Shown: one piece after another, positions 1 to 64,000 of the stretch
Layout: each line of letters opens with the position of its first letter
Position numbering within the stretch: position 1 is the stretch's first letter
NCBI GenBank assembly: GCA_947475825.1
Contig: CANJMS010000001.1
Location: 517-64,516, forward strand
Length of the DNA: 64,000 nucleotides
Direction: 5' to 3'
Origin: Nitrosomonadales bacterium
GTDB lineage: Bacteria > Pseudomonadota > Gammaproteobacteria > Burkholderiales > Gallionellaceae
The notes under the pieces: model-generated
Databases searched by the model: none
What the model was told of the DNA's origin: nothing
Seen by the model: only the letters and a program-made list of their open reading frames with translations
Position numbers and translations under genes: made by a program

Positions 1-101
1 AATTTATCTGGTGTATCAATCAATATCCGGTGCGGGTGAAAAAATAGATTCGTGCAACCTGACAGCAGTGCGGTGAGTAGGAGTAATTTTAGGGTGTGCA
101 T
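1..101 (-). CDS. Partial lipoprotein, N-terminus only; the gene runs off the left edge
   Basis: There is a reverse-strand ATG at 101. The translation MHTLKLLLLTALLSGCTNLFFHP... has a lipobox (LSGC). The start lies 14 nt after the stop of the 116..2059 gene on the same strand. Confidence 0.45.
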   Translation of the reverse strand, partial: MHTLKLLLLTALLSGCTNLFFHPHRILIDTPDK

Positions 102-115
102 GGTGATGCCCATCA

Positions 116-2059
116 TTAAAAGTAAAACAATATCGACAATAAGCCCGTATTGTCACTGCGTTTAAATTCGCGTTGACGTACCACATCCAGGCGCACAGCA
201 GTATTCGTGCTTAACGCAAGGCGTTGTTCCAAGCCCAGTATTTGCGCTGTATCGCGCTGCCCCAAGAGATACTGAGTGTTGCGTAAATAACTGTGCATAC
301 GCCAACGCGGTGTTAAATCAAACAGCCCGCCAATGCTCGCCCCCGCCCCCAGCGCGTAGCCTTTTTCAAGCGCGTGACTGTGTCGCGAGCTGCCATCTAA
401 CAGGACATACCACAATGCCGTATCTTGCTCGTTTGACCAAGCGCTTCCGGTGCCACCATCCAGCGCAAACGCCAGTGGCTCTTGGCCTGTACGGGCGCGT
501 GTCCGTTGCCATCCGGCAGCTATCTTCCATGACATGGACTGAAAAAATTCATCGCGTGGAGCCAGCGACAAAATGCTAACAGGCGTAAATTTTTCGACCC
601 GTGTTGTGCCGAGATCGTAATGGCGTAGTGCCAAGCTGAAAAATTCAACCTGTGCGCCGCGTGCATATCCGTCGTCGGCATCCATGATGTCATGATAGGT
701 GGCGCGCACTTTCAATTCTTGAAATGCTTGTTCATCCCTGCGCCCCGCACCGAGGGCAATACGCGATGAGCCATGTCCGCGATCTGGATGCGTTTTTGGA
801 GTGGGGATGTCGGGTGTCTGTGCGGCAACATCCAGGCGGTTGCGTGCAGTGAGCAATTCGTGCGTCAGTCCGGCAGGGTCGGCCACATCATTTTTGCCGA
901 GGGCGCGTCGGTAGCTGAGGTAATCCTGGCTGGCTTCGAGTACCGCCGCTACACGGTTAGCGGGCAGCTTGTGCAGTGTCGGATCGTCTACTGCGATGCG
1001 CTTGATGCTTATGCCCTTCACTAAATCGCGCTCTGCTTCGCTTAATTGTCGCAACCTGTGGCGCAGGACGGTGGCATTGGCTGGGCGAAACACAACTTGT
1101 TTGACCATATTCGGCTGCTTGGCGATTGCACCTACCGTGTCAGCGGGAATCGCCCACCAACGAAATTCGCTGGTCATATCCAATTCCGGGCGCGCAACCT
1201 GAAGCAAACCCAGCAAATGATAGGAGCAATTTTCGTCGAAGAAAAAATATTGGAAGTGATTAGCCCCCAGTTCCCAAGCGTGCCTCAAAACACGGTCAAT
1301 CTCTTCGGCATTGAGATTGAGTTGGTATTCCCATAGATCGCGATTCTCTAGCGCACTGTATTCGCGCACCTTGAGGTAATAGGGCATGTTTGAAAACACG
1401 CCAGGATAGCCGCCGAACAGGCCATTCACCGCAAAGGCGAGTCCGTTGCTTTCATCCGTGTTGGCCGCGAAGGTGATGGCGTAGGCCAACAATCTGGTCT
1501 GCTCATTTTGGTCTTTGGCATCCACTCTGATCAGCGGATGGCCGTACATTGAAGAAGGGCTATTGATGTAGGCCGAGGCAAAAATCAGCGTCAAGCTGTC
1601 GGGGTTTAACGCGGCGTGCCACTGTTGGTAACGCTTGCAGTCTTGGCGCGGCAAGCGTTGCGGATCGAAATCGAGCTGCTCATTGAGCCACGCATAGCGC
1701 GCCACAAAAGCACATTGTGGATTTTGCTGTGTACTACTTTCTGCCATGTCCGAATAAAAACTTGCCAGCGTCGCTTCGAGCTCTGCTTGAGGATTATTTT
1801 TGCCGTCAGGCGCGGTGTAAAACTGGGGACTATCGACCAAGCCATGCACACCCTGAGAAGTTAAACCAAGGGTAATAAGACCTAGGGTAATAAAATTAGG
1901 CACGTAATGTCCCAACTTCAGCCATTCCTGCCGTTCGGAGAGCTTGAGCTGTCGCGATTTTTCGACTAGTTCTGTGAGGTAGCTATGATCAGTTGCACCG
2001 AATGCGCGATGTTGCGGCAACCATAGCATCGCTAATATGATGAGGCATATCGAGCGCAT
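116..2059 (-). CDS. DUF4105 (Lnb N-terminal periplasmic domain)-type protein with signal peptide
   Basis: 647-aa ORF with signal peptide MRSICLIILAMLWLP...AFGA. The overall sequence is typical of DUF4105 proteins, which commonly neighbour DUF3015 genes. It contains an in-frame 15-nt tandem duplication (1866-1895, ITLGL x2). Confidence 0.65.
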   Translation of the reverse strand: MRSICLIILAMLWLPQHRAFGATDHSYLTELVEKSRQLKLSERQEWLKLGHYVPNFITLGLITLGLTSQGVHGLVDSPQFYTAPDGKNNPQAELEATLASFYSDMAESSTQQNPQCAFVARYAWLNEQLDFDPQRLPRQDCKRYQQWHAALNPDSLTLIFASAYINSPSSMYGHPLIRVDAKDQNEQTRLLAYAITFAANTDESNGLAFAVNGLFGGYPGVFSNMPYYLKVREYSALENRDLWEYQLNLNAEEIDRVLRHAWELGANHFQYFFFDENCSYHLLGLLQVARPELDMTSEFRWWAIPADTVGAIAKQPNMVKQVVFRPANATVLRHRLRQLSEAERDLVKGISIKRIAVDDPTLHKLPANRVAAVLEASQDYLSYRRALGKNDVADPAGLTHELLTARNRLDVAAQTPDIPTPKTHPDRGHGSSRIALGAGRRDEQAFQELKVRATYHDIMDADDGYARGAQVEFFSLALRHYDLGTTRVEKFTPVSILSLAPRDEFFQSMSWKIAAGWQRTRARTGQEPLAFALDGGTGSAWSNEQDTALWYVLLDGSSRHSHALEKGYALGAGASIGGLFDLTPRWRMHSYLRNTQYLLGQRDTAQILGLEQRLALSTNTAVRLDVVRQREFKRSDNTGLLSILFYF

Positions 2060-2092
2060 CTATTGAGTATTCTGTTTTATATTTTGAGTAAG

Positions 2093-2124
2093 AAAAAACC
2101 CAGTGGTGATGCCACTGGGTTTTT
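2093..2124 (-). terminator. Rho-independent, bidirectional-looking terminator after the DUF3015 gene
   Basis: The stem CCCAGTGG/CCACTGGG has a 5-nt loop and is flanked by an A-run and a T-run. Confidence 0.6.
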
Positions 2125-2140
2125 GTACCCTGCGTATGTA

Positions 2141-2632
2141 TTACAGCGCAGTTTGATAGCGAGCAAGTGTTGCATCTGCAGCCAATACTTCGCGCAAAGC
2201 GACGATAACTTGTTCAGTTGAGACGTTGTCACCGGTAAAAATACGTGCCATATTGTCTTTAGCCAAACGGTTGAAGGCGAGCTGGTCTTGAGCGGTCATA
2301 CCCATTAGATGGGATAGTGCAGCCAAAGTCTCACCACTGCCGACTGACATGTCGCGCGCCAATTGACCCTTGTTGCTATCAATGAACATCGCGGACTTCA
2401 TGTTCGAGTTCACCATGCCATCTTGTGTGCAGCCCAGCGTGCCGCTGGAAATGCCAAAAGTTTGATTGCCCAAAATGCTATTCGTGGTAATCGCCAACAC
2501 CTGTGGAGCAATGCCGGCTTGACCCTTAAACGCCATGGAGCCCAGGCCGCAACCGCCGACGTTATCATTTGCTGCCAATGCTACTGCTGGAAATGCAGCC
2601 ATCAAAGTTAATACTGTTACGAGCTTTTTCAT
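2141..2632 (-). CDS. DUF3015 family periplasmic protein
   Basis: MKKLVTVLTLMAAFPAVALAANDNVGGCGLGSMAF... shows a signal peptide plus the conserved GCGLGS start of DUF3015. I chose the internal ATG at 2632 over the ORF-track start at 2671. Confidence 0.7.
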   Translation of the reverse strand: MKKLVTVLTLMAAFPAVALAANDNVGGCGLGSMAFKGQAGIAPQVLAITTNSILGNQTFGISSGTLGCTQDGMVNSNMKSAMFIDSNKGQLARDMSVGSGETLAALSHLMGMTAQDQLAFNRLAKDNMARIFTGDNVSTEQVIVALREVLAADATLARYQTAL

Positions 2633-2940
2633 ATTTATTCCCCTATAGATTAAATTGACCTGATGAAACAACTAGCCATTCGACTAGGTTGTTAAAAGAC
2701 AACAACCAAGTCGCTGGTTATAAAGATTGCAAAGTAAAAAGACAACTGAAATTACGCCCCCCGAAACGTCCAGTGAACGTCTGTGTTATACTTGTATATC
2801 TTACAAGCTGTCAAATATGGCAAGCTGTCAAACATGTATTTCTATTGTTGCTGGCACAGATGCATAAACAGCGATTTTATCTTTAGAATTTAGATGCGCT
2901 TTAATAAACCCAAATAATCCATTGGAAATTTCAACACACT

Positions 2941-3040
2941 TCCCCCTTTGTAAAAGGGGGAGAGCTTGCGAGGGGGTGGAGGGTGATTTTTATATTTGTG
3001 CGATGTTCAAATCCCCCCATCCCCCCTTTTTCAAGGGGGG
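2941..3040. repeat. Compound C-run/G-run hairpin element
   Basis: TCCCCCTTTGTAAAAGGGGGAG and CCCCCCTTTTTCAAGGGGGG hairpins sit with extra C6 and G5 runs. On the reverse strand it reads PLEKGGMGG / PPFTKGE, like widespread small palindromic repeats. Confidence 0.5.
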
Positions 3041-3100
3041 TATGCTCCGTTATATTCAGACTTACGGCTAATGGATAATCTGGGCTAAAAGCAATAACCA

Positions 3101-3136
3101 ATAAAAAAGCAGGCTGCAAATACAAACAGCCTGCTT
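3101..3136 (-). terminator. Rho-independent terminator of the FecR-domain giant gene
   Basis: A 10-bp stem AAGCAGGCTG/CAGCCTGCTT is followed on the minus strand by TTTTTT. Confidence 0.65.
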
Positions 3137-3158
3137 GTTGCACCCAATAATGTTGAAT

Positions 3159-6100
3159 CTACGGAAGCGCACCTCTTTGTAACGCCAGCACCGGAAGTGC
3201 TCCTTCCTGAAACACTTGCACCGAGGCACTGGTGACGGGGACTGGTGCAGTTGCGCCAACTCCCGCATCAAAGGTTGAGATGGCCATGTTGATGGTGTTG
3301 CCTGCTAAGCCGCTAAAGTTACCTTGGATGTTGAGTTGGTCGATGGTGGCTACTTGATTTATAATTGGGCTGCAAGCCGAGCAAGTAGCCGTTACATCGT
3401 TGGGGAGAAAGGCTCCGATATGCGCACCAGCGCCATCAACAGATAGCGTGAGTGGTGTAGCGGTTAAAGTGTAGGCAACTCCTCCTACATTCCAATTGGC
3501 ATTCATCGATGCTGTTTGCGGTTGATTAAAATTCACATTCAAATTGCCACCACCAAAAGTGCCGACATTCCCCAGATGGTCGGTTGGTAACGTGCCGCCA
3601 GTGTGGTTAAAATTAAAAGTACCTGTTCTGGCAGCGATGACTTCCGGTAGCGTTAATGCTGCGGAGTAGGCGACATGAATGCCGGATGCAGGGGTAAAGG
3701 GTGTTGCTGGCAGGTTGGGATTGGCCAAGATGTTGCCAGTAATCTGGCCGCCACTCCAACGGCCATAACCATCTCCGGCGGGACCTACTGTGCCGTCAGA
3801 TACTACGTTGTTGGTCAGTGTGCTGACACTGTCTACGTTTAAGTGAGTGGCACTGTCCTGAAACAGGGTGTTATAGGCGATTAAGTTGCCTGCACTATCC
3901 AGTGTTTTGTCAGTGGGCAAGATAAAAAGCGGATTGTCGGTGTTGGCAAAAGTTGTTAGCCCAGTGCCACCCGCATACGCTACCACCGCGCCTGCTGGCG
4001 TGATACCGGCAGTGCTGCCGCAATTCGCGCAGCTATAAATTTGTGCGGAAGCGGTGCTGCCAGCGATGGATTGTGTGGCAATGGATAACGCGGCATAGTT
4101 GCCATTCGCTCCGGCAAACGCGCCAGTAACTTGGGTGCTAGCTGCCCCGCCATTAGGACAAGCCGCCCCACCAGAACATGTTCCGTCAATACTAGTCCCG
4201 TTGATAATGACAACGCCCCGTTGTGCATCGGGAGCTAGCGTGATATCCACACTGTTAATGTTGTGGGTTGTGCCATTGATAGTCCAATTCATCGGGCTCA
4301 TCACGCCATCGTTGGTTTGAAAATTCACAAACATCGAGCCAAAAGAGGATACACCGGCGATAAGGCCTAGGTCGTCAGTGGGTGTAGTGCCAGCCAGATG
4401 GGTGAAATTGAAAATGCCATGACGAGCTGCCACCACCGACGGCGTGGTCAGATCAAAACCATAAATGTAATGCACGCCCGTACCTGCGGTAAGGAAGCCG
4501 TCAATATTCAGTGCCCCATTGACCCATCGTCCCCAGTGCGCGTTAATGGCGGCAAGGCCGCCGACCATGTCGGTGACAGCAGTAAATGACAAAAGATTTG
4601 TTTCCACGCCACTTGCAAGGATGCCACCACCCGCTGTGGGATCTGCGGTAAATGACAGTAGTTTTTCTGTCGCCCCCAATCCTGAAACGATAGTGGTCGC
4701 CAAACCACCCGCTACACCAAAATTTGAAGCGTTGATGACTGGGCGGAATGTTTGAGTGGCTGTGGGCTCGCGCAAAAAGCCTTCTACGCCGATGATTTGG
4801 TCAGCGGCGCCACCATCCAAGGAATAATGCAAACCTATGCCTTGCGCGAATGCCCCGGTGAATATGCCACTTGAATTGAAGACGTAGCTTGTTGCGCATG
4901 TGATAGTGCCAGAGGTACAAGTTGCTGTGCCAAAGTCGCTAAACGCACCAGCAGTAATCGCAACCGGGGTGATTGTATTGTAGGTAAAACTGCGGTTACT
5001 CATACCCACAGTCAAGTTGTTGAGCGAGACCAGTTGCTTGAGGAAATCTACGCTGATGTCACCGCCCGTTATTTCTGTTATTTTCCCCGTTTGCCCGGCG
5101 CGATCTACCGCAATGCCGCCGATTGGCTTGTAAATACCGACGAGGTTGTTCGGCAGAACAGGGGCGGCATCACCATATAGATAGACGAAGGAATCTAATG
5201 GATTAGTGAAAGTGCCGTTAATACTGGTTGATTGATCCGTGATGCCATTGCCTATCCAAGCACCCCAAGCAAGATTACCTGCTATAGCATGGCGACCCGT
5301 GCCGAAATTGCCGGCGAGGCCTATGTCCAGGATGCGTTGTTGCGCGACACCTTCCTGCTCCACCCTGACTAGCTCGCCGGTTGGTTTGAGGGGCAGTTCA
5401 TCGTTCTTTGAAATCAGTCCGGTTGAAAATGAGCCGCCAGTTAAGAGTCCCGCTATATGCCCCACCTTACCTGTTACCTCGACGGAGCCGCGTTGCAGTG
5501 GCGGCGGGGGTAAGTTACGACAATCGCCTGTGGTACAGTTGGGGTCATTTACTGTCACTTTGGACTCAAAAGTTCTGGAAATCATGTTTGGGCGGGGATC
5601 ATGGTCTGAGCCGCCCTTAGCGTTATCTCGCCCCTGGTCTTCGCCAGCCTCGCGGCCAGCTTTTTCATTCCGTCCTTCATCGTCTTTGCCGGACTTTCCA
5701 TTTGCAACCTGTCCACGTCCTTTTAAATTATCAGCGACGAAAGAGGGTGGCACCAGTAACATTTCAGGAGAAGATTTTTCATCTTTCACATAAAAGTGCT
5801 CGTCTCTGCTGAACTCATTTTCGCCGGAGAGGTTGTTAATGACGATACGACTGTCTTTGTCGGATGCGCTCAACACGCTGCCATATACGCCATCTTTGGC
5901 ATTTGAGCCATCCGGGTTTTTACAATCGTCTTCGCATACACGCACCGCGTAGTGGGTGCCGCGTATGCCGATAGTGGCGGCAGCCGTTTTAACCGAGTAA
6001 CTTTTTTGATTGGATTTACCGATCAGGCCGGTAATGGTGCGAAAGCCGCCTTTGATGAGATTAAAAATGGCTGTTTGTGTGCCACCTTTTTCTTTGGCGT

Positions 6101-6431
6101 AGGCATATTGTTCCAGTTTGAACGTGCTTTTCTCGCGCAAGGCAACAATGCTCTGGTCGGTAAAGCGTACTTGCAGCGTGCCTGCTGCACCGGTGCGTAG
6201 CGTGTCTTTGTCTTCAATTTGCGAGCCGAAGCGCAGCCGTACTTCTTGTCCATTGCGTATTGCAACAGAATCCCCGACTGAGACCAGTACGCGTCCGGCT
6301 ACTGCGGCATACGCAGGCGTGGCTGAAATGTTTAGCAAAATCAGCAGAGCGGCTATCGGGGTACGTGAAATAAAAGTTGTTTTCGTGATGATCTTTTTCA
6401 TGCCAAATTTTTTCGTGCCAATATTTTTCAT
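3159..6431 (-). CDS. Giant secreted FecR-domain protein with three TbpB-barrel-like C-terminal repeat modules
   Basis: 1090-aa ORF with a Sec signal (...ATPAYA-AV, no lipobox). It has a FecR-like N-domain (GRVLVSVGDSVAIRNG...GIRGTHYAV), a charged linker, then three degenerate Gly/Thr/Ala/Asn-rich repeats. An alternative start is at 6401. Confidence 0.75.
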   Translation of the reverse strand: MKNIGTKKFGMKKIITKTTFISRTPIAALLILLNISATPAYAAVAGRVLVSVGDSVAIRNGQEVRLRFGSQIEDKDTLRTGAAGTLQVRFTDQSIVALREKSTFKLEQYAYAKEKGGTQTAIFNLIKGGFRTITGLIGKSNQKSYSVKTAAATIGIRGTHYAVRVCEDDCKNPDGSNAKDGVYGSVLSASDKDSRIVINNLSGENEFSRDEHFYVKDEKSSPEMLLVPPSFVADNLKGRGQVANGKSGKDDEGRNEKAGREAGEDQGRDNAKGGSDHDPRPNMISRTFESKVTVNDPNCTTGDCRNLPPPPLQRGSVEVTGKVGHIAGLLTGGSFSTGLISKNDELPLKPTGELVRVEQEGVAQQRILDIGLAGNFGTGRHAIAGNLAWGAWIGNGITDQSTSINGTFTNPLDSFVYLYGDAAPVLPNNLVGIYKPIGGIAVDRAGQTGKITEITGGDISVDFLKQLVSLNNLTVGMSNRSFTYNTITPVAITAGAFSDFGTATCTSGTITCATSYVFNSSGIFTGAFAQGIGLHYSLDGGAADQIIGVEGFLREPTATQTFRPVINASNFGVAGGLATTIVSGLGATEKLLSFTADPTAGGGILASGVETNLLSFTAVTDMVGGLAAINAHWGRWVNGALNIDGFLTAGTGVHYIYGFDLTTPSVVAARHGIFNFTHLAGTTPTDDLGLIAGVSSFGSMFVNFQTNDGVMSPMNWTINGTTHNINSVDITLAPDAQRGVVIINGTSIDGTCSGGAACPNGGAASTQVTGAFAGANGNYAALSIATQSIAGSTASAQIYSCANCGSTAGITPAGAVVAYAGGTGLTTFANTDNPLFILPTDKTLDSAGNLIAYNTLFQDSATHLNVDSVSTLTNNVVSDGTVGPAGDGYGRWSGGQITGNILANPNLPATPFTPASGIHVAYSAALTLPEVIAARTGTFNFNHTGGTLPTDHLGNVGTFGGGNLNVNFNQPQTASMNANWNVGGVAYTLTATPLTLSVDGAGAHIGAFLPNDVTATCSACSPIINQVATIDQLNIQGNFSGLAGNTINMAISTFDAGVGATAPVPVTSASVQVFQEGALPVLALQRGALP

Positions 6432-6440
6432 GTTAGGCTC

Positions 6441-7979
6441 CTATTGGAATTCGTAACGGACTTTGAAGGTGAGACTTTCACGCTGATACGCGTTTAGCGG
6501 GTTGTTGGAAGCGTTGTTGGCCACCAATAATTCGCTTTTGACTACTAAATTTTTGGCGATGGCGTAGCTGAGTGCGGCATCGAATGATAAAAAATGATCC
6601 TCGCGCTTGATGAGCAAAATATCCGCGCCCTGATATGCACTGTTTTGGTAACTGATGCCTGAGTTGAGCGACCATTGGGGGGCAGGAGTCAGGCTGACGC
6701 CAAGGCGCAAGCCATAAATATTACGGCTGAGGTCGTTGCGTACTGCACCTAGCGGGTTGTTGTTATCCTCATCTGCCAGGGTAAATGTACCTTGTAACAG
6801 CGGTTGGAAATTGCTGATAAACGCTTTGCGATAACCCAGGCTGAGTGCCGTATAGTTGGAGTTGCGTACTTGATTGGCTTCAGCGTATTGTAATTGTGCA
6901 TATTGCGCGCCGACATTGAGTGCTTGCAATTCGTCCAGTTGATAATTCCACTCGCCTCCCGCGCCAATGACATCTCGAAAATGATTGTCATCAACTTTCG
7001 TTGTGGCGTAGGTCATGCTGCCGCGAAAGAGGCTTTTCTCCATCAAATAAGAGAGCCCGCCCGAGCCTGCCATGTTGAGTTGGTTGAATAGGTCTTCTTT
7101 AAAATACATGCGGGTGTCGATATTAGCCGCGCCAAACAACGACATGCCAGGTGCCAGCGGGTGAGTGACTTGTCCGCCAGCAGCCAAATGGCTAAAGCCG
7201 TCGTCAGTTTTAACGCCCGAGGTGAGTTTGGTAAATCCAAACACGGGCAATACCATTTCCGCATTGTTCACGCCGCCGTTCACGTTGGTGTCGTAGCCCA
7301 ACCCCGCTTCCACATAAGCGCCAGCCGTAGTTTTGAAGCGTGATTCGCGCGAGCGAATGGCATCCATAAAGCGCGTGACGTTAGCCTGCACAGTGGGCGG
7401 GGGATTGGTTTTGAGAATGGCGTTAAATTCTTCCCGTGCGCGATTATCCTCACCCAAAATGAAGTAGCCGCGTGCTAATTCCAGGCGGGCATGGGTGCTG
7501 TCGGGAAAATTGAGAACGTATCTTTCCAGAGCTAACACGCCTTCGGCCGCGTGGCCGGAATCCAGCGCCGCGACACCAAAATAAAAATCAAAGGCCGGAT
7601 CGCCGAATTCATCGGCAAACTGCAGTCCCAATGCGTAGGCTTCGGCGGCTTTGCCTTGTCCGAGTAACGTTTTCATTCTATCCGCTGTGGTTATTTTGCC
7701 AGCTGGTAGAGTCCCAGTGAATGGCGTAGGCGTGCTGGATGGTGTAATTATACTGGGCGGGGTTTTCGGTTCAGGCGTGGCGGCAAGGGCACTATTCGAT
7801 AACAGGAATGCTGAAGTTGATGCAAGCAGAAATAATGTTATCTGTGATGTTATTCGGAGCTTTTGTCTCTGAAACGTTGTTTGCCAGGGAAATGTGCTGG
7901 ACATAGACGGTACTTTCAGCATGACGTTAACTTTCTGTGAATTGAGTTGTGTCAGAAGTATAGTAGCAGTTATTTTCAT
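6441..7979 (-). CDS. TPR-like N-domain plus C-terminal outer-membrane beta-barrel protein (Slam/DUF560-like)
   Basis: The protein has a signal peptide (...LLSNSALA-A) and a TPR-like helical region (AEAYALGLQFADEFGDP...NRAREEFNAILKTNP). A beta-strand-rich C-terminus starts at AGLGYDTNVNGG and ends VRYEFQ. The gene lies 9 nt upstream of the FecR gene. The start codon is uncertain (several in-frame Met). Confidence 0.65.
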   Translation of the reverse strand: MKITATILLTQLNSQKVNVMLKVPSMSSTFPWQTTFQRQKLRITSQITLFLLASTSAFLLSNSALAATPEPKTPPSIITPSSTPTPFTGTLPAGKITTADRMKTLLGQGKAAEAYALGLQFADEFGDPAFDFYFGVAALDSGHAAEGVLALERYVLNFPDSTHARLELARGYFILGEDNRAREEFNAILKTNPPPTVQANVTRFMDAIRSRESRFKTTAGAYVEAGLGYDTNVNGGVNNAEMVLPVFGFTKLTSGVKTDDGFSHLAAGGQVTHPLAPGMSLFGAANIDTRMYFKEDLFNQLNMAGSGGLSYLMEKSLFRGSMTYATTKVDDNHFRDVIGAGGEWNYQLDELQALNVGAQYAQLQYAEANQVRNSNYTALSLGYRKAFISNFQPLLQGTFTLADEDNNNPLGAVRNDLSRNIYGLRLGVSLTPAPQWSLNSGISYQNSAYQGADILLIKREDHFLSFDAALSYAIAKNLVVKSELLVANNASNNPLNAYQRESLTFKVRYEFQ

Positions 7980-8028
7980 AGCGATGTTTGGCCTCTTGTT
8001 GCTTGACAGTTACATGGTCACCGGAGAG

Positions 8029-8832
8029 TTATTTGCATGTTTTTAGCTGGTCAGTAAGGTGCGGCGCGATGACTTGTAACATTTGGGAAAATATTTTAGG
8101 GTTGCCCGCGCAGATGTGTCCTGATTTTAAGTAACTGCCATTGCCTTGTAAATCACCTACCAATCCGCCCGCTTCGGTGATGAGCAAGCAACCGGCAGCG
8201 ATGTCCCACGGTTTTAAGCCTGTTTCAAAAAATCCATCATAGCGTCCAGCGGCGGTGTAAGCCAGATCCAGTGCGGCCGAGCCGGGGCGACGCAGGCCGG
8301 AGGTTTTTTTCATCATGTCGCGCAGGATGCCCATGTAGGCATCCATGTGCTCAAAGTTGGTATAAGGGAAGCCCGTGCCGATCAGGCAATCTGATAATTC
8401 AGTGCGTTTGCTGACGCGCAGGCGGTGATCGTTCAGGTATGCCCCGCGCCCGCGCGAGGCAGTAAATAAATCATTTTTGGTGGGATCGTAGATGACCGCT
8501 TGGGTCAGTACATTGTTGTGCAGCAGGGCGATGGACACGGCGTATTGCTGGAAGCCATGCAGAAAATTAGTGGTGCCATCGAGCGGGTCGATGATCCAGA
8601 CATATTCCGAGTTACCTTGAGCGCCGCTCTCTTCTGCTAGAATTGCGTGGCTGGGGTAGGCATCCAGCAAAGTGGTGATGATGGCTTGTTCAGCGGTGCG
8701 ATCAACTTCGCTGACGTAATCGGAATGTGATTTTTTAGTCACCGTGAGATGGTCGAGATTATCAGCGGCACGATGGATTAAGTTACCAGCACGACGAGCG
8801 GCTTTCACCGCGATGGTTAGCATGGGATGCAT
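8029..8832 (-). CDS. suhB: Inositol monophosphatase SuhB
   Basis: [19 protein letters not shown]...ILAEESG...[12 protein letters not shown] motifs. Confidence 0.9.
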
Positions 8833-8854
8833 AGGGAGTCTTTATTAATATTTA

Positions 8855-9664
8855 ATGAGCAGTCGGATTATTCCGAAGGCGCATTTTAGTGCGAAAAACG
8901 TTTTGGATAAACTAATCAATTTAAATAATGTGCGTGTGGTGCTCAGCCACACCACCCATCCGGGCAATATTGGTGCGGCTGCGCGAGCAATGAAGACCAT
9001 GGGGTTGGCGCACCTATATTTAATCAATCCGCAGCGTTTTCCGGATCGTCAGGCCGAAGCGATGGCGGCAGGGGCGGATGATGTGTTGCAAAGTGCGGTG
9101 ATATGTAGTTCGCTGGATGAGGCATTGCACGGCGCAGTGCTGGTGGCAGGCATGTCCGCGCGGGTGCGCGATATTTCGCAGGAAGTGTTTGCGCCGCGTG
9201 TGGCGATGTCAATGGTGATGGAGCAGGCGGCAGCACATCCGGTGGCATTATTGTTTGGCACAGAAATGTCGGGATTGACCAATGACGAAATGGCGCGCTG
9301 TCAGTTTATGGTGTGCATTCCGGCGAACCCGGAATACTCCTCACTGAATCTGGCGGCAGCAGTGCAGGTGATGGGCTATGAGCTGCGGTTGGCGGCAATT
9401 CAGGGCGCAGTTGAACCGGGTCAGCGCGCAGCGCCAGAATTAGTGCCCGCGCCCGCCGAGCAGGTAGAGCGGTACTTTAAACATTTAGAAGAGACATTGA
9501 CTGGGATCGGATTTTTGCGCGACAAACAATCCACCAAGTTGATGTATAAGTTGCATAGACTGTATGCCCGCGCGCGTCTGGAGCAGGAAGAGATCAATAT
9601 TTTGCGGGGTATTCTGACGTTGACGACGCAATATCACGGTAAATTAAAGCAGAAAAGTGAATAA
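8855..9664 (+). CDS. trmJ: tRNA (cytidine/uridine-2'-O)-methyltransferase TrmJ
   Basis: SpoU-type motif [26 protein letters not shown]. The true start may be the TTG near 8903, because only 22 nt separate this start from the divergent suhB. Confidence 0.85.
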
Positions 9665-9666
9665 AC

Positions 9667-10419
9667 ATGTTTGACACAATTAGAGAAGATATCGCCAGTG
9701 TTTTTTCCCGTGACCCGGCTGCACGCAGCACGTTTGAAGTGTTAACGTGCTATCCGGGATTTCATGCGCGCTTGATTCATCGCGTTGCACATGCGTTGTG
9801 GCGAGCAAACTTTAAGTGGCTGGCACGTTTTGTGTCACATATTGGACGATTCTTGACGGGCATAGAAATTCACCCCGGCGCGACCATAGGCCGCCGATTT
9901 TTTATCGATCATGGTATGGGCGTGGTGATCGGTGAGACAGCGGAAATTGGCGAAGATGTGACCCTCTATCATGGTGTGACGCTGGGCGGCACGTCGTGGA
10001 AAGAAGGCAAGCGGCATCCTACGCTGGGCAACGGTGTGGTAGTGGGGGCGGGCGCGAAAATTTTGGGGCCGATTAGCATAGGTGATGGCGCGAAAATTGG
10101 CTCGAACGCTGTGGTAGTTAAAGATGTGCCCGCAGGTGCGACGGCGGCGGGCATCCCCGCGCGTATTTTAGATGATGCTCAGGCAGCAGCGCAGCAGGCC
10201 GACAAGAAAGCTGCGGCCTTTAATGCATACGGTATCAGCAACAATCAAAATGATCCGCTGGCACAGGCGATTCATGGCTTGTTGGGGCACAGTGCAGCAG
10301 TCGATCAACGTATTGAACTCATCCTTAAGCAGTTGGAAAAAATGGGTGTAGACGTAGAAGAAGCGCGCGCGACAGCCGATAAATTCGATCCTGATTACCT
10401 GAATAAAATTGTTGACTAA
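9667..10419 (+). CDS. cysE: Serine O-acetyltransferase
   Basis: N-terminal SATase helix region plus hexapeptide repeats ([31 protein letters not shown]). Confidence 0.9.
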
Positions 10420-10597
10420 AACATTCGGGTATTCTAAAATTCCCCCAGTTATTTGAGCCTAAAGCTATTTGATCCCAGTCTAATAGCTGGGCTTAATTTT
10501 TCTGGGTTTAATTTTTTGGCGAAAAAGTTTTTAGCAACAATCCTGTGTGCAATACCTGTGTACAACAAATTTCAGGCTGTGTATTTTGGGAGGAATC

Positions 10598-11086
10598 ATG
10601 CGTCTTACTACCAAGGGTCGTTTTGCTGTCACCGCGATGATTGATCTGGCCATGTGTGAAGGCACGAGCGATTCTGCCACGCCCAGCCCGGTCACTTTAG
10701 CCAGTATCAGCGAGCGGCAAAGTATTTCTTTGGCGTACCTTGAGCAATTGTTCGGCAAGTTGCGCAAGCAAGGCATAGTTCTGGCGGTGCGCGGGCCGGG
10801 TGGTGGTTATTCCCTGGCGCGACCGGGCACGCAGATTTCCATTGCCGATATTATTGCGGCGGTCGATGAACCAGTCGATGCCACACGTTGCGGTGGCAAG
10901 GCAAATTGTCGCGAAGGTCGGCAGTGTTTGACCCATGATTTATGGGAGGGGCTGACTGTGGCCATAGATGGTTATTTGTCGGGCGTGAGTTTGCAGCAAG
11001 TGATCGACAGTCAGGAAATAGCAAAAAAGAATATCGCGAAAATTACGCTGCGGAAGCGGGCAACCCCGTCAAGAGTAGGCGCGTAA
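10598..11086 (+). CDS. iscR: Rrf2-family Fe-S regulator IscR
   Basis: MRLTTKGRFAVTAMIDLA... with the cluster-ligand pattern C-x5-C-x5-C-x2-H (CGGKANCREGRQCLTH). I chose the internal ATG at 10598. Confidence 0.85.
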   Translation: MRLTTKGRFAVTAMIDLAMCEGTSDSATPSPVTLASISERQSISLAYLEQLFGKLRKQGIVLAVRGPGGGYSLARPGTQISIADIIAAVDEPVDATRCGGKANCREGRQCLTHDLWEGLTVAIDGYLSGVSLQQVIDSQEIAKKNIAKITLRKRATPSRVGA

Positions 11087-11122
11087 TTTTGAATGGACTG
11101 TAAGCATTAAGGAGTTAAAAAC

Positions 11123-11494
11123 ATGGCAATCAATATTACTGAAAGTGCAGCAAAACAAATTAACAACCAGCTTGCCAAGCGTGGCAAAGGTTTGGCTTTA
11201 CGCATAGGTGTGAAAAAAGTGGGCTGTTCGGGTTATGCCTACACGTTTGACTACGCTGATGAAGTGCGTGCCGACGATCATACGTTTACGGCGTTTGGTG
11301 CGAAGGTGGTGTTGGATGACGCGACGCTACCTTATATCGATGGCTCGAACTTTGATTTTGTCACCGAAGGTTTGAAGCAACATTTTAAAATAGACAATCC
11401 AAAGGTCGACAGCATGTGTGGTTGTGGTGAAAGTTTTAATTTCCTTTCCGAAGTTACTGTGCAAAAAAGTGCAGCACAAAAAAAGCAGGCCTGA
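11123..11494 (+). CDS. sufA: A-type Fe-S carrier (IscA/SufA/HesB family)
   Basis: ...VKKVGCSGYAY...SMCGCGESF signature. Confidence 0.75.
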   Translation: MAINITESAAKQINNQLAKRGKGLALRIGVKKVGCSGYAYTFDYADEVRADDHTFTAFGAKVVLDDATLPYIDGSNFDFVTEGLKQHFKIDNPKVDSMCGCGESFNFLSEVTVQKSAAQKKQA

Positions 11495-11525
11495 GTTGGC
11501 ATTATTTTAAGTTTTAAGCGTGCCC

Positions 11526-11648
11526 AAAAACCGTCGCGAGCGACGGTAGAACAAGGCGCGAGTGTGGCAAAAATGCGGAGTTGACTGTTATGTCAATGAG
11601 CAATTTGAGCAAACGAGTAACGCAGTTATGTCAAGCGCAGCAGGTTTT
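11526..11648 (+). repeat. Interspersed hairpin repeat, copy 1 (short form), between sufA and sufB
   Basis: Shares the core AACAAGGCGCGA...GCGGAG-hairpin-ATGAGCA...TTGAGCAA...GTTATG.C.AGCGCAGCAG with the copies at 17.7 and 47.7 kb (reverse orientation there). Confidence 0.75.
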
Positions 11649-11663
11649 AGAGGAATAAATTGA

Positions 11664-13100
11664 ATGAGTGCAGTTTTACAGAATATTATCAACCAGCCGT
11701 ATAAGCACGGCTTCGTCACCGACATTGAATCAGATGTCATGGCCAAGGGGCTGGACGAAAATACCATACGCATGATTTCGTCCAAGAAAAACGAGCCAGC
11801 ATGGCTGCTGGATTTTCGTCTGAAATGTTATGCGGCGTGGCTCAAGATGGAAGAGCCCACTTGGGCGAATGTGCATCATCCAAAAATTGATTATCAGGCG
11901 ATCAGCTATTACGCCGCGCCTAAGAAAAAAGCCAAGTTGAAAAGCATGGACGAAGTTGATCCGGAATTATTACGTACCTTTGAAAAACTCGGCGTGCCGC
12001 TGCATGAGCGTATGGCACTGGCGGGCGTGGCGGTGGATGTTATTTTTGATAGCGTGTCGGTGACCACCACGTACAAAGCCCGGTTAGCCGAGGCGGGCGT
12101 CATTTTTTGCTCAATGTCCGAAGCGGTGCATGAGCATCCGGAGTTGGTGCAAAAATATTTGGGCACAGTCGTGCCCACGGGGGACAACTTTTATGCTGCG
12201 TTGAATTCTGCCGTATTCACCGATGGTTCGTTTTGCTACATCCCCAAGGGCGTGAAATGCCCGATGGATTTATCTACGTATTTTCGTATCAACACCGAAG
12301 AATCCGGGCAGTTTGAGCGTACCTTGATTATTGCCGAAGAGGGCGCGTCGGTGACGTATCTTGAGGGCTGCACTGCGCCTGCGTTCAGCAGCAATCAGTT
12401 GCATGCGGCAGTGGTCGAATTGGTCGCGCTGGACAATGCCGAGATTAAATATTCCACTGTGCAAAACTGGTATGCGGGCGATGAAAATGGCATCGGCGGT
12501 ATCTATAATTTTGTGACCAAACGCGGCTTGTGCAAGGGCGTAAATTCGCGCATCTCGTGGACACAGGTTGAAACGGGGGCGGCGATTACCTGGAAATATC
12601 CCTCAGTGGTTTTGCTGGGCGATAACTCGGTGGGCGAATTTTATTCGGTTGCCGTGACCAACAATTATCAGCAGGCCGACACAGGAACCAAGATGATCCA
12701 TATCGGCAAAAACACGCGCAGTACCATCGTCAGCAAAGGTATTTCTGCAGGGCATTCCAATAACAGCTATCGCGGGTTGGTGAAAATTTCACCGACCGCA
12801 GAAGGTGCGCGTAATTATTCGCAGTGCGATTCGATGTTAATCGGCGAGCATTCCGGTGCTCACACTTTCCCGTATATGCAAGTGCGTAACAAGAGTGCCA
12901 AGGTTGAGCACGAAGCCTCGACTTCAAAAATTGGCGAAGACCAGATGTTTTATTTTGCCCAGCGCGGCATTGATGCAGAGGCGGCAGTTTCCATGATTAT
13001 CAATGGATTTTGCAAAGATGTGTTTCAACAACTGCCACTGGAATTTGCGGTTGAAGCGACGAATTTGCTGAGTTATAAACTGGAAGGAAGTGTTGGATGA
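11664..13100 (+). CDS. sufB: Fe-S cluster assembly protein SufB
   Basis: 478 aa with full-length SufB-like sequence (…[18 protein letters not shown]…). Confidence 0.95.
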
Positions 13101-13909
13101 TCATTCAAGATAGTAAAGTTTTGCTTGAAGTGCGCGGGTTGCGCGCCAGCGTCAATGGCACGGAAGTGTTGAAGGGCGTGGATTTTACCGTGCGGTACGG
13201 CGAGGTGCACGCGATCATGGGGCCGAATGGTTCAGGCAAAAGCACATTTTCTAAAGTGCTGGCCGGACACAAGGCCTATGAGATAACTGGTGGCTCGGTG
13301 CTGTTTGATGGGAAAGATTTATTTGCGCTGGAACCCGAGGAGCGTGCGCGCGCGGGTGTGTTTTTAGCATTTCAATATCCGATAGAAATTCCGGGTGTGG
13401 GTAACGGGCAATTTTTGCGCCTCGCTTACAACACCCTGCAAACCCGGCGCGGTCATGAAGAATTAGACCCGCTAGAGTTTGATGATTTCGTGCGCGAGAA
13501 AATGAAGTTGCTGGAAATGAACCCGGATTTTCTGGATCGCAGTGTCAATGAAGGGTTTTCCGGTGGCGAAAAAAAGCGCAACGAGATTTTACAAATGGCG
13601 ATACTGGAACCGCGCTTGGCTATCCTGGATGAGACCGATTCCGGCCTCGATATTGATGCACTGCGCATCGTGGCACAGGGTGTAAACCATTTAACCAACA
13701 AGAATAACGCTACCATTATGGTGACGCATTATCAGCGTTTATTAAATTACATCGTGCCGGATTTTGTACACGTGATGGAAGCGGGGCGCATTATAAAAAG
13801 CGGTGGCAAAGAGTTGGCGCAGGAGTTGGAGTCGCGTGGCTATGATTGGATACAGCCCGATCTGGATGTGAATTCCCAACCTAAAGCGACTGCACGGATA
13901 GTGGCATGA
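13097..13909 (+). CDS. sufC: Fe-S cluster assembly ATPase SufC
   Basis: Walker [10 protein letters not shown] and ABC signature [12 protein letters not shown] overlap with sufB. Confidence 0.95.
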
Positions 13910-15297
13910 GCGTAGCAGTAACTCATCAAACCCAGCCTGCGAACGGTTACTTAGCCACTCTGTTGGCTGGACATTTATCTGCGCCCAGCCCCACATCCCA
14001 CAAGGGGACAATGAGGGGACAATGTATTGCTCCCCCTGTTTTAACTGCATTGCAAGTTGCCGCAGCAGAGCGGGTGAGCGCGTTGAACGTGCCCAGCACA
14101 CGCGATGAAGAATGGCGCTTTACTGATATTTCCCTCTTAACAAAATTATCGTTTCAGCCCGTGGTCGCAGAGTCCACGCTGCAGCTTGCAGATATTGCAC
14201 GCTTTACCATAGCTGAGGCAGGTGCGCGTTTGGTGTTTGTGGATGGCGTGTACGCACCGCATTTATCGCATACAGAGCAGGCAGAAGGTGTGACTGTAGC
14301 CAATCTTGCGCACCCACTTGAAAAATCAGCTGCCCACACAGACGTGCGCATTGCTACGTATCTGGGGCAATTAGCCGAGTATAAAAATAATGTATTCGCC
14401 GCATTGAACACCGCCTGCATGAGCGATGCTGCACTCATTTTATTGGCGCGCGATACTGCCGTGCGGCAGCCGATACACCTGTTATTTATCGCGTCCAAGC
14501 AGGGTGGTGTCAGTTATCCACGCTGCTTGATCCGCGCCGAGGCGGGCAGCAAAGCAACCGTCGTGGAAGATTATGTATCTTTGCAGGATGAGGCATATTT
14601 CACCAACACGGTCAGCGAATTTTCGCTGGCGGATAACGCGCATGTGCATCACGTTCGCGTGCAGCGCGAGGGGATGAATGCGTTTCATATTGCCAACTGT
14701 GCGGTAACTTTGGCGCGCGGCAGCCATTATCAATCAGTGAGTGTGGCGATGGGTGCGCGTATTTCTCGCTACAACTTGAATGTGCTGCAAGCCGCCGAGG
14801 GCGGAGAATGCACGGTCGATGGGCTGGCGTTAATCTCGGAGCGGCAGTTGGCCGATACGCATACCTGCATTGACCATGCCAAACCGCATGGCATCAGTCG
14901 GCAGTTGCATAAATGCATAATCGGTGGCAGCGCACACGCCGTGTTTAACGGCAAAGTCATGGTCAGGCCAGGCGCGCAGCGCGTGGATTCACAACAAACC
15001 AATCGCAATTTATTACTCACCAATCGTGCCCAAGTAGACACAAAACCACAATTGGAGATTTTTGCAGATGACGTGAAGTGCACGCACGGCGCAACGGTTA
15101 GTCAATTAGATGGCGAAGAAATTTTTTATTTGCAAAGTCGTGGATTGACCGATGTGGTGGCGCGCAATCTGCTGACCTATGCGTTTGGTGCAGAAATTTT
15201 GGAGCGCATTCCTGTCGCATCACTCAAACATCAACTCGAACAGACCGTGCTTGAACAGGCAGGACTTAAGCAATCGGGTCTTGAGCAAATGAAGTGA
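13906..15297 (+). CDS. sufD: Fe-S cluster assembly protein SufD
   Basis: ATGA overlap with sufC. SufD-like body (…[12 protein letters not shown]…). The N-terminal ~40 aa extension contains a short palindromic repeat. Confidence 0.9.
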
Positions 15298-16592
15298 ATG
15301 TTATGAAAGCAACGTCGAACTCTCCCATCATGCCTAAAATAAATAATCCATCCATTAGCACTTTCGGTACGCCGCCATTCAATATAAACAAGATACGCGC
15401 GGATTTCCCTATTCTGAATGTGCAAGTCGAAGGCAAGCCGCTGGTCTATCTGGACAACGCTGCATCCGCACAAATGCCGCAGCAGGTGATTGATCGACTG
15501 GTGCGTTATCAAAGCTCACAACACGCCAACATTCATCGCGCCGTGCATTATTTATCTGAATTAGCCACCGCCGAATATGATGAAGCGCGGCGTAAGGTAC
15601 AGCGTTTTATCAATGCAGCTGATGAGCGCGAGGTGATTTTTACCAGCGGCACAACCGAGGCTATCAACCTGGTAATGCACGGCTATGGCCGTAAATTTAT
15701 TGGTACAGGCGACGAAATTATTATCAGCACATTGGAGCATCACTCCAACATTGTGCCCTGGCAAATGCTGGCGGAAGAGCGCGGCGCAAAAATTCGAGTC
15801 GTGCCTGTCAATGACGTAGGCGAGTTGCAGCTTGATGCGTATATGAATCTCTTTAACGAGCGCACAAAATTTGTCAGCTTGATTCATGTGTCGAACGCGC
15901 TGGGCACGATCAATCCCGTTAAAAAAATGATTGCCTATGCCCACAGTCATGGTGTGCCTGTGCTGGTGGATGGTGCGCAGGCCGTGCCACACATGAAGGT
16001 GGATGTGCAGGATTTGGATTGTGATTTCTATGCATTCTCTGGCCATAAATTATGCGGCCCCACGGGCATCGGTATTTTGTATGGCAAGGCGGCACTGTTG
16101 GAACGTATGCAGCCATTCAAGGGTGGCGGAGACATGATTTTGTCGGTGACTTTTGAGAAGACCACGTACAACACCATCCCGTATAAATTTGAGGCAGGCA
16201 CGCCACCCATCGCAGCGGCGATTGGCCTGGGCGCAGCGCTGGATTATTTATCCGCGATTGGTATGGAAAACATCGCGGCGCACGAACACGCTCTGTTGCA
16301 ATATGCCACTGAACAAGTCAGCCAGATACCCGGTGTGCGTATTGTAGGCACTGCCCGCGACAAGGCTTCGGTGCTGTCATTCGTGATGGAGCACATTCAT
16401 CCGCATGATGTGGGCACGCTGCTCAATCAAGAGGGTATCGCGGTGCGTACCGGACATCATTGCGCGCAGCCTGTCATGCAGCGCATGGGTATCCCTGCGA
16501 CGTCACGCGCCTCATTTGCGTTTTACAACACGCGCGCGGAAGTGGATGCGCTGGTGGCGGGTATACGCATGGTGCAGAAAGTGTTCGCATAA
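15294..16592 (+). CDS. sufS: Cysteine desulfurase SufS (group II)
   Basis: …YLDNAASAQMPQ…FSGHKLCGPTGIG…RTGHHCAQP… motifs. GTGA overlap with sufD; ATG 15303 is an alternative start. Confidence 0.9.
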   Translation: MNVMKATSNSPIMPKINNPSISTFGTPPFNINKIRADFPILNVQVEGKPLVYLDNAASAQMPQQVIDRLVRYQSSQHANIHRAVHYLSELATAEYDEARRKVQRFINAADEREVIFTSGTTEAINLVMHGYGRKFIGTGDEIIISTLEHHSNIVPWQMLAEERGAKIRVVPVNDVGELQLDAYMNLFNERTKFVSLIHVSNALGTINPVKKMIAYAHSHGVPVLVDGAQAVPHMKVDVQDLDCDFYAFSGHKLCGPTGIGILYGKAALLERMQPFKGGGDMILSVTFEKTTYNTIPYKFEAGTPPIAAAIGLGAALDYLSAIGMENIAAHEHALLQYATEQVSQIPGVRIVGTARDKASVLSFVMEHIHPHDVGTLLNQEGIAVRTGHHCAQPVMQRMGIPATSRASFAFYNTRAEVDALVAGIRMVQKVFA

Positions 16593-17113
16593 TGGCTAAT
16601 CTCAAGGCGTTGTATCAGGAGGTGATTCTCGACCACAACAAAAAGCCGCGCAACTATGGTGCTGTTGAGCGAGCCAGTCACCATGCCGAAGGCCACAATC
16701 CGCTGTGCGGCGATCACCTCTCCATCACGCTGGCGATAGCAGATGAAAATATTCAGAACATTGCATTTAACGGCGAATCCTGTGCTATTTGCAAAGCCTC
16801 GGCCTCCATGATGACCGTTGCGGTAAAAGGAAAATCCAGAGCCGATGCCGAAATTTTAATCGAGGAATTTCTAGCAATGGTTACTGGCAAGCTGGATTTA
16901 AACATTCCTGATCAAAAAGAAAAATTAGCGCATATCGGACGCCTGGCAGTATTCGCTGGCGTGCATGATCTGCCCACCCGGGTGAAATGTGCCATCCTCC
17001 CCTGGCACACGCTCCATGCGGCTTTTGACTCGGTCCCACAAGGGGACAATGTCGAGCAGGTTACTACCGAGGCGGACAATGATCCCATGCACCTGCCTGT
17101 GGGGAATGCCTGA
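16592..17113 (+). CDS. sufU: SufU/IscU-like sulfur acceptor
   Basis: MANLKALYQEVILDHNKKPRN...NPLCGD...CAICKAS. TAATG overlap with sufS. The C-terminal ~25 aa tail derives from a short repeat. Confidence 0.85.
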   Translation: MANLKALYQEVILDHNKKPRNYGAVERASHHAEGHNPLCGDHLSITLAIADENIQNIAFNGESCAICKASASMMTVAVKGKSRADAEILIEEFLAMVTGKLDLNIPDQKEKLAHIGRLAVFAGVHDLPTRVKCAILPWHTLHAAFDSVPQGDNVEQVTTEADNDPMHLPVGNA

Positions 17114-17161
17114 ATAAAAAATCATGCGGTCTAAATAAATCGTAAATTTTAGAAAACAACC

Positions 17162-17722
17162 ATGCCAAAAATAGCTGACATAGAAGATACACCCAACCCG
17201 AACGCGGTCAAGTTCGTACTCAAGGAACCGCTAAGCTGGGGCATCGCGCATTCATATGAAAATGCCGAGCAAGCAACAGTTGATCCTTTGGCCTCGGCAC
17301 TATTTGCCATCGAACATGTCAGCAATGTTTTTTATGTGGATCGCTGGCTGACCGTCACGCAGGACGGTGAGGCCGACTGGCCGGAGTTAACACGGTTGGT
17401 TGCGGTGCCGATTCGCGCAGCCCCTGCGGCAGATGCACAAACAGCGGTAACTGTTGCGGCGGCATCCGAGGCGCTTGAAGCATTAAGTCCGGAAGATAAA
17501 GCGCGCGTGGCGGCGATCAGCGCGTTGCTCGATTCCGACATACGCCCTTATCTGCAAAGTGATGGCGGCGATTTGTACATAGTCAATCTGGATGGCAACC
17601 TGCTCAGCGTACATTACCAAGGAGCCTGTGGTACGTGCCCCAGCTCAATCTCCGGCACGTTGCGAGGGGTGGAAAATCTGGTTCGGACCATAGAGCCCAA
17701 TATGATTGTGGTAGCAATTTAA
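17162..17722 (+). CDS. NifU/Nfu-type Fe-S scaffold/carrier (Nfu_N plus NifU C-terminal domain)
   Basis: N-terminal DTPNPNAVKFVL and C-terminal GACGTCPSS motif. Confidence 0.8.
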   Translation: MPKIADIEDTPNPNAVKFVLKEPLSWGIAHSYENAEQATVDPLASALFAIEHVSNVFYVDRWLTVTQDGEADWPELTRLVAVPIRAAPAADAQTAVTVAAASEALEALSPEDKARVAAISALLDSDIRPYLQSDGGDLYIVNLDGNLLSVHYQGACGTCPSSISGTLRGVENLVRTIEPNMIVVAI

Positions 17723-17861
17723 CAAGGTTGAAAACTGCTGCGCTAGGCATAACAGTGTTGCTCAAAGATTCGGAATGCTCATTGGCAATTGAGCCAACTC
17801 CGCTTCCTCATCTTTTCGCGCCTTGTTCTGCCTTCGCTCGCGACGTTTTCAACAGCTTGTT
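17721..17861 (-). repeat. Interspersed hairpin repeat, copy 2 (short form), abutting the nfu stop codon
   Basis: Core shared with copies 1 and 4. Terminal inverted repeat AACAAGGTTGAAAAC / GTTTTCAACAGCTTGTT. Confidence 0.75.
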
Positions 17862-17917
17862 AAAAAATATTGCTGAGCCGTTAGTTGGATTTTTGAAATT
17901 GAAATTGGAAACAAACA

Positions 17918-18238
17918 ATGAGTGATTGGGTAACCGTTGCAAAGGTCGGAGAAATTGCAATCAATACTTATCGTGTGGTCGATGTAGATGGCACGCACAT
18001 CGCGCTGTTTAATCTGGACGGACAGTATTATGCGATTGAAGATATGTGTACCCATGATGCCGGGCAACTGACTGGCGGCTCAATCGAAAATGGTAATATC
18101 ATCTGTCCGCGCCACGGTGCACAATTTTGTATCCGCACCGGTGCAGCACTCACGGCACCCGCTTATGAACCGACGCTCACTTTTCCCGTGCGTGTTGAAA
18201 ATGAGCAAATTCAAGTGCGCGATACACGCTGGGATTAA
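17918..18238 (+). CDS. Rieske (2Fe-2S) ferredoxin-like protein
   Basis: CTHD...17 aa...CPRHGAQF Rieske ligand pattern; 106 aa. Confidence 0.8.
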   Translation: MSDWVTVAKVGEIAINTYRVVDVDGTHIALFNLDGQYYAIEDMCTHDAGQLTGGSIENGNIICPRHGAQFCIRTGAALTAPAYEPTLTFPVRVENEQIQVRDTRWD

Positions 18239-18255
18239 CAATTGAAAGCATAGAC

Positions 18256-18822
18256 ATGGCACACGAAGAATTTACTGAAAACGATTGGCGGCGTTTACTC
18301 ATCAGCCTGGGCGAAGACCCTGATCGCCCCGGCTTGCAGGAAACCCCTTCGCGTGTTGTCAAGGCCTGGCAGCATTGGACTTCCGGCTACAAAGAAGACC
18401 CGGCAGAATGCCTGAAAGTGTTTGAAGATGGCGCGCAGCAATATAATGAACTTATTGTCGTGCGCGGCATTCCCGTGTACAGCCATTGCGAGCATCACCT
18501 GGCACCCTTTTTCGGCAAGGCCACTATTGGCTATGTGCCCGACGGAAAAATAGTCGGTCTGTCAAAACTGACGCGGCTAGTCAATTGTTTCGCCAAACGC
18601 CTGCAAGTGCAGGAAAGATTAACCATCCAGATCGCCAACGCGCTCATGACCCACCTTGAACCCAAAGCAGTGGGCGTGGTGATACGCTGCCGCCACATGT
18701 GCATGGAAAGTCGCGGCATACGCACCGAGGGCGAAGAAACCGTCACCTCTGCCATGCTCGGTGAACTGCAACCCAACCTTGCTTTGCGCACGGAATTTTT
18801 AGCATTGGCACGAGAGGGGTAA
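18256..18822 (+). CDS. folE: GTP cyclohydrolase I
   Basis: …GLQETPSRV…YSHCEHHLAPFFG…QVQERLT… motifs. Confidence 0.9.
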   Translation: MAHEEFTENDWRRLLISLGEDPDRPGLQETPSRVVKAWQHWTSGYKEDPAECLKVFEDGAQQYNELIVVRGIPVYSHCEHHLAPFFGKATIGYVPDGKIVGLSKLTRLVNCFAKRLQVQERLTIQIANALMTHLEPKAVGVVIRCRHMCMESRGIRTEGEETVTSAMLGELQPNLALRTEFLALAREG

Positions 18823-18863
18823 TCGTTTTTTCAAACGGAATTACGGGTTAATCAAATCAGTTA

Positions 18864-20147
18864 ATGTCTGACATTGCCATGAAGCAAGAGCCCACCCCAC
18901 CGGAACCACCCACGCCAGCCGCACCGTCCGATACGGATGCACGGATTGTGGCGGCGCGGGCATTATTTGCCGGGAACCTATTAGGCACACCCGCAGCCCC
19001 CACCAAAGCAGGTTTTTTGGCATTGGCTCGCGCGAGCAAGGATGTTTGGAATGCTTGGCGTAAGGCCTACCCTGAGCCGATGCCGGATTTTAGTGGGTTG
19101 AACTTTAGTGGAGATGCTGCAATAGATTTTTCCGGTTTTTCTTTTGCAGGGGGGAGGGTGGATGAGGAAACAAAAGAACCCATTCATTGCGTGGATTTTA
19201 CTGGCTGTACATTCGGCGATAAGGCAAGCTTCGAGGGTGCGCAGTTCGGCAAGTGGGCAAGCTTCATGGGCGCGCAGTTCGGCGATAAGGCAAGCTTCGA
19301 TGCGTGGGATGAGTCGGCAACACGAAATTTCTGGAGAAAGCTGGGTGGTGAGGAGTTTGCTCAACAACGCGCAAGCTATGCCGAGGCGCAGGGGCTGCGT
19401 AGCGATGCTTTTGACTACATTTCATTTTGCGGAGCGCAGTTTAAGGGTGAGGTCAGCTTCCAGGGGCGCATCTTTTTAAGTAAAACCGACTTCGGCCCAA
19501 CTCCAGATGAAATAACTGTGAAGACACCCGATGGGGAGAAAGTTATACCCAAAGGCCAAAAAACCAGTTTCAGGGGAATCCCCAATTTTCACGGTTGTAC
19601 CCTACATCAAAACACTAGTATTATCGATGCCGAATTTTTGGCTCCACCCAGCGCGGAGGCCGCCCGTGCGTACCGCACACTCAAGCTGGCTTTTGCCGAG
19701 CAACATGCCATACGTGAGGAGCAGAAATTTTTCAAGCTGGAAATGCAGGCCGAGACAGGCATTGCAACAGGCAGCAAAAAAAGGCTGTATCAACTATACG
19801 AAATAATATCGGATTATGGTTTTAGCCTTAAGCACCCCTTAAAATATTGGCTATATTGCCTGGCTGGTTTTGCGCTGATTTATGGTTTGCACACGGAAAC
19901 GTACGGTTGGAACGGCAATATAAGCCGGGAGCGCACCTTGCAATGGGTGCATTATGCCTTGTTGAACGCTGTGCCCTTACCGGGATTTGATAAGAACTTG
20001 GAGCTTTTGCGGAGCGATTTATTTTCCAACGAAGCGATCATCCAATTTATTGTGACCGTGCTGGAAATCCTGCACAAAACGGTTTCATTGCTAGCCTTTT
20101 TTCTAATCGGTTTGGCACTCCGCAATTTATTCAAAATGAAAGGTTAG
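18864..20147 (+). CDS. Pentapeptide-repeat protein with C-terminal membrane domain
   Basis: Pentapeptide-like runs (FSGLNFSGDAAIDFSGFSFAGG; CTFGDKASFEGAQFGKWASFMGAQFGDKASF). The C-terminus has about 3 hydrophobic helices (YWLYCLAGFALIYGL; LLAFFLIGLAL). Confidence 0.7.
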   Translation: MSDIAMKQEPTPPEPPTPAAPSDTDARIVAARALFAGNLLGTPAAPTKAGFLALARASKDVWNAWRKAYPEPMPDFSGLNFSGDAAIDFSGFSFAGGRVDEETKEPIHCVDFTGCTFGDKASFEGAQFGKWASFMGAQFGDKASFDAWDESATRNFWRKLGGEEFAQQRASYAEAQGLRSDAFDYISFCGAQFKGEVSFQGRIFLSKTDFGPTPDEITVKTPDGEKVIPKGQKTSFRGIPNFHGCTLHQNTSIIDAEFLAPPSAEAARAYRTLKLAFAEQHAIREEQKFFKLEMQAETGIATGSKKRLYQLYEIISDYGFSLKHPLKYWLYCLAGFALIYGLHTETYGWNGNISRERTLQWVHYALLNAVPLPGFDKNLELLRSDLFSNEAIIQFIVTVLEILHKTVSLLAFFLIGLALRNLFKMKG

Positions 20148-20198
20148 CTTTGATCTGTAGCAAACCGTCATTTTCATCACTTAATTATTCACTCAACC

Positions 20199-23100
20199 GT
20201 GCTGCTTAATTCCACCCATACCCGCCCGCGTTACACCAAGCTGTATGGCTCATCCGATGCGCTGGCCTTGGCATCCTTCGTCGCACAGCGTCTGGTTGCG
20301 GATGGCAAACAGCAACTAGCCCCCTTGGTCATTATTGCTGCCAGCGCGTTAGAGGCGCAACGCCTGCTGGACGAGATGCCATTTTTCGCGCCCACATTGC
20401 GCGTGCATTTATTGCCGGATTGGGAGACGCTGCCCTACGACCATTTTTCCCCGCATCAGGATTTAATTTCCGAACGCTTCGCCACGTTGCACCACATACG
20501 CAATCGCTCGGCAGATGTGATTATCGTGCCGCTCACCACGGCGCTGTATCCTTTGCCGCCCACTGAATATCTGGCCGCATATACTTTTTTTCTAAAGCGT
20601 GGCGAGTCACTGCCGATTAACACGTTGCGCGAACAAATGACCCTGGCGGGCTACAATCATGTGCAGCAGGTGATTGCGCCGGGCGAATATTGTGTACGCG
20701 GCGGGTTGATTGATTTGTTTCCGATGGGTAGCGTGTTGCCGTATCGCATCGATTTGATGGGCGATGAAATTGATACGCTCGCCTCATTTGATGTGGATAC
20801 GCAGCGCACGCTTTATCCCGTTCCGGAAGTCCGTTTGTTACCTGCGCGTGAATTTCCCTTGGATGAAAATGGCCAGACTGGCTTCCGCCAACGATTCCGC
20901 GAACGCTTCGAGGGTGATCCAACCAAATCGAATATATATAAAGATGTCGGTAAGGGCATGGCCCCTGCGGGCATAGAATATTATTTGCCGCTGTTTTTTG
21001 AACGCACCGCGACGATATTTGACTATCTGCCGGACAGTGCCACGCTGTGTTTGCACCATGATGTGGATGCCGCGATAAAAGTGTTTGCACAGGATGCAAA
21101 GTCGCGCTACAACCTGCTGCGCGGTGATCCGCAACGGCCTTTGTTGGAGCCGCATGAATTATTTTTGGATGCGGAAAAGTTTTACAGCGCGGTGAAAAAA
21201 TTTGCGCGGTTGGATGTGTTGCCAAGCAAAACTCCCGCTAATTCCGCTTTATTAGAGGAACAAACCGCAACAAGCGAACTGCCTGTCTCCTCCTTTAATA
21301 AAGAGCAAGTCTCGGGGGTGGATGCCGAGTCCAAAAACCTCACCGCCTGCGCTACCGCACAGCTTCCCAACCTTTCAGTCAACCGCCGTGCTGAAATTCC
21401 CACGCAAGCCTTGCAAAATTTTGTAGAAAATTATTCAGGTCGCGTGCTGATACTCGCCGACAGTTTGGGGCGGCGCGAAATTATGGATGGCTATTTTCGC
21501 GAATACGGTTTAGCGCCCGTGGTGTGTGAAAGTTACGCACAGTTTCTCGCCAGTCATGAAAAATTAATGCTGAGTGTGGCGACGGTCAGCAGCGGTTTTA
21601 TGTTGCTGGATGCGCATCTGGCGATTATTACCGAAACCGAGTTATACACTGCACAGCCTCGTAGTCGCGTCGCGCGCACTGCCAAGAAAAGCAATGTCGA
21701 AGGCATGTTGCGTGATTTGTCCGAGCTGAAAACGGGCGATCCAGTGGTACATGAGCAGCACGGCATCGCCCGTTATCAGGGATTGATAAAACTGGATTTG
21801 GGCGAGGGCGAGAACGAATTTCTATTGCTGGAATACGCGGGCAGCGACAAGTTGTATGTGCCCGTCGCACAGTTACACGTTATCTCACGATACAGTGGTG
21901 GCGCAGCAGACAGCGCGCCGTTGCACAAACTGGGCAGCGGCGCATGGGATAAAGCCAAGCGTCGTGCCATGTTGCAAGTGCGCGACACTGCCGCCGAATT
22001 GTTGAATCTATATGCACAACGGGCCACGCGCCAAGGTCATGCGTTCAAATTATCGGCACACGATTACGCCGCGTTTGCGGAAGGTTTCGGCTTTGAAGAA
22101 ACGCCCGATCAAGCGGCGGCCATTACGGCAGTGGTGGAAGATTTGCAGAGCGGCAAACCGATGGATCGATTGATATGCGGCGATGTAGGCTTTGGCAAAA
22201 CTGAAGTGGCGTTGCGGGCAGCGTTTGTCGCGGCGATGGATGGCAAGCAGGTGGCGCTTCTAGTGCCGACCACGCTTTTGGCGGAGCAACACTTTCAGAA
22301 TTTCACCACGCGCTTTGCTGATTGGCCGATAAAGATTGCCGAGTTGTCGCGTTTTCGTTCCGCCAAAGAACAGGCGCAATCCTTAAAAGAAATGGCCGAG
22401 GGCAAGCTGGATATTATTATCGGCACGCACAAGCTCATTCAAAAAGGCATCAACTTTCAAAACCTGGGCCTGGTGATTATCGACGAGGAACACCGCTTCG
22501 GCGTGCAGCAGAAAGAGCGGCTCAAAGCCCTGCGCGCCGAGGTGGATGTGCTGACCCTGACTGCCACGCCTATCCCGCGCACGCTGGCGATGTCGCTGGA
22601 AGGGCTGCGTGATTTTTCAGTGATCGCCACCGCGCCGCAACGCCGCCTGTCGATTAAAACATTTGTTAGCAGTTACAGTCGGGGCATTATCCGCGAGGCG
22701 ATTTTGCGCGAGCTGAAACGTGGCGGACAGATTTATTTTTTGCATAACGAAGTCGATACCATCGCCAACATGCTGGAAAATTTGGAGGAGCTATTGCCCG
22801 AAGCGCGCATTCGCATCGCGCATGGACAAATGGGCGAGCGTGACTTGGAAGCTGTCATGCGCGATTTTTATCATCAGCGATTTAATGTGTTGCTGTGTAC
22901 CACCATCATCGAAACGGGTATCGATATTCCCACTGCCAACACCATTATTTTGAATCGAGCGGATCGTTTTGGTTTAGCGCAATTGCACCAACTGCGGGGA
23001 CGAGTGGGTCGCTCACATCATCAGGCGTATGCGTATTTATTGGTGGATAGTTTGGATGGACTCACCGCTCAAGCGAAAAAAAGATTGGAAGCCATACAGG

Positions 23101-23726
23101 CAATGGAGCAACTTGGCAGTGGTTTTTATCTGGCGATGCATGATCTGGAAATTCGCGGTGCGGGCGAAGTGTTGGGTGAATCGCAAAGCGGTGAAATGCA
23201 CGAGATTGGATTTTCCATGTATGCCGACATGTTAAATGCCGCGATTACTTCATTACGCCAGGGTCACGAGCCAGATATGGCGCACCCGCTGGGCGTGACC
23301 ACAGAAATAAATCTGCACACCCCCGCTTTGTTCCCCAATGATTATTGTGGTGATATTCATCAACGGCTGGTGCTATATAAACGTTTGGCTAACTGCAATA
23401 CACAAGATGACTTGGATGAAATGTATCAGGAGTTGATTGACCGCTTCGGCTTGCTACCTGATCCCGCGCATCGACTGTTCGACTGCCACCGCCTGCGGAT
23501 TATTGCCAAGCCGCTGGGCATCATTAAAGTTGATGCTTCCAGCGAGGCGATACAAATACAATTCATGCCCAATCCACCGATCGACCCCTTGAAAATCATC
23601 ACCATTATTCAAAGCAAGCGCCATATCAAATTGAACGGGCCGGATAAGGTGCGTATCGAATTGAAGTATGGCGACATCGCGCAACGCGTGCTGGCAGTGA
23701 AGAATTTTTTTGGCGAGTTGAAGTAG
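20199..23726 (+). CDS. mfd: Transcription-repair coupling factor
   Basis: 1175 aa with GTG start. Helicase motifs GDVGFGKTEVA and DEEHRFG, plus a TRCF C-terminal domain. Confidence 0.95.
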   Translation: MLLNSTHTRPRYTKLYGSSDALALASFVAQRLVADGKQQLAPLVIIAASALEAQRLLDEMPFFAPTLRVHLLPDWETLPYDHFSPHQDLISERFATLHHIRNRSADVIIVPLTTALYPLPPTEYLAAYTFFLKRGESLPINTLREQMTLAGYNHVQQVIAPGEYCVRGGLIDLFPMGSVLPYRIDLMGDEIDTLASFDVDTQRTLYPVPEVRLLPAREFPLDENGQTGFRQRFRERFEGDPTKSNIYKDVGKGMAPAGIEYYLPLFFERTATIFDYLPDSATLCLHHDVDAAIKVFAQDAKSRYNLLRGDPQRPLLEPHELFLDAEKFYSAVKKFARLDVLPSKTPANSALLEEQTATSELPVSSFNKEQVSGVDAESKNLTACATAQLPNLSVNRRAEIPTQALQNFVENYSGRVLILADSLGRREIMDGYFREYGLAPVVCESYAQFLASHEKLMLSVATVSSGFMLLDAHLAIITETELYTAQPRSRVARTAKKSNVEGMLRDLSELKTGDPVVHEQHGIARYQGLIKLDLGEGENEFLLLEYAGSDKLYVPVAQLHVISRYSGGAADSAPLHKLGSGAWDKAKRRAMLQVRDTAAELLNLYAQRATRQGHAFKLSAHDYAAFAEGFGFEETPDQAAAITAVVEDLQSGKPMDRLICGDVGFGKTEVALRAAFVAAMDGKQVALLVPTTLLAEQHFQNFTTRFADWPIKIAELSRFRSAKEQAQSLKEMAEGKLDIIIGTHKLIQKGINFQNLGLVIIDEEHRFGVQQKERLKALRAEVDVLTLTATPIPRTLAMSLEGLRDFSVIATAPQRRLSIKTFVSSYSRGIIREAILRELKRGGQIYFLHNEVDTIANMLENLEELLPEARIRIAHGQMGERDLEAVMRDFYHQRFNVLLCTTIIETGIDIPTANTIILNRADRFGLAQLHQLRGRVGRSHHQAYAYLLVDSLDGLTAQAKKRLEAIQAMEQLGSGFYLAMHDLEIRGAGEVLGESQSGEMHEIGFSMYADMLNAAITSLRQGHEPDMAHPLGVTTEINLHTPALFPNDYCGDIHQRLVLYKRLANCNTQDDLDEMYQELIDRFGLLPDPAHRLFDCHRLRIIAKPLGIIKVDASSEAIQIQFMPNPPIDPLKIITIIQSKRHIKLNGPDKVRIELKYGDIAQRVLAVKNFFGELK

Positions 23727-23803
23727 AGCGCACTAGTGTTGAGCGTAACCGATCAGTTTTATCATCATCTTGCCAGTATCTCTTTTTGAGATATAATGAT
23801 AAT

Positions 23804-24088
23804 GTGCATATTATTACTCACCGTCGAATTTTGGCAGCGCAGCGAGCGCATCCGCAATGTGCTGGTGCGTTGGAGCAGTGGTATCGCCTGTGCAAGAAAG
23901 CAGAGTGGAGAAATTTTTCAGAGTTGCGAGTGCTTTTTTCCAGCACAGACAAAGTGGGTGATATGTTTGTGTTTGATATTGGTGGAAATAAACTGCGCTT
24001 GATTGCAGCAATTCACTTCAACACGGGACGTTTATTTATCAGAGCAATATTGACGCACAAAGAATATGACCGGGGAGATTGGAAATGA
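23804..24088 (+). CDS. higB: Type II toxin HigB (mRNA interferase, HigB_toxin family)
   Basis: VHIITHRRILAAQRAHP...WYRLCKKAEWRNFSELR...GGNKLRLIAAIHFNTGRLFIRAILTHKEYD matches the HigB pattern. I chose the GTG at 23804 by N-terminal similarity to typical family members. Confidence 0.8.
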   Translation: MHIITHRRILAAQRAHPQCAGALEQWYRLCKKAEWRNFSELRVLFSSTDKVGDMFVFDIGGNKLRLIAAIHFNTGRLFIRAILTHKEYDRGDWK

Positions 24089-24486
24089 ATGATCGCGTTA
24101 AAAATGCCATACAACATTGGAGCTATGTTGCGCCACTGCTTCAGCCCGCACGCAACGCAAAAGAATATGCACAGTTGGTTGAAGCGCTCGATGCTGCATT
24201 GGATGCAGGGGGTGCGGATGAAAAACATCCACTTGCTCGGCTGGCAGACTATATCGGCGAGCTGGTCGCTCAATATGAGGTTAAAGACAAAATGCCCAAA
24301 GCGGCGACAGGTGCAGAGGCTTTGCGTTACCTGATGCAGCGCGACAGCTTGCGTCAGATTGATCTGCCTGAGTTGGGCAGCCAAGGTGTTGTGTCAGAGT
24401 TGCTATCTGGTCGACGCGCTTTTAATGCGCGCCAAGCGAAAGTAATGGCAGAGCGATTTGGCGTTTCGGGGGCACTGTTTTTGTAA
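24085..24486 (+). CDS. higA: Antitoxin HigA (XRE-type HTH)
   Basis: ATGA overlap with higB. C-terminal HTH region LRYLMQRDSLRQIDLPELGSQGVVSELLSGRRAFNARQAKVMAERFGV. Confidence 0.8.
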   Translation: MNDRVKNAIQHWSYVAPLLQPARNAKEYAQLVEALDAALDAGGADEKHPLARLADYIGELVAQYEVKDKMPKAATGAEALRYLMQRDSLRQIDLPELGSQGVVSELLSGRRAFNARQAKVMAERFGVSGALFL

Positions 24487-24557
24487 TGGATGTTAACTAT
24501 ACAAATTTAGGTCAATTGCTAATTTAAATAACGCAAATTGCTCCCTCACCCTGCGGC

Positions 24558-24730
24558 ACAATCGCACGCGCAAAAGGCATGACGCAACTCGCTAAAGATA
24601 CGGGCTTGGGGCGCGCGAGTTTATATAAAGCCTTGTCCGGTGAGGGCAATCCGATTCGACGTGAGTGAGTAAGTCGTCGTGCTAGGATACTTGGCCGTGC
24701 TTAAAGCTTGGGGAGATGAAAATGATGTGT
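24558..24730 (+). pseudogene. Decayed fragment of an addiction-module antidote protein (HigA-family HTH)
   Basis: Reads ...IARAKGMTQLAKDTGLGRASLYKALSGEGNP, then stop/frameshift. There is no start codon or N-terminal half. The extent after 24668 is uncertain. Confidence 0.55.
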
Positions 24731-24832
24731 CAGTTTAGATGGCATTCTGTGTTGGGTCATGTGGTAATTTTGTTGCTTACATTTCGTTAGGGGGTAAGAC
24801 TATTCATGTTTCAGTACATTCGATATGAATAA

Positions 24833-25210
24833 TTGAATTCACGTCAAAGGGAAAATTTTAATTTTCAAAAGGTGGCTGCCAAGCTAGCTGACTACGGCTT
24901 TAATTGCATGTGGCTCAACGATGATTGGCAAGGTGCAGATTTCATCGCCTGTCACATAGATGGCAAGAAGTTCATTAAGGTGCAACTCAAAGGTCGCCTC
25001 ACCATCGACAAAAAATATAGCGGCAAAGACATCTACATTGCATTCAATAAAACTGGTAAATGGTATATCTATCCGCATGATGTTTTGCAAGATGATCTGT
25101 TGAATCTTGGGCTGATGGCAGGTTCAAAATCATGGGATGAAAACGGCGGGTTTAGTTGGCCAAACATACCCAAACATATTCTTGAGCATATGGAGAAGTA
25201 TGTTATCTGA
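24833..25210 (+). CDS. Hypothetical protein, possible Hjc-like PD-(D/E)xK fold
   Basis: 125-aa ORF with TTG start. The pattern ...E...GF...GADFIACHIDGKKFIKVQLK... resembles the E / D / (E,Q)xK nuclease core. Read by eye only. Confidence 0.4.
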   Translation: MNSRQRENFNFQKVAAKLADYGFNCMWLNDDWQGADFIACHIDGKKFIKVQLKGRLTIDKKYSGKDIYIAFNKTGKWYIYPHDVLQDDLLNLGLMAGSKSWDENGGFSWPNIPKHILEHMEKYVI

Positions 25211-25270
25211 AACTACAAACCGCTATGCTCAATCTTAAAATCTGCTCCCACCCCTCAATAAAACACCCGC

Positions 25271-26536
25271 ATGAAGCCAAAAAATACTGAGGAAGTTTTA
25301 CAAAGCACCGCCGCAACCGATCTGGCAGATCTCGGCGCGGTGCCGCATCATGTGCATAAACGCGAATTGGCGTTGTTGCTGGTGTTGGCGGGGATTCAGT
25401 TTACGCACATAATGGATTATATGGTGATGATGCCGCTCGGGCCGCAGTTTATGCGCCTGTTTGACATCTCGCCGCAGCAGTTTGCTTTGCTGGTTTCCAT
25501 TTACACATTCAGCGCAGGTGTTTGCGGATTTTTTGCGGCGTTTGTGATCGATAAGTTTGATCGCAAATCGGCATTGATGTTTTTGTACGGCGGTTTTGCC
25601 CTGGCAACTTTGTTCTGTGCGTTAGCTCCCGGCTATGAATGGTTGCTGGCGGCACGCGCCGTGGCGGGGGCATTTGGCGGGGTGATGGGGGCGGTGGTAT
25701 ATGCCATCATCGGCGATGCGATTCCAGAATCACGGCGTGGTGCGGCGACAGGCACGGTAATGTCGGCGTTTTCCATCGCGGCAGTGGCAGGTGTGCCGAC
25801 TGGATTATTTCTCGCGACCTTGTCGGATTGGCGTGCACCATTTTATTTTTTGACGGTGGTCAGCGGATTAATTTTAATTGCCGTGTGGTACATCGTTCCG
25901 GCCCAGCGCAGGCACCTGGAGCATAAACGTGAACGCAATCCGCTGAAGCAATTGCACGCGATATTTTTTAACCGTACTCACCTCACTGCTTTTTTGATGT
26001 TTGCAACCCTGATGTTTGCAGGGTTTTCGGTCATTCCTTTTATCAGCCCGTACATGGTGGCGAATGTCGGCATGAAAGAATCCGAGCTACCTTACCTGTA
26101 TTTTTTTGGCGGGTTGGCAACTTTTTTCTCTTCGCGCTTGATAGGCAAGCTGGCCGATAAACAAGGAAAACGTAAAATTTTCGCTATGATTGCAGTGGCC
26201 TCTATCATCCCTATCATGCTCCTGACACATTTTCCAAAAACTTCCGTGGTGTGGGCGGTGGCGGTGACAGCGTTATTTATGGTGCTGGTTTCCGGGCGAC
26301 TCGTTCCCGCGATGGCATTGATTAACTCCAGCGTGGAGCCACGTTTACGCGGCAGTTTCATGAGTTTTAATTCGGCCATACAGCAAATCGCTACGGGATT
26401 TGCTTCGTTAATGGCTGGTGCGATTATCGGTGAATCCGCGTCCGGTGAGCTGTTGAACTATGGTACTGTCGGCATCGTCGCGTCACTGGCTACTCTGGTG
26501 GCGATTTATTTTTCATCGCGCTTGGGCCAACATTAA
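25271..26536 (+). CDS. MFS transporter
   Basis: About 12 predicted hydrophobic helices and an MFS loop motif DKFDRK. Confidence 0.85.
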   Translation: MKPKNTEEVLQSTAATDLADLGAVPHHVHKRELALLLVLAGIQFTHIMDYMVMMPLGPQFMRLFDISPQQFALLVSIYTFSAGVCGFFAAFVIDKFDRKSALMFLYGGFALATLFCALAPGYEWLLAARAVAGAFGGVMGAVVYAIIGDAIPESRRGAATGTVMSAFSIAAVAGVPTGLFLATLSDWRAPFYFLTVVSGLILIAVWYIVPAQRRHLEHKRERNPLKQLHAIFFNRTHLTAFLMFATLMFAGFSVIPFISPYMVANVGMKESELPYLYFFGGLATFFSSRLIGKLADKQGKRKIFAMIAVASIIPIMLLTHFPKTSVVWAVAVTALFMVLVSGRLVPAMALINSSVEPRLRGSFMSFNSAIQQIATGFASLMAGAIIGESASGELLNYGTVGIVASLATLVAIYFSSRLGQH

Positions 26537-26635
26537 TTAAATGTCTTCTCTGGCAAAACACTGTCCGCGTAAATCTACGCTCCCCGGGCCGAAAATATAC
26601 GTCCAACATATTTTTCATTAACCGCATTAATCCTC

Positions 26636-27472
26636 ATGAATCTCATCATTCAAAGTTTGAACGATATCCCTCTCTTAAAGCTTAAGCCGTTGGTTGGTTT
26701 AACTCGCGCTGTGGGTATAGAGCCGATCACCAATCGTGCGTATCGGTTGTTGAAAGCATCTCCGAATGATGCTGTTGGGAGCTATTGTCGCGAGCAGCAA
26801 TTTGACTATGGCTATGTTCGTCCCATACAGAAAATCACCGATTTTGGCTTGGTAGTCATGGATATGGATTCAACATTAATCAATATTGAATGTATCGATG
26901 AGCTTGCCGATATGGCTAATCAGAAGATTCAAGTTGCTGCAATTACTGAAGCTGCCATGCGTGGTGAGATTGATTTCGCCGAGAGCTTACGTTGCCGGGT
27001 AGCGCTGTTGGCGGGGTTGCCGGAGAGTGTATTGCAGCAGGTATATGACGAGCGTTTGCAATTAAGTCCCGGCGCGGAAATTTTACTTCAACGCTTGCAG
27101 CAACTTGGCATAAAAACTTTGTTGGTATCGGGTGGGTTTGAATTTTTTACTGAGCGTTTGCAGCAGCGACTCAAATTGGATTTTACGCAAGCAAACAAGC
27201 TGGAGATTGTGGATGGAAAGTTGACTGGCAAGGTGCTGGGCAATATTTTTGATGCACAGGGTAAGGCTGATTATCTAGTGCATACGCGCAAACATCTGGG
27301 GCTAAAAGCTGATCAGGTGATTGTTCTGGGAGATGGGGCAAACGACATCAAAATGATGCGGCAGGCTGCTGTCAGCATTGCTTATCATGCTAAACCTATA
27401 GTGTTGACGCAAGCGAGTTATGCGTTCAATTTCGTTGGGTTGGATGGAGTGTTGGCGCTGTTCAGTGAGTAA
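26636..27472 (+). CDS. serB: Phosphoserine phosphatase
   Basis: HAD motifs DMDSTLI, SGGF and GDGANDI. Confidence 0.85.
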   Translation: MNLIIQSLNDIPLLKLKPLVGLTRAVGIEPITNRAYRLLKASPNDAVGSYCREQQFDYGYVRPIQKITDFGLVVMDMDSTLINIECIDELADMANQKIQVAAITEAAMRGEIDFAESLRCRVALLAGLPESVLQQVYDERLQLSPGAEILLQRLQQLGIKTLLVSGGFEFFTERLQQRLKLDFTQANKLEIVDGKLTGKVLGNIFDAQGKADYLVHTRKHLGLKADQVIVLGDGANDIKMMRQAAVSIAYHAKPIVLTQASYAFNFVGLDGVLALFSE

Positions 27473-27557
27473 TTTAAATTTCCGAAAATAATGACTGCTC
27501 TGTTGCCTAGTGTCCCTTATCGGGAACGGGGATAAGTTATTCGGGCAATGGCTGCTG

Positions 27558-28565
27558 CTAAGGTAATGGATAAAAAGCAGTACTTACATATTCAATAATT
27601 GCAGCAATTTCTATTTCACTGAATACTGATTTCCATGCGGGCATGGAAGTCTCGGGTATTCCCTCGCGTATGGTGGCAGCCAATTTGTCACGAGTCATAC
27701 CCTTCATGAAATTTGCATCGCGCAAGTTACGCGGATGCGGTTCAAGAAAGCTGCCTATCCAATTTTTGCCCGTGCCGTCGGCGGCATGACAAAACGCACA
27801 ATTATCCTGAAAGAGTTTTTGCCCGCGCAATCCTATGGCTGACAGGTTTGCAATTTTTGGCGGAATGTCGTGCAACAAATATGGGCTGGCACTGCTCATG
27901 GCATCTAGCTTGAGTGGGGTGGATGGTGCAGGTTGAACGGAGTGGTCGAAATGATTGCGGGGGAAAGAGAGGGGTCGCGCTTCCCAGATAACAGGATTGT
28001 CAGAGAGCGGGCCGTCTGCTTTACTATGGCAAATCACACAACTGGATAAAAATAATTCTCTGCCACGTACCTGTGCGGCTGACAGTGTTTCTATAGGTTG
28101 GCTCAAGAAAATTTTGCCTGTGGCAAAAGGGAAGGCATCTGCATATCGCTGATGATTCGGCCAGCCATTTTCGGGTGTGTGATAGTAGGTGTTGGTGAGA
28201 TTATTGCTGCGCTGCACAAATACAGTCACTACAAAGTTTGCAACTTGCGTCATTTCTTTTTCAGTCAAAATTCCCTGGAAAGATTTCATGGCCGTGCCGG
28301 GCTTTCCCTTTTGCAGCGTTGCGACAATATGCTGTGGCGTAAAAATTTTCGCATCGGCGTGCGTGAAATCGACGGGCGGCGGGGTAAGGAAGCCTGCCGC
28401 TGCAGTCTGCGCGTCACCTGCATAACCGTGGCAGAAGTAGCAGCGGTAGTTGTATATTTTTTGTCCGGCGGATAGGTCAGGGGGGGTATCAGCGGCGAGG
28501 GCAACGCCGCTCAACCCGCCGAGCAGTAGAAATAGGAGGGCGGGCCTTACCAGTAAAAATAGCAT
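27558..28565 (-). CDS. c-type cytochrome with three CxxCH motifs
   Basis: CYFCH, CVICH and CAFCH. I chose the start at ATG 28565, which gives signal peptide MLFLLVRPALLFLLLGGLSGVALA. The longer ORF would overlap the upstream gene. Confidence 0.8.
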   Translation of the reverse strand: MLFLLVRPALLFLLLGGLSGVALAADTPPDLSAGQKIYNYRCYFCHGYAGDAQTAAAGFLTPPPVDFTHADAKIFTPQHIVATLQKGKPGTAMKSFQGILTEKEMTQVANFVVTVFVQRSNNLTNTYYHTPENGWPNHQRYADAFPFATGKIFLSQPIETLSAAQVRGRELFLSSCVICHSKADGPLSDNPVIWEARPLSFPRNHFDHSVQPAPSTPLKLDAMSSASPYLLHDIPPKIANLSAIGLRGQKLFQDNCAFCHAADGTGKNWIGSFLEPHPRNLRDANFMKGMTRDKLAATIREGIPETSMPAWKSVFSEIEIAAIIEYVSTAFYPLP

Positions 28566-28578
28566 TCGGATAATTGCA

Positions 28579-29589
28579 CTAGGGTGTAGATTTTTTATGT
28601 ATGAAATTTTGAAATACAAACTCAGTGACATTGGCGATTTCCTGATCATTGAGTACCTGTCCCCAGGCGGGCATTTCGGTACCGACACGGCCCAGCGTAA
28701 CGGCTGAAAAAATGGCGGGACGGTTGAGTGTAGTGCGAGAAAGGTCATCTAGAAAATTGCGTGGTTTCGTAACCATAAAATTAGAGCGCGGTCCTTGTCC
28801 GTTCCCTAGTGTGCCGTGGCATACGGAGCAATTATTCATGAAAAACTCACCACCCCATTGAGGATCACCAACTAGATTTTTTGGCATAGGTAAGCTCATA
28901 TCAACAGGCATGTTGGCAGCAGGGGCTGAGGGCAGCACTGAAGGGGGCGGGGTGACAGCCTTATATTCATCGCGCAGAAAATCAATTACGGCATTGATTT
29001 GTTCGTCCGGTATTTTTCCAGAAAAAGCTGGCATAGCGGTGTTGGGTAGGCCTCGCGTTATGATTTCAAATAAACGGGTGTGGTTTAAATCACCAGCGGC
29101 AAAAGCGAGCGCAAGGTCGCGCGGCGCAACTTTCAAGTCCTTTGCCAGTACGCCTTGCCCTTTATCGCCATGACACAATTGGCAGTTATGTCCATACACC
29201 ATTCGGCCAAAAGTTAATTGCGACTGAATGGCGGTTTGCATAAAGCGCCCACGGACATAGTCCACCAGACCTTCAATTTGCACGGGCGTAAAGCGCGTTC
29301 TCCATGAAGTCATGGCGGTGCCGGGCTTGCCATTCGTGACAGTGTAGATCATCTTTTCGCGGGTCAAATCGCCCGCAATAGTGAAGTTACGCGGTGGGGG
29401 AATCAGGCTGGAGCTGGCGCGGCTGTTGCCATCACCGTTGTCACCGTGGCATACAGCACAATTATTTTTAAAAATTTGTTCTGGGGTAGAGTCAGTTGAT
29501 TTTGGCGGGTAAAAAACTTGCGCCATGGCTGGAGCGGTAGTGCAATTAACGATAATGATCAGTGCAGCTAATATGTAAGAGAATTTCAT
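28579..29589 (-). CDS. c-type cytochrome with three CxxCH motifs
   Basis: CAVCH, CQLCH and CSVCH. Signal peptide MKFSYILAALIIIV...APAMA begins at the internal ATG 29589. Confidence 0.8.
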   Translation of the reverse strand: MKFSYILAALIIIVNCTTAPAMAQVFYPPKSTDSTPEQIFKNNCAVCHGDNGDGNSRASSSLIPPPRNFTIAGDLTREKMIYTVTNGKPGTAMTSWRTRFTPVQIEGLVDYVRGRFMQTAIQSQLTFGRMVYGHNCQLCHGDKGQGVLAKDLKVAPRDLALAFAAGDLNHTRLFEIITRGLPNTAMPAFSGKIPDEQINAVIDFLRDEYKAVTPPPSVLPSAPAANMPVDMSLPMPKNLVGDPQWGGEFFMNNCSVCHGTLGNGQGPRSNFMVTKPRNFLDDLSRTTLNRPAIFSAVTLGRVGTEMPAWGQVLNDQEIANVTEFVFQNFIHKKSTP

Positions 29590-29758
29590 TCGTATTCCTG
29601 TCTTTGGGTAAATAGGCATTATTTAAAAAATTGAAATAACACACTAAGTAAGGGCTTAAATTTGAAACCAGCCACAGAGAGCGCAGAGAATGAACAGTCG
29701 CACAATCATTGTATTTTCCGTGACAAATATCTACTGCTGTACAAATACATCAAGATTT

Positions 29759-31009
29759 TTAGACGGGTTCCAGCCGAATTAGCTTGCCATTATTTTCGTC
29801 GGTTAGCAAGTAAATAAGCCCATCTGATCCCACGCGCACATCGCGTATGCGTCCGAACTTGCCTTCAAACATCTGTTCTTGCGCGACCACCTTATTGCCG
29901 TCCAGCGTCACCCGTACCAGCAATTCTTTGGCCAGTGCACCGACAAAAAGATTGCCCTGCCATTTTGGAAAAGCATCACCTGTGTAGAATGCCATGCCAG
30001 ATGGGGCAATGGAAGGTGTCCAATGCAGCAGTGGTTGTGCCATGTCGGGATGCGCAGTGCCCACTCCAATTTTTGTACCGAAGACATAATTTACTCCATA
30101 GGAGATGACAGGCCAACCGTAGTTTACGCCTGCCGACAAGATGTTGATTTCATCGCCACCCTGCGGCCCATGTTCGTGTGTCCAGATTTCACCTGTCACC
30201 GGATGCATCGCTGCACCTTGCATATTGCGATGGCCCCAGGTAAATATTTCTGGCAGGGCAGTGGGCACTTTCGTGTAGGGATTGTCGGGCGGAATACGGC
30301 CATCATCCAGCAGTCGGATTGATTTACCCGCGTGGGTATTCAGTTGCTGCGCGTCATGTGCAAAACCCCGTTCTGGGCTATCACCGCGATCACCCAGCGT
30401 GACATGAAGATAACCCTGCCGATCAAACACGATGCGTGAGCCAAAATGTACGCTCTTTGCAGATTTCGGTTTCATTCTAAATAACACTTGCACATCGCGC
30501 ATGTGCGGTGAGTCGGCGGCTAATTTTCCGCGTGCTAGTTCAGTGCCGTAATGCCCAAAAGAGCCCGCGTTATAGGTCCAATAAATCCAGCCGTTTTCGG
30601 CATACTTGGGGTGGAGAACGACATCCAGCAAGCCACCTTGGCCGTGTTCCGCTACTTCCGGCAGGCCTTTAATCACATGACTTTTCAACACAGACAGTAA
30701 GCCGGAGTTAGATTGCGATTTAAGTTTTCTTGCATCCACCAATCGCATTGTGCCTTTACGTTCGGTGATGAGCCACCGACCATCCGGCAAAAAAGCCAGT
30801 GCCCACGGGTGTTCCAAGCCACTCATCAAAGTGACTGCGCGAACTTTATGTTGCGCGGTGTCAAAGACCTGCCCGCTATCGAGATTTTCCTGGGCGTGCA
30901 GATTGGTAGAAAAGTTGGCAGCAAAGCTGATGAATAGGAGCGTTGCAAGCGCGGGCAAGTAAATTTGTCGCATGAGGTTTGTCGGTATAGAAATTAATAA
31001 CATAGTCAT
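29759..31009 (-). CDS. PQQ-dependent sugar dehydrogenase (YliI/sorbosone dehydrogenase family)
   Basis: GLEHPWALAFLPDGRWLITERKGTMRLV...GSDGLIYLLTDENNGKLIRL is beta-propeller type. The start could be ATG 30973. Confidence 0.85.
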   Translation of the reverse strand: MTMLLISIPTNLMRQIYLPALATLLFISFAANFSTNLHAQENLDSGQVFDTAQHKVRAVTLMSGLEHPWALAFLPDGRWLITERKGTMRLVDARKLKSQSNSGLLSVLKSHVIKGLPEVAEHGQGGLLDVVLHPKYAENGWIYWTYNAGSFGHYGTELARGKLAADSPHMRDVQVLFRMKPKSAKSVHFGSRIVFDRQGYLHVTLGDRGDSPERGFAHDAQQLNTHAGKSIRLLDDGRIPPDNPYTKVPTALPEIFTWGHRNMQGAAMHPVTGEIWTHEHGPQGGDEINILSAGVNYGWPVISYGVNYVFGTKIGVGTAHPDMAQPLLHWTPSIAPSGMAFYTGDAFPKWQGNLFVGALAKELLVRVTLDGNKVVAQEQMFEGKFGRIRDVRVGSDGLIYLLTDENNGKLIRLEPV

Positions 31010-31027
31010 GTTCTTCTACTCTGGTGT

Positions 31028-31156
31028 TATTCCAATTCCTGATAAACAGGAGCACAAGGCGGCAAGGATGAGGCGACGAAGACAGTACATTTGAGTAAGG
31101 CTAGGAGCCGAAAACGAAGCCAACACAGTGATCGTTTTTATCAGGAATTGGAATTA
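31028..31156 (+). repeat. Interspersed hairpin repeat, copy 3 (short form, subfamily 2), overlapping the dsbB stop codon
   Basis: 19-20 bp terminal inverted repeats TTATTCCAATTCCTGATAAA / TTTATCAGGAATTGGAATTA. The core is nearly identical to the copy at 61.4 kb. Confidence 0.8.
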
Positions 31157-31678
31157 CGACGGCTTCCTGAATGCGATTAGTAGTGCCCACGCGCCGAGTA
31201 ATACGTACCAAATTAACGACCATTCTGGAATGTTTAGGCCAAGCATGCTCCAGCCTTTTTCGGCGCATTCGCCTGAGCCGTGCAGTAATTCTCGCAATAC
31301 TTCCGACAGGGGAAAATTGCCCACCATGAATTCCAATCCGGGGCCGCAGGCTGGTACTTCTTCCTTGGGTAAATGTTGAATCCAGATATGTCGCCCAGCC
31401 ACACTGATGCCACCGATTGCCAGTGTTGCGAGGACGCCGCCATAAATTTTTGTGCCCATGGAAATGGGGTTATGTGTGGCCGCAATAATAAAAACAATAA
31501 ACATCGCGATAAAAATAAAACGCTGAATCATGCACAAGGGGCACGGCTCCTGCCGCAGCATGTATTGCAGATACAGTGCTGCGCCATATAGCGCGGCAAT
31601 TACCACCGCGCCGGCGAGATAGAGCCAGCGGTTGGAAAGGGTGTGCCAAAGCGTGCAGCATCGAGATAAAAAACTCAT
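31154..31678 (-). CDS. dsbB: Disulfide bond formation protein B
   Basis: CPLCMIQR motif, 4 TM helices and a second Cys pair in the periplasmic loop. Confidence 0.85.
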   Translation of the reverse strand: MSFLSRCCTLWHTLSNRWLYLAGAVVIAALYGAALYLQYMLRQEPCPLCMIQRFIFIAMFIVFIIAATHNPISMGTKIYGGVLATLAIGGISVAGRHIWIQHLPKEEVPACGPGLEFMVGNFPLSEVLRELLHGSGECAEKGWSMLGLNIPEWSLIWYVLLGAWALLIAFRKPS

Positions 31679-31686
31679 TTAGGGAG

Positions 31687-31951
31687 CCTCTGATTAAGTC
31701 CCGCATGGCCGCGCATTCGGCTTTGCGGAATGGGATGCAAGAAAGGTGACGACGCGAATGGTTATTCCCTTCGCCAGGAACCTGACGCCGCAGACCGCCC
31801 GCAATGCCAATGTCCTTGTGGGTTGCGACAAAAATAGGCACTCGCTGTGTTGCGCTCCTTGGTATCGTAGAATAACTACGACCAGCGTCGCGCGCCTTGC
31901 GATCATCCATTTTTTGTCAGCAACGCGGTTCATGATGAACTTAATCAGAGG
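31687..31951 (-). repeat. Interspersed hairpin repeat, long (~265 bp) variant, immediately upstream of dsbB
   Basis: Terminal inverted repeats CCTCTGATTAAGT / ACTTAATCAGAGG. The interior aligns with the 63.1-63.4 kb copy (GCAAGGCGCG...CAAGGAGCG.CAAC...). Confidence 0.7.
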
Positions 31952-32001
31952 TTCCTTAGTGCTTTCTAAATTCATTTTATTGGGATGGATATACCATCAA
32001 G

Positions 32002-33177
32002 CTAACAACGTAATTGATTTATTTTACCTTTGACCAGGTTGATTGTGTAATCAATTTCTGCTTGCGTGGTCGTGCGCCCCAGACTGAAGCGAATCGTGCT
32101 GCGTGCCAGTGCATCACTCCTACCTAAGGCGCGTAAAACATAAGAAGGTTCCAAGCTGGCAGCAGTGCAGGCCGACCCGCTGGAAACAGCAATTTCAGTG
32201 AGCACATTGGTCAGTTGTTTACCCTCCACCCGCTCAAAACTGATGTTTAGATTGTGCGGTATGCGCTGCGTCATGTCGCCATTCAGGATAATATTTTTTA
32301 TGCCGGACAAACCCTGCCACAGGCGATCGCGCAACATTTTTATGCGTGCAAGCTCCGTATGCATTTCCGTTTGCGCCAGATGAAAGGCCGCACCCATGCC
32401 GACAATTTGATGCGTGGCCAATGTGCCAGAACGCATTCCACGTTCCTGTCCGCCGCCGTGCATCTGTGCCTCCAGCCGGACACGCGGTTTGCGCCGCACA
32501 TACAGCGCGCCGATGCCCTTGGGGCCATAGGTTTTATGCGCCGAAAAAGACATCAAGTCGACCGGCATTCGACTTAAATTTATCTCCACTTTACCTGTCG
32601 CTTGCGCTGCATCCACATGCAACAAAATGCCACGCGCGTGACAAATTTCACCGAGCGCGGCAATGTCCTGAATCACCCCAATTTCATTGTTGACCAACAT
32701 CACAGAAGCCAACAAGGTGTCAGGGCGCAGAGCAGCCTCAAATGCATTCAAGTCCAGCAGGCCATTGGTTTGAGGCGTTAAATAAGTAGCAGTAAAACCT
32801 TGCTGTTCCAATTCACCCACCACATCCAACACCGCTTTGTGCTCGGTTTTCACCGTCACAATATGTCGCCCTTTGTTTTGATATCCATCATGAAGAGAAA
32901 AGCGCGCCGCACCTTTTAACGCAAGATTATTTGACTCAGTCGCGCCCGAAGTCCACACGATTTCTCTGGGATCAGCATTCACCAGACTCGCCACTTGAGA
33001 TCGCGCATTCTCACACGCTTCCTCCGCCACCTTGCCATATAAATGCGGGCTGGACTGATTGCCAAATTTTTCGGTGAGATACGGAATCATCACCGCTGCC
33101 ACACGCGGATCGACAGGTGTGGTCGCGGCAAAGTCCAGATAAATCGGAAAGGGGTGATGTGAGACGGGGGAATTCAT
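32002..33177 (-). CDS. IscS/NifS-type cysteine desulfurase (orphan; no iscU/hscBA nearby)
   Basis: …[15 protein letters not shown]…[15 protein letters not shown]…[20 protein letters not shown]… motifs. Confidence 0.85.
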
Positions 33178-33304
33178 TTTATGCGACTGGAATACGATAG
33201 CCGGATTTTACACGCAGATTGAAGCGCGCAGAGTGATTCACCCGACATGAATGCCCAGCAACATATCCATGCCTTGTCATACTAATGACCGAGATTATTT
33301 ACGC

Positions 33305-33332
33305 TTGACAACCTCCCCCCCCCCCCTATGCT
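33305..33332 (+). promoter_or_regulatory. Promoter-like site P1: TTGACA - 16 nt spacer containing C11 - TATGCT
   Basis: The hexamers and spacing are read directly. C-run at 33316-33326. Confidence 0.4.
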
Positions 33333-33416
33333 ACGGTGCAGTCCGCTGGCCATAGCTTTCCTTTAAAGTCATCCCAATACACGCTGCCCGCCATACCGCG
33401 CGTTAATTTTTTGTAT

Positions 33417-33443
33417 TTGGCAAACTCGGGGGGGGGGTAAAGT
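33417..33443 (+). promoter_or_regulatory. Promoter-like site P2: TTGGCA - 15 nt spacer containing G10 - TAAAGT
   Basis: The hexamers and spacing are read directly. G-run at 33428-33437. Confidence 0.35.
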
Positions 33444-33567
33444 TCGCGCGATTATTTGCGGCACGGAAGTACCGAAACGTAAACCTGATATTTATCGCTT
33501 GGTATCATCAGGCACCAGGCACAAATTGAACACAACGCAACAGCATACCCCGAGGAGGCTGGCCAGC

Positions 33568-35085
33568 ATGAACCGCATCGAATTCACCCGCGTATTGACC
33601 CGTAGCGTAACGACATTATTTATTGGTGCAGTATTGGCATCGTGTGGCGGGGGTGCCGACGTTGCACAAACCTCCGCCCCTAATACCTTGAGCGGCGTGG
33701 CGGCAGTAGGCTACCCGATTGTCGGCGGCACGGTCAGCGTGGTGTGCGCGGCGGGAGTTGTGCCAACCATTAACAACACAAGCGCCACGGGCGCATGGCA
33801 AGTATCCGCCGTCGGACTCACCCTGCCCTGTGCGGTTCGGGTATCCGGTGGGACAATCAACGGCGTAACCAGCACCGCGATGTACCATTCCCTCGCTAAC
33901 AGTATTGGCACCGTGAACATCACCCCGCTCACCGACCTGATCGTGGCCAATTTCGCACAAAGATCTGATCTTGATGTTTGGTTTGCCGGATTAAACCCTG
34001 CCGTAGTTGTTCAAGCTCAAATCACCCCAGCCTCGGTTGACGCGGCACTCGCCAATCTGCGCACAGCCCTTACCGAACTCACTCCGCTCGGCACGATCAA
34101 CCCCATCACCACGGCATTCACACCCACCGCTGGCAACACCACCGATGACATGTTGGTTGCCCTGAAAGTAGCTATGACTACCACGGGTGTCACGCACGCG
34201 GCATTGCTGAGCAATGCGTCACTCCCAATCTTCACCCCGCCTACAGGCTTCGGCCAAGCATTGACGACTGCCTTCGCAGGCACGGTGAGCGGCGGTGTGA
34301 AGCCCCCCGTCACTGGCCTCATCGCTACCGCCGGTGACGGGCAGGTGACTATCAGTTGGAATCCGGTTGCGGGAGCCACCTCCTACAAGCTTTACATGAA
34401 TACTTTGCCGGGCATATCCCTTACTGATCCTGCCAACATGCACCACCCGAGCGTAACCAGCCCGTTCCACCACCCCGACCTGACCAATGGCACAACCTAT
34501 TATTTTGTGGTGACGGCGGTTAATAAAAATGGTGAGAGCATCGAATCAAACGAGGTTTCGACTACCCCGCAAGCACCCTTCAGCAGTATTGCTGATGGTG
34601 CGAACCCGAATGACTGCGTACTGAACAACGTCACCGGCCTGATGTGGGAAGTCAAAACCACTGATCCAGTAGCTGGCGGCTTACGCGATTGGAACAAAAT
34701 TTACACCAACTACGACAGCACCTTATCAGCGCAAAAATTTGATGGTGTTTCGTCGGTCGCGCCCACCCAAGCCGAAATTGATGCGCCGACCAACAGTGTG
34801 GGCTTCAAGAACAGCGTCAATGCACAGGGGCTGTGCGGCTTCAACGACTGGCGTTTGCCGACTATTGGCGAACTGCAAAGCATCGTGAAGCCCGGCGTGG
34901 CTTTTCCCGGCCCCACTATTGACACCACCTGGTTCCCCAATACGAAGAATCAAGGGTTTTGGTCTGCCTCCCCCAACGTTGGCTACACCCTCGGCGCCTG
35001 GGGCGTCAATTTCAACGATGGCAACGTCAACCTCTATCTCCGCTACGGCAGTCGCTATGTGCGGTTAGTGCGTGCCGGTCAGTGA
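33568..35085 (+). CDS. Lipoprotein with FN3-like domain and C-terminal DUF1566 (Lcl C-terminal) domain
   Basis: The ATG at 33568 is preceded by GAGGAGG. Lipobox LASC-GG. FN3-like segment (GDGQVTISWNPVAGATSYKLY...YYFVVTAVNKNGES). DUF1566-like tail (TGLMWEVKT...WRLPTIGELQSIV...FWSASP...VRLVRAGQ). Confidence 0.75.
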   Translation: MNRIEFTRVLTRSVTTLFIGAVLASCGGGADVAQTSAPNTLSGVAAVGYPIVGGTVSVVCAAGVVPTINNTSATGAWQVSAVGLTLPCAVRVSGGTINGVTSTAMYHSLANSIGTVNITPLTDLIVANFAQRSDLDVWFAGLNPAVVVQAQITPASVDAALANLRTALTELTPLGTINPITTAFTPTAGNTTDDMLVALKVAMTTTGVTHAALLSNASLPIFTPPTGFGQALTTAFAGTVSGGVKPPVTGLIATAGDGQVTISWNPVAGATSYKLYMNTLPGISLTDPANMHHPSVTSPFHHPDLTNGTTYYFVVTAVNKNGESIESNEVSTTPQAPFSSIADGANPNDCVLNNVTGLMWEVKTTDPVAGGLRDWNKIYTNYDSTLSAQKFDGVSSVAPTQAEIDAPTNSVGFKNSVNAQGLCGFNDWRLPTIGELQSIVKPGVAFPGPTIDTTWFPNTKNQGFWSASPNVGYTLGAWGVNFNDGNVNLYLRYGSRYVRLVRAGQ

Positions 35086-35390
35086 TTGGGTTTTGGGTAT
35101 TGTTTTTTGCTGGGGGAATGGCGGAATAAGTTTGTAGCGGAGTTGCGTCATCCCCACCGTCACCGTGCCGCATGATCAGCGATAGAAAATTAAGTAAAAT
35201 GCAAATAAAAAGCCGCAATCACCTGAGGTTTTTTTGCTGGTGATGCGTGCAATTTGACTCGTCAGCATTTCAATCCTTGAATATTTTAATCGGCATACCA
35301 CACTGTCAACAGCCACTTGCAGAACGTTAGCTACTAGAGGATAATTCGCGGCTCTTTAAACCTGTTCCCGTAGAAACGAAGGCAAACCAA

Positions 35391-35612
35391 ATGAAAGCAG
35401 ACATTCATCCAACATATGGCGAAATCGAAGTCGGTTGTAGCTGTGGCAATAAATTTAAAACCAAATCTACGGTAGTGAAACCACTGCATGTGGAAGTTTG
35501 CTCAGAATGTCATCCTTTTTATACAGGGACGCAAAAGATTGTAGACACGGCTGGGCGTATTGAGAAATTTAACCAGAAATACAGTCGGCCAAGCAGCAAG
35601 ACAGCAGCCTAA
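35391..35612 (+). CDS. rpmE: 50S ribosomal protein L31
   Basis: [22 protein letters not shown]...[10 protein letters not shown]. Confidence 0.95.
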
Positions 35613-35645
35613 TCAGCTTGCGATAGTATCTTTTGGCAACAAACC

Positions 35646-35669
35646 AAGGCAGCTTACGCTGCCTTTTTT
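35646..35669 (+). terminator. rpmE rho-independent terminator
   Basis: AAGGCAGC-TTAC-GCTGCCTT followed by a T-run. Confidence 0.7.
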
Positions 35670-35726
35670 ATTTGTATTCATTCAGAGTTATGATTTATTC
35701 TTATCCAAATTTCTTAATACATCACC

Positions 35727-36844
35727 TTAGTAGTGTCTGGTTAAAAATCTAATAACATCAATCGATTATCGGATGGCGATGGAATCATTCTGTTGGTATA
35801 TGGCTGCAAGGCGCATGAAATCTCGGTTTTCTCGAAAACCGACACCGATAATATCTGTCGCAAAGTGTAAAGCGAGGCTTGGAGATGCAACTCTTTTTTG
35901 ACTATAGCGATCAGCACATAGGTGGACACCGCTACCCAAATTTGCGTCTTCCCGGTGCCGGGATAAAAGTTTCTCATAACCGCATTCTCGCGGATGCCCA
36001 AAAAACGCTTGATACGCAGGTGTTGCTTGATCCACTTGCCAACGCTGTTTGTAAAGTGCGGCAATGGGCAACGGCGGCAAGCTCGTATTGTTGGTCAGAA
36101 ACACCAGCGTCTTGCCGGACTCGGGATATTTGAAGCGGATACGCCGCAACTGTTCGGGGTAGTCGCGGGCCACGTAAAATCCGTTCAATGAGATGCGCTG
36201 ATCGCAAATCATCCCGGTTGCCCTGTCGGTCTTAGTCGAATACACGCGGTGAGCATTCATGCCACGCTTGGCGCGGGTCACAAAGAAGGCTCCGGCCTGA
36301 TGCAACGTGTGTATCTTCACGGCGGCTTTGGTACTGCGAAACGGCGTCCACCTCCGCCCAGATGTAACAAAGTCAGGCAATCCACTGTCCAACAAGCTGG
36401 ACGTGGAATTGACACTGCCAGTTGCGCCCTTAGCTGGCATCGGCCAGGGTCGAGCGACGCACGGTGGTGCGCAGTCCCATGAGGTAGAGCTTGCCCGGAT
36501 TGGCCGAAAGGCACGCTTCGATATCGCGCAAACTCTCTCGCCAAGTCAGTAGCGCGAAGGCCATGACGCGAAATTGTTCGGCGCAGCTGAGCACTCTCGC
36601 TCCCTTGTCGCCCCCATAACGCGCCACAATGCGGGTAAAGCTCGTCCACGGCATAAACTCCATTAGCTTGTGCACACAGGGTTTTGCCAATATACATGGT
36701 CGCCTCCAGCGTGTTGAAAACTCTGGGAACTACCAAAAAATTGAAATTCGTGTTTCAAGTCGGCACCAAATAAAATCGCTTGAAAACCCCCTCCAGTATT
36801 GGCTTTATCGAAATCTGGCAGGCATTTAACCGGACGCTACTGAC
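35727..36844 (-). mobile_element. Degenerate IS4-family insertion sequence (internally deleted, frameshifted)
   Basis: Imperfect terminal inverted repeats TTAGTAGTGTCTGGTTAAA (35727-) and TTTAACCGGACGCTACTGA (-36844). The interior encodes transposase pieces in three frames. Confidence 0.8.
35741..36700 (-). pseudogene. IS4-family (DUF4372 plus DDE) transposase pseudogene
   Basis: The pieces are MYIGKTLCAQ / LMEFMPWTSFTRIVARYGGDKGARVLSCAEQFRVMAFALLTWRESLRDIEACL... / ...AFFVTRAKRGMNAHRVY...LYKQRWQV / ...KQHLRIKRFLG..ENAV...IWVAVSTYVLIAIVKKEL. There are at least 3 frameshifts, and a central segment appears to be missing. Confidence 0.8.
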
Positions 36845-36885
36845 TTAATATAAATACTTAACATCACATAGTCCAAGTCCTTGCC

Positions 36886-36914
36886 ATGTGAATTATAATG
36901 GATTCCGTTCACAT
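36886..36914. promoter_or_regulatory. Possible TetR operator: 7-bp inverted repeat ATGTGAA-N15-TTCACAT enclosing a TATAAT
   Basis: The palindrome is read directly and lies 20 nt upstream of the TetR gene start. Confidence 0.3.
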
Positions 36915-36933
36915 ATTTACCCATTGCCTACCG

Positions 36934-37536
36934 ATGAAAACTGATCACTCACCCGCACCTCTGCCACCCAAACAAAAAATTGTCGCTGCCGCCGAGAATC
37001 TCTTTATGGCACAAGGTTTTCGTTCGACCACTATTGCTGAAATTGCTCATGCTGCGGAAATGTCACCTGCCAATTTATATCGCCATTACGAAAACAAGGA
37101 GGATATTGCTGCAGCCTGCGTTGAGCATTGCTTAGATAAAAAAAACAAAATACTTCGTGGCGTACTGCAGTCCAAACATGCCAACACCGCCATATTACTG
37201 GAGGCGTTTGTAATCGCACTGCTGCGCTATACCCATAACGAAGCCATGTGCAACTCAAAGCTTAACGAAATGTGCGAAACGGTAATCGCCCTGAGACCAG
37301 AAGCAATACATATCATAATGTCAAATCTGCAAGCGATGTTCGCGGAGATTCTGGCACGAGGCAACGCTAGTAAAGAGTTTGAGGTAAAGAATATTATGCT
37401 CACATCTGAAACGCTACTTGAGACGCTCAGCACGTTTTCCAACCCGCTGCTGATGCACTTGCATCCGCTGCCAGAATTTGAGCGACGCGCGCGTGAGGCG
37501 GTATCACTACTCGTACGCGGGTTGTCTCGGCAATAA
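36934..37536 (+). CDS. TetR/AcrR family transcriptional regulator
   Basis: The HTH region KIVAAAENLFMAQGFRSTTIAEIAHAAEMSPANLYRHYENKEDI follows the internal ATG at 36934. Confidence 0.8.
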   Translation: MKTDHSPAPLPPKQKIVAAAENLFMAQGFRSTTIAEIAHAAEMSPANLYRHYENKEDIAAACVEHCLDKKNKILRGVLQSKHANTAILLEAFVIALLRYTHNEAMCNSKLNEMCETVIALRPEAIHIIMSNLQAMFAEILARGNASKEFEVKNIMLTSETLLETLSTFSNPLLMHLHPLPEFERRAREAVSLLVRGLSRQ

Positions 37537-37625
37537 ATTTGACTTGTCACGATGTAAATATAATGATAGCTTATTTACATCTTTCATCTAATCCAACAAC
37601 CCCCACAACCATTCTAAAAGTCACC

Positions 37626-39983
37626 ATGAAAAAATATTTAGAACAAGTCATTCAGTATCGCTGGCTGGTAATCGCTCTGACATTATTGCTCACAGGGTTG
37701 GCGATTCATCAGGCACGCACCTTACGCATTATCATCGACCCCAACACCATGCTGCCGCAAAACCACCCGTATGTGGACACGTCAAATCGCGTAGAAAAAC
37801 TATTCGGTAGCAAGGACATTGCCATTATCGGCATTACACCCAAGACAGGCGATGTGTTTCAGCCGGAAGTGTTACGCAAGGTGCAGAAAGTCACCACGGC
37901 TTTGATGCAATCACCAGGGGTGATTAAAGAAAATTTACTGAGCCTGACCGCACGTCGCGCCAAAAATATTATTGGCACGGCAGAGGGTATGGAAGTGCGC
38001 CCTCTGATTACTACCATTCCTGAAACTCCGCAACAGATGGCCGCGCTACGGCAGGCAATCAAGAATAATCCGGCTTATATCAATTCCATTATTTCGCAAG
38101 ACGAGCGCACGGCGGTGATCGTGGTGCCATTCAAAAATGGCAAAGGCGGATTTCGCGGCATGATGGAGACCGCCAACAAAGCACTGGACAGTGTGCGCGA
38201 CGATACGGTGGATATTGCTATCGGTGGCCTGCCCAGTTTTCTATCGCGCATCGAGATTTATTCCGAGCGCATGGGCATTTTATTGCCGCTGGCGATTTTA
38301 CTGGTGGGGTTGATTTTATTCGAGGCATTCCGCTCTTTTCAAGGCATGATCTTGCCATTGATTACCGCGATTCTTGCCGTGGCATGGGGTGTCGGCACAA
38401 TGGGTGCGGTGGGCGTGCCGATGGATGTGTTTAATGCCACCACGCCGATATTAATTTTGGCCGTGGCAGCAGGTCATGCTGTGCAATTGTTAAAGCGTTA
38501 TTACGAAGAGTATTACCGCATCATTGATACCTCCGGCACTACCATAACACTGCGCGAGGCAAACCGACTGGCGGTGATCGAATCGCTGTCTAAAGCTGGC
38601 CCCGTCATGATGGTGGCAGGCATGGTGGCGGCACTGGTATTCTTTTCGCTGATGGTGTTTGAAATTACTACGGTACGCACCTTTGGAATTTTCACTGGTA
38701 TGGGCATACTCGCTGCGCTGACTTTGGAAATGACGTTTATTCCGGCCATCCGCTCCATGCTCAAACCACCGAGTGAAAAGGATGGTCTGCTGGAAAAACG
38801 CGTGCGCATCTGGGACATTATCGTCAATAAAATCGCCAATCAAGTAACCAACCATCGCCAGCGCGTGTACGGTGTGGCGGCGGGACTCATCGTCATCGGA
38901 CTGTTTGGCATGAGCCTAGTAGTCACGAATAATTCCACTAAATCTTATTTTTCCAAAGATGCCTCATTTATGCAGGAAGATCGATTTTTAAATGCGCACA
39001 TCGGCGGCACCAACACGCTCTCACTGCTAATCGAAGGCAAGCATGACGATGCTATCAAAGACCCCAAAGTGTTGCAGGCAATGGATGAGATACAACAGTT
39101 TCTCGATCAACAGCAATATGTGGGTAAAACTTTGTCGATGGCGGACTTTATTAAACGCATGAACCAAGCCATGCACGGCGATGATCCGGCATTGTATAAA
39201 ATTCCAGAAGATGGCAATTTAATTTCACAATATCTGCTGCTGTACTCCATGTCGGGCGAGCCGGGCGACTTTGATACCTATGTCGATTACAACTATCGTA
39301 TGGCCAACATGACTGTTTTTTTGAAAGTCGACAGCAGTGCACACATCGAAGCGTTGGTGCCAAAAATTCGCGCCTTTGCGGCAGAGCGATTGGGTGACCG
39401 CGCCACGCTGCACATTGGCGGCAGTGTGCCGCAAGGCACGGCATTAAATGAAGTCATGGTGCATGGCAAAATTCTCAACATCGTACAAATGGCCGCCGTG
39501 GTATTTATTATTTCATCACTGGTGTTTCGTTCACTACTGGCTGGACTGCTGGTGCTGCTACCCTTGCTCATGGCAGTCATCGCTAACTTTGCCATGATGG
39601 GCTACAGCGGCATGTATTTGAATATTTCCAACTCGCTCAGCTCCGCCATGGCAATTGGTATTGGTGCGGACTATGCCATTTATTTAATATACCGTTTGCG
39701 CGAGGATATCCGTAAAGGTGAAAATGAAATGGAAGCGGTGCGACATGTGCTGGGCACCGCTGGCAAGGCTTGTTTGTTTGTGGCGATTGCGATCAGCATG
39801 GGTTATGGCGTATTGTTCTTCTCGGTTGGATTTAACATACACATCTGGCTGGCAACACTGATTGCGACTTCCATGTTGACCAGTGTGTTCGCCGCGCTGT
39901 TTTTAATTCCTTCTGTGATACTCACTTTCCGACCTGACTTTGTCTATCGTTCCAGTTCTGTAAATAAAGGAGCAACTTCATGA
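37626..39983 (+). CDS. MMPL/RND-superfamily exporter (HpnN-like)
   Basis: Two 6-TM bundles with large periplasmic loops. The start MKKYLEQVIQYRWLVIALTLL was chosen. Confidence 0.8.
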   Translation: MKKYLEQVIQYRWLVIALTLLLTGLAIHQARTLRIIIDPNTMLPQNHPYVDTSNRVEKLFGSKDIAIIGITPKTGDVFQPEVLRKVQKVTTALMQSPGVIKENLLSLTARRAKNIIGTAEGMEVRPLITTIPETPQQMAALRQAIKNNPAYINSIISQDERTAVIVVPFKNGKGGFRGMMETANKALDSVRDDTVDIAIGGLPSFLSRIEIYSERMGILLPLAILLVGLILFEAFRSFQGMILPLITAILAVAWGVGTMGAVGVPMDVFNATTPILILAVAAGHAVQLLKRYYEEYYRIIDTSGTTITLREANRLAVIESLSKAGPVMMVAGMVAALVFFSLMVFEITTVRTFGIFTGMGILAALTLEMTFIPAIRSMLKPPSEKDGLLEKRVRIWDIIVNKIANQVTNHRQRVYGVAAGLIVIGLFGMSLVVTNNSTKSYFSKDASFMQEDRFLNAHIGGTNTLSLLIEGKHDDAIKDPKVLQAMDEIQQFLDQQQYVGKTLSMADFIKRMNQAMHGDDPALYKIPEDGNLISQYLLLYSMSGEPGDFDTYVDYNYRMANMTVFLKVDSSAHIEALVPKIRAFAAERLGDRATLHIGGSVPQGTALNEVMVHGKILNIVQMAAVVFIISSLVFRSLLAGLLVLLPLLMAVIANFAMMGYSGMYLNISNSLSSAMAIGIGADYAIYLIYRLREDIRKGENEMEAVRHVLGTAGKACLFVAIAISMGYGVLFFSVGFNIHIWLATLIATSMLTSVFAALFLIPSVILTFRPDFVYRSSSVNKGATS

Positions 39984-40801
39984 AAAACAAATTCAATCGC
40001 AGCAAGCTGGCTAGTTTAATAGTTGCAACCAGCTTGATGTTCGTCGCATTACTGCAATCAGCGCAGGCCGCCGAGCCGAATCTGGGTGAGATAATTAAAA
40101 AAAGCTTGATGATTAACAAAGTGCTGGACTCCACATCGGATGCCACTTTCACCCTGACCAATAAATCCGGCCAAGAACGTATCCGTAAGACTTATGGCGT
40201 TTCCAAGCTGCAAGCCAATGGCATCGACAATATGCGTATGACGCGATTCTTGTCCCCGTCCGATGTGAAGGGAACGGTGTCATTGTTGATAGAGCATTCA
40301 GCGGCGGATGATGACATCTGGATTTATTTGCCAGCTCTAAAAAAAGTCCGCCGACTGGTCTCCAGCAATAAACGCGACAGCTTTGTTGGGACAGATTTCT
40401 CTTACGGCGATGTGATCGGACACAAACAAGAGGAATGGAACTACAAGTTGCTGCGCGAGGAGACCGTCGATGGTGCGATCTGTTATGTGATTGAAGCCTT
40501 ACCCAATAATGACACCGTTCGCATTAACAGCGGTTACGCCAAACGTATTATATGGGTACGCAAAGATAATGCGTTTGCCATCAAAGGCGAGATGGATGAT
40601 GAAAATGGTCAGCCCTATAAAACTTTTCATATGACCGAATTGCAGGAGGTTGATGCGACCAGAGGTAAGTGGCAAGCCATGCGGCTGGAATCTAAAAATT
40701 CACAGACGGGTCATCAGACTGTAATCAAGTTTGAAAATTTCAAAGTTAACCAAAAAGTACGTGATGATTTTTTCACCGAACGTTACATGGCAAAAGAATA
40801 A
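39980..40801 (+). CDS. Outer-membrane lipoprotein-sorting (LolA-like) protein
   Basis: ATGA overlap with the MMPL gene. Signal peptide, then …MTRFLSPSDVKGTVSLL…IWIYLPALKKVRRL…SFVGTDFSYGD…, which is typical of this family. Confidence 0.75.
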   Translation: MKNKFNRSKLASLIVATSLMFVALLQSAQAAEPNLGEIIKKSLMINKVLDSTSDATFTLTNKSGQERIRKTYGVSKLQANGIDNMRMTRFLSPSDVKGTVSLLIEHSAADDDIWIYLPALKKVRRLVSSNKRDSFVGTDFSYGDVIGHKQEEWNYKLLREETVDGAICYVIEALPNNDTVRINSGYAKRIIWVRKDNAFAIKGEMDDENGQPYKTFHMTELQEVDATRGKWQAMRLESKNSQTGHQTVIKFENFKVNQKVRDDFFTERYMAKE

Positions 40802-42080
40802 TTTGCGCGCCGTTTTTTTGACTGCTGTAGTGTTATTTTCTGGCACTTTCCCAGCCACGACTCATGCTGAAACTGCGTTACCTGCTTGGGCGAAAGAGTG
40901 GCTGCCCACTGGTTCACTACGCAACAGCTACTGGAATATGAAGCACAACGCCTCAGGTGCTAACGATATTGGCAATGCCAATTTATGGCTTAAGATCACG
41001 CCACATTTAACTGAAAACATTACCTTGGTGGCAGAAGGCTGGGCGAGAGCCTCGACCACACCCACCTCTGCCAATATTTCCAACTCGAGTCAAACCATCA
41101 GCAGGTTGCGCGAAGGCTATCTGAATACCAGCTACGGCGCGGCTGATTTTCGTATCGGCAAACAAATTATCGTATGGGGGCGCGCCGATCAACTTAACCC
41201 GACCGACAACTTAAGTCCGCGCGATAACACGCAATTATTTGTAGAACCAGACGATCAGCGGCATGGCACAATCGCTGCAAAAGCCACTTATAATTTTACC
41301 AATGCATTTTCTGGCCTCGCCGCCAGTGCAATCTGGTTACCCGTTTTCCGTCCTAACATTCAGCCCATTTCGCCCCCTGCGGGCATCAGCTTCACCGAGA
41401 TAATCCCCACGAAAGATCAATATGCATTCAAGCTGGAGCAGACTGGGCGTGAGATCGATTGGTCGCTGTCTTATTTTAATGGCTACGATTTGAACCCTGA
41501 TCTAGGCCTACTCGGGCCGCAAAATCTGGCGTTCAATCATCATCGCATCCGAGTATTGGGCGCAGATGCGGCAACGGTTATGGGGCGTTATGGTGTGCGT
41601 AGTGAGATTGCTTATACCTGGACAGAAGATAAGTCGGGCGACGATCCCTTTATCAAAAATCCATTCCTGTATTGGGTGACTGGCGCAGATAAAACTTTTC
41701 TGGAATATCTCAATATCAATCTGCAATACTTTGCGCGGCGCGTTACCGATTTTCAAAATCCAACTGTTATCGCTAATCCGCAGTTAGGACCTATTGCCAT
41801 ACAGCAAAGCATTATTTCCAGTCAGCAAGATGGTTTCCAGCAAGGGGCGAGCTTACGCATCGCCAATAAATGGTTTAACGAAACGCTGGATGCAGAACTT
41901 GCTGCAGTTTATAACTTCACCCGTCAGGATTATTTATTGCGCCCGAAAATCAGCTACGCCTTCAATGACCACTGGCGCGGTAATCTCGGTGCAAATATAT
42001 TTCGCGGTGATGACGGGACTTTTTTTGGATTGCTGAAAAATCGCTCAGCGGCGTTTGCAGAAATACGTTACGGATTTTAG
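40764..42080 (+). CDS. Outer-membrane beta-barrel protein (DUF1302-like)
   Basis: Signal peptide ...FPATTHA-E, motif RIGKQIIVWGRADQLNPTD, and C-terminal ...AEIRYGF. The start is uncertain (ATG 40764 or a TTG near 40803). Confidence 0.6.
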   Translation: MIFSPNVTWQKNNLRAVFLTAVVLFSGTFPATTHAETALPAWAKEWLPTGSLRNSYWNMKHNASGANDIGNANLWLKITPHLTENITLVAEGWARASTTPTSANISNSSQTISRLREGYLNTSYGAADFRIGKQIIVWGRADQLNPTDNLSPRDNTQLFVEPDDQRHGTIAAKATYNFTNAFSGLAASAIWLPVFRPNIQPISPPAGISFTEIIPTKDQYAFKLEQTGREIDWSLSYFNGYDLNPDLGLLGPQNLAFNHHRIRVLGADAATVMGRYGVRSEIAYTWTEDKSGDDPFIKNPFLYWVTGADKTFLEYLNINLQYFARRVTDFQNPTVIANPQLGPIAIQQSIISSQQDGFQQGASLRIANKWFNETLDAELAAVYNFTRQDYLLRPKISYAFNDHWRGNLGANIFRGDDGTFFGLLKNRSAAFAEIRYGF

Positions 42081-42104
42081 AGACCGAAACCCGATTATTC
42101 GGCA

Positions 42105-42515
42105 GGTAGTGGCGGTGTTTTCTTACGAAAACTAAACAACCACCACACATAGCCAGATAACGAATAGCCGAAGAACAGCACGCCTGGTGGTGGATGATGC
42201 CAACTGGCATCGCGCGCAGTTTGATTTCCACGGCAATTTACGTTTACATTTTTTACCACCGTATTCGCCCGAGCTAAACTCGCAAGAACACATTTTGGAT
42301 GATCTGCACCAAAGGTAGGCAATTCTCTAAGCTCTGGTGAGATTGAGAAGTTGACACCGCGAGAAGTGCTTTCACAACAAAGTATTCGATAGTCTGGATG
42401 CGCTGGAGGACCAATTGGTGGCAGGCATGAATGCGCTCGAAAACAACCAAGAGCGGGTCAAGTTCATCACTGGATGGGAGTGGATAATTAATGCCGTTTC
42501 CAAATGATAATTAGA
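42105..42515 (+). pseudogene. IS630-family transposase C-terminal fragment
   Basis: Reads ...LVVDDANWHRAQFDFHGNLRLHFLPPYSPELNSQEHILDDL...(stop)...FHNKVFDSLDALEDQLVAGMNALENNQERVKFITGWEWIINA. It has in-frame stops and no N-terminal half. Confidence 0.65.
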
Positions 42516-42525
42516 ATAACGTGTT

Positions 42526-43287
42526 TTAGAGCGATGACTTGCTGACTTCTTTGGTTTGGTTTAATATTTTTTCCAATTCGGCAGCAGGCCTGTATCCGGG
42601 CACTAATACGCCATCCGCAAATATCAGCGCGGGTGTACCATTTACATTTAACTTGCGGCTGAGTTCTGCCACTTTCATGGTGGGCGTGTCGCACGTGCCT
42701 GTGGTGGGCATGACGTTATTCAGCATCAAGTCATCCCACGCCTTAATTGGATCTTTGCTGCATAAAATGGCTTGTACTTTTTTATCCGATCCATCGAATA
42801 AGGTCAGGTGAAAGATGTACAGGGTCACATTGTCCACTTGCTTAAGCTCTTGCTCTAATTTTTTGCAGAAAGAGCAATTGGGGTCAGTGAAATAAGCCAT
42901 TTTACGCAGACCGTTTCCTTTGACTTTTTTCAAGGCCAGATCAAATGGCAGGCTATCAAAGTCCACCGAAAATAATTTACTTGTACGCTCTGCTGTTATG
43001 TTGCGCCCGTTTTTCAGATCGAAGATACTGCCAGAAATAAGGTAGCGTGCATTTTCGTCGGTATAAAACAATTCGCCCTGTGCAACCACTTCGTACAAGC
43101 CCATGATATTGGCTTTGTTTACTTGCTTGATTTCACCTAGTTGTGGATAATTTTTTTGTAGCGTGAGCTTGATCTGGGCAGTACTGACACTTGCCGCTTG
43201 GGCTTTGGTAGCTTTTGCGACAGGTTCAGCATAGGCAAAATGAAGTGTGCCGAGCAGCAGTAGAAAAAATAGTGATTTGAGCATCAT
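42526..43287 (-). CDS. dsbC: Thiol:disulfide interchange protein DsbC/DsbG family
   Basis: Signal peptide, thioredoxin-fold CSFC active site (FTDPNCSFCKKL), and an N-terminal dimerisation domain. Confidence 0.8.
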   Translation of the reverse strand: MMLKSLFFLLLLGTLHFAYAEPVAKATKAQAASVSTAQIKLTLQKNYPQLGEIKQVNKANIMGLYEVVAQGELFYTDENARYLISGSIFDLKNGRNITAERTSKLFSVDFDSLPFDLALKKVKGNGLRKMAYFTDPNCSFCKKLEQELKQVDNVTLYIFHLTLFDGSDKKVQAILCSKDPIKAWDDLMLNNVMPTTGTCDTPTMKVAELSRKLNVNGTPALIFADGVLVPGYRPAAELEKILNQTKEVSKSSL

Positions 43288-43319
43288 GAACTCCTAGTTA
43301 GTAATTGATCGTTTAGCCC

Positions 43320-44495
43320 TTAATTCATTGCATGGCGCGCCAACATCTTTTTCAGCGGCATCATGCGATTGGTAAAGGCCAGTCCCGAGTTGCGAGCCAT
43401 GCGTAACAGCGGGTGGTCGTTATTAAATAATTTCTTCAGCATATCAGTGGCAATTATCATAGCTGTGACATCTTCTTTGCGTGCCCGTTCATAACGTCGC
43501 AATAAATGTATATTACCGCAATCCTGCTCTGCGCCGCGTTGCAACAAAACTTGCGCCAGTTGCTGCGCGTCGCCAAAACCCAAATTAATACCTTGTCCGG
43601 ACAGCGGATGAATGTTGTGCGCCGCATCGCCTATCAGCGCCAGGCGCGGTTTGACAGTCTGCGGCACATACAAGCGACGCAGCGGAAAAGCAGAAGGTTT
43701 GTTTAATAATTGCAGCGCGCCCAGTTTATGTTGTGATGCGGATGCAATTTCCGCGCACAGGGCTTGTTCGGATAATTGTAACAAATGCGCGGATTTTTGC
43801 AGGCTGACTGACCAAACCATAGACACATTATTTTGCGGCAAGGGCAGCAGCGCCAATATACCGTCAGGTTGAAACCATTGAAACGCCGTGCCGCGATGGG
43901 ATTTTTCAGCCATGAAATTAGCCACCACACCGTGCTGCTGATATGACGTGGGATTGACCACTATTCCCGCTTGCTGTCGTACCCACGAATCTGCACCGTC
44001 CGCGCCCACGATTAATTTGGCTTGCAAAATACGACCATCTTGCAAGGTTAGATGTGCGGCTTCCTCGGTCCAGCGCAAATGCTCACAGCGTGCGGGTTGA
44101 AAGAGAGTCAGATTGCTTTGAGCCGTAGATGCCTGCCCAATCGCCTGTTGCCAAATTGCTTCTTGTAGGGCGCGATTCTCCAGAATAAAAGCCAGTTCTG
44201 GCACACCCATTTGGTAGGCACTGAAATCCAGTGCTGCTCCCTCATCACCCCAAACACACATTTGCTCGACGGCTTGCACGCGGGCTAAATCCAAGTGTTG
44301 CCAAGCATCACATTGCTGCAAAAATGCTGCGCTGCCCGAGCTAATCGCAAAAATTCGGCTGTCCCACGCCAATGAGGATGGGGCAGGTTTGGCTGGTTGG
44401 CTTTCCACCAAGCCTACATTTAAGCATGCAGACCGTATGGCAGCAGCTAAGCTAGTGCCCACTGACCCGCCACCGATAATTAACACATCAAACAT
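43320..44495 (-). CDS. UbiH/UbiF/VisC/COQ6-family FAD-dependent hydroxylase
   Basis: FDVLIIGGGSVG dinucleotide fold; ...LIGDAAHNIHPLSGQGINLG. Confidence 0.8.
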   Translation of the reverse strand: MFDVLIIGGGSVGTSLAAAIRSACLNVGLVESQPAKPAPSSLAWDSRIFAISSGSAAFLQQCDAWQHLDLARVQAVEQMCVWGDEGAALDFSAYQMGVPELAFILENRALQEAIWQQAIGQASTAQSNLTLFQPARCEHLRWTEEAAHLTLQDGRILQAKLIVGADGADSWVRQQAGIVVNPTSYQQHGVVANFMAEKSHRGTAFQWFQPDGILALLPLPQNNVSMVWSVSLQKSAHLLQLSEQALCAEIASASQHKLGALQLLNKPSAFPLRRLYVPQTVKPRLALIGDAAHNIHPLSGQGINLGFGDAQQLAQVLLQRGAEQDCGNIHLLRRYERARKEDVTAMIIATDMLKKLFNNDHPLLRMARNSGLAFTNRMMPLKKMLARHAMN

Positions 44496-44679
44496 TATGC
44501 GTGCGCTCCCGTTGGATCATGCTTGCCCCCAATACAAATAATAAAGCCGATTTAGGACATCATCACCTAAGTTATGCAGTGGTGAAAATTTGATTGTCGA
44601 AGATTTCTTCAAGTGCATGTGCAAATGATAGCACGTGGCGATTGATTAATTTATAATCAGCCCCCCTTAGGAAATCGTC

Positions 44680-45717
44680 ATGCGCATCGGCTCTTACCAA
44701 CTCAAAAATAATTTAATTGTAGCCCCTATGGCTGGTGTGACGGATCGTCCCTTCCGCATGTTATGCAAGCGCATGGGTGCTGGCATGGCGGTTAGCGAGA
44801 TGGTCTCTTCTAACTCATTACTATATGGTTCGGAAAAAACCAAACGTCGCGCCAATCACGAAGGTGAAGTGGATCCTATCTCAGTGCAAATTGTTGGAGC
44901 CGATCCCGTCATGATGGCAGAAGCGGCACGCTACAATGCCGACGCGGGCGCGCAAATTATCGATATCAATATGGGTTGCCCAGCCAAAAAAATTTGTAAT
45001 GTGATGGCGGGTTCGGCGTTGCTGCAAAATGAAATTTTGGTAGGGCAGATTTTGAAATCAGTGGTGGATTCAGTTGCTATTCCCGTCACATTAAAAATTC
45101 GCACAGGCTGGGATAAACAAAATCGCAACGCGGTACGCATCGCGCAAATCGCCGAGCAAAGCGGCATTCAGGCATTATCCATCCATGGCCGTACCCGCGC
45201 TTGCGCCTATACGGGTCATGCCGAGTACGACACCATCACCGCAGTTAAAGCCAGCGTCAACATTCCAGTCATAGCCAACGGCGACATCACAACACCGGAA
45301 AAAGCGCGTGATGTGTTGCGACAAACTGGCGCAGATGCTGTCATGATCGGTCGCGCCGCGCAAGGCAGGCCGTGGCTGTTTCGTGAGATCGAGCATTTCA
45401 TTTTGACCAATACGCACCTCCCGTCGCCACCTGTAGACGAAGTGCAGCGCGTACTGTTGGAGCACATGCACGAGCTGTATGAATTTTATGGCGACCACAC
45501 TGGCGTGCGTGTAGCGCGCAAACATATTTCTTGGTACACCAAAGGGCTGGCTGGTTCGGCACATTTTCGGCATGGCATGAATCAACTGGATAGCCGTGAT
45601 GAGCAGCTGATGGCCGTGAATGATTTTTTTGATGAGCAATTACAACGTGGCGAACGCCTGCATTATGTTGAGGTGAATGAGGGCGGGTTGAGTAATGCCC
45701 AGATAGGTAATGCCTAG
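44680..45717 (+). CDS. dusB: tRNA-dihydrouridine synthase B
   Basis: …LIVAPMAGVTDRPFR…DINMGCPAKK…; located upstream of fis. Confidence 0.9.
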   Translation: MRIGSYQLKNNLIVAPMAGVTDRPFRMLCKRMGAGMAVSEMVSSNSLLYGSEKTKRRANHEGEVDPISVQIVGADPVMMAEAARYNADAGAQIIDINMGCPAKKICNVMAGSALLQNEILVGQILKSVVDSVAIPVTLKIRTGWDKQNRNAVRIAQIAEQSGIQALSIHGRTRACAYTGHAEYDTITAVKASVNIPVIANGDITTPEKARDVLRQTGADAVMIGRAAQGRPWLFREIEHFILTNTHLPSPPVDEVQRVLLEHMHELYEFYGDHTGVRVARKHISWYTKGLAGSAHFRHGMNQLDSRDEQLMAVNDFFDEQLQRGERLHYVEVNEGGLSNAQIGNA

Positions 45718-45786
45718 TAAGTAATGTATAGGCGAGTAGTGTTTAGTTAAATAGATCAAGCTGCATCAAGCAGCGAAGAGGGGCGA

Positions 45787-46137
45787 ATGAAAAAACAACA
45801 AGAATGTATTCTGGATGAAAATGAAGTAGCACGATATGTGCGCCAAGCCGTTGATGAGTATTTCAAAAATTTAGATGGTGAAGATCCTTCCTGCTCGGTG
45901 CATGAAATGGTCATGAGTTGTGTAGAAAAGCCGCTGATTGAAACAGTCATGCATTACGCTGAGGGTAACCAAACGCGCGCGGCAGAATTGTTAGGGTTGA
46001 ACCGCAATACCTTGCGTAAAAAATTAAGCTTATTCGCTAAACAAAAAGCAGCGTCCAGTCTCCGTCCCGCCATACGCTCTGAACGGCGCGTAGCAAAACA
46101 ATCAGCCTCGGATCACCTTTATGGAAAAAGAAGATAA
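45787..46137 (+). CDS. fis: DNA-binding protein Fis, with an unusual ~35-aa basic C-terminal tail
   Basis: …[21 protein letters not shown] is the Fis HTH. The ORF continues [36 protein letters not shown]. Confidence 0.85.
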
Positions 46138-46139
46138 GT

Positions 46140-47705
46140 ATGACGATAATCAAGCAAGCGCTGCTCAGTGTTTCAGATAAATCCGGCATACTCGAATTAG
46201 CACAAGGCTTACAACAATTAGGCATCACCATTCTTTCTACTGGCGGCACGGCCAAATTATTGGCCGATGCGGGCATCCCTGTGGTAGAGGTGTCCGACTA
46301 CACTGGCTTTCCCGAAATGCTGGATGGTCGCGTGAAAACTTTGCACCCGAAAATTCACGCGGGTATTTTGGGGCGACGTGACTTGCCTGCCCATGTCGCA
46401 ACCATGCAACAACATGGCCTGCCCAACATCGATTTGGTGGTAGTGAACCTTTATCCATTTAGTGCCACGGTTGCCAAGCCACATTGCACGCTGGAAGATG
46501 CGATTGAAAATATCGACATTGGCGGCCCCACGATGGTGCGCGCAGCCGCGAAAAATCACCCGCACGTGGCGATTGTCACCGACCCTAACGGCTATGCTGA
46601 CCTGCTGGCCGAAATGCAAACCAATGACAACGCGTTATCCGATGCCACCCGTTTTGATCTGGCGAAAAAAGCGTTCTCGCATACTGCCGCGTATGACAGC
46701 GCGATTAGCAACTACCTCACCACAATCCAGGCCGATGGCACGCGCAACGAATATCCCGAACAAATAAATTTTAATTTCGCCAAAGTGCAGGACATGCGCT
46801 ACGGCGAAAATCCTCACCAGAGCGCAGCCTTCTATCGTGATTTAACCGTTGTGCCGGGCGGCATCGCGGATTATTTGCAAGTGCAGGGCAAGGCACTTTC
46901 TTACAATAATATCGGCGATGCGGATGCGGCGTGGGAGTGTGTTAAAACATTTGTCGAATGCGCTTGCGTCATTGTAAAACACGCCAACCCCTGTGGTGTG
47001 GCGATTGCCGCAACACCCTTGCAGGCTTACAAATTAGCTTATGCCACCGACCCCACCTCGGCCTTTGGCGGCATCATCGCCTTCAACCGCGAGTTAGACG
47101 AAGCCACTGCTACCGCCATCACTAGTCAACAATTTGTCGAAGTTATCATTGCCCCGAGTGCTACCGCCGCCGCACTGAAAGTGACCGCCGCTAAACAAAA
47201 CGTGCGCGTGCTGACCGTGCCGATTTCTACCGCACATAATCAATTTGATCTCAAACGCGTGAGCGGCGGGCTGCTGGTGCAATCACCCGATACGCTCAAC
47301 GTGCAAGACAAAAATCTGCGCGTGGTCAGTAAAATTCAGCCAAGCGCAGCGCAAATGCATGATCTGCTGTTTGCCTGGCGCGTGGCGAAGTATGTGAAAT
47401 CCAATGCCATCGTATTTTGCAAAAACGGCATGACTCTCGGTGTCGGTGCCGGGCAAATGAGCCGGGTGGACAGCTCCCGCATTGCCAGCATCAAAGCAGG
47501 TAATGCGAAGTTAAGCTTGCAAGATTCCGTAGTGGCCTCGGATGCATTTTTCCCGTTTCGCGATGGCATCGATATATTGGCATCTGCGGGTGCTAAAGCC
47601 GTGATTCAACCCGGTGGCAGTATGCGTGACGAAGAAGTGATCGCGGCGGCGGATGAGCTGGGGATTGCGATGGTGTTTACCGGATACCGCCATTTCCGGC
47701 ATTAA
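46140..47705 (+). CDS. purH: Bifunctional AICAR transformylase / IMP cyclohydrolase
   Basis: [13 protein letters not shown]...GGTAKLL...[13 protein letters not shown], full length. Confidence 0.95.
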
Positions 47706-47710
47706 GCCAT

Positions 47711-47832
47711 CCAGGCTTTCTGCGCTCGGCATAACGGTGTTGCTCAAGGGCTCGGAATGCTCATGTACAAAAAGTACATGCCGCTTCCTCATCCATTCGC
47801 GCCTTGTTCTGCCTACGCTTGCGACAGCCTAA
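47711..47832 (-). repeat. Interspersed hairpin repeat, copy 4 (short form), starting 6 nt after the purH stop
   Basis: The core is almost identical to copy 2, with central hairpin CATGTAC-AAAAA-GTACATG. Confidence 0.75.
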
Positions 47833-47902
47833 ATTTTGGTGGCAAAAAGGCGTGCAATAATTGCCTGCATTGAGTAGAAAAATTTACAAAGGAGATACAA
47901 AA

Positions 47903-48373
47903 ATGAATCAGTTTAGACTGCTGGCGGAACAAGGTGATCCACTGGCACAATTCAATCTTGGGGGGACGTATTACCAAGGGCAAGGCGTGCCGCAAGATTA
48001 TACCGAAGCGATAAAGTGGTATCGTCTGGCCGCTGAACAGGGCCTAGCTGCAGCACAATTCAGCCTGGGATTGATGTATCACGAAGGGAAAAGTGTGCCG
48101 CAGGATTTCGAAGAGGCCGTGAAATGGGCCAGGCTGGCCGCTGAACAGGGTAATGCTTCAGCTCAAAGTATTCTTGGGGGAATGTATTTCCTGGGACAAG
48201 GGGTTCCTCAGAATTTCGTTCATGCGTATATGTGGCTCAATATTGCGGCGGAAAATTCGGATAGCGACGAACAGAATAAAATTATTGAGATGCGCAATTT
48301 TGTGGCCGAAAATATGACTGCCAGCCAAATTCATAGAGCGCAAAAGCTTGCTGATGAAATGCACCGAAAATAA
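47903..48373 (+). CDS. Sel1-repeat (SLR/TPR-like) protein
   Basis: Four repeats of the form AEQG.A.AQF.LG.MY..G.GVPQD..EA.KW. No signal peptide is obvious. Confidence 0.8.
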   Translation: MNQFRLLAEQGDPLAQFNLGGTYYQGQGVPQDYTEAIKWYRLAAEQGLAAAQFSLGLMYHEGKSVPQDFEEAVKWARLAAEQGNASAQSILGGMYFLGQGVPQNFVHAYMWLNIAAENSDSDEQNKIIEMRNFVAENMTASQIHRAQKLADEMHRK

Positions 48374-48452
48374 ACTCAAGGGGTGTTAGACCTCCTATTA
48401 AGCAGAAAAATGCGCCCTTAGATACCATTCAAGTCATCAGCTAAATAAAAAT

Positions 48453-49766
48453 ATGAAAATTTTAGTCATCGGTTCGGGTGGGCGTGAACATGCTCTGGCA
48501 TGGCGGTTGGCGCAGGGTGCGCGCGTACAAAAAGTTTTTGTTGCACCAGGTAATGCGGGTACGTCGCATGAGGACGGCGTGGAGAATATCGTGCTCGCCA
48601 GTATTTCTGAGCTCGTTGCATTCGCGCAACGCGAGCAAATTTATTTCACGGTAGTCGGCCCGGAAGCACCTTTAGCAGCGGGTATAGTAGATAGCTTCCG
48701 TGCTGCCGGGTTGAAAATTTTTGGTCCCACGCAAGCCGCCGCGCAACTTGAATCCTCCAAGGATTTCGCCAAAGCATTTATGCGGCGACATAATATTCCC
48801 ACAGCCGCACACCAAACTTTTAGCGATGCTATTTCGGCGCATGAGTATATAAATACTCGCGGCGCGCCCATTGTGATTAAGGCGGACGGACTGGCGGCAG
48901 GCAAGGGCGTCGTGGTGGCGATGAATTTGGATGAGGCGCATCAGGCTGTCGACATGATGTTTGCCGGCAATAAATTACGCGATGCCCTGTCTGGTGCTGA
49001 TCAAAAAGAAAGCTCGAAAGTGGTAATCGAGGAATTTCTCGAAGGTGAGGAAGCCAGCTTCATCGTAATGGTCGATGGCAAAAACATTTTGCCGTTGGCC
49101 ACCAGCCAGGATCACAAACGTTTATTTGATGGGGATCTCGGCCCCAATACTGGCGGCATGGGCGCATATTCTCCCGCGCCGATTGTTACCCCAAAGATTC
49201 ATGCGCGGATTATGCGGGAGATTATTCAACCCGCCGTGCAAGGCATGGAAAAAGAAGGGCGCACATATACCGGATTTTTATATGCGGGTGTGATGATTGA
49301 CCCGCAGGGCAATGTCAAAACGCTGGAATTTAATTGCCGCATGGGGGATCCTGAAACGCAACCGATTTTGCTGCGCCTGAAAAACGATTTGATGGAAATA
49401 TTGAATCATGCGGTGCATGGCACGTTGGATAAAGTTGAGCCACAATGGGATCGTCGGACTGCTCTTGGAGTGGTGCTGGCTGCGGCTAATTATCCCGGTA
49501 CGCCGCGCACGGGGGATATTATTTCCGGCGCTGTGATTGCTGATTCGGACAAGCAGCCAGAAGATGCGCATGTTTTTCACGCGGCAACTGCAGAGCGTGA
49601 CGGTAATATTGTCACTAATGGCGGACGAGTTTTATGCGTAACGGCATTGGGTGATAGCGTAAAAATGGCACAGCGTCGCGCTTATCAGATTGCCGATACG
49701 ATACATTTTGAGGGCTGTCAGATGCGTCGCGACATTGGCTATCGCGCCATTGCTGTGAAGAAATAA
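48453..49766 (+). CDS. purD: Phosphoribosylamine-glycine ligase
   Basis: MKILVIGSGGREHALAWRL..., full length. Confidence 0.95.
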   Translation: MKILVIGSGGREHALAWRLAQGARVQKVFVAPGNAGTSHEDGVENIVLASISELVAFAQREQIYFTVVGPEAPLAAGIVDSFRAAGLKIFGPTQAAAQLESSKDFAKAFMRRHNIPTAAHQTFSDAISAHEYINTRGAPIVIKADGLAAGKGVVVAMNLDEAHQAVDMMFAGNKLRDALSGADQKESSKVVIEEFLEGEEASFIVMVDGKNILPLATSQDHKRLFDGDLGPNTGGMGAYSPAPIVTPKIHARIMREIIQPAVQGMEKEGRTYTGFLYAGVMIDPQGNVKTLEFNCRMGDPETQPILLRLKNDLMEILNHAVHGTLDKVEPQWDRRTALGVVLAAANYPGTPRTGDIISGAVIADSDKQPEDAHVFHAATAERDGNIVTNGGRVLCVTALGDSVKMAQRRAYQIADTIHFEGCQMRRDIGYRAIAVKK

Positions 49767-49819
49767 ACGTCGTTCTCCCAGCATCCATCAAGTACCCATT
49801 GGAAACCTATACTAAGTTT

Positions 49820-49866
49820 CGTCATTCCCGTCTACTCGGGAATGACGGGGGTTTGATTTTTTGGGG
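49820..49866 (+). terminator. purD terminator hairpin built from a CGTCATTCCCG...CGGGAATGACG palindromic repeat unit
   Basis: An 11-bp stem with a 6-nt loop is followed by GGGGTTTGATTTTTT. Confidence 0.6.
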
Positions 49867-49929
49867 ATGTCCCTTAGTTTATTCGCGTACTTGCCGATAT
49901 ACCAACAATCATCCGCACTCAGGTGAATC

Positions 49930-51417
49930 ATGGATAATTTTCTTGGCATTGTTTCATACGGTTTTGGCACGATTTTAGGTTTCACTTTAATCCTGCTCAT
50001 CCTGTTTTTATTCGTGCGCGACATTACGCAGAAAAAACATTCCGTACTCCGCAACTATCCAGTGATTGGCAGGTTGCGATATTTTTTTGAGAGCCAGGGG
50101 GATTATTTTCGGCAATATTTTTTCACCAGTGACCGTGAAGAAATGCCTTTCAATCGCGCCACGCGCTCTTGGGTATACCGTACCGCTAAAGGCGAAGGTG
50201 GCATCATCGGATTTGGCTCAACCAACGATTTACGCGAACCCGGATCGATTATTTTTGTGAACGCGGGCTTCCCCGTGCTGGAAGAAGATCTTTTGCCCAC
50301 GCCTTCTCTCATCATCGGCGCAGGGTTTTGCGCTGAGCCATTTCAGGCAAAATCCATCATCAATATCAGCGGCATGAGTTATGGCGCAATCTCCGCACCC
50401 GCTGTGCAAGCTCTTGCCAGAGGTGCGGCGCAGGCAGGTTGCTGGATGGATACGGGCGAGGGCGGGTTGTCGCATTATCATTTAGAAGGCGGTTGCGATT
50501 TGATTATGCAAATTGGCACAGCAAAATATGGCGTGCGCGATGCACAGGGGCGGCTTTCTAAAGAACGCATTATTGAATTAGGCAAGGTGGTGAAAGCTTT
50601 CGAAATAAAATTGTCGCAAGGCGCGAAACCGGGCAAGGGCGGGGTGTTGCCGGGCGCTAAAGTCACTGCAGAAATTGCTCGCATACGCGGCATCCCTGAA
50701 GGTGAAGATTCGATCAGCCCGAACAGGCATTACGACATTGCAAATATCGATCAACTGCTCGATCAAATCGTTCAAGTGCGCGAATGGGGCGGGCGGCCTG
50801 TCGGGGTTAAATCCGCCATTGGCGGTTGGCAATTTATCAATGAGCTTTGTGAGGCAGTGCAACGTCGCGGCTTGGAATTTGCTCCAGATTTTTTGGCCAT
50901 CGACGGTGGCGAAGGCGGCAGTGGCGCTGCCCCACAAACCCTGGCCGATCACATGGGCCTGTCCATAGGCGAGGCCTTGCCACGTGTGGTGGATGCACTG
51001 TTGGAGGCTGGACTAAAGCAGCGCATTCGCGTGGTGGCATCGGGTAAATTGGTCAACTCGGCGCGTGCGGCTTGGGCACTGTGTGCGGGCGCGGATTTTG
51101 TAAATACCGCGCGCGGTTTTATGTTTTCGCTAGGCTGCCTGCAGGCATTGCGCTGCCACACCAACGCTTGTCCAACCGGTATTACTACGCATAATAAACG
51201 CTTGCAGCGTGGACTGGTGGTTGAAGAAAAATATTTGCGCGTGGCGAATTACGCAAAAAATATGAATCACGAAATCGACATGATCGCGCACTCGTGCGGC
51301 GTGCGTCATGCGCGCGAACTGCGCCGTGAACATGTGCGTATGGTGCAAACTGCGCATCACAGCACCGCGCTGAATATGCTGTATCCATATCCAATGCCAG
51401 AGGATAGGCGCGGGTAG
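49930..51417 (+). CDS. FMN-binding glutamate synthase family protein (GltB domain-2-like), membrane-anchored
   Basis: N-terminal TM helix; …ISGMSYGAIS…KLSQGAKPGKGGVLPG…DGGEGGSGAAP… motifs. Confidence 0.85.
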   Translation: MDNFLGIVSYGFGTILGFTLILLILFLFVRDITQKKHSVLRNYPVIGRLRYFFESQGDYFRQYFFTSDREEMPFNRATRSWVYRTAKGEGGIIGFGSTNDLREPGSIIFVNAGFPVLEEDLLPTPSLIIGAGFCAEPFQAKSIINISGMSYGAISAPAVQALARGAAQAGCWMDTGEGGLSHYHLEGGCDLIMQIGTAKYGVRDAQGRLSKERIIELGKVVKAFEIKLSQGAKPGKGGVLPGAKVTAEIARIRGIPEGEDSISPNRHYDIANIDQLLDQIVQVREWGGRPVGVKSAIGGWQFINELCEAVQRRGLEFAPDFLAIDGGEGGSGAAPQTLADHMGLSIGEALPRVVDALLEAGLKQRIRVVASGKLVNSARAAWALCAGADFVNTARGFMFSLGCLQALRCHTNACPTGITTHNKRLQRGLVVEEKYLRVANYAKNMNHEIDMIAHSCGVRHARELRREHVRMVQTAHHSTALNMLYPYPMPEDRRG

Positions 51418-51497
51418 CGCACTTATTATTAAGCGCCAACGTTTACCCACACTGGTGGTAAAATTCCGCTCAACTTAAATTTTATCCTGAAGGACTT

Positions 51498-52394
51498 ATG
51501 GACAGTGCCGCTGTTAAAGAATATTTATTCAATTTGCAGGATTTGATCGTTTCTCGCCTGGAGCAAGTTGATGGTAAAAAATTCCTGCGCGATAGCTGGG
51601 TTCGTCCTGAAGGCGGTGGCGGGCGCAGTTGTATTTTAGAACAAGGCAACGTGTTAGAGCGTGGCGGGGTGGGATTTTCACATGTTATGGGAGATAAGAT
51701 GCCGCCCTCGGCCACGGCGCATCGCCCGGAGTTGGCGGGCAGTCGCTGGGAAGCGATGGGCGTGTCGCTGGTATTTCATCCGCACAATCCGCACGCGCCC
51801 ACGGTGCATATGAATGTGCGTATGTTCATGGCGATTCGCCCCGATGGGCTCACAGCTTTTTGGTTTGGCGGCGGCATGGATTTAACGCCTTATTATGGTT
51901 ATGCCGAAGATGCAGTGCATTTCCATCAAATATGTAAAAACGCACTTGATCCGTTTGGCGCGCATCTACACCCGAAATATAAAAAGTGGTGTGATGATTA
52001 TTTTTTCATGAAACATCGTAACGAGCAGCGCGGCATTGGCGGTATATTTTTTGATGACGTGAGTGAGCCGGATTTCGACACAGCTTTCGCCATTCAGCAA
52101 AGTGTTGGCGATCACTTTTTGTCGGCCTATATTCCCATTCTGGAGCGGCGCATTCATACTCCATTTGGCGAGCAGGAGCGAGATTTTCAACTTTACCGGC
52201 GTGGTCGCTATGTGGAATTTAATCTGGTGGTCGATCGCGGCACTATTTTTGGCTTGCAAAGCAATGGCCGCACCGAGTCCATTTTGATGTCCATTCCGCC
52301 TTTAGTGAAATGGCGTTACAACTGGCATCCGAAAAAGGGAACGGCCGAAGCAAAGTTGTATGAGGAATTTTTGATTCCTAAAAATTGGGTCTGA
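51498..52394 (+). CDS. hemF: Oxygen-dependent coproporphyrinogen-III oxidase
   Basis: …[15 protein letters not shown]…[21 protein letters not shown]…[10 protein letters not shown]… motifs. Confidence 0.9.
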
Positions 52395-52632
52395 ATCAGT
52401 GCCTCTCTAGGCAAGGGCGGCGCTTGTTTGACACCATCGAACAGACACCGAGTGCCCTGCTCGATTACGAAGTAGACCTGATTGGGTTTGATTCCCGCTT
52501 TAACAAAGATGACGCCAGTGCTGCCGCCTACTCGCACACTATAATGCTCCAGGCCCTACAGCCGATCTCTCATCAGTGATCTCGACATGGGGCGTGCCGA
52601 CCCATTATTTTTCCTCGCATAAGGAAAACTCC

Positions 52633-53871
52633 TTACATATGCTTAATCATCGCCTCGCCAAAAGCCGAGCAGGATACTTCCGTTGCATCTTTGGTTAACC
52701 GCGCAAAATCGTAAGTCACCGTCTTCGCGGCTATTGCGCCATTCATACCCGTGATAATCAAATCCGCCGCTTCCAGCCAACCCATGTGGCGCAGCATCAT
52801 TTCAGCAGACAAAATCAACGAGCCAGGATTCACATAATTTTTACCCGCATATTTTGGGGCGGTGCCGTGCGTGGCTTCAAACATGGCGATGCTGTCAGAC
52901 AGATTTGCACCCGGAGCAATGCCGATGCCGCCGACTTCTGCGGCTAGGGCATCGGAGATGTAATCACCATTCAAATTCAAGGTGGCGATGACATCATACT
53001 CAGCAGGGCGCAACAAAATTTGCTGTAAGAATGCATCGGCAATCACGTCTTTAATAATAATGCCATTCGGCAATTTTACCCACGGTCCGCCGTCAATTTC
53101 CACGCCGCCGAATTCGCGCTTGGCCAATTCGTAGCCCCACTTTTTGAAGCCGCCTTCGGTGAACTTCATGATATTGCCTTTGTGAACCAGTGTGACGGAT
53201 TGGCGTTTGTTGTCGATGGCGTATTGAATGGCGCGACGTATTAGCCGCTCACTGCCATCAATTGAAACAGGTTTGATGCCAATGGCTGAAGAAGCCGGGA
53301 AGCGAATTTTTGTCACGCCCATTTCATTTTGTAAAAAGTTGATAATTTTTTTAGCTTCAGGCGAGCCAGCTTCCCACTCGATGCCTGCATAAATATCCTC
53401 GGTGTTTTCGCGAAAAATCACCATGTCCACTTTTTCTGGCGCGATCACTGGTGTAGGAATACCCTTGAACCAGCGCACTGGGCGCAGACACACATATAAG
53501 TCCAGCAATTGCCGCAAAGCCACATTCAATGAACGCATCCCGCCAGAGGTGGGCGTGGTGAGCGGGCCTTTAATCGACACAATATAGTCGCGCACTGCCT
53601 GTACGGTTTCGTCAGGCAGCCATTGGTCAGCCCCATATATCCGCACCGATTTTTCTCCGGCATACACTTCCATCCAGGCAATTTGCCGCTTTCCGCCATA
53701 GGCTTTCGCCACTGCAGCATCCACCACTTTGCGCATGACTGGAGTGATGTCCACTCCGGTTCCATCACCTTCAATAAACGGGATGATAGGTTGGTTCGGA
53801 ACATTTAATGTGGAGTCAGAATTGAGGGTAATTTTTTGGCCTTGTGCAGGTATTTTGATGTGTTGAGTCAT
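52633..53871 (-). CDS. icd: NADP-dependent isocitrate dehydrogenase
   Basis: …[10 protein letters not shown]…SLNVALRQ…[10 protein letters not shown]… motifs; 412 aa. Confidence 0.95.
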
Positions 53872-54109
53872 GTAACATATCTCCGGTGTGATGTTGCAGG
53901 AATTTTGAATTGGTTCACGCAGCAGTAAATTTAATGAGGCTGCATAGTATGACTACGGCTGCTACAGGCGGATTATAACGCGCTTCGTGCAGGGTCGTTC
54001 TGGTAGTGTTGTTATGGTTTAGTGAGGCTGACCAAACAGGTACAGGCATCAGATGTCCAGCTGAAGTATAATATTAAACCCATTTTATTACATAGTTCCA
54101 GGAGAAAAA

Positions 54110-54406
54110 ATGCCTATTTATGAGTATCGTTGCAGTAGCTGCGGGGCGCAAAAGGATGTCTTGCAGAAAATAAATGACGCGCCTTTGGTTAATTGCCCAG
54201 TTTGTCAGCAAGCAACTTTCACCAAGCAAATTTCAGCCGCCGGTTTTCAGCTAAAAGGAAGTGGATGGTATGCCACGGACTTTAAAAATTCTGGTAGCAA
54301 GCCCCAGCCCAGTACGCAAGGCAAGTCTGAAGTGCCCGTTAAGTCCGAAACGTCAGCTAAGTCTGAAATGCCGACCAGCAATCCGGTAGTGGTTGCTAAT
54401 ACGTGA
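54110..54406 (+). CDS. FmdB-family zinc-ribbon protein
   Basis: MPIYEYRCSSCG...CPVC. Confidence 0.8.
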   Translation: MPIYEYRCSSCGAQKDVLQKINDAPLVNCPVCQQATFTKQISAAGFQLKGSGWYATDFKNSGSKPQPSTQGKSEVPVKSETSAKSEMPTSNPVVVANT

Positions 54407-55026
54407 AAAAATACCTACTTACCGGGCTGCTGGTTTGGATACCCATTGGGATTACCCTGTGGGTATTGAATCTTGTTGTCGGCACGTTGGATCAATCTTT
54501 GCTGCTGTTACCTGTTGAGTGGAGACCGCAAAGATTTCTGGGCATCAACATACCCGGGATCGGAACCCTATTATCTTTAATAGTGGTGCTGGTTACGGGG
54601 TTGCTCGCGCGAAACATTTTTGGGCAGCAATTGCTGCGGTACTGGGAAGGTCTATTGCACCGCATTCCAGTGGTGAACAGTATCTACAACAGCGTCAAGC
54701 AGGTCAGCGACACCCTGCTGTCCAGTAACGGACAATCATTCCGTAAAGTTCTGTTGGTGCGCTATCCGCATCCTGAAGCGTGGTCGTTGGCTTTTCAGAC
54801 CACCGTTCCAGGTGATGTCAGGCAGCAATTAAATGAAGAGTATGTAGGTGTATTTATTCCGACCGCGCCAAGCCCGGTGAACGGATTTTATTTTTATGTG
54901 CGTAAAGCCGATACCATCGAGCTCAATATGAACGTTGATGCTGCGCTGAAAACAATTATCTCGATGGGCGTGGTTGCGCAGGATGCAAGCCCCGCTCCCA
55001 TCGAATCCATTAAAAAATTAGACTGA
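54403..55026 (+). CDS. DUF502 membrane protein
   Basis: GTGA overlap with the upstream gene. Two N-terminal TM helices; …IPVVNSIYNSVKQV… motif. Confidence 0.8.
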   Translation: MKKYLLTGLLVWIPIGITLWVLNLVVGTLDQSLLLLPVEWRPQRFLGINIPGIGTLLSLIVVLVTGLLARNIFGQQLLRYWEGLLHRIPVVNSIYNSVKQVSDTLLSSNGQSFRKVLLVRYPHPEAWSLAFQTTVPGDVRQQLNEEYVGVFIPTAPSPVNGFYFYVRKADTIELNMNVDAALKTIISMGVVAQDASPAPIESIKKLD

Positions 55027-55044
55027 ATCGAACTGAACTAAATT

Positions 55045-56841
55045 ATGCGGACAAATTACTGCGGGCAATTGAATGTTTCAAATCTGGGTCAGACCGTTAC
55101 GTTGTGCGGCTGGGCGCAGCGCCGTCGGGATCATGGCGGGGTAATTTTTATCGACTTGCGTGATCGTGACGGCATCGTGCAAATCGTGTGCGATCCTGAT
55201 CGTGCAGATATGTTCGCCATTGCCGAGTTAGTGCGGAGCGAGTTTGTGTTGCGAATTATTGGCCGTGTGCGCCGTCGTCCAGAAGGCAGCGACAATGCCA
55301 ATATAGGCAGCGGAGAAATTGAGGTGCTGTGTCAAAGCATAGAGGTATTAAACGCGGCCTTGACCCCGCCTTTTCAACTAGACGATGAAAATTTATCCGA
55401 GAACGTGCGCTTGACTCACCGTGTCATTGATTTGCGCCGTCCGCAGATGCAAAAAAACATGAAGCTGCGTTATAAAACAGCCATGGCTTTTCGCAAATTT
55501 CTGGATGCACATGACTTCATCGATATTGAAACGCCGATGTTGACCAAGTCCACACCGGAAGGCGCACGCGATTATCTTGTGCCTTCGCGCGTACATGCAG
55601 GTGAATTTTTTGCATTGCCGCAGTCCCCGCAATTATTTAAACAAATGCTCATGGTGGCGGGCTTCGATCGCTATTACCAAATAACCAAATGTTTTCGCGA
55701 TGAAGATTTGCGCGCGGATCGGCAGCCGGAATTTACGCAAGTGGATATTGAAACTTCGTTCATGAGCGAAGAAGAAATCATGGTGCTAATCGAAGAAATG
55801 TTACGCACCGTGTTTAGAGAAGTCATGAACGTCAAGCTGCCCAGCCCTTTCCCGCGTATGAGCCATGCGGAAGCCATGGCGCGTTTTGGTTCGGACAAAC
55901 CGGATATGCGCGTCACACTGGAAATTGTTGATGTCACGGCGGCGGTCAAAGATGTCGCGTTTAAAGTATTTTCCACGCCCGCGAATTCTGCCGATGGACG
56001 GGTGGCGGCTTTGCGTATTCCCGGTGGCGGCACGCTTACGCGCGGCGAGATTGATGAATATACAAAATTTGTCGGCATCTATGGCGCACGCGGTTTGGCT
56101 TATATTAAGGTCAACGATGTCACGCAACTTAATGAAACGGGCTTGCAATCGCCTATCGTTAAAAACCTGAACGTGCCTGCGCTCAAAGCCATCATGGCTG
56201 GTACGGGGGCACAAAACGGTGATTTAATTTTCTTCGGTGCGGACAAAGCAAAAGTTGTGAACGATGCACTGGGCGCATTACGCACCAAAATCGGCCATGA
56301 GAAAAACTATATTAACGGCGCAGTATGGATGCCGCTGTGGGTGGTGGATTTTCCTATGTTTGAATATGACGATGAAGCCAAGCGTTGGAACGCTTGTCAC
56401 CATCCTTTTACCGCACCTAAAGATGAACATTTGACGTTGTTGGATACTGATCCGGGTAAGTGTCTGGCCAAGGCCTATGATCTGGCGCTCAACGGCTGGG
56501 AAATCGGCGGTGGATCAGTGCGTATACACAAGGAGGAAGTGCAGAGTAAAGTGTTCCGTGCGCTAAATATCGGTGCAGAAGAAGCGCAACTAAAATTTGG
56601 CTTCTTGCTGGAAGCCTTGCAATACGGCGCGCCGCCGCACGGGGGCTTGGCTTTTGGTCTGGATCGTATCGTGACCATGATGGCGGGGGCAGAATCCATA
56701 CGCGATGTGATCGCCTTCCCTAAAACACAACGCGCGCAATGTCTGCTGACGCAAGCCCCTTCAGCAGTAGATGAGAAGCAGTTACGCGAATTGCATATTC
56801 GTTTGCGTCAGCCCGCGAAGGTGGACGTTGCTAAAGAGTAA
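55045..56841 (+). CDS. aspS: Aspartate-tRNA ligase
   Basis: MRTNYCGQL...[19 protein letters not shown]...; class II motifs; 598 aa. Confidence 0.95.
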
Positions 56842-56869
56842 ACGAGGGAAAATAAAATGCGGGATAGTC

Positions 56870-56912
56870 CAAGCCAGGAGAATCAAGCCAGGAGAATCAA
56901 GCCAGGGAGAAT
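56870..56912. repeat. Tandem repeat, 3 units of CAAGCCAGGAGAAT (third unit has one extra G)
   Basis: Read directly: units at 56870-56883, 56884-56897 and 56898-56912. Confidence 0.85.
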
Positions 56913-56975
56913 ATAAAATCCAAGGAAAATATAAAAATTAGCCAGACGAAAAAATATTTTTTCTACGCGCTCCCC

Positions 56976-57344
56976 TTGCTTCTTGTGCTGGCGTTTTCAG
57001 CATTCTCATTTTGGACACCTGTCCATTCAGTTCAGGCGCGTAGCAATCATGCGGATGTAGCGGTAGATGCCACAACCGTCACGTTGGCCGAGTTACCCGT
57101 CGAAGCACGCGCCACGCTGCAACTCATCAAACAAGGCGGACCGTTTCCTTATGCGCGAGATGGGCTTGCGTTCAAAAATTTCGAGAAAATTTTACCCAAG
57201 CAAGCACCCGGATATTATCGTGAGTACACCGTTCAAACGCCCGGTGCGCATAATCGTGGTGCGCGGCGCATCGTTTGCGGTATGCCGCTGGAGTGTTATT
57301 ACAGCGACGATCATTATCGAACTTTCAAACGTATACATGAGTAA
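56976..57344 (+). CDS. Secreted guanyl-specific ribonuclease (barnase / RNase Sa family)
   Basis: …GGPFPYARDGLAFKNFEKILP…YYREYTVQTPG..NRGARRIV…YYSDDHYRTF… motifs, with a signal peptide. There is no in-frame ATG, so the start is TTG 56976 or a rarer upstream codon. Confidence 0.8.
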   Translation: MLLVLAFSAFSFWTPVHSVQARSNHADVAVDATTVTLAELPVEARATLQLIKQGGPFPYARDGLAFKNFEKILPKQAPGYYREYTVQTPGAHNRGARRIVCGMPLECYYSDDHYRTFKRIHE

Positions 57345-57741
57345 TGTGAGTCCGCTGGTAAATCGCTTAAAAAATATTGCCGAGGCTGGCGCGCATCAGC
57401 TAAATTGCTCGTTGGATGAGTTGCGTGCGTCGGCAGCACAGGCGCAATTTTCATTGTTTGAAGTAGATATGGCGCAATTGCAAAGCAAGGGAGAGTTCCT
57501 TGCAGAGCTTGCACAGGCAATACATGCGCCGGACTGGTTTGGAAATAATTGGGATGCTATGGCGGATGCGTTGAGTGATATATCCTGGCAACCTGCCGCA
57601 GGATACATACTTGTGCTGCATAACAGCGGCGAGCAGCAATCGCTGCCGGTGACGGATTACAGCATCATGCAGGAAATACTTTTAGACACTGTGGTGTTCT
57701 GGAAGGCGGAAGGCAAGCCGTTCTGGATTTTCTTCTGCTGA
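57337..57741 (+). CDS. Barstar-family ribonuclease inhibitor
   Basis: …FEVDMAQLQSKGEFLAELAQAIHAPDWFGNNWDAMADALSDISW… motif. 8-nt overlap with the RNase gene. Confidence 0.75.
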   Translation: MSNVSPLVNRLKNIAEAGAHQLNCSLDELRASAAQAQFSLFEVDMAQLQSKGEFLAELAQAIHAPDWFGNNWDAMADALSDISWQPAAGYILVLHNSGEQQSLPVTDYSIMQEILLDTVVFWKAEGKPFWIFFC

Positions 57742-57822
57742 ACGATTCATGCGCGCAGTACAAGTTGCTTAATACATTATCTCTAGCTTCGCAATAGAGA
57801 CCTTTGCTTCAGCTCATTAAAT

Positions 57823-59541
57823 ATGTCACTGAAACATTTCACCAGTCGCCTGCATAAAACGAGAGAGCACCTCGCCGAGCGGATCTCGCAGGTGTTGAAA
57901 TTTAACTTTTATCTTTATTTGGCTGGTGTGTTCAGCGTATTTGCGCTGTTGGATGCAACGGTATTGCATCTCACGGGGGAGATGCGGCAAGGGGCGTTTG
58001 ACATGATGGTGCGCTATCGAATCGTCGTGCCCAGGCCTGATCCCGACATCATAATTGTCGATATTAACGAGGCCAGCCTTGCCGCAATGGCGCAAGAGTA
58101 TGGCCGCTGGCCGTGGCCGCGTCAGGTGATGGGCGAGTTTCTGGAGCAGATCGAAAAGCAGCAACCGCAAGCAGTGGTGTTTGATATCTTGTTCAGCGAT
58201 GCGGACGTATTCAACGCCGACAGCGATGCGTATTTTAATGCGGCCATCGCCAAAACAAATAACACCTATTTTCCCGTGCTGAGGCTGGATCCGGCCAGCG
58301 ATAAGCTGAGTCAGATAAAACCGGACATGATCTCAGGCGTGACGCGGTTACCTGATTCTCACGTCGATATTGAAACCCAGGCTAATGCAACGGTGGCGGT
58401 GGTACTGCCGCATTTTCAGGCTGCACTCGATGGGGGTCGTCTCGGTCTGCATAACATTTATCCAGATAGTGATGGGGTGGCGCGTCGTTACAATGTTTAT
58501 CGTGCAGATTATGGCTGGAAATTGCTGACTTTGCCCGCGACCATTGCGCGCGATTTGGGCTGGCAAGAGCCGGATGCGGAGCAAGTTTTGCTTAATTGGC
58601 GTGGCAAGCCGTTTACCTATCGTTACGTCAGCTTTAGCGATGTGTACTTCGATATAGGTAATAAAGTAAAGCTGCGACCGCAGGATGAATTTAAAAATAA
58701 AATTGTCATTATCGGCTCGACCGCGCCTGGTCTGTTTGATATTAAAGCTACTCCGATGGACAGAATGTTCCCCGGGGTGGAAATTTTAGCCACGGCGATT
58801 GATAACTTTAAGCATGGCGATTCCCTGCGTTTTCCAGAGGGGCGTGTGTGGTATTTGCTGATTACGCTCGGTATTGTGTGGCTGACCGCATGGGGTTTTT
58901 ATCGTGATGCGGGGCGCGACAAAATCGATAGCCTATTTGGTTTATCGCAACTGATTTTGCTGGTCATTACCTATGCTAGTATTAATTTGACCAACACTTA
59001 TATCAACCTCACCGGGCCGGTCGCGGTGGGGTTGTTGTTTTTTTCACTGGCGCGCTTGTATGCAATGGCGACCAGCAAAGCACTTAAGCAAAATATGGTT
59101 CGTGTGACGAGCGCAAGTCAGGGAACATTGCTAGCGACGTTGCTGCTCATTCGTCTGGATAGCGAGCGTAATGTTATTCGCCCGGCGACCTTGGAAAAAA
59201 TTCGGCGTAGCCTGGAGCGTGCAGGGCAGGTCGGCAAAAGTGTGGAGATGTTAACCGGCGATCAAAAAGGCTTGTGGGGATTATTTGAAAATACATTGGC
59301 AGTTTCTTGGGTGGCCGAGGCGCAAGATGCAGCAAAGCATAGTGCAATCGAACATGACATAGCAGCAGTGCTGGCGGCATTGTCGTCTGGCTTGCGACAG
59401 TATCTGGTGCAGCCGGATAATGCGGCCAGCCATTTTGTTTATAGCGGACGTATGCATGGTGGTGTGGAAGCACCTGCGGGCTGGCGATTAATTTTTGCCG
59501 AAGCTTTGTTGGCGTGGGATAAACAAGATCGGGATAAATAA
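57823..59541 (+). CDS. CHASE2-domain membrane sensor with a non-canonical cytoplasmic C-terminal domain
   Basis: N-terminal TM, then CHASE2-like IIIVDINEASLAAMAQEYGRWPWPRQVMGEFLEQI...AVVFDILFSDAD, and three TM helices. The ~150-aa tail has no recognisable kinase, GGDEF or intact cyclase motifs. Confidence 0.75.
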   Translation: MSLKHFTSRLHKTREHLAERISQVLKFNFYLYLAGVFSVFALLDATVLHLTGEMRQGAFDMMVRYRIVVPRPDPDIIIVDINEASLAAMAQEYGRWPWPRQVMGEFLEQIEKQQPQAVVFDILFSDADVFNADSDAYFNAAIAKTNNTYFPVLRLDPASDKLSQIKPDMISGVTRLPDSHVDIETQANATVAVVLPHFQAALDGGRLGLHNIYPDSDGVARRYNVYRADYGWKLLTLPATIARDLGWQEPDAEQVLLNWRGKPFTYRYVSFSDVYFDIGNKVKLRPQDEFKNKIVIIGSTAPGLFDIKATPMDRMFPGVEILATAIDNFKHGDSLRFPEGRVWYLLITLGIVWLTAWGFYRDAGRDKIDSLFGLSQLILLVITYASINLTNTYINLTGPVAVGLLFFSLARLYAMATSKALKQNMVRVTSASQGTLLATLLLIRLDSERNVIRPATLEKIRRSLERAGQVGKSVEMLTGDQKGLWGLFENTLAVSWVAEAQDAAKHSAIEHDIAAVLAALSSGLRQYLVQPDNAASHFVYSGRMHGGVEAPAGWRLIFAEALLAWDKQDRDK

Positions 59542-59570
59542 AACCGAGATAAATAAAAAAGGGAAATCAA

Positions 59571-60083
59571 GTGAACACATCAAACATCAATTTAATATCC
59601 GCGATATTTTTACTCAGCGCATCTTTATTCAGCGGAGTGCTGCACGCCGCCGAAACCGGCACAGTGCTGAAGGTTGACGATATTCGTACGGAACCGTTCC
59701 GCGATGCAAAATCGGTGGCGAAGTTGGCGGTGGGGGACTCAGTGAATATCATCAAACAAGACAATGGCTGGTTGCAGGTAAGCAGTGCCAAGAGTAAAGG
59801 TTGGATACGCATGTTGAGTATTCGTCGTGGCGATACGCGCAAAGTTGGAGCTGATGCAAAAGGTGTGCTTGCGCTGACTTCCGGACGCGCCGGGACGGGT
59901 GCGGTGGTAGCTTCGACGGGTATACGCGGATTGACCGAGGAGGAATTGAAACAAGCACAGTTCAATGAGGAAGAGGTCAAACTGGCCGAGTCTTATGCGA
60001 GCAACAAATTGGCAGCAGCGAAGTTCGCCGCGCAAGGAAAATTAGCTGCGCGGTCGGTAGCATATTTGGGAGATGCGAAATGA
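59571..60083 (+). CDS. Periplasmic SH3-like domain protein
   Basis: GTG start with signal peptide. The SH3b-like segment is GTVLKVDDIRTEPFRDAKSVAKLAVGDSVNIIKQDNGWLQVSSAKSKGWIRM. Confidence 0.6.
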   Translation: MNTSNINLISAIFLLSASLFSGVLHAAETGTVLKVDDIRTEPFRDAKSVAKLAVGDSVNIIKQDNGWLQVSSAKSKGWIRMLSIRRGDTRKVGADAKGVLALTSGRAGTGAVVASTGIRGLTEEELKQAQFNEEEVKLAESYASNKLAAAKFAAQGKLAARSVAYLGDAK

Positions 60084-60916
60084 GCAACCCGCATTTGAAC
60101 ACCATGCTAAGCGTGGTGGTGGTAACGCTATTTTACGGCAGTGCCGGGGCAGCTATTCCTCTGCAGCAAGAGCTGCTTAAAACCATCAAGCAAAGCGCGC
60201 AAGAAAAGGTGACTGGCAAATCCGCCACGACACCGGAAGAAGAAATCGCGATTGGTCGGCAAATCGCCGGCAATTTGCTTGGCGCATCACCATTGGTGAA
60301 GGATGCCAAGCTGCAACAGTATATCAATCATGTTGGACGCTGGATCGCTGACCAGAGCGAGCGCCCTGAACTAGCCTGGCATTTTGGCGTGATCGACTCC
60401 GCTGATATGAATGCGTTCGCCGCACCCGGCGGTTATATTTTTGTAACACGCGGATTGTACCAATCGCTACGCAGCGAAGCAGAGCTGGCGGGAGTTTTAG
60501 GGCACGAAGTTGGCCATGTCATTCGCCAGCATCATTTGAAAATATTGCAGCAAAGCAAGTTGCTGGATTTAGGCAGCCAGGCACTCGCCAAAACAGTGGG
60601 CGGTAACGACAAGGCGCAGAGGATGATTGGCAGCGGCGCGGAAATCGTGTCGCGTGCGCTGGATAAAGATGCTGAGTTTGAAGCGGATCGCATCGCTGTG
60701 GTACTCGCCACGCGTGCGGGCTATGATGCTTACGGACTGCCAGCGGTGCTGCAACAACTCGGTCATGTTGCAAAAGACGAAGGTAGTGTCGCGTTGTTGT
60801 TTAAAACACACCCGCATCCCGATGACCGCTTGGGGAAGCTGGATTCCAGTATGGATGAACGTTTCGACAAGGTAAAAGGGAAGACGCTTGAAAAACGTCT
60901 GTACCACATTCCATAA
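60080..60916 (+). CDS. M48-family zinc metallopeptidase (periplasmic)
   Basis: HEVGHVIRQHH zinc motif plus downstream EFEADRIA. Signal peptide present. ATGA overlap with the SH3 gene. Confidence 0.8.
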   Translation: MSNPHLNTMLSVVVVTLFYGSAGAAIPLQQELLKTIKQSAQEKVTGKSATTPEEEIAIGRQIAGNLLGASPLVKDAKLQQYINHVGRWIADQSERPELAWHFGVIDSADMNAFAAPGGYIFVTRGLYQSLRSEAELAGVLGHEVGHVIRQHHLKILQQSKLLDLGSQALAKTVGGNDKAQRMIGSGAEIVSRALDKDAEFEADRIAVVLATRAGYDAYGLPAVLQQLGHVAKDEGSVALLFKTHPHPDDRLGKLDSSMDERFDKVKGKTLEKRLYHIP

Positions 60917-60945
60917 ATTACTTGCTGTTTGGGCAGGAAAAAATC

Positions 60946-61395
60946 ATGCAATATAAGCGTCCCGTTTCTGCACTGGTCGTGATTTATACCGCAGCATTGG
61001 AGGTGTTGTTATTGGAGCGCGCCGATCATCCCGGTGCGTGGCAGTCGGTGACGGGCAGTCAAGATGAGGGTGAAACCATAGGGGATACAGCGATTCGCGA
61101 GGTCTTTGAGGAGACGGCACTGGATGCTCAGAATTATTTATTTGGTGATTGGCAGATAAACAATGTATATGAAATTTATGCCTTATGGCGACACCGTTAT
61201 GCCCCCGGCACTTTGTATAATACCGAGCACGTGTTCGGCTTGGAACTGCCCGACAGATTGCCTGTTCAACTCTCGCCACGTGAACACTTAAATTATAAAT
61301 GGGTGCAGTGGCAGGAAGCTGCAGATTTGGTATTTTCCCCAAGCAATCGCGCGGCAATTTTGCTGTTACCGGAACGTAGTAATCAGAAAAAATAG
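60946..61395 (+). CDS. nudB: Dihydroneopterin triphosphate diphosphatase (Nudix)
   Basis: MQYKRPVSALVVIYT...WQSVTGSQDEGETIGDTAIREVFEETAL contains the Nudix box. Confidence 0.8.
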   Translation: MQYKRPVSALVVIYTAALEVLLLERADHPGAWQSVTGSQDEGETIGDTAIREVFEETALDAQNYLFGDWQINNVYEIYALWRHRYAPGTLYNTEHVFGLELPDRLPVQLSPREHLNYKWVQWQEAADLVFSPSNRAAILLLPERSNQKK

Positions 61396-61408
61396 CAGTG
61401 AAGCAGTA

Positions 61409-61539
61409 ATAATTCCAGTTCGCGTTAGAAAGGAGAGCAAGGCGGCAAGGATAAGGTGACGAAGACAGTACATTTGAGTACGGCTAGGAGCCGAAGACGA
61501 TGCCAACACAGTTATCGTTTTTAACACGAATTGGAATAA
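61409..61539 (+). repeat. Interspersed hairpin repeat, copy 5 (short form, subfamily 2), after nudB
   Basis: Core GCAAGGCGGCAAGGATAAGGTGACGAAGACAGTACATTTGAGTACGGCTAGGAGCCGAAGACGATGCCAACACAGTTATCG is nearly identical to the 31.0 kb copy. The terminal inverted repeats are related. Confidence 0.8.
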
Positions 61540-61586
61540 GGGAGCATCAGCAATACTGCAAGTAGTCCGCCTTAAAAGGATAGGTC

Positions 61587-62678
61587 ATGTTGGAAGAAAT
61601 GATACCCGTTAGCTACGATCATCCGCACAGCACAGGCTGCAACACTGCTCTGGCCTGGGCAAGAAAGCCGAGTGAGCCAACCGGCGCGGAAAAACCTGAG
61701 CTGATTGCACGCATTAAATATTTGCTAAAAGCACAGAATGCCGTGCTGGTGGCGCACTATTACGTGCATCCAGATATGCAGGATCTTGCAGAAGCAACGG
61801 GCGGTTGTGTGTCGGATTCCCTGGATATGGCAAATTTTGGGTACCAACATCCGGCGCAAACCTTAGTGGTCGCGGGGGTACGTTTTATGGGTGAAACCGC
61901 GAAAATTTTGAACCCGGAAAAGCGCGTGTTGATGCCAGATTTAGACGCGACATGCTCGCTGGATTTGGGTTGTCCAATTGATGAATTCAACGCTTTCTGT
62001 GATGCACATCCAGATCGTACTGTCGTGGTGTATGCCAACACCAGTGCGGCGGTTAAGGCACGTGCTGATTGGATGGTGACCAGTTCAATCGCCTTGCCTA
62101 TCATCAAGCATCTGCACGCGCAGGGGGAAAAAATTCTGTGGGCTCCTGATCGACATTTGGGACATTACATCCAGCAGCAAACTGGAGCTGACATGTTGCT
62201 GTGGCAAGGCTCGTGCATTGTGCATGATGAGTTTAAGGCGCAGGAGTTGGCGGCTATGAAGGCGCAGCATCCTACGGCAAAAATATTAGTGCATCCGGAA
62301 TCGCCACCGACGGTGATAGCACTGGCCGATGTGGTGGGCTCGACTACACAGCTTATCAAGGCGAGTCAAAGTTTGTCCACACGCGAATTTATCGTGGCAA
62401 CAGATAATGGCATTTTGCATAAGATGAGAAAATTATCGCCCGATAAAATTTTTCTGGAAGCACCGACAGCGGGCGAGGGTGCAACTTGCAAAAGCTGCAA
62501 TCATTGTCCGTGGATGGCGATGAACGGGCTGAAAAACTTGAAATCAGTGTTGGAAAACGGGGGCAATGAAATTGTTGTTGATCCGGAGATTGGCCGCAAA
62601 GCAAAAAAGTCTATTACACGTATGCTGGATTTCGCCAGACAAATAAATTTCCCCACACGCGGCATAGGCAACGCCTAA
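61587..62678 (+). CDS. nadA: Quinolinate synthase
   Basis: …[16 protein letters not shown]…[11 protein letters not shown]…CSL…VYANTSA…CIVHDEF…HPES…C..C.HCPWM… motifs. Confidence 0.9.
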
Positions 62679-62719
62679 GCCATGACTTTTTTCATGGGGC
62701 AATTCTCAGGGGGCAATGT

Positions 62720-63751
62720 GTGATCAAGCTCAATATCGCCACCTACAATATTCACAAGGGATTTTCTCGTTTTAACCGACGCATGGTGATGCACGAGTTG
62801 CGTGATCGCTTGCGTGAACTGAATGCGGATATTGTTTTTTTGCAGGAGGTGCAAGGAGAAAATATTCGCAATGTACAGCGACATAAGCATTATCCCGTCA
62901 TGCCCCATCATGAATTTTTAGCAGGTCAGATATGGCCGTATCACGCATATGGAAAGAATGCGGTGTACACCAATGGTCATCATGGAAACGCCGTATTGAG
63001 TCGATACCCCATTTCACAATGGGAAAACTTAGACATTTCTACGCACCGTTTTGAGAGCCGTGGTTTATTACATTGCGAGATAGATTTGTCTGCTGCAGAT
63101 GGTTTAGAGTCTGTTGACAATCATGCGACGGGTGCGAACGGGGGGAATCGGGATGCAGTGCAAGGCGCGAGAGACGCGGTTTGGTCATTCCAAACAAGGA
63201 GCGAGCAACGCCGCAATACGCCCGATTCTCCCGTTTCCGGAGGATTGCCGCCCGATGGAGTGCCTGCCGCGTTGTCGGGCTTGCCAAGGGAGCGGCCATT
63301 GGCTGCGCCCTCCGCCTTGCATTCATCTCCATCGGGAGAGCAACGCATCTCGCCGGATAATTGTCAACAGACTCTAACCAAGCCAGCATTGCTGCATTGT
63401 TTTTGTGTTCATCTGGGCTTGTTCAAGAAGGGGAGAAAGCAGCAATTTGGCGCGATAGTCGCGCGCATTAAAAAAGTGGTGCCACCGGATTCCCCACTCA
63501 TTATTGCGGGTGATTTTAATGACTGGAATAATAATGCGAGTCGATTATTGGAGCAAGAGTTGCAGTTATATGAAGCTTTCGAAGTCAGCCAAGGGAAGCC
63601 TGCGCTCAGCTATCCGGTTGAGATGCCGATGTTACGCCTGGATAGAATTTATGTGCGCGGGCTGAGCATACACAGCGCGCAAATTCATGCCCATTATCCG
63701 TGGAATAAAATTTCAGATCATGCGGCATTGTCGGCCACGCTATTGGTATGA
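62720..63751 (+). CDS. Endonuclease/exonuclease/phosphatase (EEP) family protein, YbhP-like, carrying a 93-codon in-frame repeat insertion
   Basis: …ATYNIHKG…DIVFLQEV…NAVLSRYPI…HCEIDL[insert]LLHCFCVHLGL…GDFNDW…DRIY…ISDHAALSA motifs. It is followed by clsB with an ATGA overlap, as in the E. coli ybhP-clsB pair. Confidence 0.8.
   Translation: MIKLNIATYNIHKGFSRFNRRMVMHELRDRLRELNADIVFLQEVQGENIRNVQRHKHYPVMPHHEFLAGQIWPYHAYGKNAVYTNGHHGNAVLSRYPISQWENLDISTHRFESRGLLHCEIDLSAADGLESVDNHATGANGGNRDAVQGARDAVWSFQTRSEQRRNTPDSPVSGGLPPDGVPAALSGLPRERPLAAPSALHSSPSGEQRISPDNCQQTLTKPALLHCFCVHLGLFKKGRKQQFGAIVARIKKVVPPDSPLIIAGDFNDWNNNASRLLEQELQLYEAFEVSQGKPALSYPVEMPMLRLDRIYVRGLSIHSAQIHAHYPWNKISDHAALSATLLV
63101..63379 (+). 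repeat. Interspersed hairpin repeat, long (279 bp) variant, inserted in-frame in the EEP gene
   Basis: Terminal inverted repeats GGTTTAGAGTCTGTTGACAAT / ATTGTCAACAGACTCTAACC (20 of 21). The interior aligns with the 31.7-31.95 kb copy. Confidence 0.75.
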
Positions 63752-64000
63752 GTTCCACACACTTTGTTGATAATCACGTACTCATGCTATTACGTAATGG
63801 CGATGAATTTTTCCCGAGCCTCATCGCCGCGATAGATGGCGCGATCCTCTCGGTATATATTGAAACCTATATTTATGCGGCAGATGAAAGCGGTCGCTTA
63901 GTCTCACTTGCGCTACAACGCGCTACGACACGCGGGGTTGCGGTTAATTTATTGCTGGATGGTTTCGGGGCAGCGGATTTGCCGCTGGACTGGATAACAG
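63748..64000 (+). CDS. clsB: Cardiolipin synthase ClsB / phospholipase D family, N-terminal part (runs off right edge)
   Basis: MSSTHFVDNHVLMLLRNGDEFFPSLIAAIDGA...IYIETYIY...LLLDGFG is typical of the first PLD half. Confidence 0.7.
   Translation, partial: MSSTHFVDNHVLMLLRNGDEFFPSLIAAIDGAILSVYIETYIYAADESGRLVSLALQRATTRGVAVNLLLDGFGAADLPLDWIT

What the first reader, a model, noticed from the sequence alone, without database searches (positions are those of the whole stretch)
3159..7979. Slam/DUF560-like outer-membrane protein paired with a giant non-lipoprotein FecR-domain protein carrying three TbpB-barrel-like modules
Seen in the sequence:
- The two genes run in the same direction and are only 9 nt apart.
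- The upstream 512-aa protein has a signal peptide and a TPR-like helical N-domain. Its strand-rich C-terminus begins AGLGYDTNVNGG and ends VRYEFQ. This is the layout of Slam / type XI secretion (DUF560) outer-membrane proteins.
- The downstream 1090-aa protein has a Sec-type signal (AYA-AV, no lipobox Cys) and a FecR-like domain (…GIRGTHYAV…). A charged linker follows (KSGKDDEGRNEKAGREAGEDQGRDNAKGG), then three degenerate modules.
- The last two modules align clearly: AARHGIFNFTHLAGTTPTDDLGLIAGVSSFGSMFVNFQTNDGVMSPMNWTING versus AARTGTFNFNHTGGTLPTDHLGNVGTFGGGNLNVNFNQPQTASMNANWNVGG. Each is followed by a G.F.G.AG... segment.

Established knowledge: the pattern (Y/F)xG...G...(V)(D/N)F......G......G.F.G.A resembles the small beta-barrel of TbpB-type Slam cargo. 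Slam cargo genes usually sit next to their Slam gene.

Inference: this pair is a T11SS-like exporter with its cargo. As far as I know, a FecR-headed, unlipidated, triple-barrel cargo is not a described class. FecR domains normally act in trans-envelope signalling, so this may be a surface-displayed or secreted sensor or adhesin.
Basis: partly seen in the sequence, partly recalled or inferred. Interest (0 to 1): 0.7.

Follow-up and report, generated by a model that had tools for sequence, protein, structure and literature searches.

The report
Slam-type secretion pair, FecR-headed cargo
Two adjacent genes encode an outer-membrane pore of the Slam / type 11 secretion family and, very probably, the protein it exports: an unlipidated protein with a FecR-like head and three transferrin-binding-protein-like lobes, one member of a large cargo class in environmental Betaproteobacteria that I did not find described.

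Summary

**The pore (512 aa).** It scores above threshold on Pfam SlipAM/DUF560. Its AlphaFold2 model shows a TPR-like helical domain followed by a 14-strand barrel.

**The partner (1090 aa).**
- It has a Sec signal peptide with no lipobox.
- It carries a FecR domain, then a disordered charged linker.
- Three handle-plus-8-strand-barrel modules follow.
- The model's best 30 PDB fold matches are all TbpB or LbpB. Hemophilins and fHbp follow; all are known Slam/T11SS cargo.
- A sequence profile of the modules finds only TbpB and hemophilin in the whole PDB.

**The pairing.** In all 76 of 80 other species' loci that have room downstream, the pore gene is directly followed by a FecR-headed gene. 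Nothing else in the flanks is shared.

**The family.** It is large: 4,500 cluster representatives at E ≤ 1e-30. Members have one FecR head and 1–8 lobes, with the last lobe at the C-terminus.

**What is known and what is not.** Multi-lobe and unlipidated T11SS cargo are already described. A FecR-headed cargo was not found in the papers searched. I rate this a new variant of a known kind. Secretion itself and the cargo's function are inferred, not shown.

The parts
6441..7979 (-). Gene for the 512-aa outer-membrane protein, a T11SS/Slam-type (DUF560) pore candidate
   Evidence: ORF. Pfam SlipAM PF04575 scores 36.3 bits against a cut-off of 22. The AlphaFold2 model has pLDDT above 90 over residues 100-512.
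7341..7688 (-). Periplasmic TPR-like helical domain of the pore (residues 98-213)
   Evidence: Seven helices in the AlphaFold2 model. Sub-threshold TPR_16/TPR_19/TPR_14 hits over residues 135-199. 56 of 60 homologues hit TPR_19.
6444..7328 (-). 14-strand beta-barrel of the pore (residues 218-512), with a small hairpin (241-251) between strands 1 and 2
   Evidence: DSSP on the AlphaFold2 model shows 14 long strands. Among barrel-only PDB matches, TM-scores per target length reach about 0.6-0.67 for CymA, OmpG and NanC.
6438..6442 (-). AGGAG ribosome-binding site for the cargo gene, overlapping the pore gene's stop codon; the intergenic gap is 9 nt
   Evidence: Read directly from the sequence.
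3159..6431 (-). Gene for the 1090-aa FecR-headed, three-lobe protein, the predicted cargo
   Evidence: ORF. Identical protein on 13 metagenome contigs.
6306..6431 (-). Sec (signal peptidase I type) signal peptide, residues 1-42, with cleavage at AYA|AV and no lipobox
   Evidence: Read from the sequence. The family-wide pattern is AxA followed by a mature N-terminus A(E/D)xxGRVL.
5757..6302 (-). FecR-like beta domain, the head (residues 44-225)
   Evidence: Pfam FecR scores 45.8 bits over residues 76-167. AlphaFold2 pLDDT is about 90. Foldseek matches the PupR C-terminal signalling domain 6ovk_R at rmsd 2.9 Å.
5487..5726 (-). Disordered charged, low-complexity linker (residues 236-315)
   Evidence: pLDDT below 50. 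An equivalent linker after 'LEG[QR]' is found across the family.
4770..5483 (-). Lobe A: handle plus barrel (residues 317-554)
   Evidence: Family profile scores 61 bits over 377-545. AlphaFold2 strands with pLDDT 80-94.
4029..4574 (-). Lobe B: handle plus barrel (residues 620-801)
   Evidence: Family profile scores 83.5 bits over 623-799. Aligns with lobe C at z = 16.6. AlphaFold2 model.
3204..3845 (-). Lobe C: the C-terminal lobe (residues 863-1076; 8-strand barrel at 938-1076), the predicted T11SS targeting domain
   Evidence: Family profile scores 139.5 bits. Eight strands in the model. A C-terminal position of the last lobe is the rule in the family, 135 of 138.
3107..3136 (-). Intrinsic terminator-like hairpin with a T-run, 22 nt after the cargo stop codon; likely end of the two-gene operon
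   Evidence: 11-bp stem with 6 G-C pairs, followed by TTTTATT.

Best explanation
This is a self-contained two-gene type 11 (Slam-like) secretion cassette.

**Proposed steps**
- Both proteins enter the periplasm through Sec.
- The 512-aa protein inserts into the outer membrane as a 14-strand DUF560-type barrel, with its TPR domain in the periplasm.
- The 1090-aa protein is its cognate cargo. Its C-terminal TbpB-like handle-plus-8-strand-barrel lobe is recognised by the pore.
- The chain is then passed across the outer membrane.
- Because it has no lipid anchor, it ends up either released or held non-covalently at the surface.
- Outside, the conserved FecR-like head would act as the effector or binding domain. 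It sits on a flexible linker and a stalk of TbpB-like lobes that diverge quickly between species.

**Shown here:** the domain folds, the family matches, the operon layout and the obligate gene pairing.

**Inferred by analogy with TbpB/Slam1 and hemophilin/HrpB:** export, targeting through the C-terminal lobe, and the final location.

**Unknown:** what the head binds.
For: **Pore**
- PF04575 scores above its cut-off and is the best-scoring family.
- The model shows a TPR-like domain followed by 14 strands. This matches the published description of T11SS pores: an N-terminal TPR domain and a 14-strand rather than 16-strand barrel (PMC8406197).

**Cargo**
- The signal peptide has no lipobox, here and across the family.
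- The Foldseek top 30 are all TbpB or LbpB (E down to 7e-9). HphA/hemophilin and fHbp follow.
- A profile of 66 modules finds only TbpB (both lobes, E = 0.0013) and hemophilin (E = 0.025) among 177,635 PDB sequences. The VNF and G.F.GP.A motifs fall in register.

**Linkage**
- The 9-nt gap carries a ribosome-binding site, and a terminator follows the second gene.
- The pore gene is followed by a FecR-headed gene in 76 of 76 testable species loci. The same is true in L005 and L006, which were reached from the cargo side.
- No other gene family recurs in the flanks.
- Gallionella loci carry two diverged cognate pairs in tandem.

**Architecture**
- The rule is one head plus 1-8 lobes, with the last lobe at the C-terminus in 135 of 138.
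- This fits published evidence that the C-terminal barrel dictates T11SS specificity (10.1101/2023.03.15.532718).
Against: - No experiment shows secretion.
- Pfam TbpB_B_D does not match the protein. Only 2 of 66 modules reach E of about 0.05.
- Only 36 of 60 pore homologues hit PF04575 at E < 0.01, whereas 59 of 60 hit BBP2_2, though only partially at the C-terminus. PF04575 is also known to pick up PgaA.
- My PDB searches returned no Slam structure, so the pore fold could not be matched to a true Slam.
- TM-scores to single-lobe targets are moderate, 0.39-0.50.
- Conservation runs opposite to the usual cargo pattern. The head (49% mean pairwise identity) is much better conserved than the terminal lobe (27%).
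- All characterised FecR domains with a known mechanism act in the periplasm.
Confidence: 0.72

Rival explanations
1. Trans-outer-membrane tether. The pore exports only the C-terminal lobes. The disulfide-containing FecR head folds in the periplasm and stays there. The roughly 80-residue disordered linker threads the 14-strand barrel. The result would be a surface-exposed binding array physically coupled to a periplasmic FecR domain, acting as a sensor or an anchor.
For: - FecR domains of known mechanism work in the periplasm. The head resembles the PupR periplasmic signalling domain.
- Head and pore are equally conserved (49% each), while the lobes drift (27%).
- A long low-complexity linker directly after the head is found across the family.
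- The targeting lobe is C-terminal, so the head would be the last part to cross.
Against: - No signalling partner (ECF sigma factor, TonB-dependent transducer or kinase) recurs near the pair.
- In described cases, T11SS cargo is fully surface-displayed or released (PMC12282271, PMC9090332).
- A FecR-domain protein without an anti-sigma part, Lsa33, is reported to be surface-exposed (PMC3444417).
Confidence: 0.13
2. The 512-aa protein is not a protein translocon. It would be a TPR-porin for another substrate such as a polysaccharide (BBP2_2/EpsL-, PgaA- or BcsC-like). The FecR/TbpB-like protein would be a periplasmic accessory or plug.
For: - BBP2_2 is hit by 59 of 60 homologues.
- BcsC is the top Foldseek hit by E-value, because of the shared TPR-plus-barrel layout.
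- PF04575 is known to cross-match PgaA.
Against: - The model has 14 strands, not 16-18.
- BBP2_2 matches cover only the last 70 residues or so and fall below the cut-off in this protein.
- No polysaccharide synthesis genes occur in the window neighbourhood or recur in 80 loci.
- The obligate partner has the fold of known T11SS cargo.
Confidence: 0.08
3. The 1090-aa protein is a classical FecR-type anti-sigma regulator of cell-surface signalling.
For: The Pfam FecR match and the annotation 'FecR family protein' on homologues.
Against: - The FecR domain starts immediately after a cleavable signal peptide. There is no cytoplasmic anti-sigma domain and no membrane anchor.
- No ECF sigma factor or TonB-dependent transducer lies in the neighbourhood or recurs across loci.
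Confidence: 0.01

Closest known systems
Slam1/TbpB of Neisseria (surface lipoprotein assembly modulator with its bilobed cargo)
   Same: - The pore is a DUF560 protein with an N-terminal TPR domain and a predicted 14-strand barrel.
- The cargo gene is adjacent.
- The cargo is built of tandem handle-plus-8-strand-barrel lobes, and TbpB is its best structural and sequence match.
   Different: - The cargo here is not a lipoprotein.
- It has three lobes rather than two, plus an N-terminal FecR domain and a long disordered linker.
- No TonB-dependent receptor partner is present.
- The host is a free-living Gallionellaceae-type Betaproteobacterium.
- Sequence similarity lies below Pfam TbpB_B_D detection.
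Hemophilin-type T11SS pairs (HrpB/HrpC, HsmA/HphA)
   Same: - The cargo is unlipidated and Sec-dependent, with a C-terminal 8-strand barrel that directs it to a cognate adjacent T11SS pore (10.1101/2023.03.15.532718).
- Hemophilins are among the fold and profile hits.
   Different: - Hemophilins have a single lobe with a haem-binding handle, and they sit in haem/TonB loci.
- This cargo has a FecR head and multiple lobes, with no iron or haem gene context.
Sphingomonas and Psychrobacter multi-TbpBBD surface proteins (predicted T11SS cargo, PMC12282271)
   Same: Two to three handle-barrel pairs in tandem, with disordered regions, next to T11SS pore genes.
   Different: - Those proteins have Pro/Thr-repeat N-termini, are mostly lipoproteins, and belong to pore cluster 1.
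- This family has a folded FecR head, is unlipidated, and ranges from 1 to 8 lobes.
FecR/PupR anti-sigma regulators of cell-surface signalling
   Same: The head domain matches Pfam FecR and superposes on the PupR periplasmic domain.
   Different: There is no anti-sigma domain, no transmembrane helix, and no sigma factor or transducer genes. The context is a secretion cassette.
Leptospira LipL45/Lsa33 FecR-domain proteins
   Same: A signal peptide is followed directly by a FecR domain, with no anti-sigma part. Lsa33 is reported to be surface-exposed (PMC3444417). There are weak NCBIfam hits to both.
   Different: Those are spirochaete lipoproteins without TbpB-like lobes or a DUF560 partner. 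The scores are far below the family cut-offs (28 against 350 bits).

Membership tests
T11SS / Slam outer-membrane proteins (DUF560, PF04575) | Match to Pfam PF04575 above the gathering score | tested here: met
   36.3 bits against 22, covering profile positions 48-287 of 288; it is the best-scoring family. Caveats: only 36 of 60 homologues match at E < 0.01, and PF04575 also picks up PgaA.
T11SS / Slam outer-membrane proteins (DUF560, PF04575) | N-terminal periplasmic domain with TPR repeats | tested here: met
   Seven helices over residues 98-213 in the AlphaFold2 model. TPR_16/19/14 hits are below threshold here but present in 51-56 of 60 homologues.
T11SS / Slam outer-membrane proteins (DUF560, PF04575) | 14-strand C-terminal barrel (as against 16 in PgaA) | tested here: met
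   14 long strands over residues 218-511, pLDDT above 90. This is a prediction only. My PDB searches returned no Slam structure to compare with.
T11SS / Slam outer-membrane proteins (DUF560, PF04575) | Adjacent gene for a cargo with a C-terminal 8-strand TbpB-like barrel | tested here: met
   9-nt gap in the window. The arrangement holds in 76 of 76 testable loci. The cargo fold is shown.
T11SS / Slam outer-membrane proteins (DUF560, PF04575) | Cargo reaches the surface or the medium only when the pore is present | not testable with these tools
   Needs co-expression or knockout assays.
T11SS cargo (TbpB / hemophilin / fHbp type) | Sec signal peptide (type I or type II) | tested here: met
   A hydrophobic leader ending AYA|AV. 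The family-wide pattern is AxA followed by A(E/D)xxGRVL, with no lipobox at the cleavage site. Read by eye and by regular expression; no SignalP was available.
T11SS cargo (TbpB / hemophilin / fHbp type) | C-terminal handle plus 8-strand barrel fold | tested here: met
   Eight strands over residues 938-1076. Foldseek's top hits are TbpB, LbpB, HphA and fHbp. The module profile hits only TbpB and hemophilin in the PDB.
T11SS cargo (TbpB / hemophilin / fHbp type) | Match to Pfam TbpB_B_D (PF01298) or the lipoprotein C domain | tested here: not met
   No hit for the protein at E <= 1. Only 2 of 66 modules reach E of about 0.05. The relationship is remote.
FecR-type anti-sigma regulators | Pfam FecR domain | tested here: met
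   45.8 bits against 24.
FecR-type anti-sigma regulators | Cytoplasmic anti-sigma domain plus a transmembrane helix N-terminal to the FecR domain | tested here: not met
   The FecR domain begins about 2 residues after the predicted signal-peptide cleavage site.
FecR-type anti-sigma regulators | Neighbouring ECF sigma factor and TonB-dependent transducer | tested here: not met
   None within +/-10 kb. None recurs in the 83 loci clustered.
Exopolysaccharide TPR-porins (PgaA, BcsC, PelB) and BBP2_2/EpsL | 16-18-strand barrel with adjacent polysaccharide synthesis genes; full-length family match | tested here: not met
   14 strands. The BBP2_2 match covers only profile positions 310-377 and scores 22.4 bits, below the 23.7 cut-off. 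EpsL scores 17 bits against 275. There is no EPS gene context.

The most novel reading that the evidence does not exclude
The protein is not simply secreted but spans the outer membrane. Its TbpB-like lobes would be displayed outside, and the disordered linker would sit in the lumen of the Slam-type barrel. The conserved FecR domain would remain in the periplasm. There it would report on, or anchor, whatever the surface lobes bind. That would be a new kind of trans-outer-membrane sensor built on a type 11 secretion pore.
Probability: 0.12. Interest if true: 0.85.

Novelty: new variant of a known kind. Interest (0 to 1): 0.6.

Why it matters
All verified type 11 secretion cargo comes from one animal-associated pore cluster. 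The authors who defined the system state that the other nine clusters transport unknown cargo (PMC8406197). For the marine cluster 3 they could not find barrel-type cargo at all (PMC12282271).

This locus gives an environmental Betaproteobacterial pore subfamily a cargo candidate that is adjacent in every testable case. The cargo's TbpB-like barrels are too diverged for Pfam to detect. So the questions 'do distant T11SS still use the barrel signal?' and 'what do free-living bacteria secrete with it?' become directly testable with a two-gene construct.

The finding also re-labels thousands of database entries now called 'FecR family protein'. Finally, it places a FecR domain outside its usual anti-sigma setting.

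Tried and rejected
- **BLASTP self-comparison.** BLASTP of the 1090-aa protein against itself returned only the identity hit. Smith-Waterman alignment with shuffles, and a family HMM, were needed to see the repeats.
- **Whole-protein profile searches of PDB sequences.** The pore and cargo profiles (A1, A2) gave only TPR and low-complexity noise. Only the module-only profile (A3) was informative.
- **Foldseek on the pore model.** It cannot confirm Slam membership, because no Slam structure appeared among the PDB hits. It returned generic barrels, plus BcsC for the TPR-plus-barrel layout.
- **Third word-indexed homologue search, with the module profile.** It found only short fragments and no bridge to annotated TbpB-like proteins.
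- **Exhaustive representative search.** It was run with the full-length alignment instead.
- **FKBP26_IF hit at residues 435-463.** It is below its cut-off and judged spurious.
- **Window neighbours as part of the system.** DUF3015, Lnb_N/DUF7840 and SuhB do not accompany the pair in other species.
- **Literature searches.** A search for DUF560 together with FecR found no paper. FecR appears in T11SS papers only as the classical FecI/FecR iron regulator near cluster-1 loci, where it was filtered out as non-specific.
- **RNA genes.** No tRNA or Rfam hits occur in the window.


Full report
**1. What is in the sequence**

Both genes are on the minus strand. The 512-aa ORF lies at 6441..7979 and the 1090-aa ORF at 3159..6431. 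The gap between them is exactly 9 nt (GAGCCTAAC). An AGGAG ribosome-binding site overlaps the first gene's TAG stop codon.

A strong terminator-like hairpin follows the second gene. It has an 11-bp stem with six G-C pairs, then TTTTATT, at 3136..3107, 22 nt after the stop codon. The two genes therefore look like the last two cistrons of one transcription unit, or the only two.

The identical 1090-aa protein is carried on 13 metagenome contigs. The closest named relatives come from Candidatus Nitrotoga, Gallionella and Gallionellaceae MAGs.

**2. The 512-aa protein**

- *Family match.* Pfam's best family is SlipAM/DUF560 (PF04575): 36.3 bits against a cut-off of 22, with residues 268-510 matching profile positions 48-287 of 288. 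Weak TPR hits cover residues 135-199. BBP2_2 matches only the last 70 residues or so and falls below its cut-off. NCBIfam offers nothing useful.
- *Predicted structure.* An AlphaFold2 model built on 60 homologues has pLDDT above 90 from residue 100 onwards. It shows seven helices (98-213) and then 14 long strands (218-511). A small hairpin sits between strands 1 and 2.
- *Agreement with the literature.* This is the published description of type 11 secretion pores: a periplasmic TPR domain and a 14-strand barrel, as against 16 strands in PgaA (PMC8406197).
- *Caveats.*
  - Only 36 of 60 homologues hit PF04575 at E < 0.01, while 59 of 60 hit the C-terminal end of BBP2_2. This family therefore sits at the edge of DUF560.
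  - My PDB searches returned no Slam structure. Foldseek returned only generic 14-strand barrels (CymA, OmpG, FadL), plus BcsC for its TPR-plus-barrel layout.

**3. The 1090-aa protein**

- *Signal peptide.* The leader ends AYA|AV with no cysteine. Across the family, cleavage follows an AxA motif and the mature protein starts A(E/D)xxGRVL. These are Sec-exported, unlipidated proteins.
- *Head.* Pfam finds a FecR domain (45.8 bits). AlphaFold2 models residues 44-225 as a confident beta domain. Foldseek superposes it on the periplasmic signalling domain of the anti-sigma regulator PupR (6ovk_R, rmsd 2.9 Å). There is no anti-sigma domain and no membrane helix in front of it.
- *Linker.* Residues 236-315 are disordered and highly charged. 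An equivalent low-complexity linker after a conserved LEG[QR] motif is found across the family.
- *Lobes.* Three modules follow. B and C align at z = 16.6. A is weak in pairwise comparison. A family profile still detects all three, at 377-545, 623-799 and 863-1075. Each is modelled as a small sheet (handle) plus a barrel, and the last has eight clear strands over 938-1076.

**4. What the modules are**

- *By fold.* Foldseek compared the template-free model with 350,542 PDB chains. The first 30 hits were TbpB or LbpB only (E down to 7e-9, aligned over about 600 columns, that is two consecutive lobes). HphA/hemophilin, the LbpB N-lobe and fHbp followed. Every one of these is an experimentally established Slam/T11SS cargo.
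- *By sequence.* An HMM of 66 modules from many species was searched against all 177,635 distinct PDB sequences at E <= 10. It returned exactly two hits. One was Neisseria gonorrhoeae TbpB (E = 0.0013, matching both of its lobes). The other was a hemophilin (E = 0.025). The 'VNF' strand and the 'G.F.GP.A.ELG' strand aligned in register.
- *Limit.* Pfam TbpB_B_D itself is not matched; only 2 of 66 modules reach E of about 0.05. The homology is real but remote.
- *A lead from memory, not a test.* Many family members end in [FY]-K-R. As I recall, TbpB ends in ...VFGAKRQ.

**5. Is the pairing real?**

- *Adjacency.* A scan of one genome per GTDB species returned 80 loci encoding a relative of the pore. 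Four contigs end within 160 nt of the pore gene and cannot be tested. In all 76 others, a gene with this FecR head follows on the same strand, typically with a gap of -4 to +39 nt.
- *From the cargo side.* Two loci reached through cargo homologues show the same arrangement.
- *Flanks.* Clustering all flanking ORFs shows that only these two families recur. The next most frequent families are housekeeping genes syntenic within one lineage. The window's own neighbours (SuhB, DUF3015, Lnb_N/DUF7840) do not travel with the pair.
- *Duplicated pairs.* Gallionella loci carry two pairs in tandem. The second pore is only 25% identical to the window's. This is the pattern expected for cognate pore-cargo pairs.

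**6. The family**

An exhaustive HMMER scan of 1.84 billion cluster representatives gave 4,500 proteins at E <= 1e-30. Some of these may match mainly through the FecR head. Among the 141 new top hits:

- 140 have a single N-terminal FecR head.
- The number of lobes ranges from 1 to 8, and lengths reach 3351 aa.
- The last lobe lies within 40 residues of the C-terminus in 135 of 138.

Across 51 species pairs, mean pairwise identity is 49% for the head, 49% for the pore, and only 27% for the terminal lobe.

**7. Most likely mechanism**

By analogy with Slam1/TbpB (PMC9090332) and the hemophilin systems, the steps would be as follows. In the hemophilin systems the C-terminal barrel dictates which T11SS is used (10.1101/2023.03.15.532718).

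- The cargo crosses the inner membrane through Sec.
- It is recognised through its C-terminal lobe.
- It passes through the 14-strand pore.
- Lacking a lipid anchor, it is released or held non-covalently at the surface.
- The conserved FecR head is the likely effector. The lobes would form a variable stalk, or additional binding sites.

Leptospira Lsa33 offers a precedent for a FecR domain outside the cell. It is a signal-peptide-plus-FecR protein reported to be surface-exposed and adhesive (PMC3444417).

Export, final location and ligand are all inference. I put about 0.72 on the secretion-pair reading.

**8. Rivals**

- *Tethered topology (about 0.13).* The head stays in the periplasm, the linker threads the pore, and the lobes are outside. 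This is suggested by the periplasmic habit of FecR domains, the universal linker, and the equal conservation of head and pore. Against it, no signalling partner recurs near the pair.
- *Non-protein porin (about 0.08).* The 14 strands, the gene context and the partner's fold all argue against it.
- *Classical FecR anti-sigma regulator.* The architecture excludes it.

**9. Novelty**

Already described (PMC12282271):
- unlipidated T11SS cargo (hemophilins);
- cargo with two or three handle-barrel pairs (the Sphingomonas and Psychrobacter surface proteins).

Not found in the literature searched:
- No paper contains both DUF560 and FecR.
- In the T11SS co-occurrence study, FecR appears only alongside sigma-70 domains and was discarded as non-specific.
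- I therefore found no description of a FecR-headed cargo, of this pore subfamily's cargo, or of the 1-8 lobe series.

The authors of the T11SS work state that the nine non-cluster-1 subfamilies transport unknown cargo. This finding is therefore a new variant of a known kind. It is abundant in groundwater, soil and freshwater Betaproteobacteria, and it is currently annotated only as 'FecR family protein' or 'outer membrane beta-barrel protein'.

Noticed in passing
window 116-2671 (-): Downstream of the terminator lie a DUF3015 protein (2141-2671) and a 647-aa DUF7843 / Lnb_N (formerly DUF4105) / DUF7840 protein (116-2059). The latter has a signal peptide and an OMP-like C-terminus, ...LSILFYF. 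This looks like a separate envelope gene pair of unknown function. It does not accompany the T11SS pair in other species.
   Followed up: partly
L074 1437-10241 and L077 1548-10206 (Gallionella MAGs): Two pore-plus-FecR-cargo pairs sit in tandem. The first has a one-lobe cargo (about 600-630 aa) and the second a cargo of about 1113-1123 aa; three lobes were detected in L077, only the C-terminal one in L074. The second pore is only 25% identical to the window's pore. In L074 it is split into two ORFs, possibly by a frameshift.
   Followed up: partly
P0192 (3351 aa), P0205, P0196 and others: Much larger relatives exist, with a single FecR head and up to 8 TbpB-like lobes. The lobe number forms a series from 1 to 8 across the family.
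   Followed up: partly
L082 11032-11757 (Sulfurisoma sediminicola BSN1): An extra small ORF (about 240 aa) with a signal peptide and a FecR-head match lies directly after the cargo gene in this cultured species.
   Followed up: no
L062 and L071: Contigs labelled 'Clostridia bacterium MAG96' carry this proteobacterial outer-membrane gene pair. They are probably mis-binned contigs.
   Followed up: no
window 7704-7979 (-), residues 1-92 of the pore ORF: The pore ORF has a long, low-confidence N-terminus. The hydrophobic signal segment lies at about residues 47-66, so the true start may be Met20 or Met26. A Pro/Thr/Ser-rich stretch (about 67-95) precedes the TPR domain. Most homologues are about 75 residues shorter.
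   Followed up: no
cargo C-termini across loci: The family splits by C-terminal tail. Many members end ...[FY]KR. One clade ends in Cys-containing tails (...FKCSACP...YTCAPSC). The window's clade ends ...VQVFQE plus a Pro/Leu-rich extension of about 14 residues.
   Followed up: no
window 8855-15297 (+): Upstream and divergently transcribed is an ordinary housekeeping block: a SpoU-type methylase, a hexapeptide-repeat (Hexapep) acetyltransferase, an Rrf2 regulator, an Fe-S biogenesis (PF01521) protein, two SufB/D-family proteins and an ABC ATPase (a suf-type Fe-S cluster). No tRNA or Rfam RNA was detected anywhere in the window.
   Followed up: partly

Follow-up and report, generated by a model that had tools for sequence, protein, structure and literature searches.

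The question raised by this locus is whether two long G/C homopolymers upstream of a lipoprotein gene set the expression of that gene. The locus lies in a 64-kb window (the whole stretch of DNA analysed, 64,000 nucleotides), where each homopolymer is enclosed by a -35-like and a -10-like hexamer. To our knowledge, contingency loci driven by slippage have been described almost wholly from host-associated pathogens. Literature searches gave no link of phase variation with Nitrotoga or with DUF1566, and one paper mentions both Gallionellaceae and phase variation. On balance, we lean towards reading the two sites, P1 and P2, as slipped-strand contingency promoters of the kind represented by porA, tp0126 and vlp.

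The affinity of the host can be read from its proteins. The Mfd-like and PQQ-dehydrogenase proteins encoded in the window cluster at 90% identity with proteins that carry the name 'MAG: Candidatus Nitrotoga sp.', and the iscS-like aminotransferase shares at most 74% identity with any GTDB representative, the best matches being from Gallionellaceae and Sideroxydans. The window sequence occurs in lake-water and freshwater metagenomes, and relatives of it are found in groundwater and biofilter metagenomes.

Promoter-like sites in the intergenic region

The features of the region, and the P2-like elements of related loci, are collected in Table 1. Direct reading of the sequence placed the hexamers of P1 and P2 exactly where the preliminary description had put them and confirmed its P2 spacer of AACTC+G10. 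The P1 spacer has the 16-nt length that had been given, and its composition is that of Table 1 and not AACCT+C11. In a promoter consensus scan, P1 matches 10 of 12 consensus positions; P2 is absent from the output because its spacer falls outside the 16-18 range of the scan.

Table 1. Features of the locus (window positions) and P2-like cassettes of related loci
Feature	Position	Strand	Sequence	Remarks
Class-V aminotransferase (IscS/NifS-like) gene	32002-33177	-		
Intergenic region	33178-33567			between the aminotransferase gene (-) and the lipoprotein gene (+)
P1 -35-like hexamer	33305-33310	+	TTGACA	sequence reading, consensus scan
P1 poly-C tract	33315-33326		C12	ACCT + C12 = 16-nt spacer; length-polymorphic
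P1 -10-like hexamer	33327-33332	+	TATGCT	sequence reading, consensus scan
AT-rich stretch	33403-33416	+	TTAATTTTTTGTAT	directly 5' of the P2 -35, in UP-element position
P2 -35-like hexamer	33417-33422	+	TTGGCA	TTGACA in the relatives listed below; GTGACA in L012
P2 poly-G tract	33428-33437		G10	AACTC + G10 = 15-nt spacer
P2 -10-like hexamer	33438-33443	+	TAAAGT	TAGAGT in relatives; followed by G+C-rich TCGCGCG
P3, weak promoter-like	33499-33527	+	TTGGTA-17 nt-CAAATT	consensus match only
Shine-Dalgarno	33552-33558	+	GAGGAGG	9 nt before ATG; conserved in relatives
Lipoprotein gene	33568-35085	+		505 aa; ATG at 33568
Cassette of L013			TTGACA, AACTC G10, TAGAGT	15-nt spacer; product 76% identical; different neighbours
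Cassette of L141-143			TTGACA, AACGCGGAA G9, TAGAGT	18-nt spacer; product 72% identical
Cassette of L001			TTGACA, AAATCGA G7AG3, TAGAGT	18-nt spacer; product 66% identical
Cassette of L150			TTGACA, AACT G8, TAGAGT	12-nt spacer; Ca. Nitrotoga MAG ASF_26

The earlier argument that such a placement of the tracts is unlikely to be accidental holds up. Taking as comparable any pair with a -35 of at least 5/6, a spacer of 14-18 and a -10 of at least 4/6 with A2 and T6, only 0.65% of the 10-nt segments of the window lie wholly within the spacer of such a pair, a figure that applies to each tract, and P1 and P2 are the only such pairs on the + strand of 33000-33700. C12 and G10 are also the only G/C homopolymers of 8 nt or more in the window, the next longest being G7, and no G/C run of 9 nt or more was found in 541 kb of related betaproteobacteria, drawn from 80 loci around the iscS-like orthologue.

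Further elements accompany the two sites. The AT-rich stretch at 33403-33416 presumably acts as an UP element; it is kept in L012 and L141, and its GTAT part is present in every cassette described below. P3 could possibly be a promoter independent of both tracts, as judged from its match to consensus, and the L012 orthologue carries TTGACA-17-CAAATT at the same position. The -35 flanks of P1 and P2 resemble each other (TTGACAACCTC vs TTGGCAAACTC, 9/11), a likeness that we set aside as evidence of duplication because it is too short. No Rfam leader matched within 33100-33700 at E values up to 1.

The preliminary description had also assigned the region to the divergent iscS-like gene, a proposal that drew no support from a search of the minus strand: no sigma-70-like site was present in 33178-33480, even with relaxed criteria. 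A tract-overlapping promoter shared with the iscS-like gene was thus rejected, as no minus-strand site lies over the tracts.

The lipoprotein and its family

The domains that had been suggested for the product were borne out, with a lipobox L-A-S-C (Cys26) in the signal peptide and Pfam matches to fn3 (residues 247-332, E 4e-7) and Lcl_C/DUF1566 (residues 350-502, E 6e-26). In a structure model, residues ~40-240 form a beta-sandwich and a helical bundle (pLDDT ~90), and this part matches PgcA, a lipoprotein cytochrome c of Geobacter, in its non-heme domain, both by profile (E 5e-9) and by Foldseek (9i0d, E 8e-9; PDB 9i0d/9i0e). The Lcl_C part of the model has a pLDDT below 50 and was left uninterpreted. 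The PgcA-N-like domain forms the N-terminal part of hundreds of proteins from Nitrosomonadales and Gallionellaceae, where it is followed by varied C-terminal modules (NHL, IPT/TIG, FG-GAP, RCC1 and Lcl_C). The start MNRIEFTR is kept in relatives, and surface exposure of the lipoprotein is plausible from these features. Since DUF1566/Lcl_C proteins can be variable proteins of diversity-generating retroelements (DGR), the gene was considered as a DGR target and rejected as one; blastn (word size 7) and tblastn found no second copy of any stretch of 33178-35300 in the window that could be a template repeat.

A poly-G frameshift tract is used inside a member of this family. In L141-143, from three assemblies, an intragenic G10 (L141 2402-2411, L142 1857-1866, L143 1976-1985) stops the ORF at residue 384 and leaves the Lcl_C part in another frame, so that the gene falls into two ORFs, one of 384 aa and one, with Lcl_C, of 212 aa; with G8 or G11 the product would again be 576-577 aa long. 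Homologues code the same Gly-rich site with mixed codons. From its sequence, this G10 would mark either a classical translational contingency locus or a pseudogene to which such a locus gave rise.

Shorter tracts were seen in other relatives. L012 contains an in-frame intragenic C8 that codes a proline run (3715-3722). In L014, three very large genes with Lcl_C/Ig domains stand in tandem, with two near-identical intergenic regions of ~350 nt (2640-3010 and 5520-5890), which differ from each other in two short C tracts (C7 vs G+C6, and C6 vs C7).

Downstream of the lipoprotein gene, the window holds overlapping minus-strand ORFs at 35741-36736 that match DDE_Tnp_1 weakly, with DUF4372 as the call in L006; the region looks like a degraded IS-type transposase. 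It is flanked by rpmE (35391-35612) and a TetR/MMPL pair (36898-39983), and a haplotype-marking SNP, 35903 T/G, falls inside it.

A G-tract cassette shared by diverged genes

P2 belongs to a cassette that recurs upstream of related genes. It consists of the AT-rich stretch and GTAT-TTGACA-(AAC..)-Gn-TAGAGT/TAAAGT-GCGC, with the core GTATTTGACAAAC-Gn-TAGAGT, and it fronts lipoprotein genes whose products are just 66-76% identical to that of the window (L013, L141-143, L001). In a multiple alignment the cassette is the best conserved block of upstream regions that are otherwise unalignable, and the P2 -35 hexamer is the most conserved island of that alignment. In L150, the cassette (GTATTTGACAAACT-G8-TAGAGTGCGCGG, reverse strand, ~3306-3333) is located upstream of a large RTX/cadherin-like/Big_9 adhesin gene; by eye, the divergent ORF upstream of it has the look of a GspG-type pseudopilin.

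The G tract is evolutionarily labile between conserved hexamers. Groundwater metagenome contigs that match the module carry G9, G11, G13 and one G>A-interrupted tract, and the spacers across these contigs and the cassette copies are 12, 14, 15, 16 or 18 nt long. Comparison of the copies thus indicates that the hexamers are kept while the tract drifts between 6 and 13. Within the strain of the window, G10 is constant in every assembly. The length variation that the preliminary description had asked to be sought in other isolates is present for the G tract among relatives only, and for the C tract, as C10, C11 and C12, on near-identical backgrounds.

The cassette and signal peptide are common to at least four diverged genes, all on separate metagenome contigs; the groundwater runs each have several contigs that match the module, and in groundwater the depth is highest over the cassette and the codons of the signal peptide, in keeping with a module present in multiple copies. 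The 64-kb window itself holds one copy. A protein-pattern scan with the lipoprotein returned no relative from GTDB genomes and only L001 from metagenomes, and the first DNA pattern scans of genome contigs returned mostly unrelated phyla, with a true cassette in L150 only.

Two further observations were made in these comparisons. The stretch 33565-33602, which covers the RBS region and signal-peptide codons, is common to X9, X12, X14 and X15 (4 mismatches in 38 nt) while both flanks diverge, which suggests further family members or recombination at a conserved 5' module. In unrelated phyla, TTGACA followed by a 16-nt spacer ending in G7-G11 and by TAGAGT/TAAAGT was found 5' of signal-peptide-like products in L181 and L182 (Pseudanabaena), L180 (cyanobacterium), L125 (Microcystis), L183 (Bdellovibrionales) and L179 (Anaerovoracaceae), among them one Firmicute lipoprotein-like gene and two Pseudanabaena paralogues. 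Nine matches of this pattern stand against a rough estimate of ~3-4 expected, and a poly-G run placed directly against the -10 may be a switch design that recurs.

P1 in relatives

P1 is confined to the syntenic locus and absent from the other cassettes. Its -35 in syntenic relatives is TTGACA or CTGACA (L012 and the loose ends X12, X14 and X15). L012 has CTGACA-GTCCCCCGC-TATGCC, with a C5 and a spacer of 9 nt; X14 and X16 have C5TC4 and a 14-nt spacer; X15, which is 88% identical, has TTGACA-GCCT and then ~11 aligned C positions; and X12 reads TTGACAGCCCCCTGAC. From these relatives, a C-rich tract between the P1 hexamers is taken to be ancestral, with a widely ranging length, and the spacing across relatives extends from 9 to 16 nt. 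The tract is long in this strain and, apparently, in one more distant relative (X15), whereas the remaining relatives have a short or interrupted one.

L012 (region 2600-3010; product 72% identical) has in addition lost ~11 nt including the P2 -10, leaving a G6 and the -35 GTGACA. Its ORF of 571 aa is intact despite the lost P2 -10 and the 9-nt P1 spacing, and another promoter, for example P3, may therefore exist.

The relatives bear on whether the tracts regulate anything. The two tracts could be hypermutable microsatellites without a regulatory role, with the hexamers unused or read in another register and transcription starting from another promoter such as P3, and we regard this as unlikely, although several observations agree with it. 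The spacers of the window and L013 (15 nt) and of L150 (12 nt) fall outside the functional range, the P1 spacing varies among relatives, and L012 retains its ORF and the downstream TTGACA-17-CAAATT. However, interruptions would be expected to break up a neutral G run, whereas a G tract of at least 8 nt persists between conserved hexamers in copies with products of only 66-76% identity and also before an unrelated adhesin gene, and no other part of the upstream regions is as conserved as the cassette. The low chance of each tract falling inside a promoter-like spacer, and the complete absence of such runs from the related loci, also argue against tracts without a role.

Less probable still is that the cassette is the target of an alternative sigma factor, an activator or a repressor that reads TTGACAAAC...G-run, with the tract modulating the binding of this factor and not the sigma-70 spacing, as at opc or fim. 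Conservation does reach past the hexamers (GTAT precedes the -35, AAC follows it and GCGC follows the -10), the spacings cluster at 15 and 18 nt and not at 17, and the poly-C of opc, which overlaps the -35, is thought to act via a regulator (PMC7864442). Against this, the hexamers are near-perfect for sigma-70 (TTGACA; TAGAGT with T1, A2, A4 and T6), the AT-rich stretch sits in the UP-element position, and linkage to a regulator gene is absent.

Length alleles of the C tract

The C tract is hypermutable within the strain. Ten further contigs with an identical protein were fetched, with 99.89-100% identity to the window over 3-5.7 kb, and consensus contigs from ENA and Logan were examined, several of which may derive from the same samples. 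C12 is present in the window, L002, L004, L005, L009 and L010 and in Logan X1-4, X7, X10 and X13; C11 in L007, L008 and L011 and in the Logan runs X6, X8 and X11; and C10 in L003. The corresponding P1 spacers are 14 nt (C10), 15 nt (C11) and 16 nt (C12), and C13 would give 17. The same-strain assemblies show SNPs relative to the window at 0-3 positions, yet they carry three C-tract alleles, and the tract is the sole indel in the alignments of 3-5.7 kb.

The alleles follow the background. C11 co-occurs with SNP 32476T in two assemblies (L007 and L008), C10 lies on the haplotype 35903G + 31813C, and C12 is found on both 35903T and 35903G backgrounds. As the alleles co-segregate with SNP haplotypes, the lengths are heritable and not random read error. 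A 12-nt tract has thus changed at least twice on a genealogy with ~5 SNP sites per 5 kb, which indicates localised hypermutation. In addition, contigs end at the C tract in X5 and X9, and the L006 contig begins inside G10, which is suggestive only as a sign of heterogeneity within populations.

Illumina accuracy falls at long G/C homopolymers, and the length differences might in principle be sequencing or assembly artefacts, all the more as depths are low (3-12x), contigs alone were seen, and the breaks at tracts could be coverage loss. We consider this very improbable. C11 accompanies 32476T twice and C10 has a separate two-SNP haplotype, the same lengths recur over two assembly pipelines and several studies, and the nearby G10, an equivalent template, is constant throughout; the co-segregation with SNPs and the constancy of G10 together are the grounds on which the variation is taken as real. 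It is hardly credible that C12 and G10 are instead an inverted repeat that folds into a hairpin or cruciform, or that bounds an invertible promoter segment of 101 bp, for although the runs are complementary and pair in the minimum-energy DNA fold, that fold is no better than those of shuffles (z = -0.42), ~20 assemblies contain no inverted segment or strand-change joint, cassettes elsewhere have the G tract without a C tract, and L012 has C5 and G6 only. An invertible promoter switch of the fimS or Bacteroides type was likewise rejected, every contig having the same orientation.

Discussion

The arrangement of the locus suggests that the hexamers are used as promoters and that tract length alters expression. 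Under slipped-strand control, two sigma-70-type promoter-like sites would drive the lipoprotein gene, and RNA polymerase binding would be governed by spacer length with an optimum of 17 nt. Because spacer length sets polymerase binding, a change of tract length would shift transcription up, down or off, and the result would be phase or 'volume' variation, in which expression changes are heritable yet reversible. P2 would be the ancestral element, a copy of the cassette that a Ca. Nitrotoga-like family of genes for surface or secreted proteins has in common. Its predicted state at G10 is weak or off, while G12 would give a spacer of 17 nt. P1, which reaches a functional spacing (16 nt) only at C12, is predicted to be off at C10 and C11 and moderately active at C12, and the strain of the window may rely on P1 with P2 parked off.

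Some of the evidence counts against a switch. G10 is invariant within the strain, and the diverged copies have spacings that would be non-functional, namely 15 nt in both the window and L013 and 12 nt in L150; such spacings are expected if the hexamers do not serve as a promoter, or if the majority of copies are just switched off. A search for RNA runs containing the locus gave no match. Likewise, the sampled spacings (14-16 nt for P1 and 15 nt for P2) lie below the 17-nt optimum, so that populations would be mostly low or off, which fits a switch but equally a non-functional site. The combinatorial control by two tracts that was put forward in the preliminary description is speculative, since P1 spacing is unconserved among relatives and P1 occurs at the syntenic locus only.

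Promoter-spacer phase variation is recognised by a homopolymer of about 8 nt or more between the hexamers, which is found for both C12 and G10, and by lengths that differ between near-identical genomes, which is found for the C tract only. In Bordetella fim, a poly-C tract separates an activator site from the -10, whereas P1 implies no activator. The promoter poly-C tracts of opc and of Bordetella fim2/fim3, of ~10-15, grade transcription, and P1 is also built on poly-C. Clones of opc move between 11C, 12C and 14C (PMC6389960). Unlike the opc tract, which overlaps the -35 (PMC7864442), the P1 tract is positioned cleanly between the hexamers.

The closest parallels are Neisseria meningitidis porA and Treponema pallidum tp0126, in which a poly-G tract is located between the -35 and the -10 with an optimum of 17 nt (PMC7864442). 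There, as in P2 and, with poly-C, in P1, the homopolymer forms most of a sigma-70-type spacer; the promoters serve outer-membrane or surface proteins, and changes of one base shift the spacing around 17 nt (PMC7864442). The present locus differs in that its host is a free-living freshwater nitrite oxidiser and not a host-restricted pathogen, the lengths of 14-16 nt are all below the optimum, two sites stand in tandem, and the effect on expression is predicted from the sequence.

The cassette family, for its part, recalls the vlp lipoproteins of Mycoplasma hyorhinis, which have a promoter poly-A tract (PMC10502178). In that family the tract-bearing promoter and signal peptide are conserved, the exposed part differs, and each gene is switched by indels in its own tract (PMC10502178). 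Similarly, genes with different domain sets have in common the cassette and a signal peptide of the form MNRIEFTR...LASC. Unlike vlp, the tract is poly-G and not poly-A, the members are seen on contigs of different metagenomes with one copy in the window, and the cassette also fronts a non-lipoprotein RTX adhesin. G/C homopolymers of ~8-13 in Campylobacter jejuni are both intergenic and intragenic and are concentrated in surface-structure genes (PMC8355987); the combination of promoter tracts with the intragenic G10 frameshift of L141-143 is alike, in a different phylum and ecology.

More broadly, and as a tentative proposal that we hold possible rather than probable, Ca. Nitrotoga and its close relatives may possess a phasome, made up of a dispersed poly-G-spacer cassette in front of many genes for surface or secreted proteins, of intragenic switches and, at this locus, of a second promoter with poly-C. 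Among these would be genes for lipoproteins of the PgcA-N type, with C-terminal modules exchanged between them, and for an RTX/cadherin adhesin. If this is true, a simple-sequence contingency system would be on record for the first time in a free-living chemolithoautotroph, and it would presumably serve as a bet-hedge against phages or grazers and not against immunity.

The mechanism class is well known, and the interest of the locus lies in its free-living chemolithoautotrophic host, its tandem arrangement and its natural alleles. With C10-C12 and G6-G13 already present in public samples, the locus is directly testable. If the tracts control expression, the surface proteins of an uncultured nitrite oxidiser of environmental importance vary stochastically, which would have a bearing on phage-host dynamics in lakes, groundwater and biofilters, as well as on the breaks and mis-calls at such loci in metagenome-assembled genomes.
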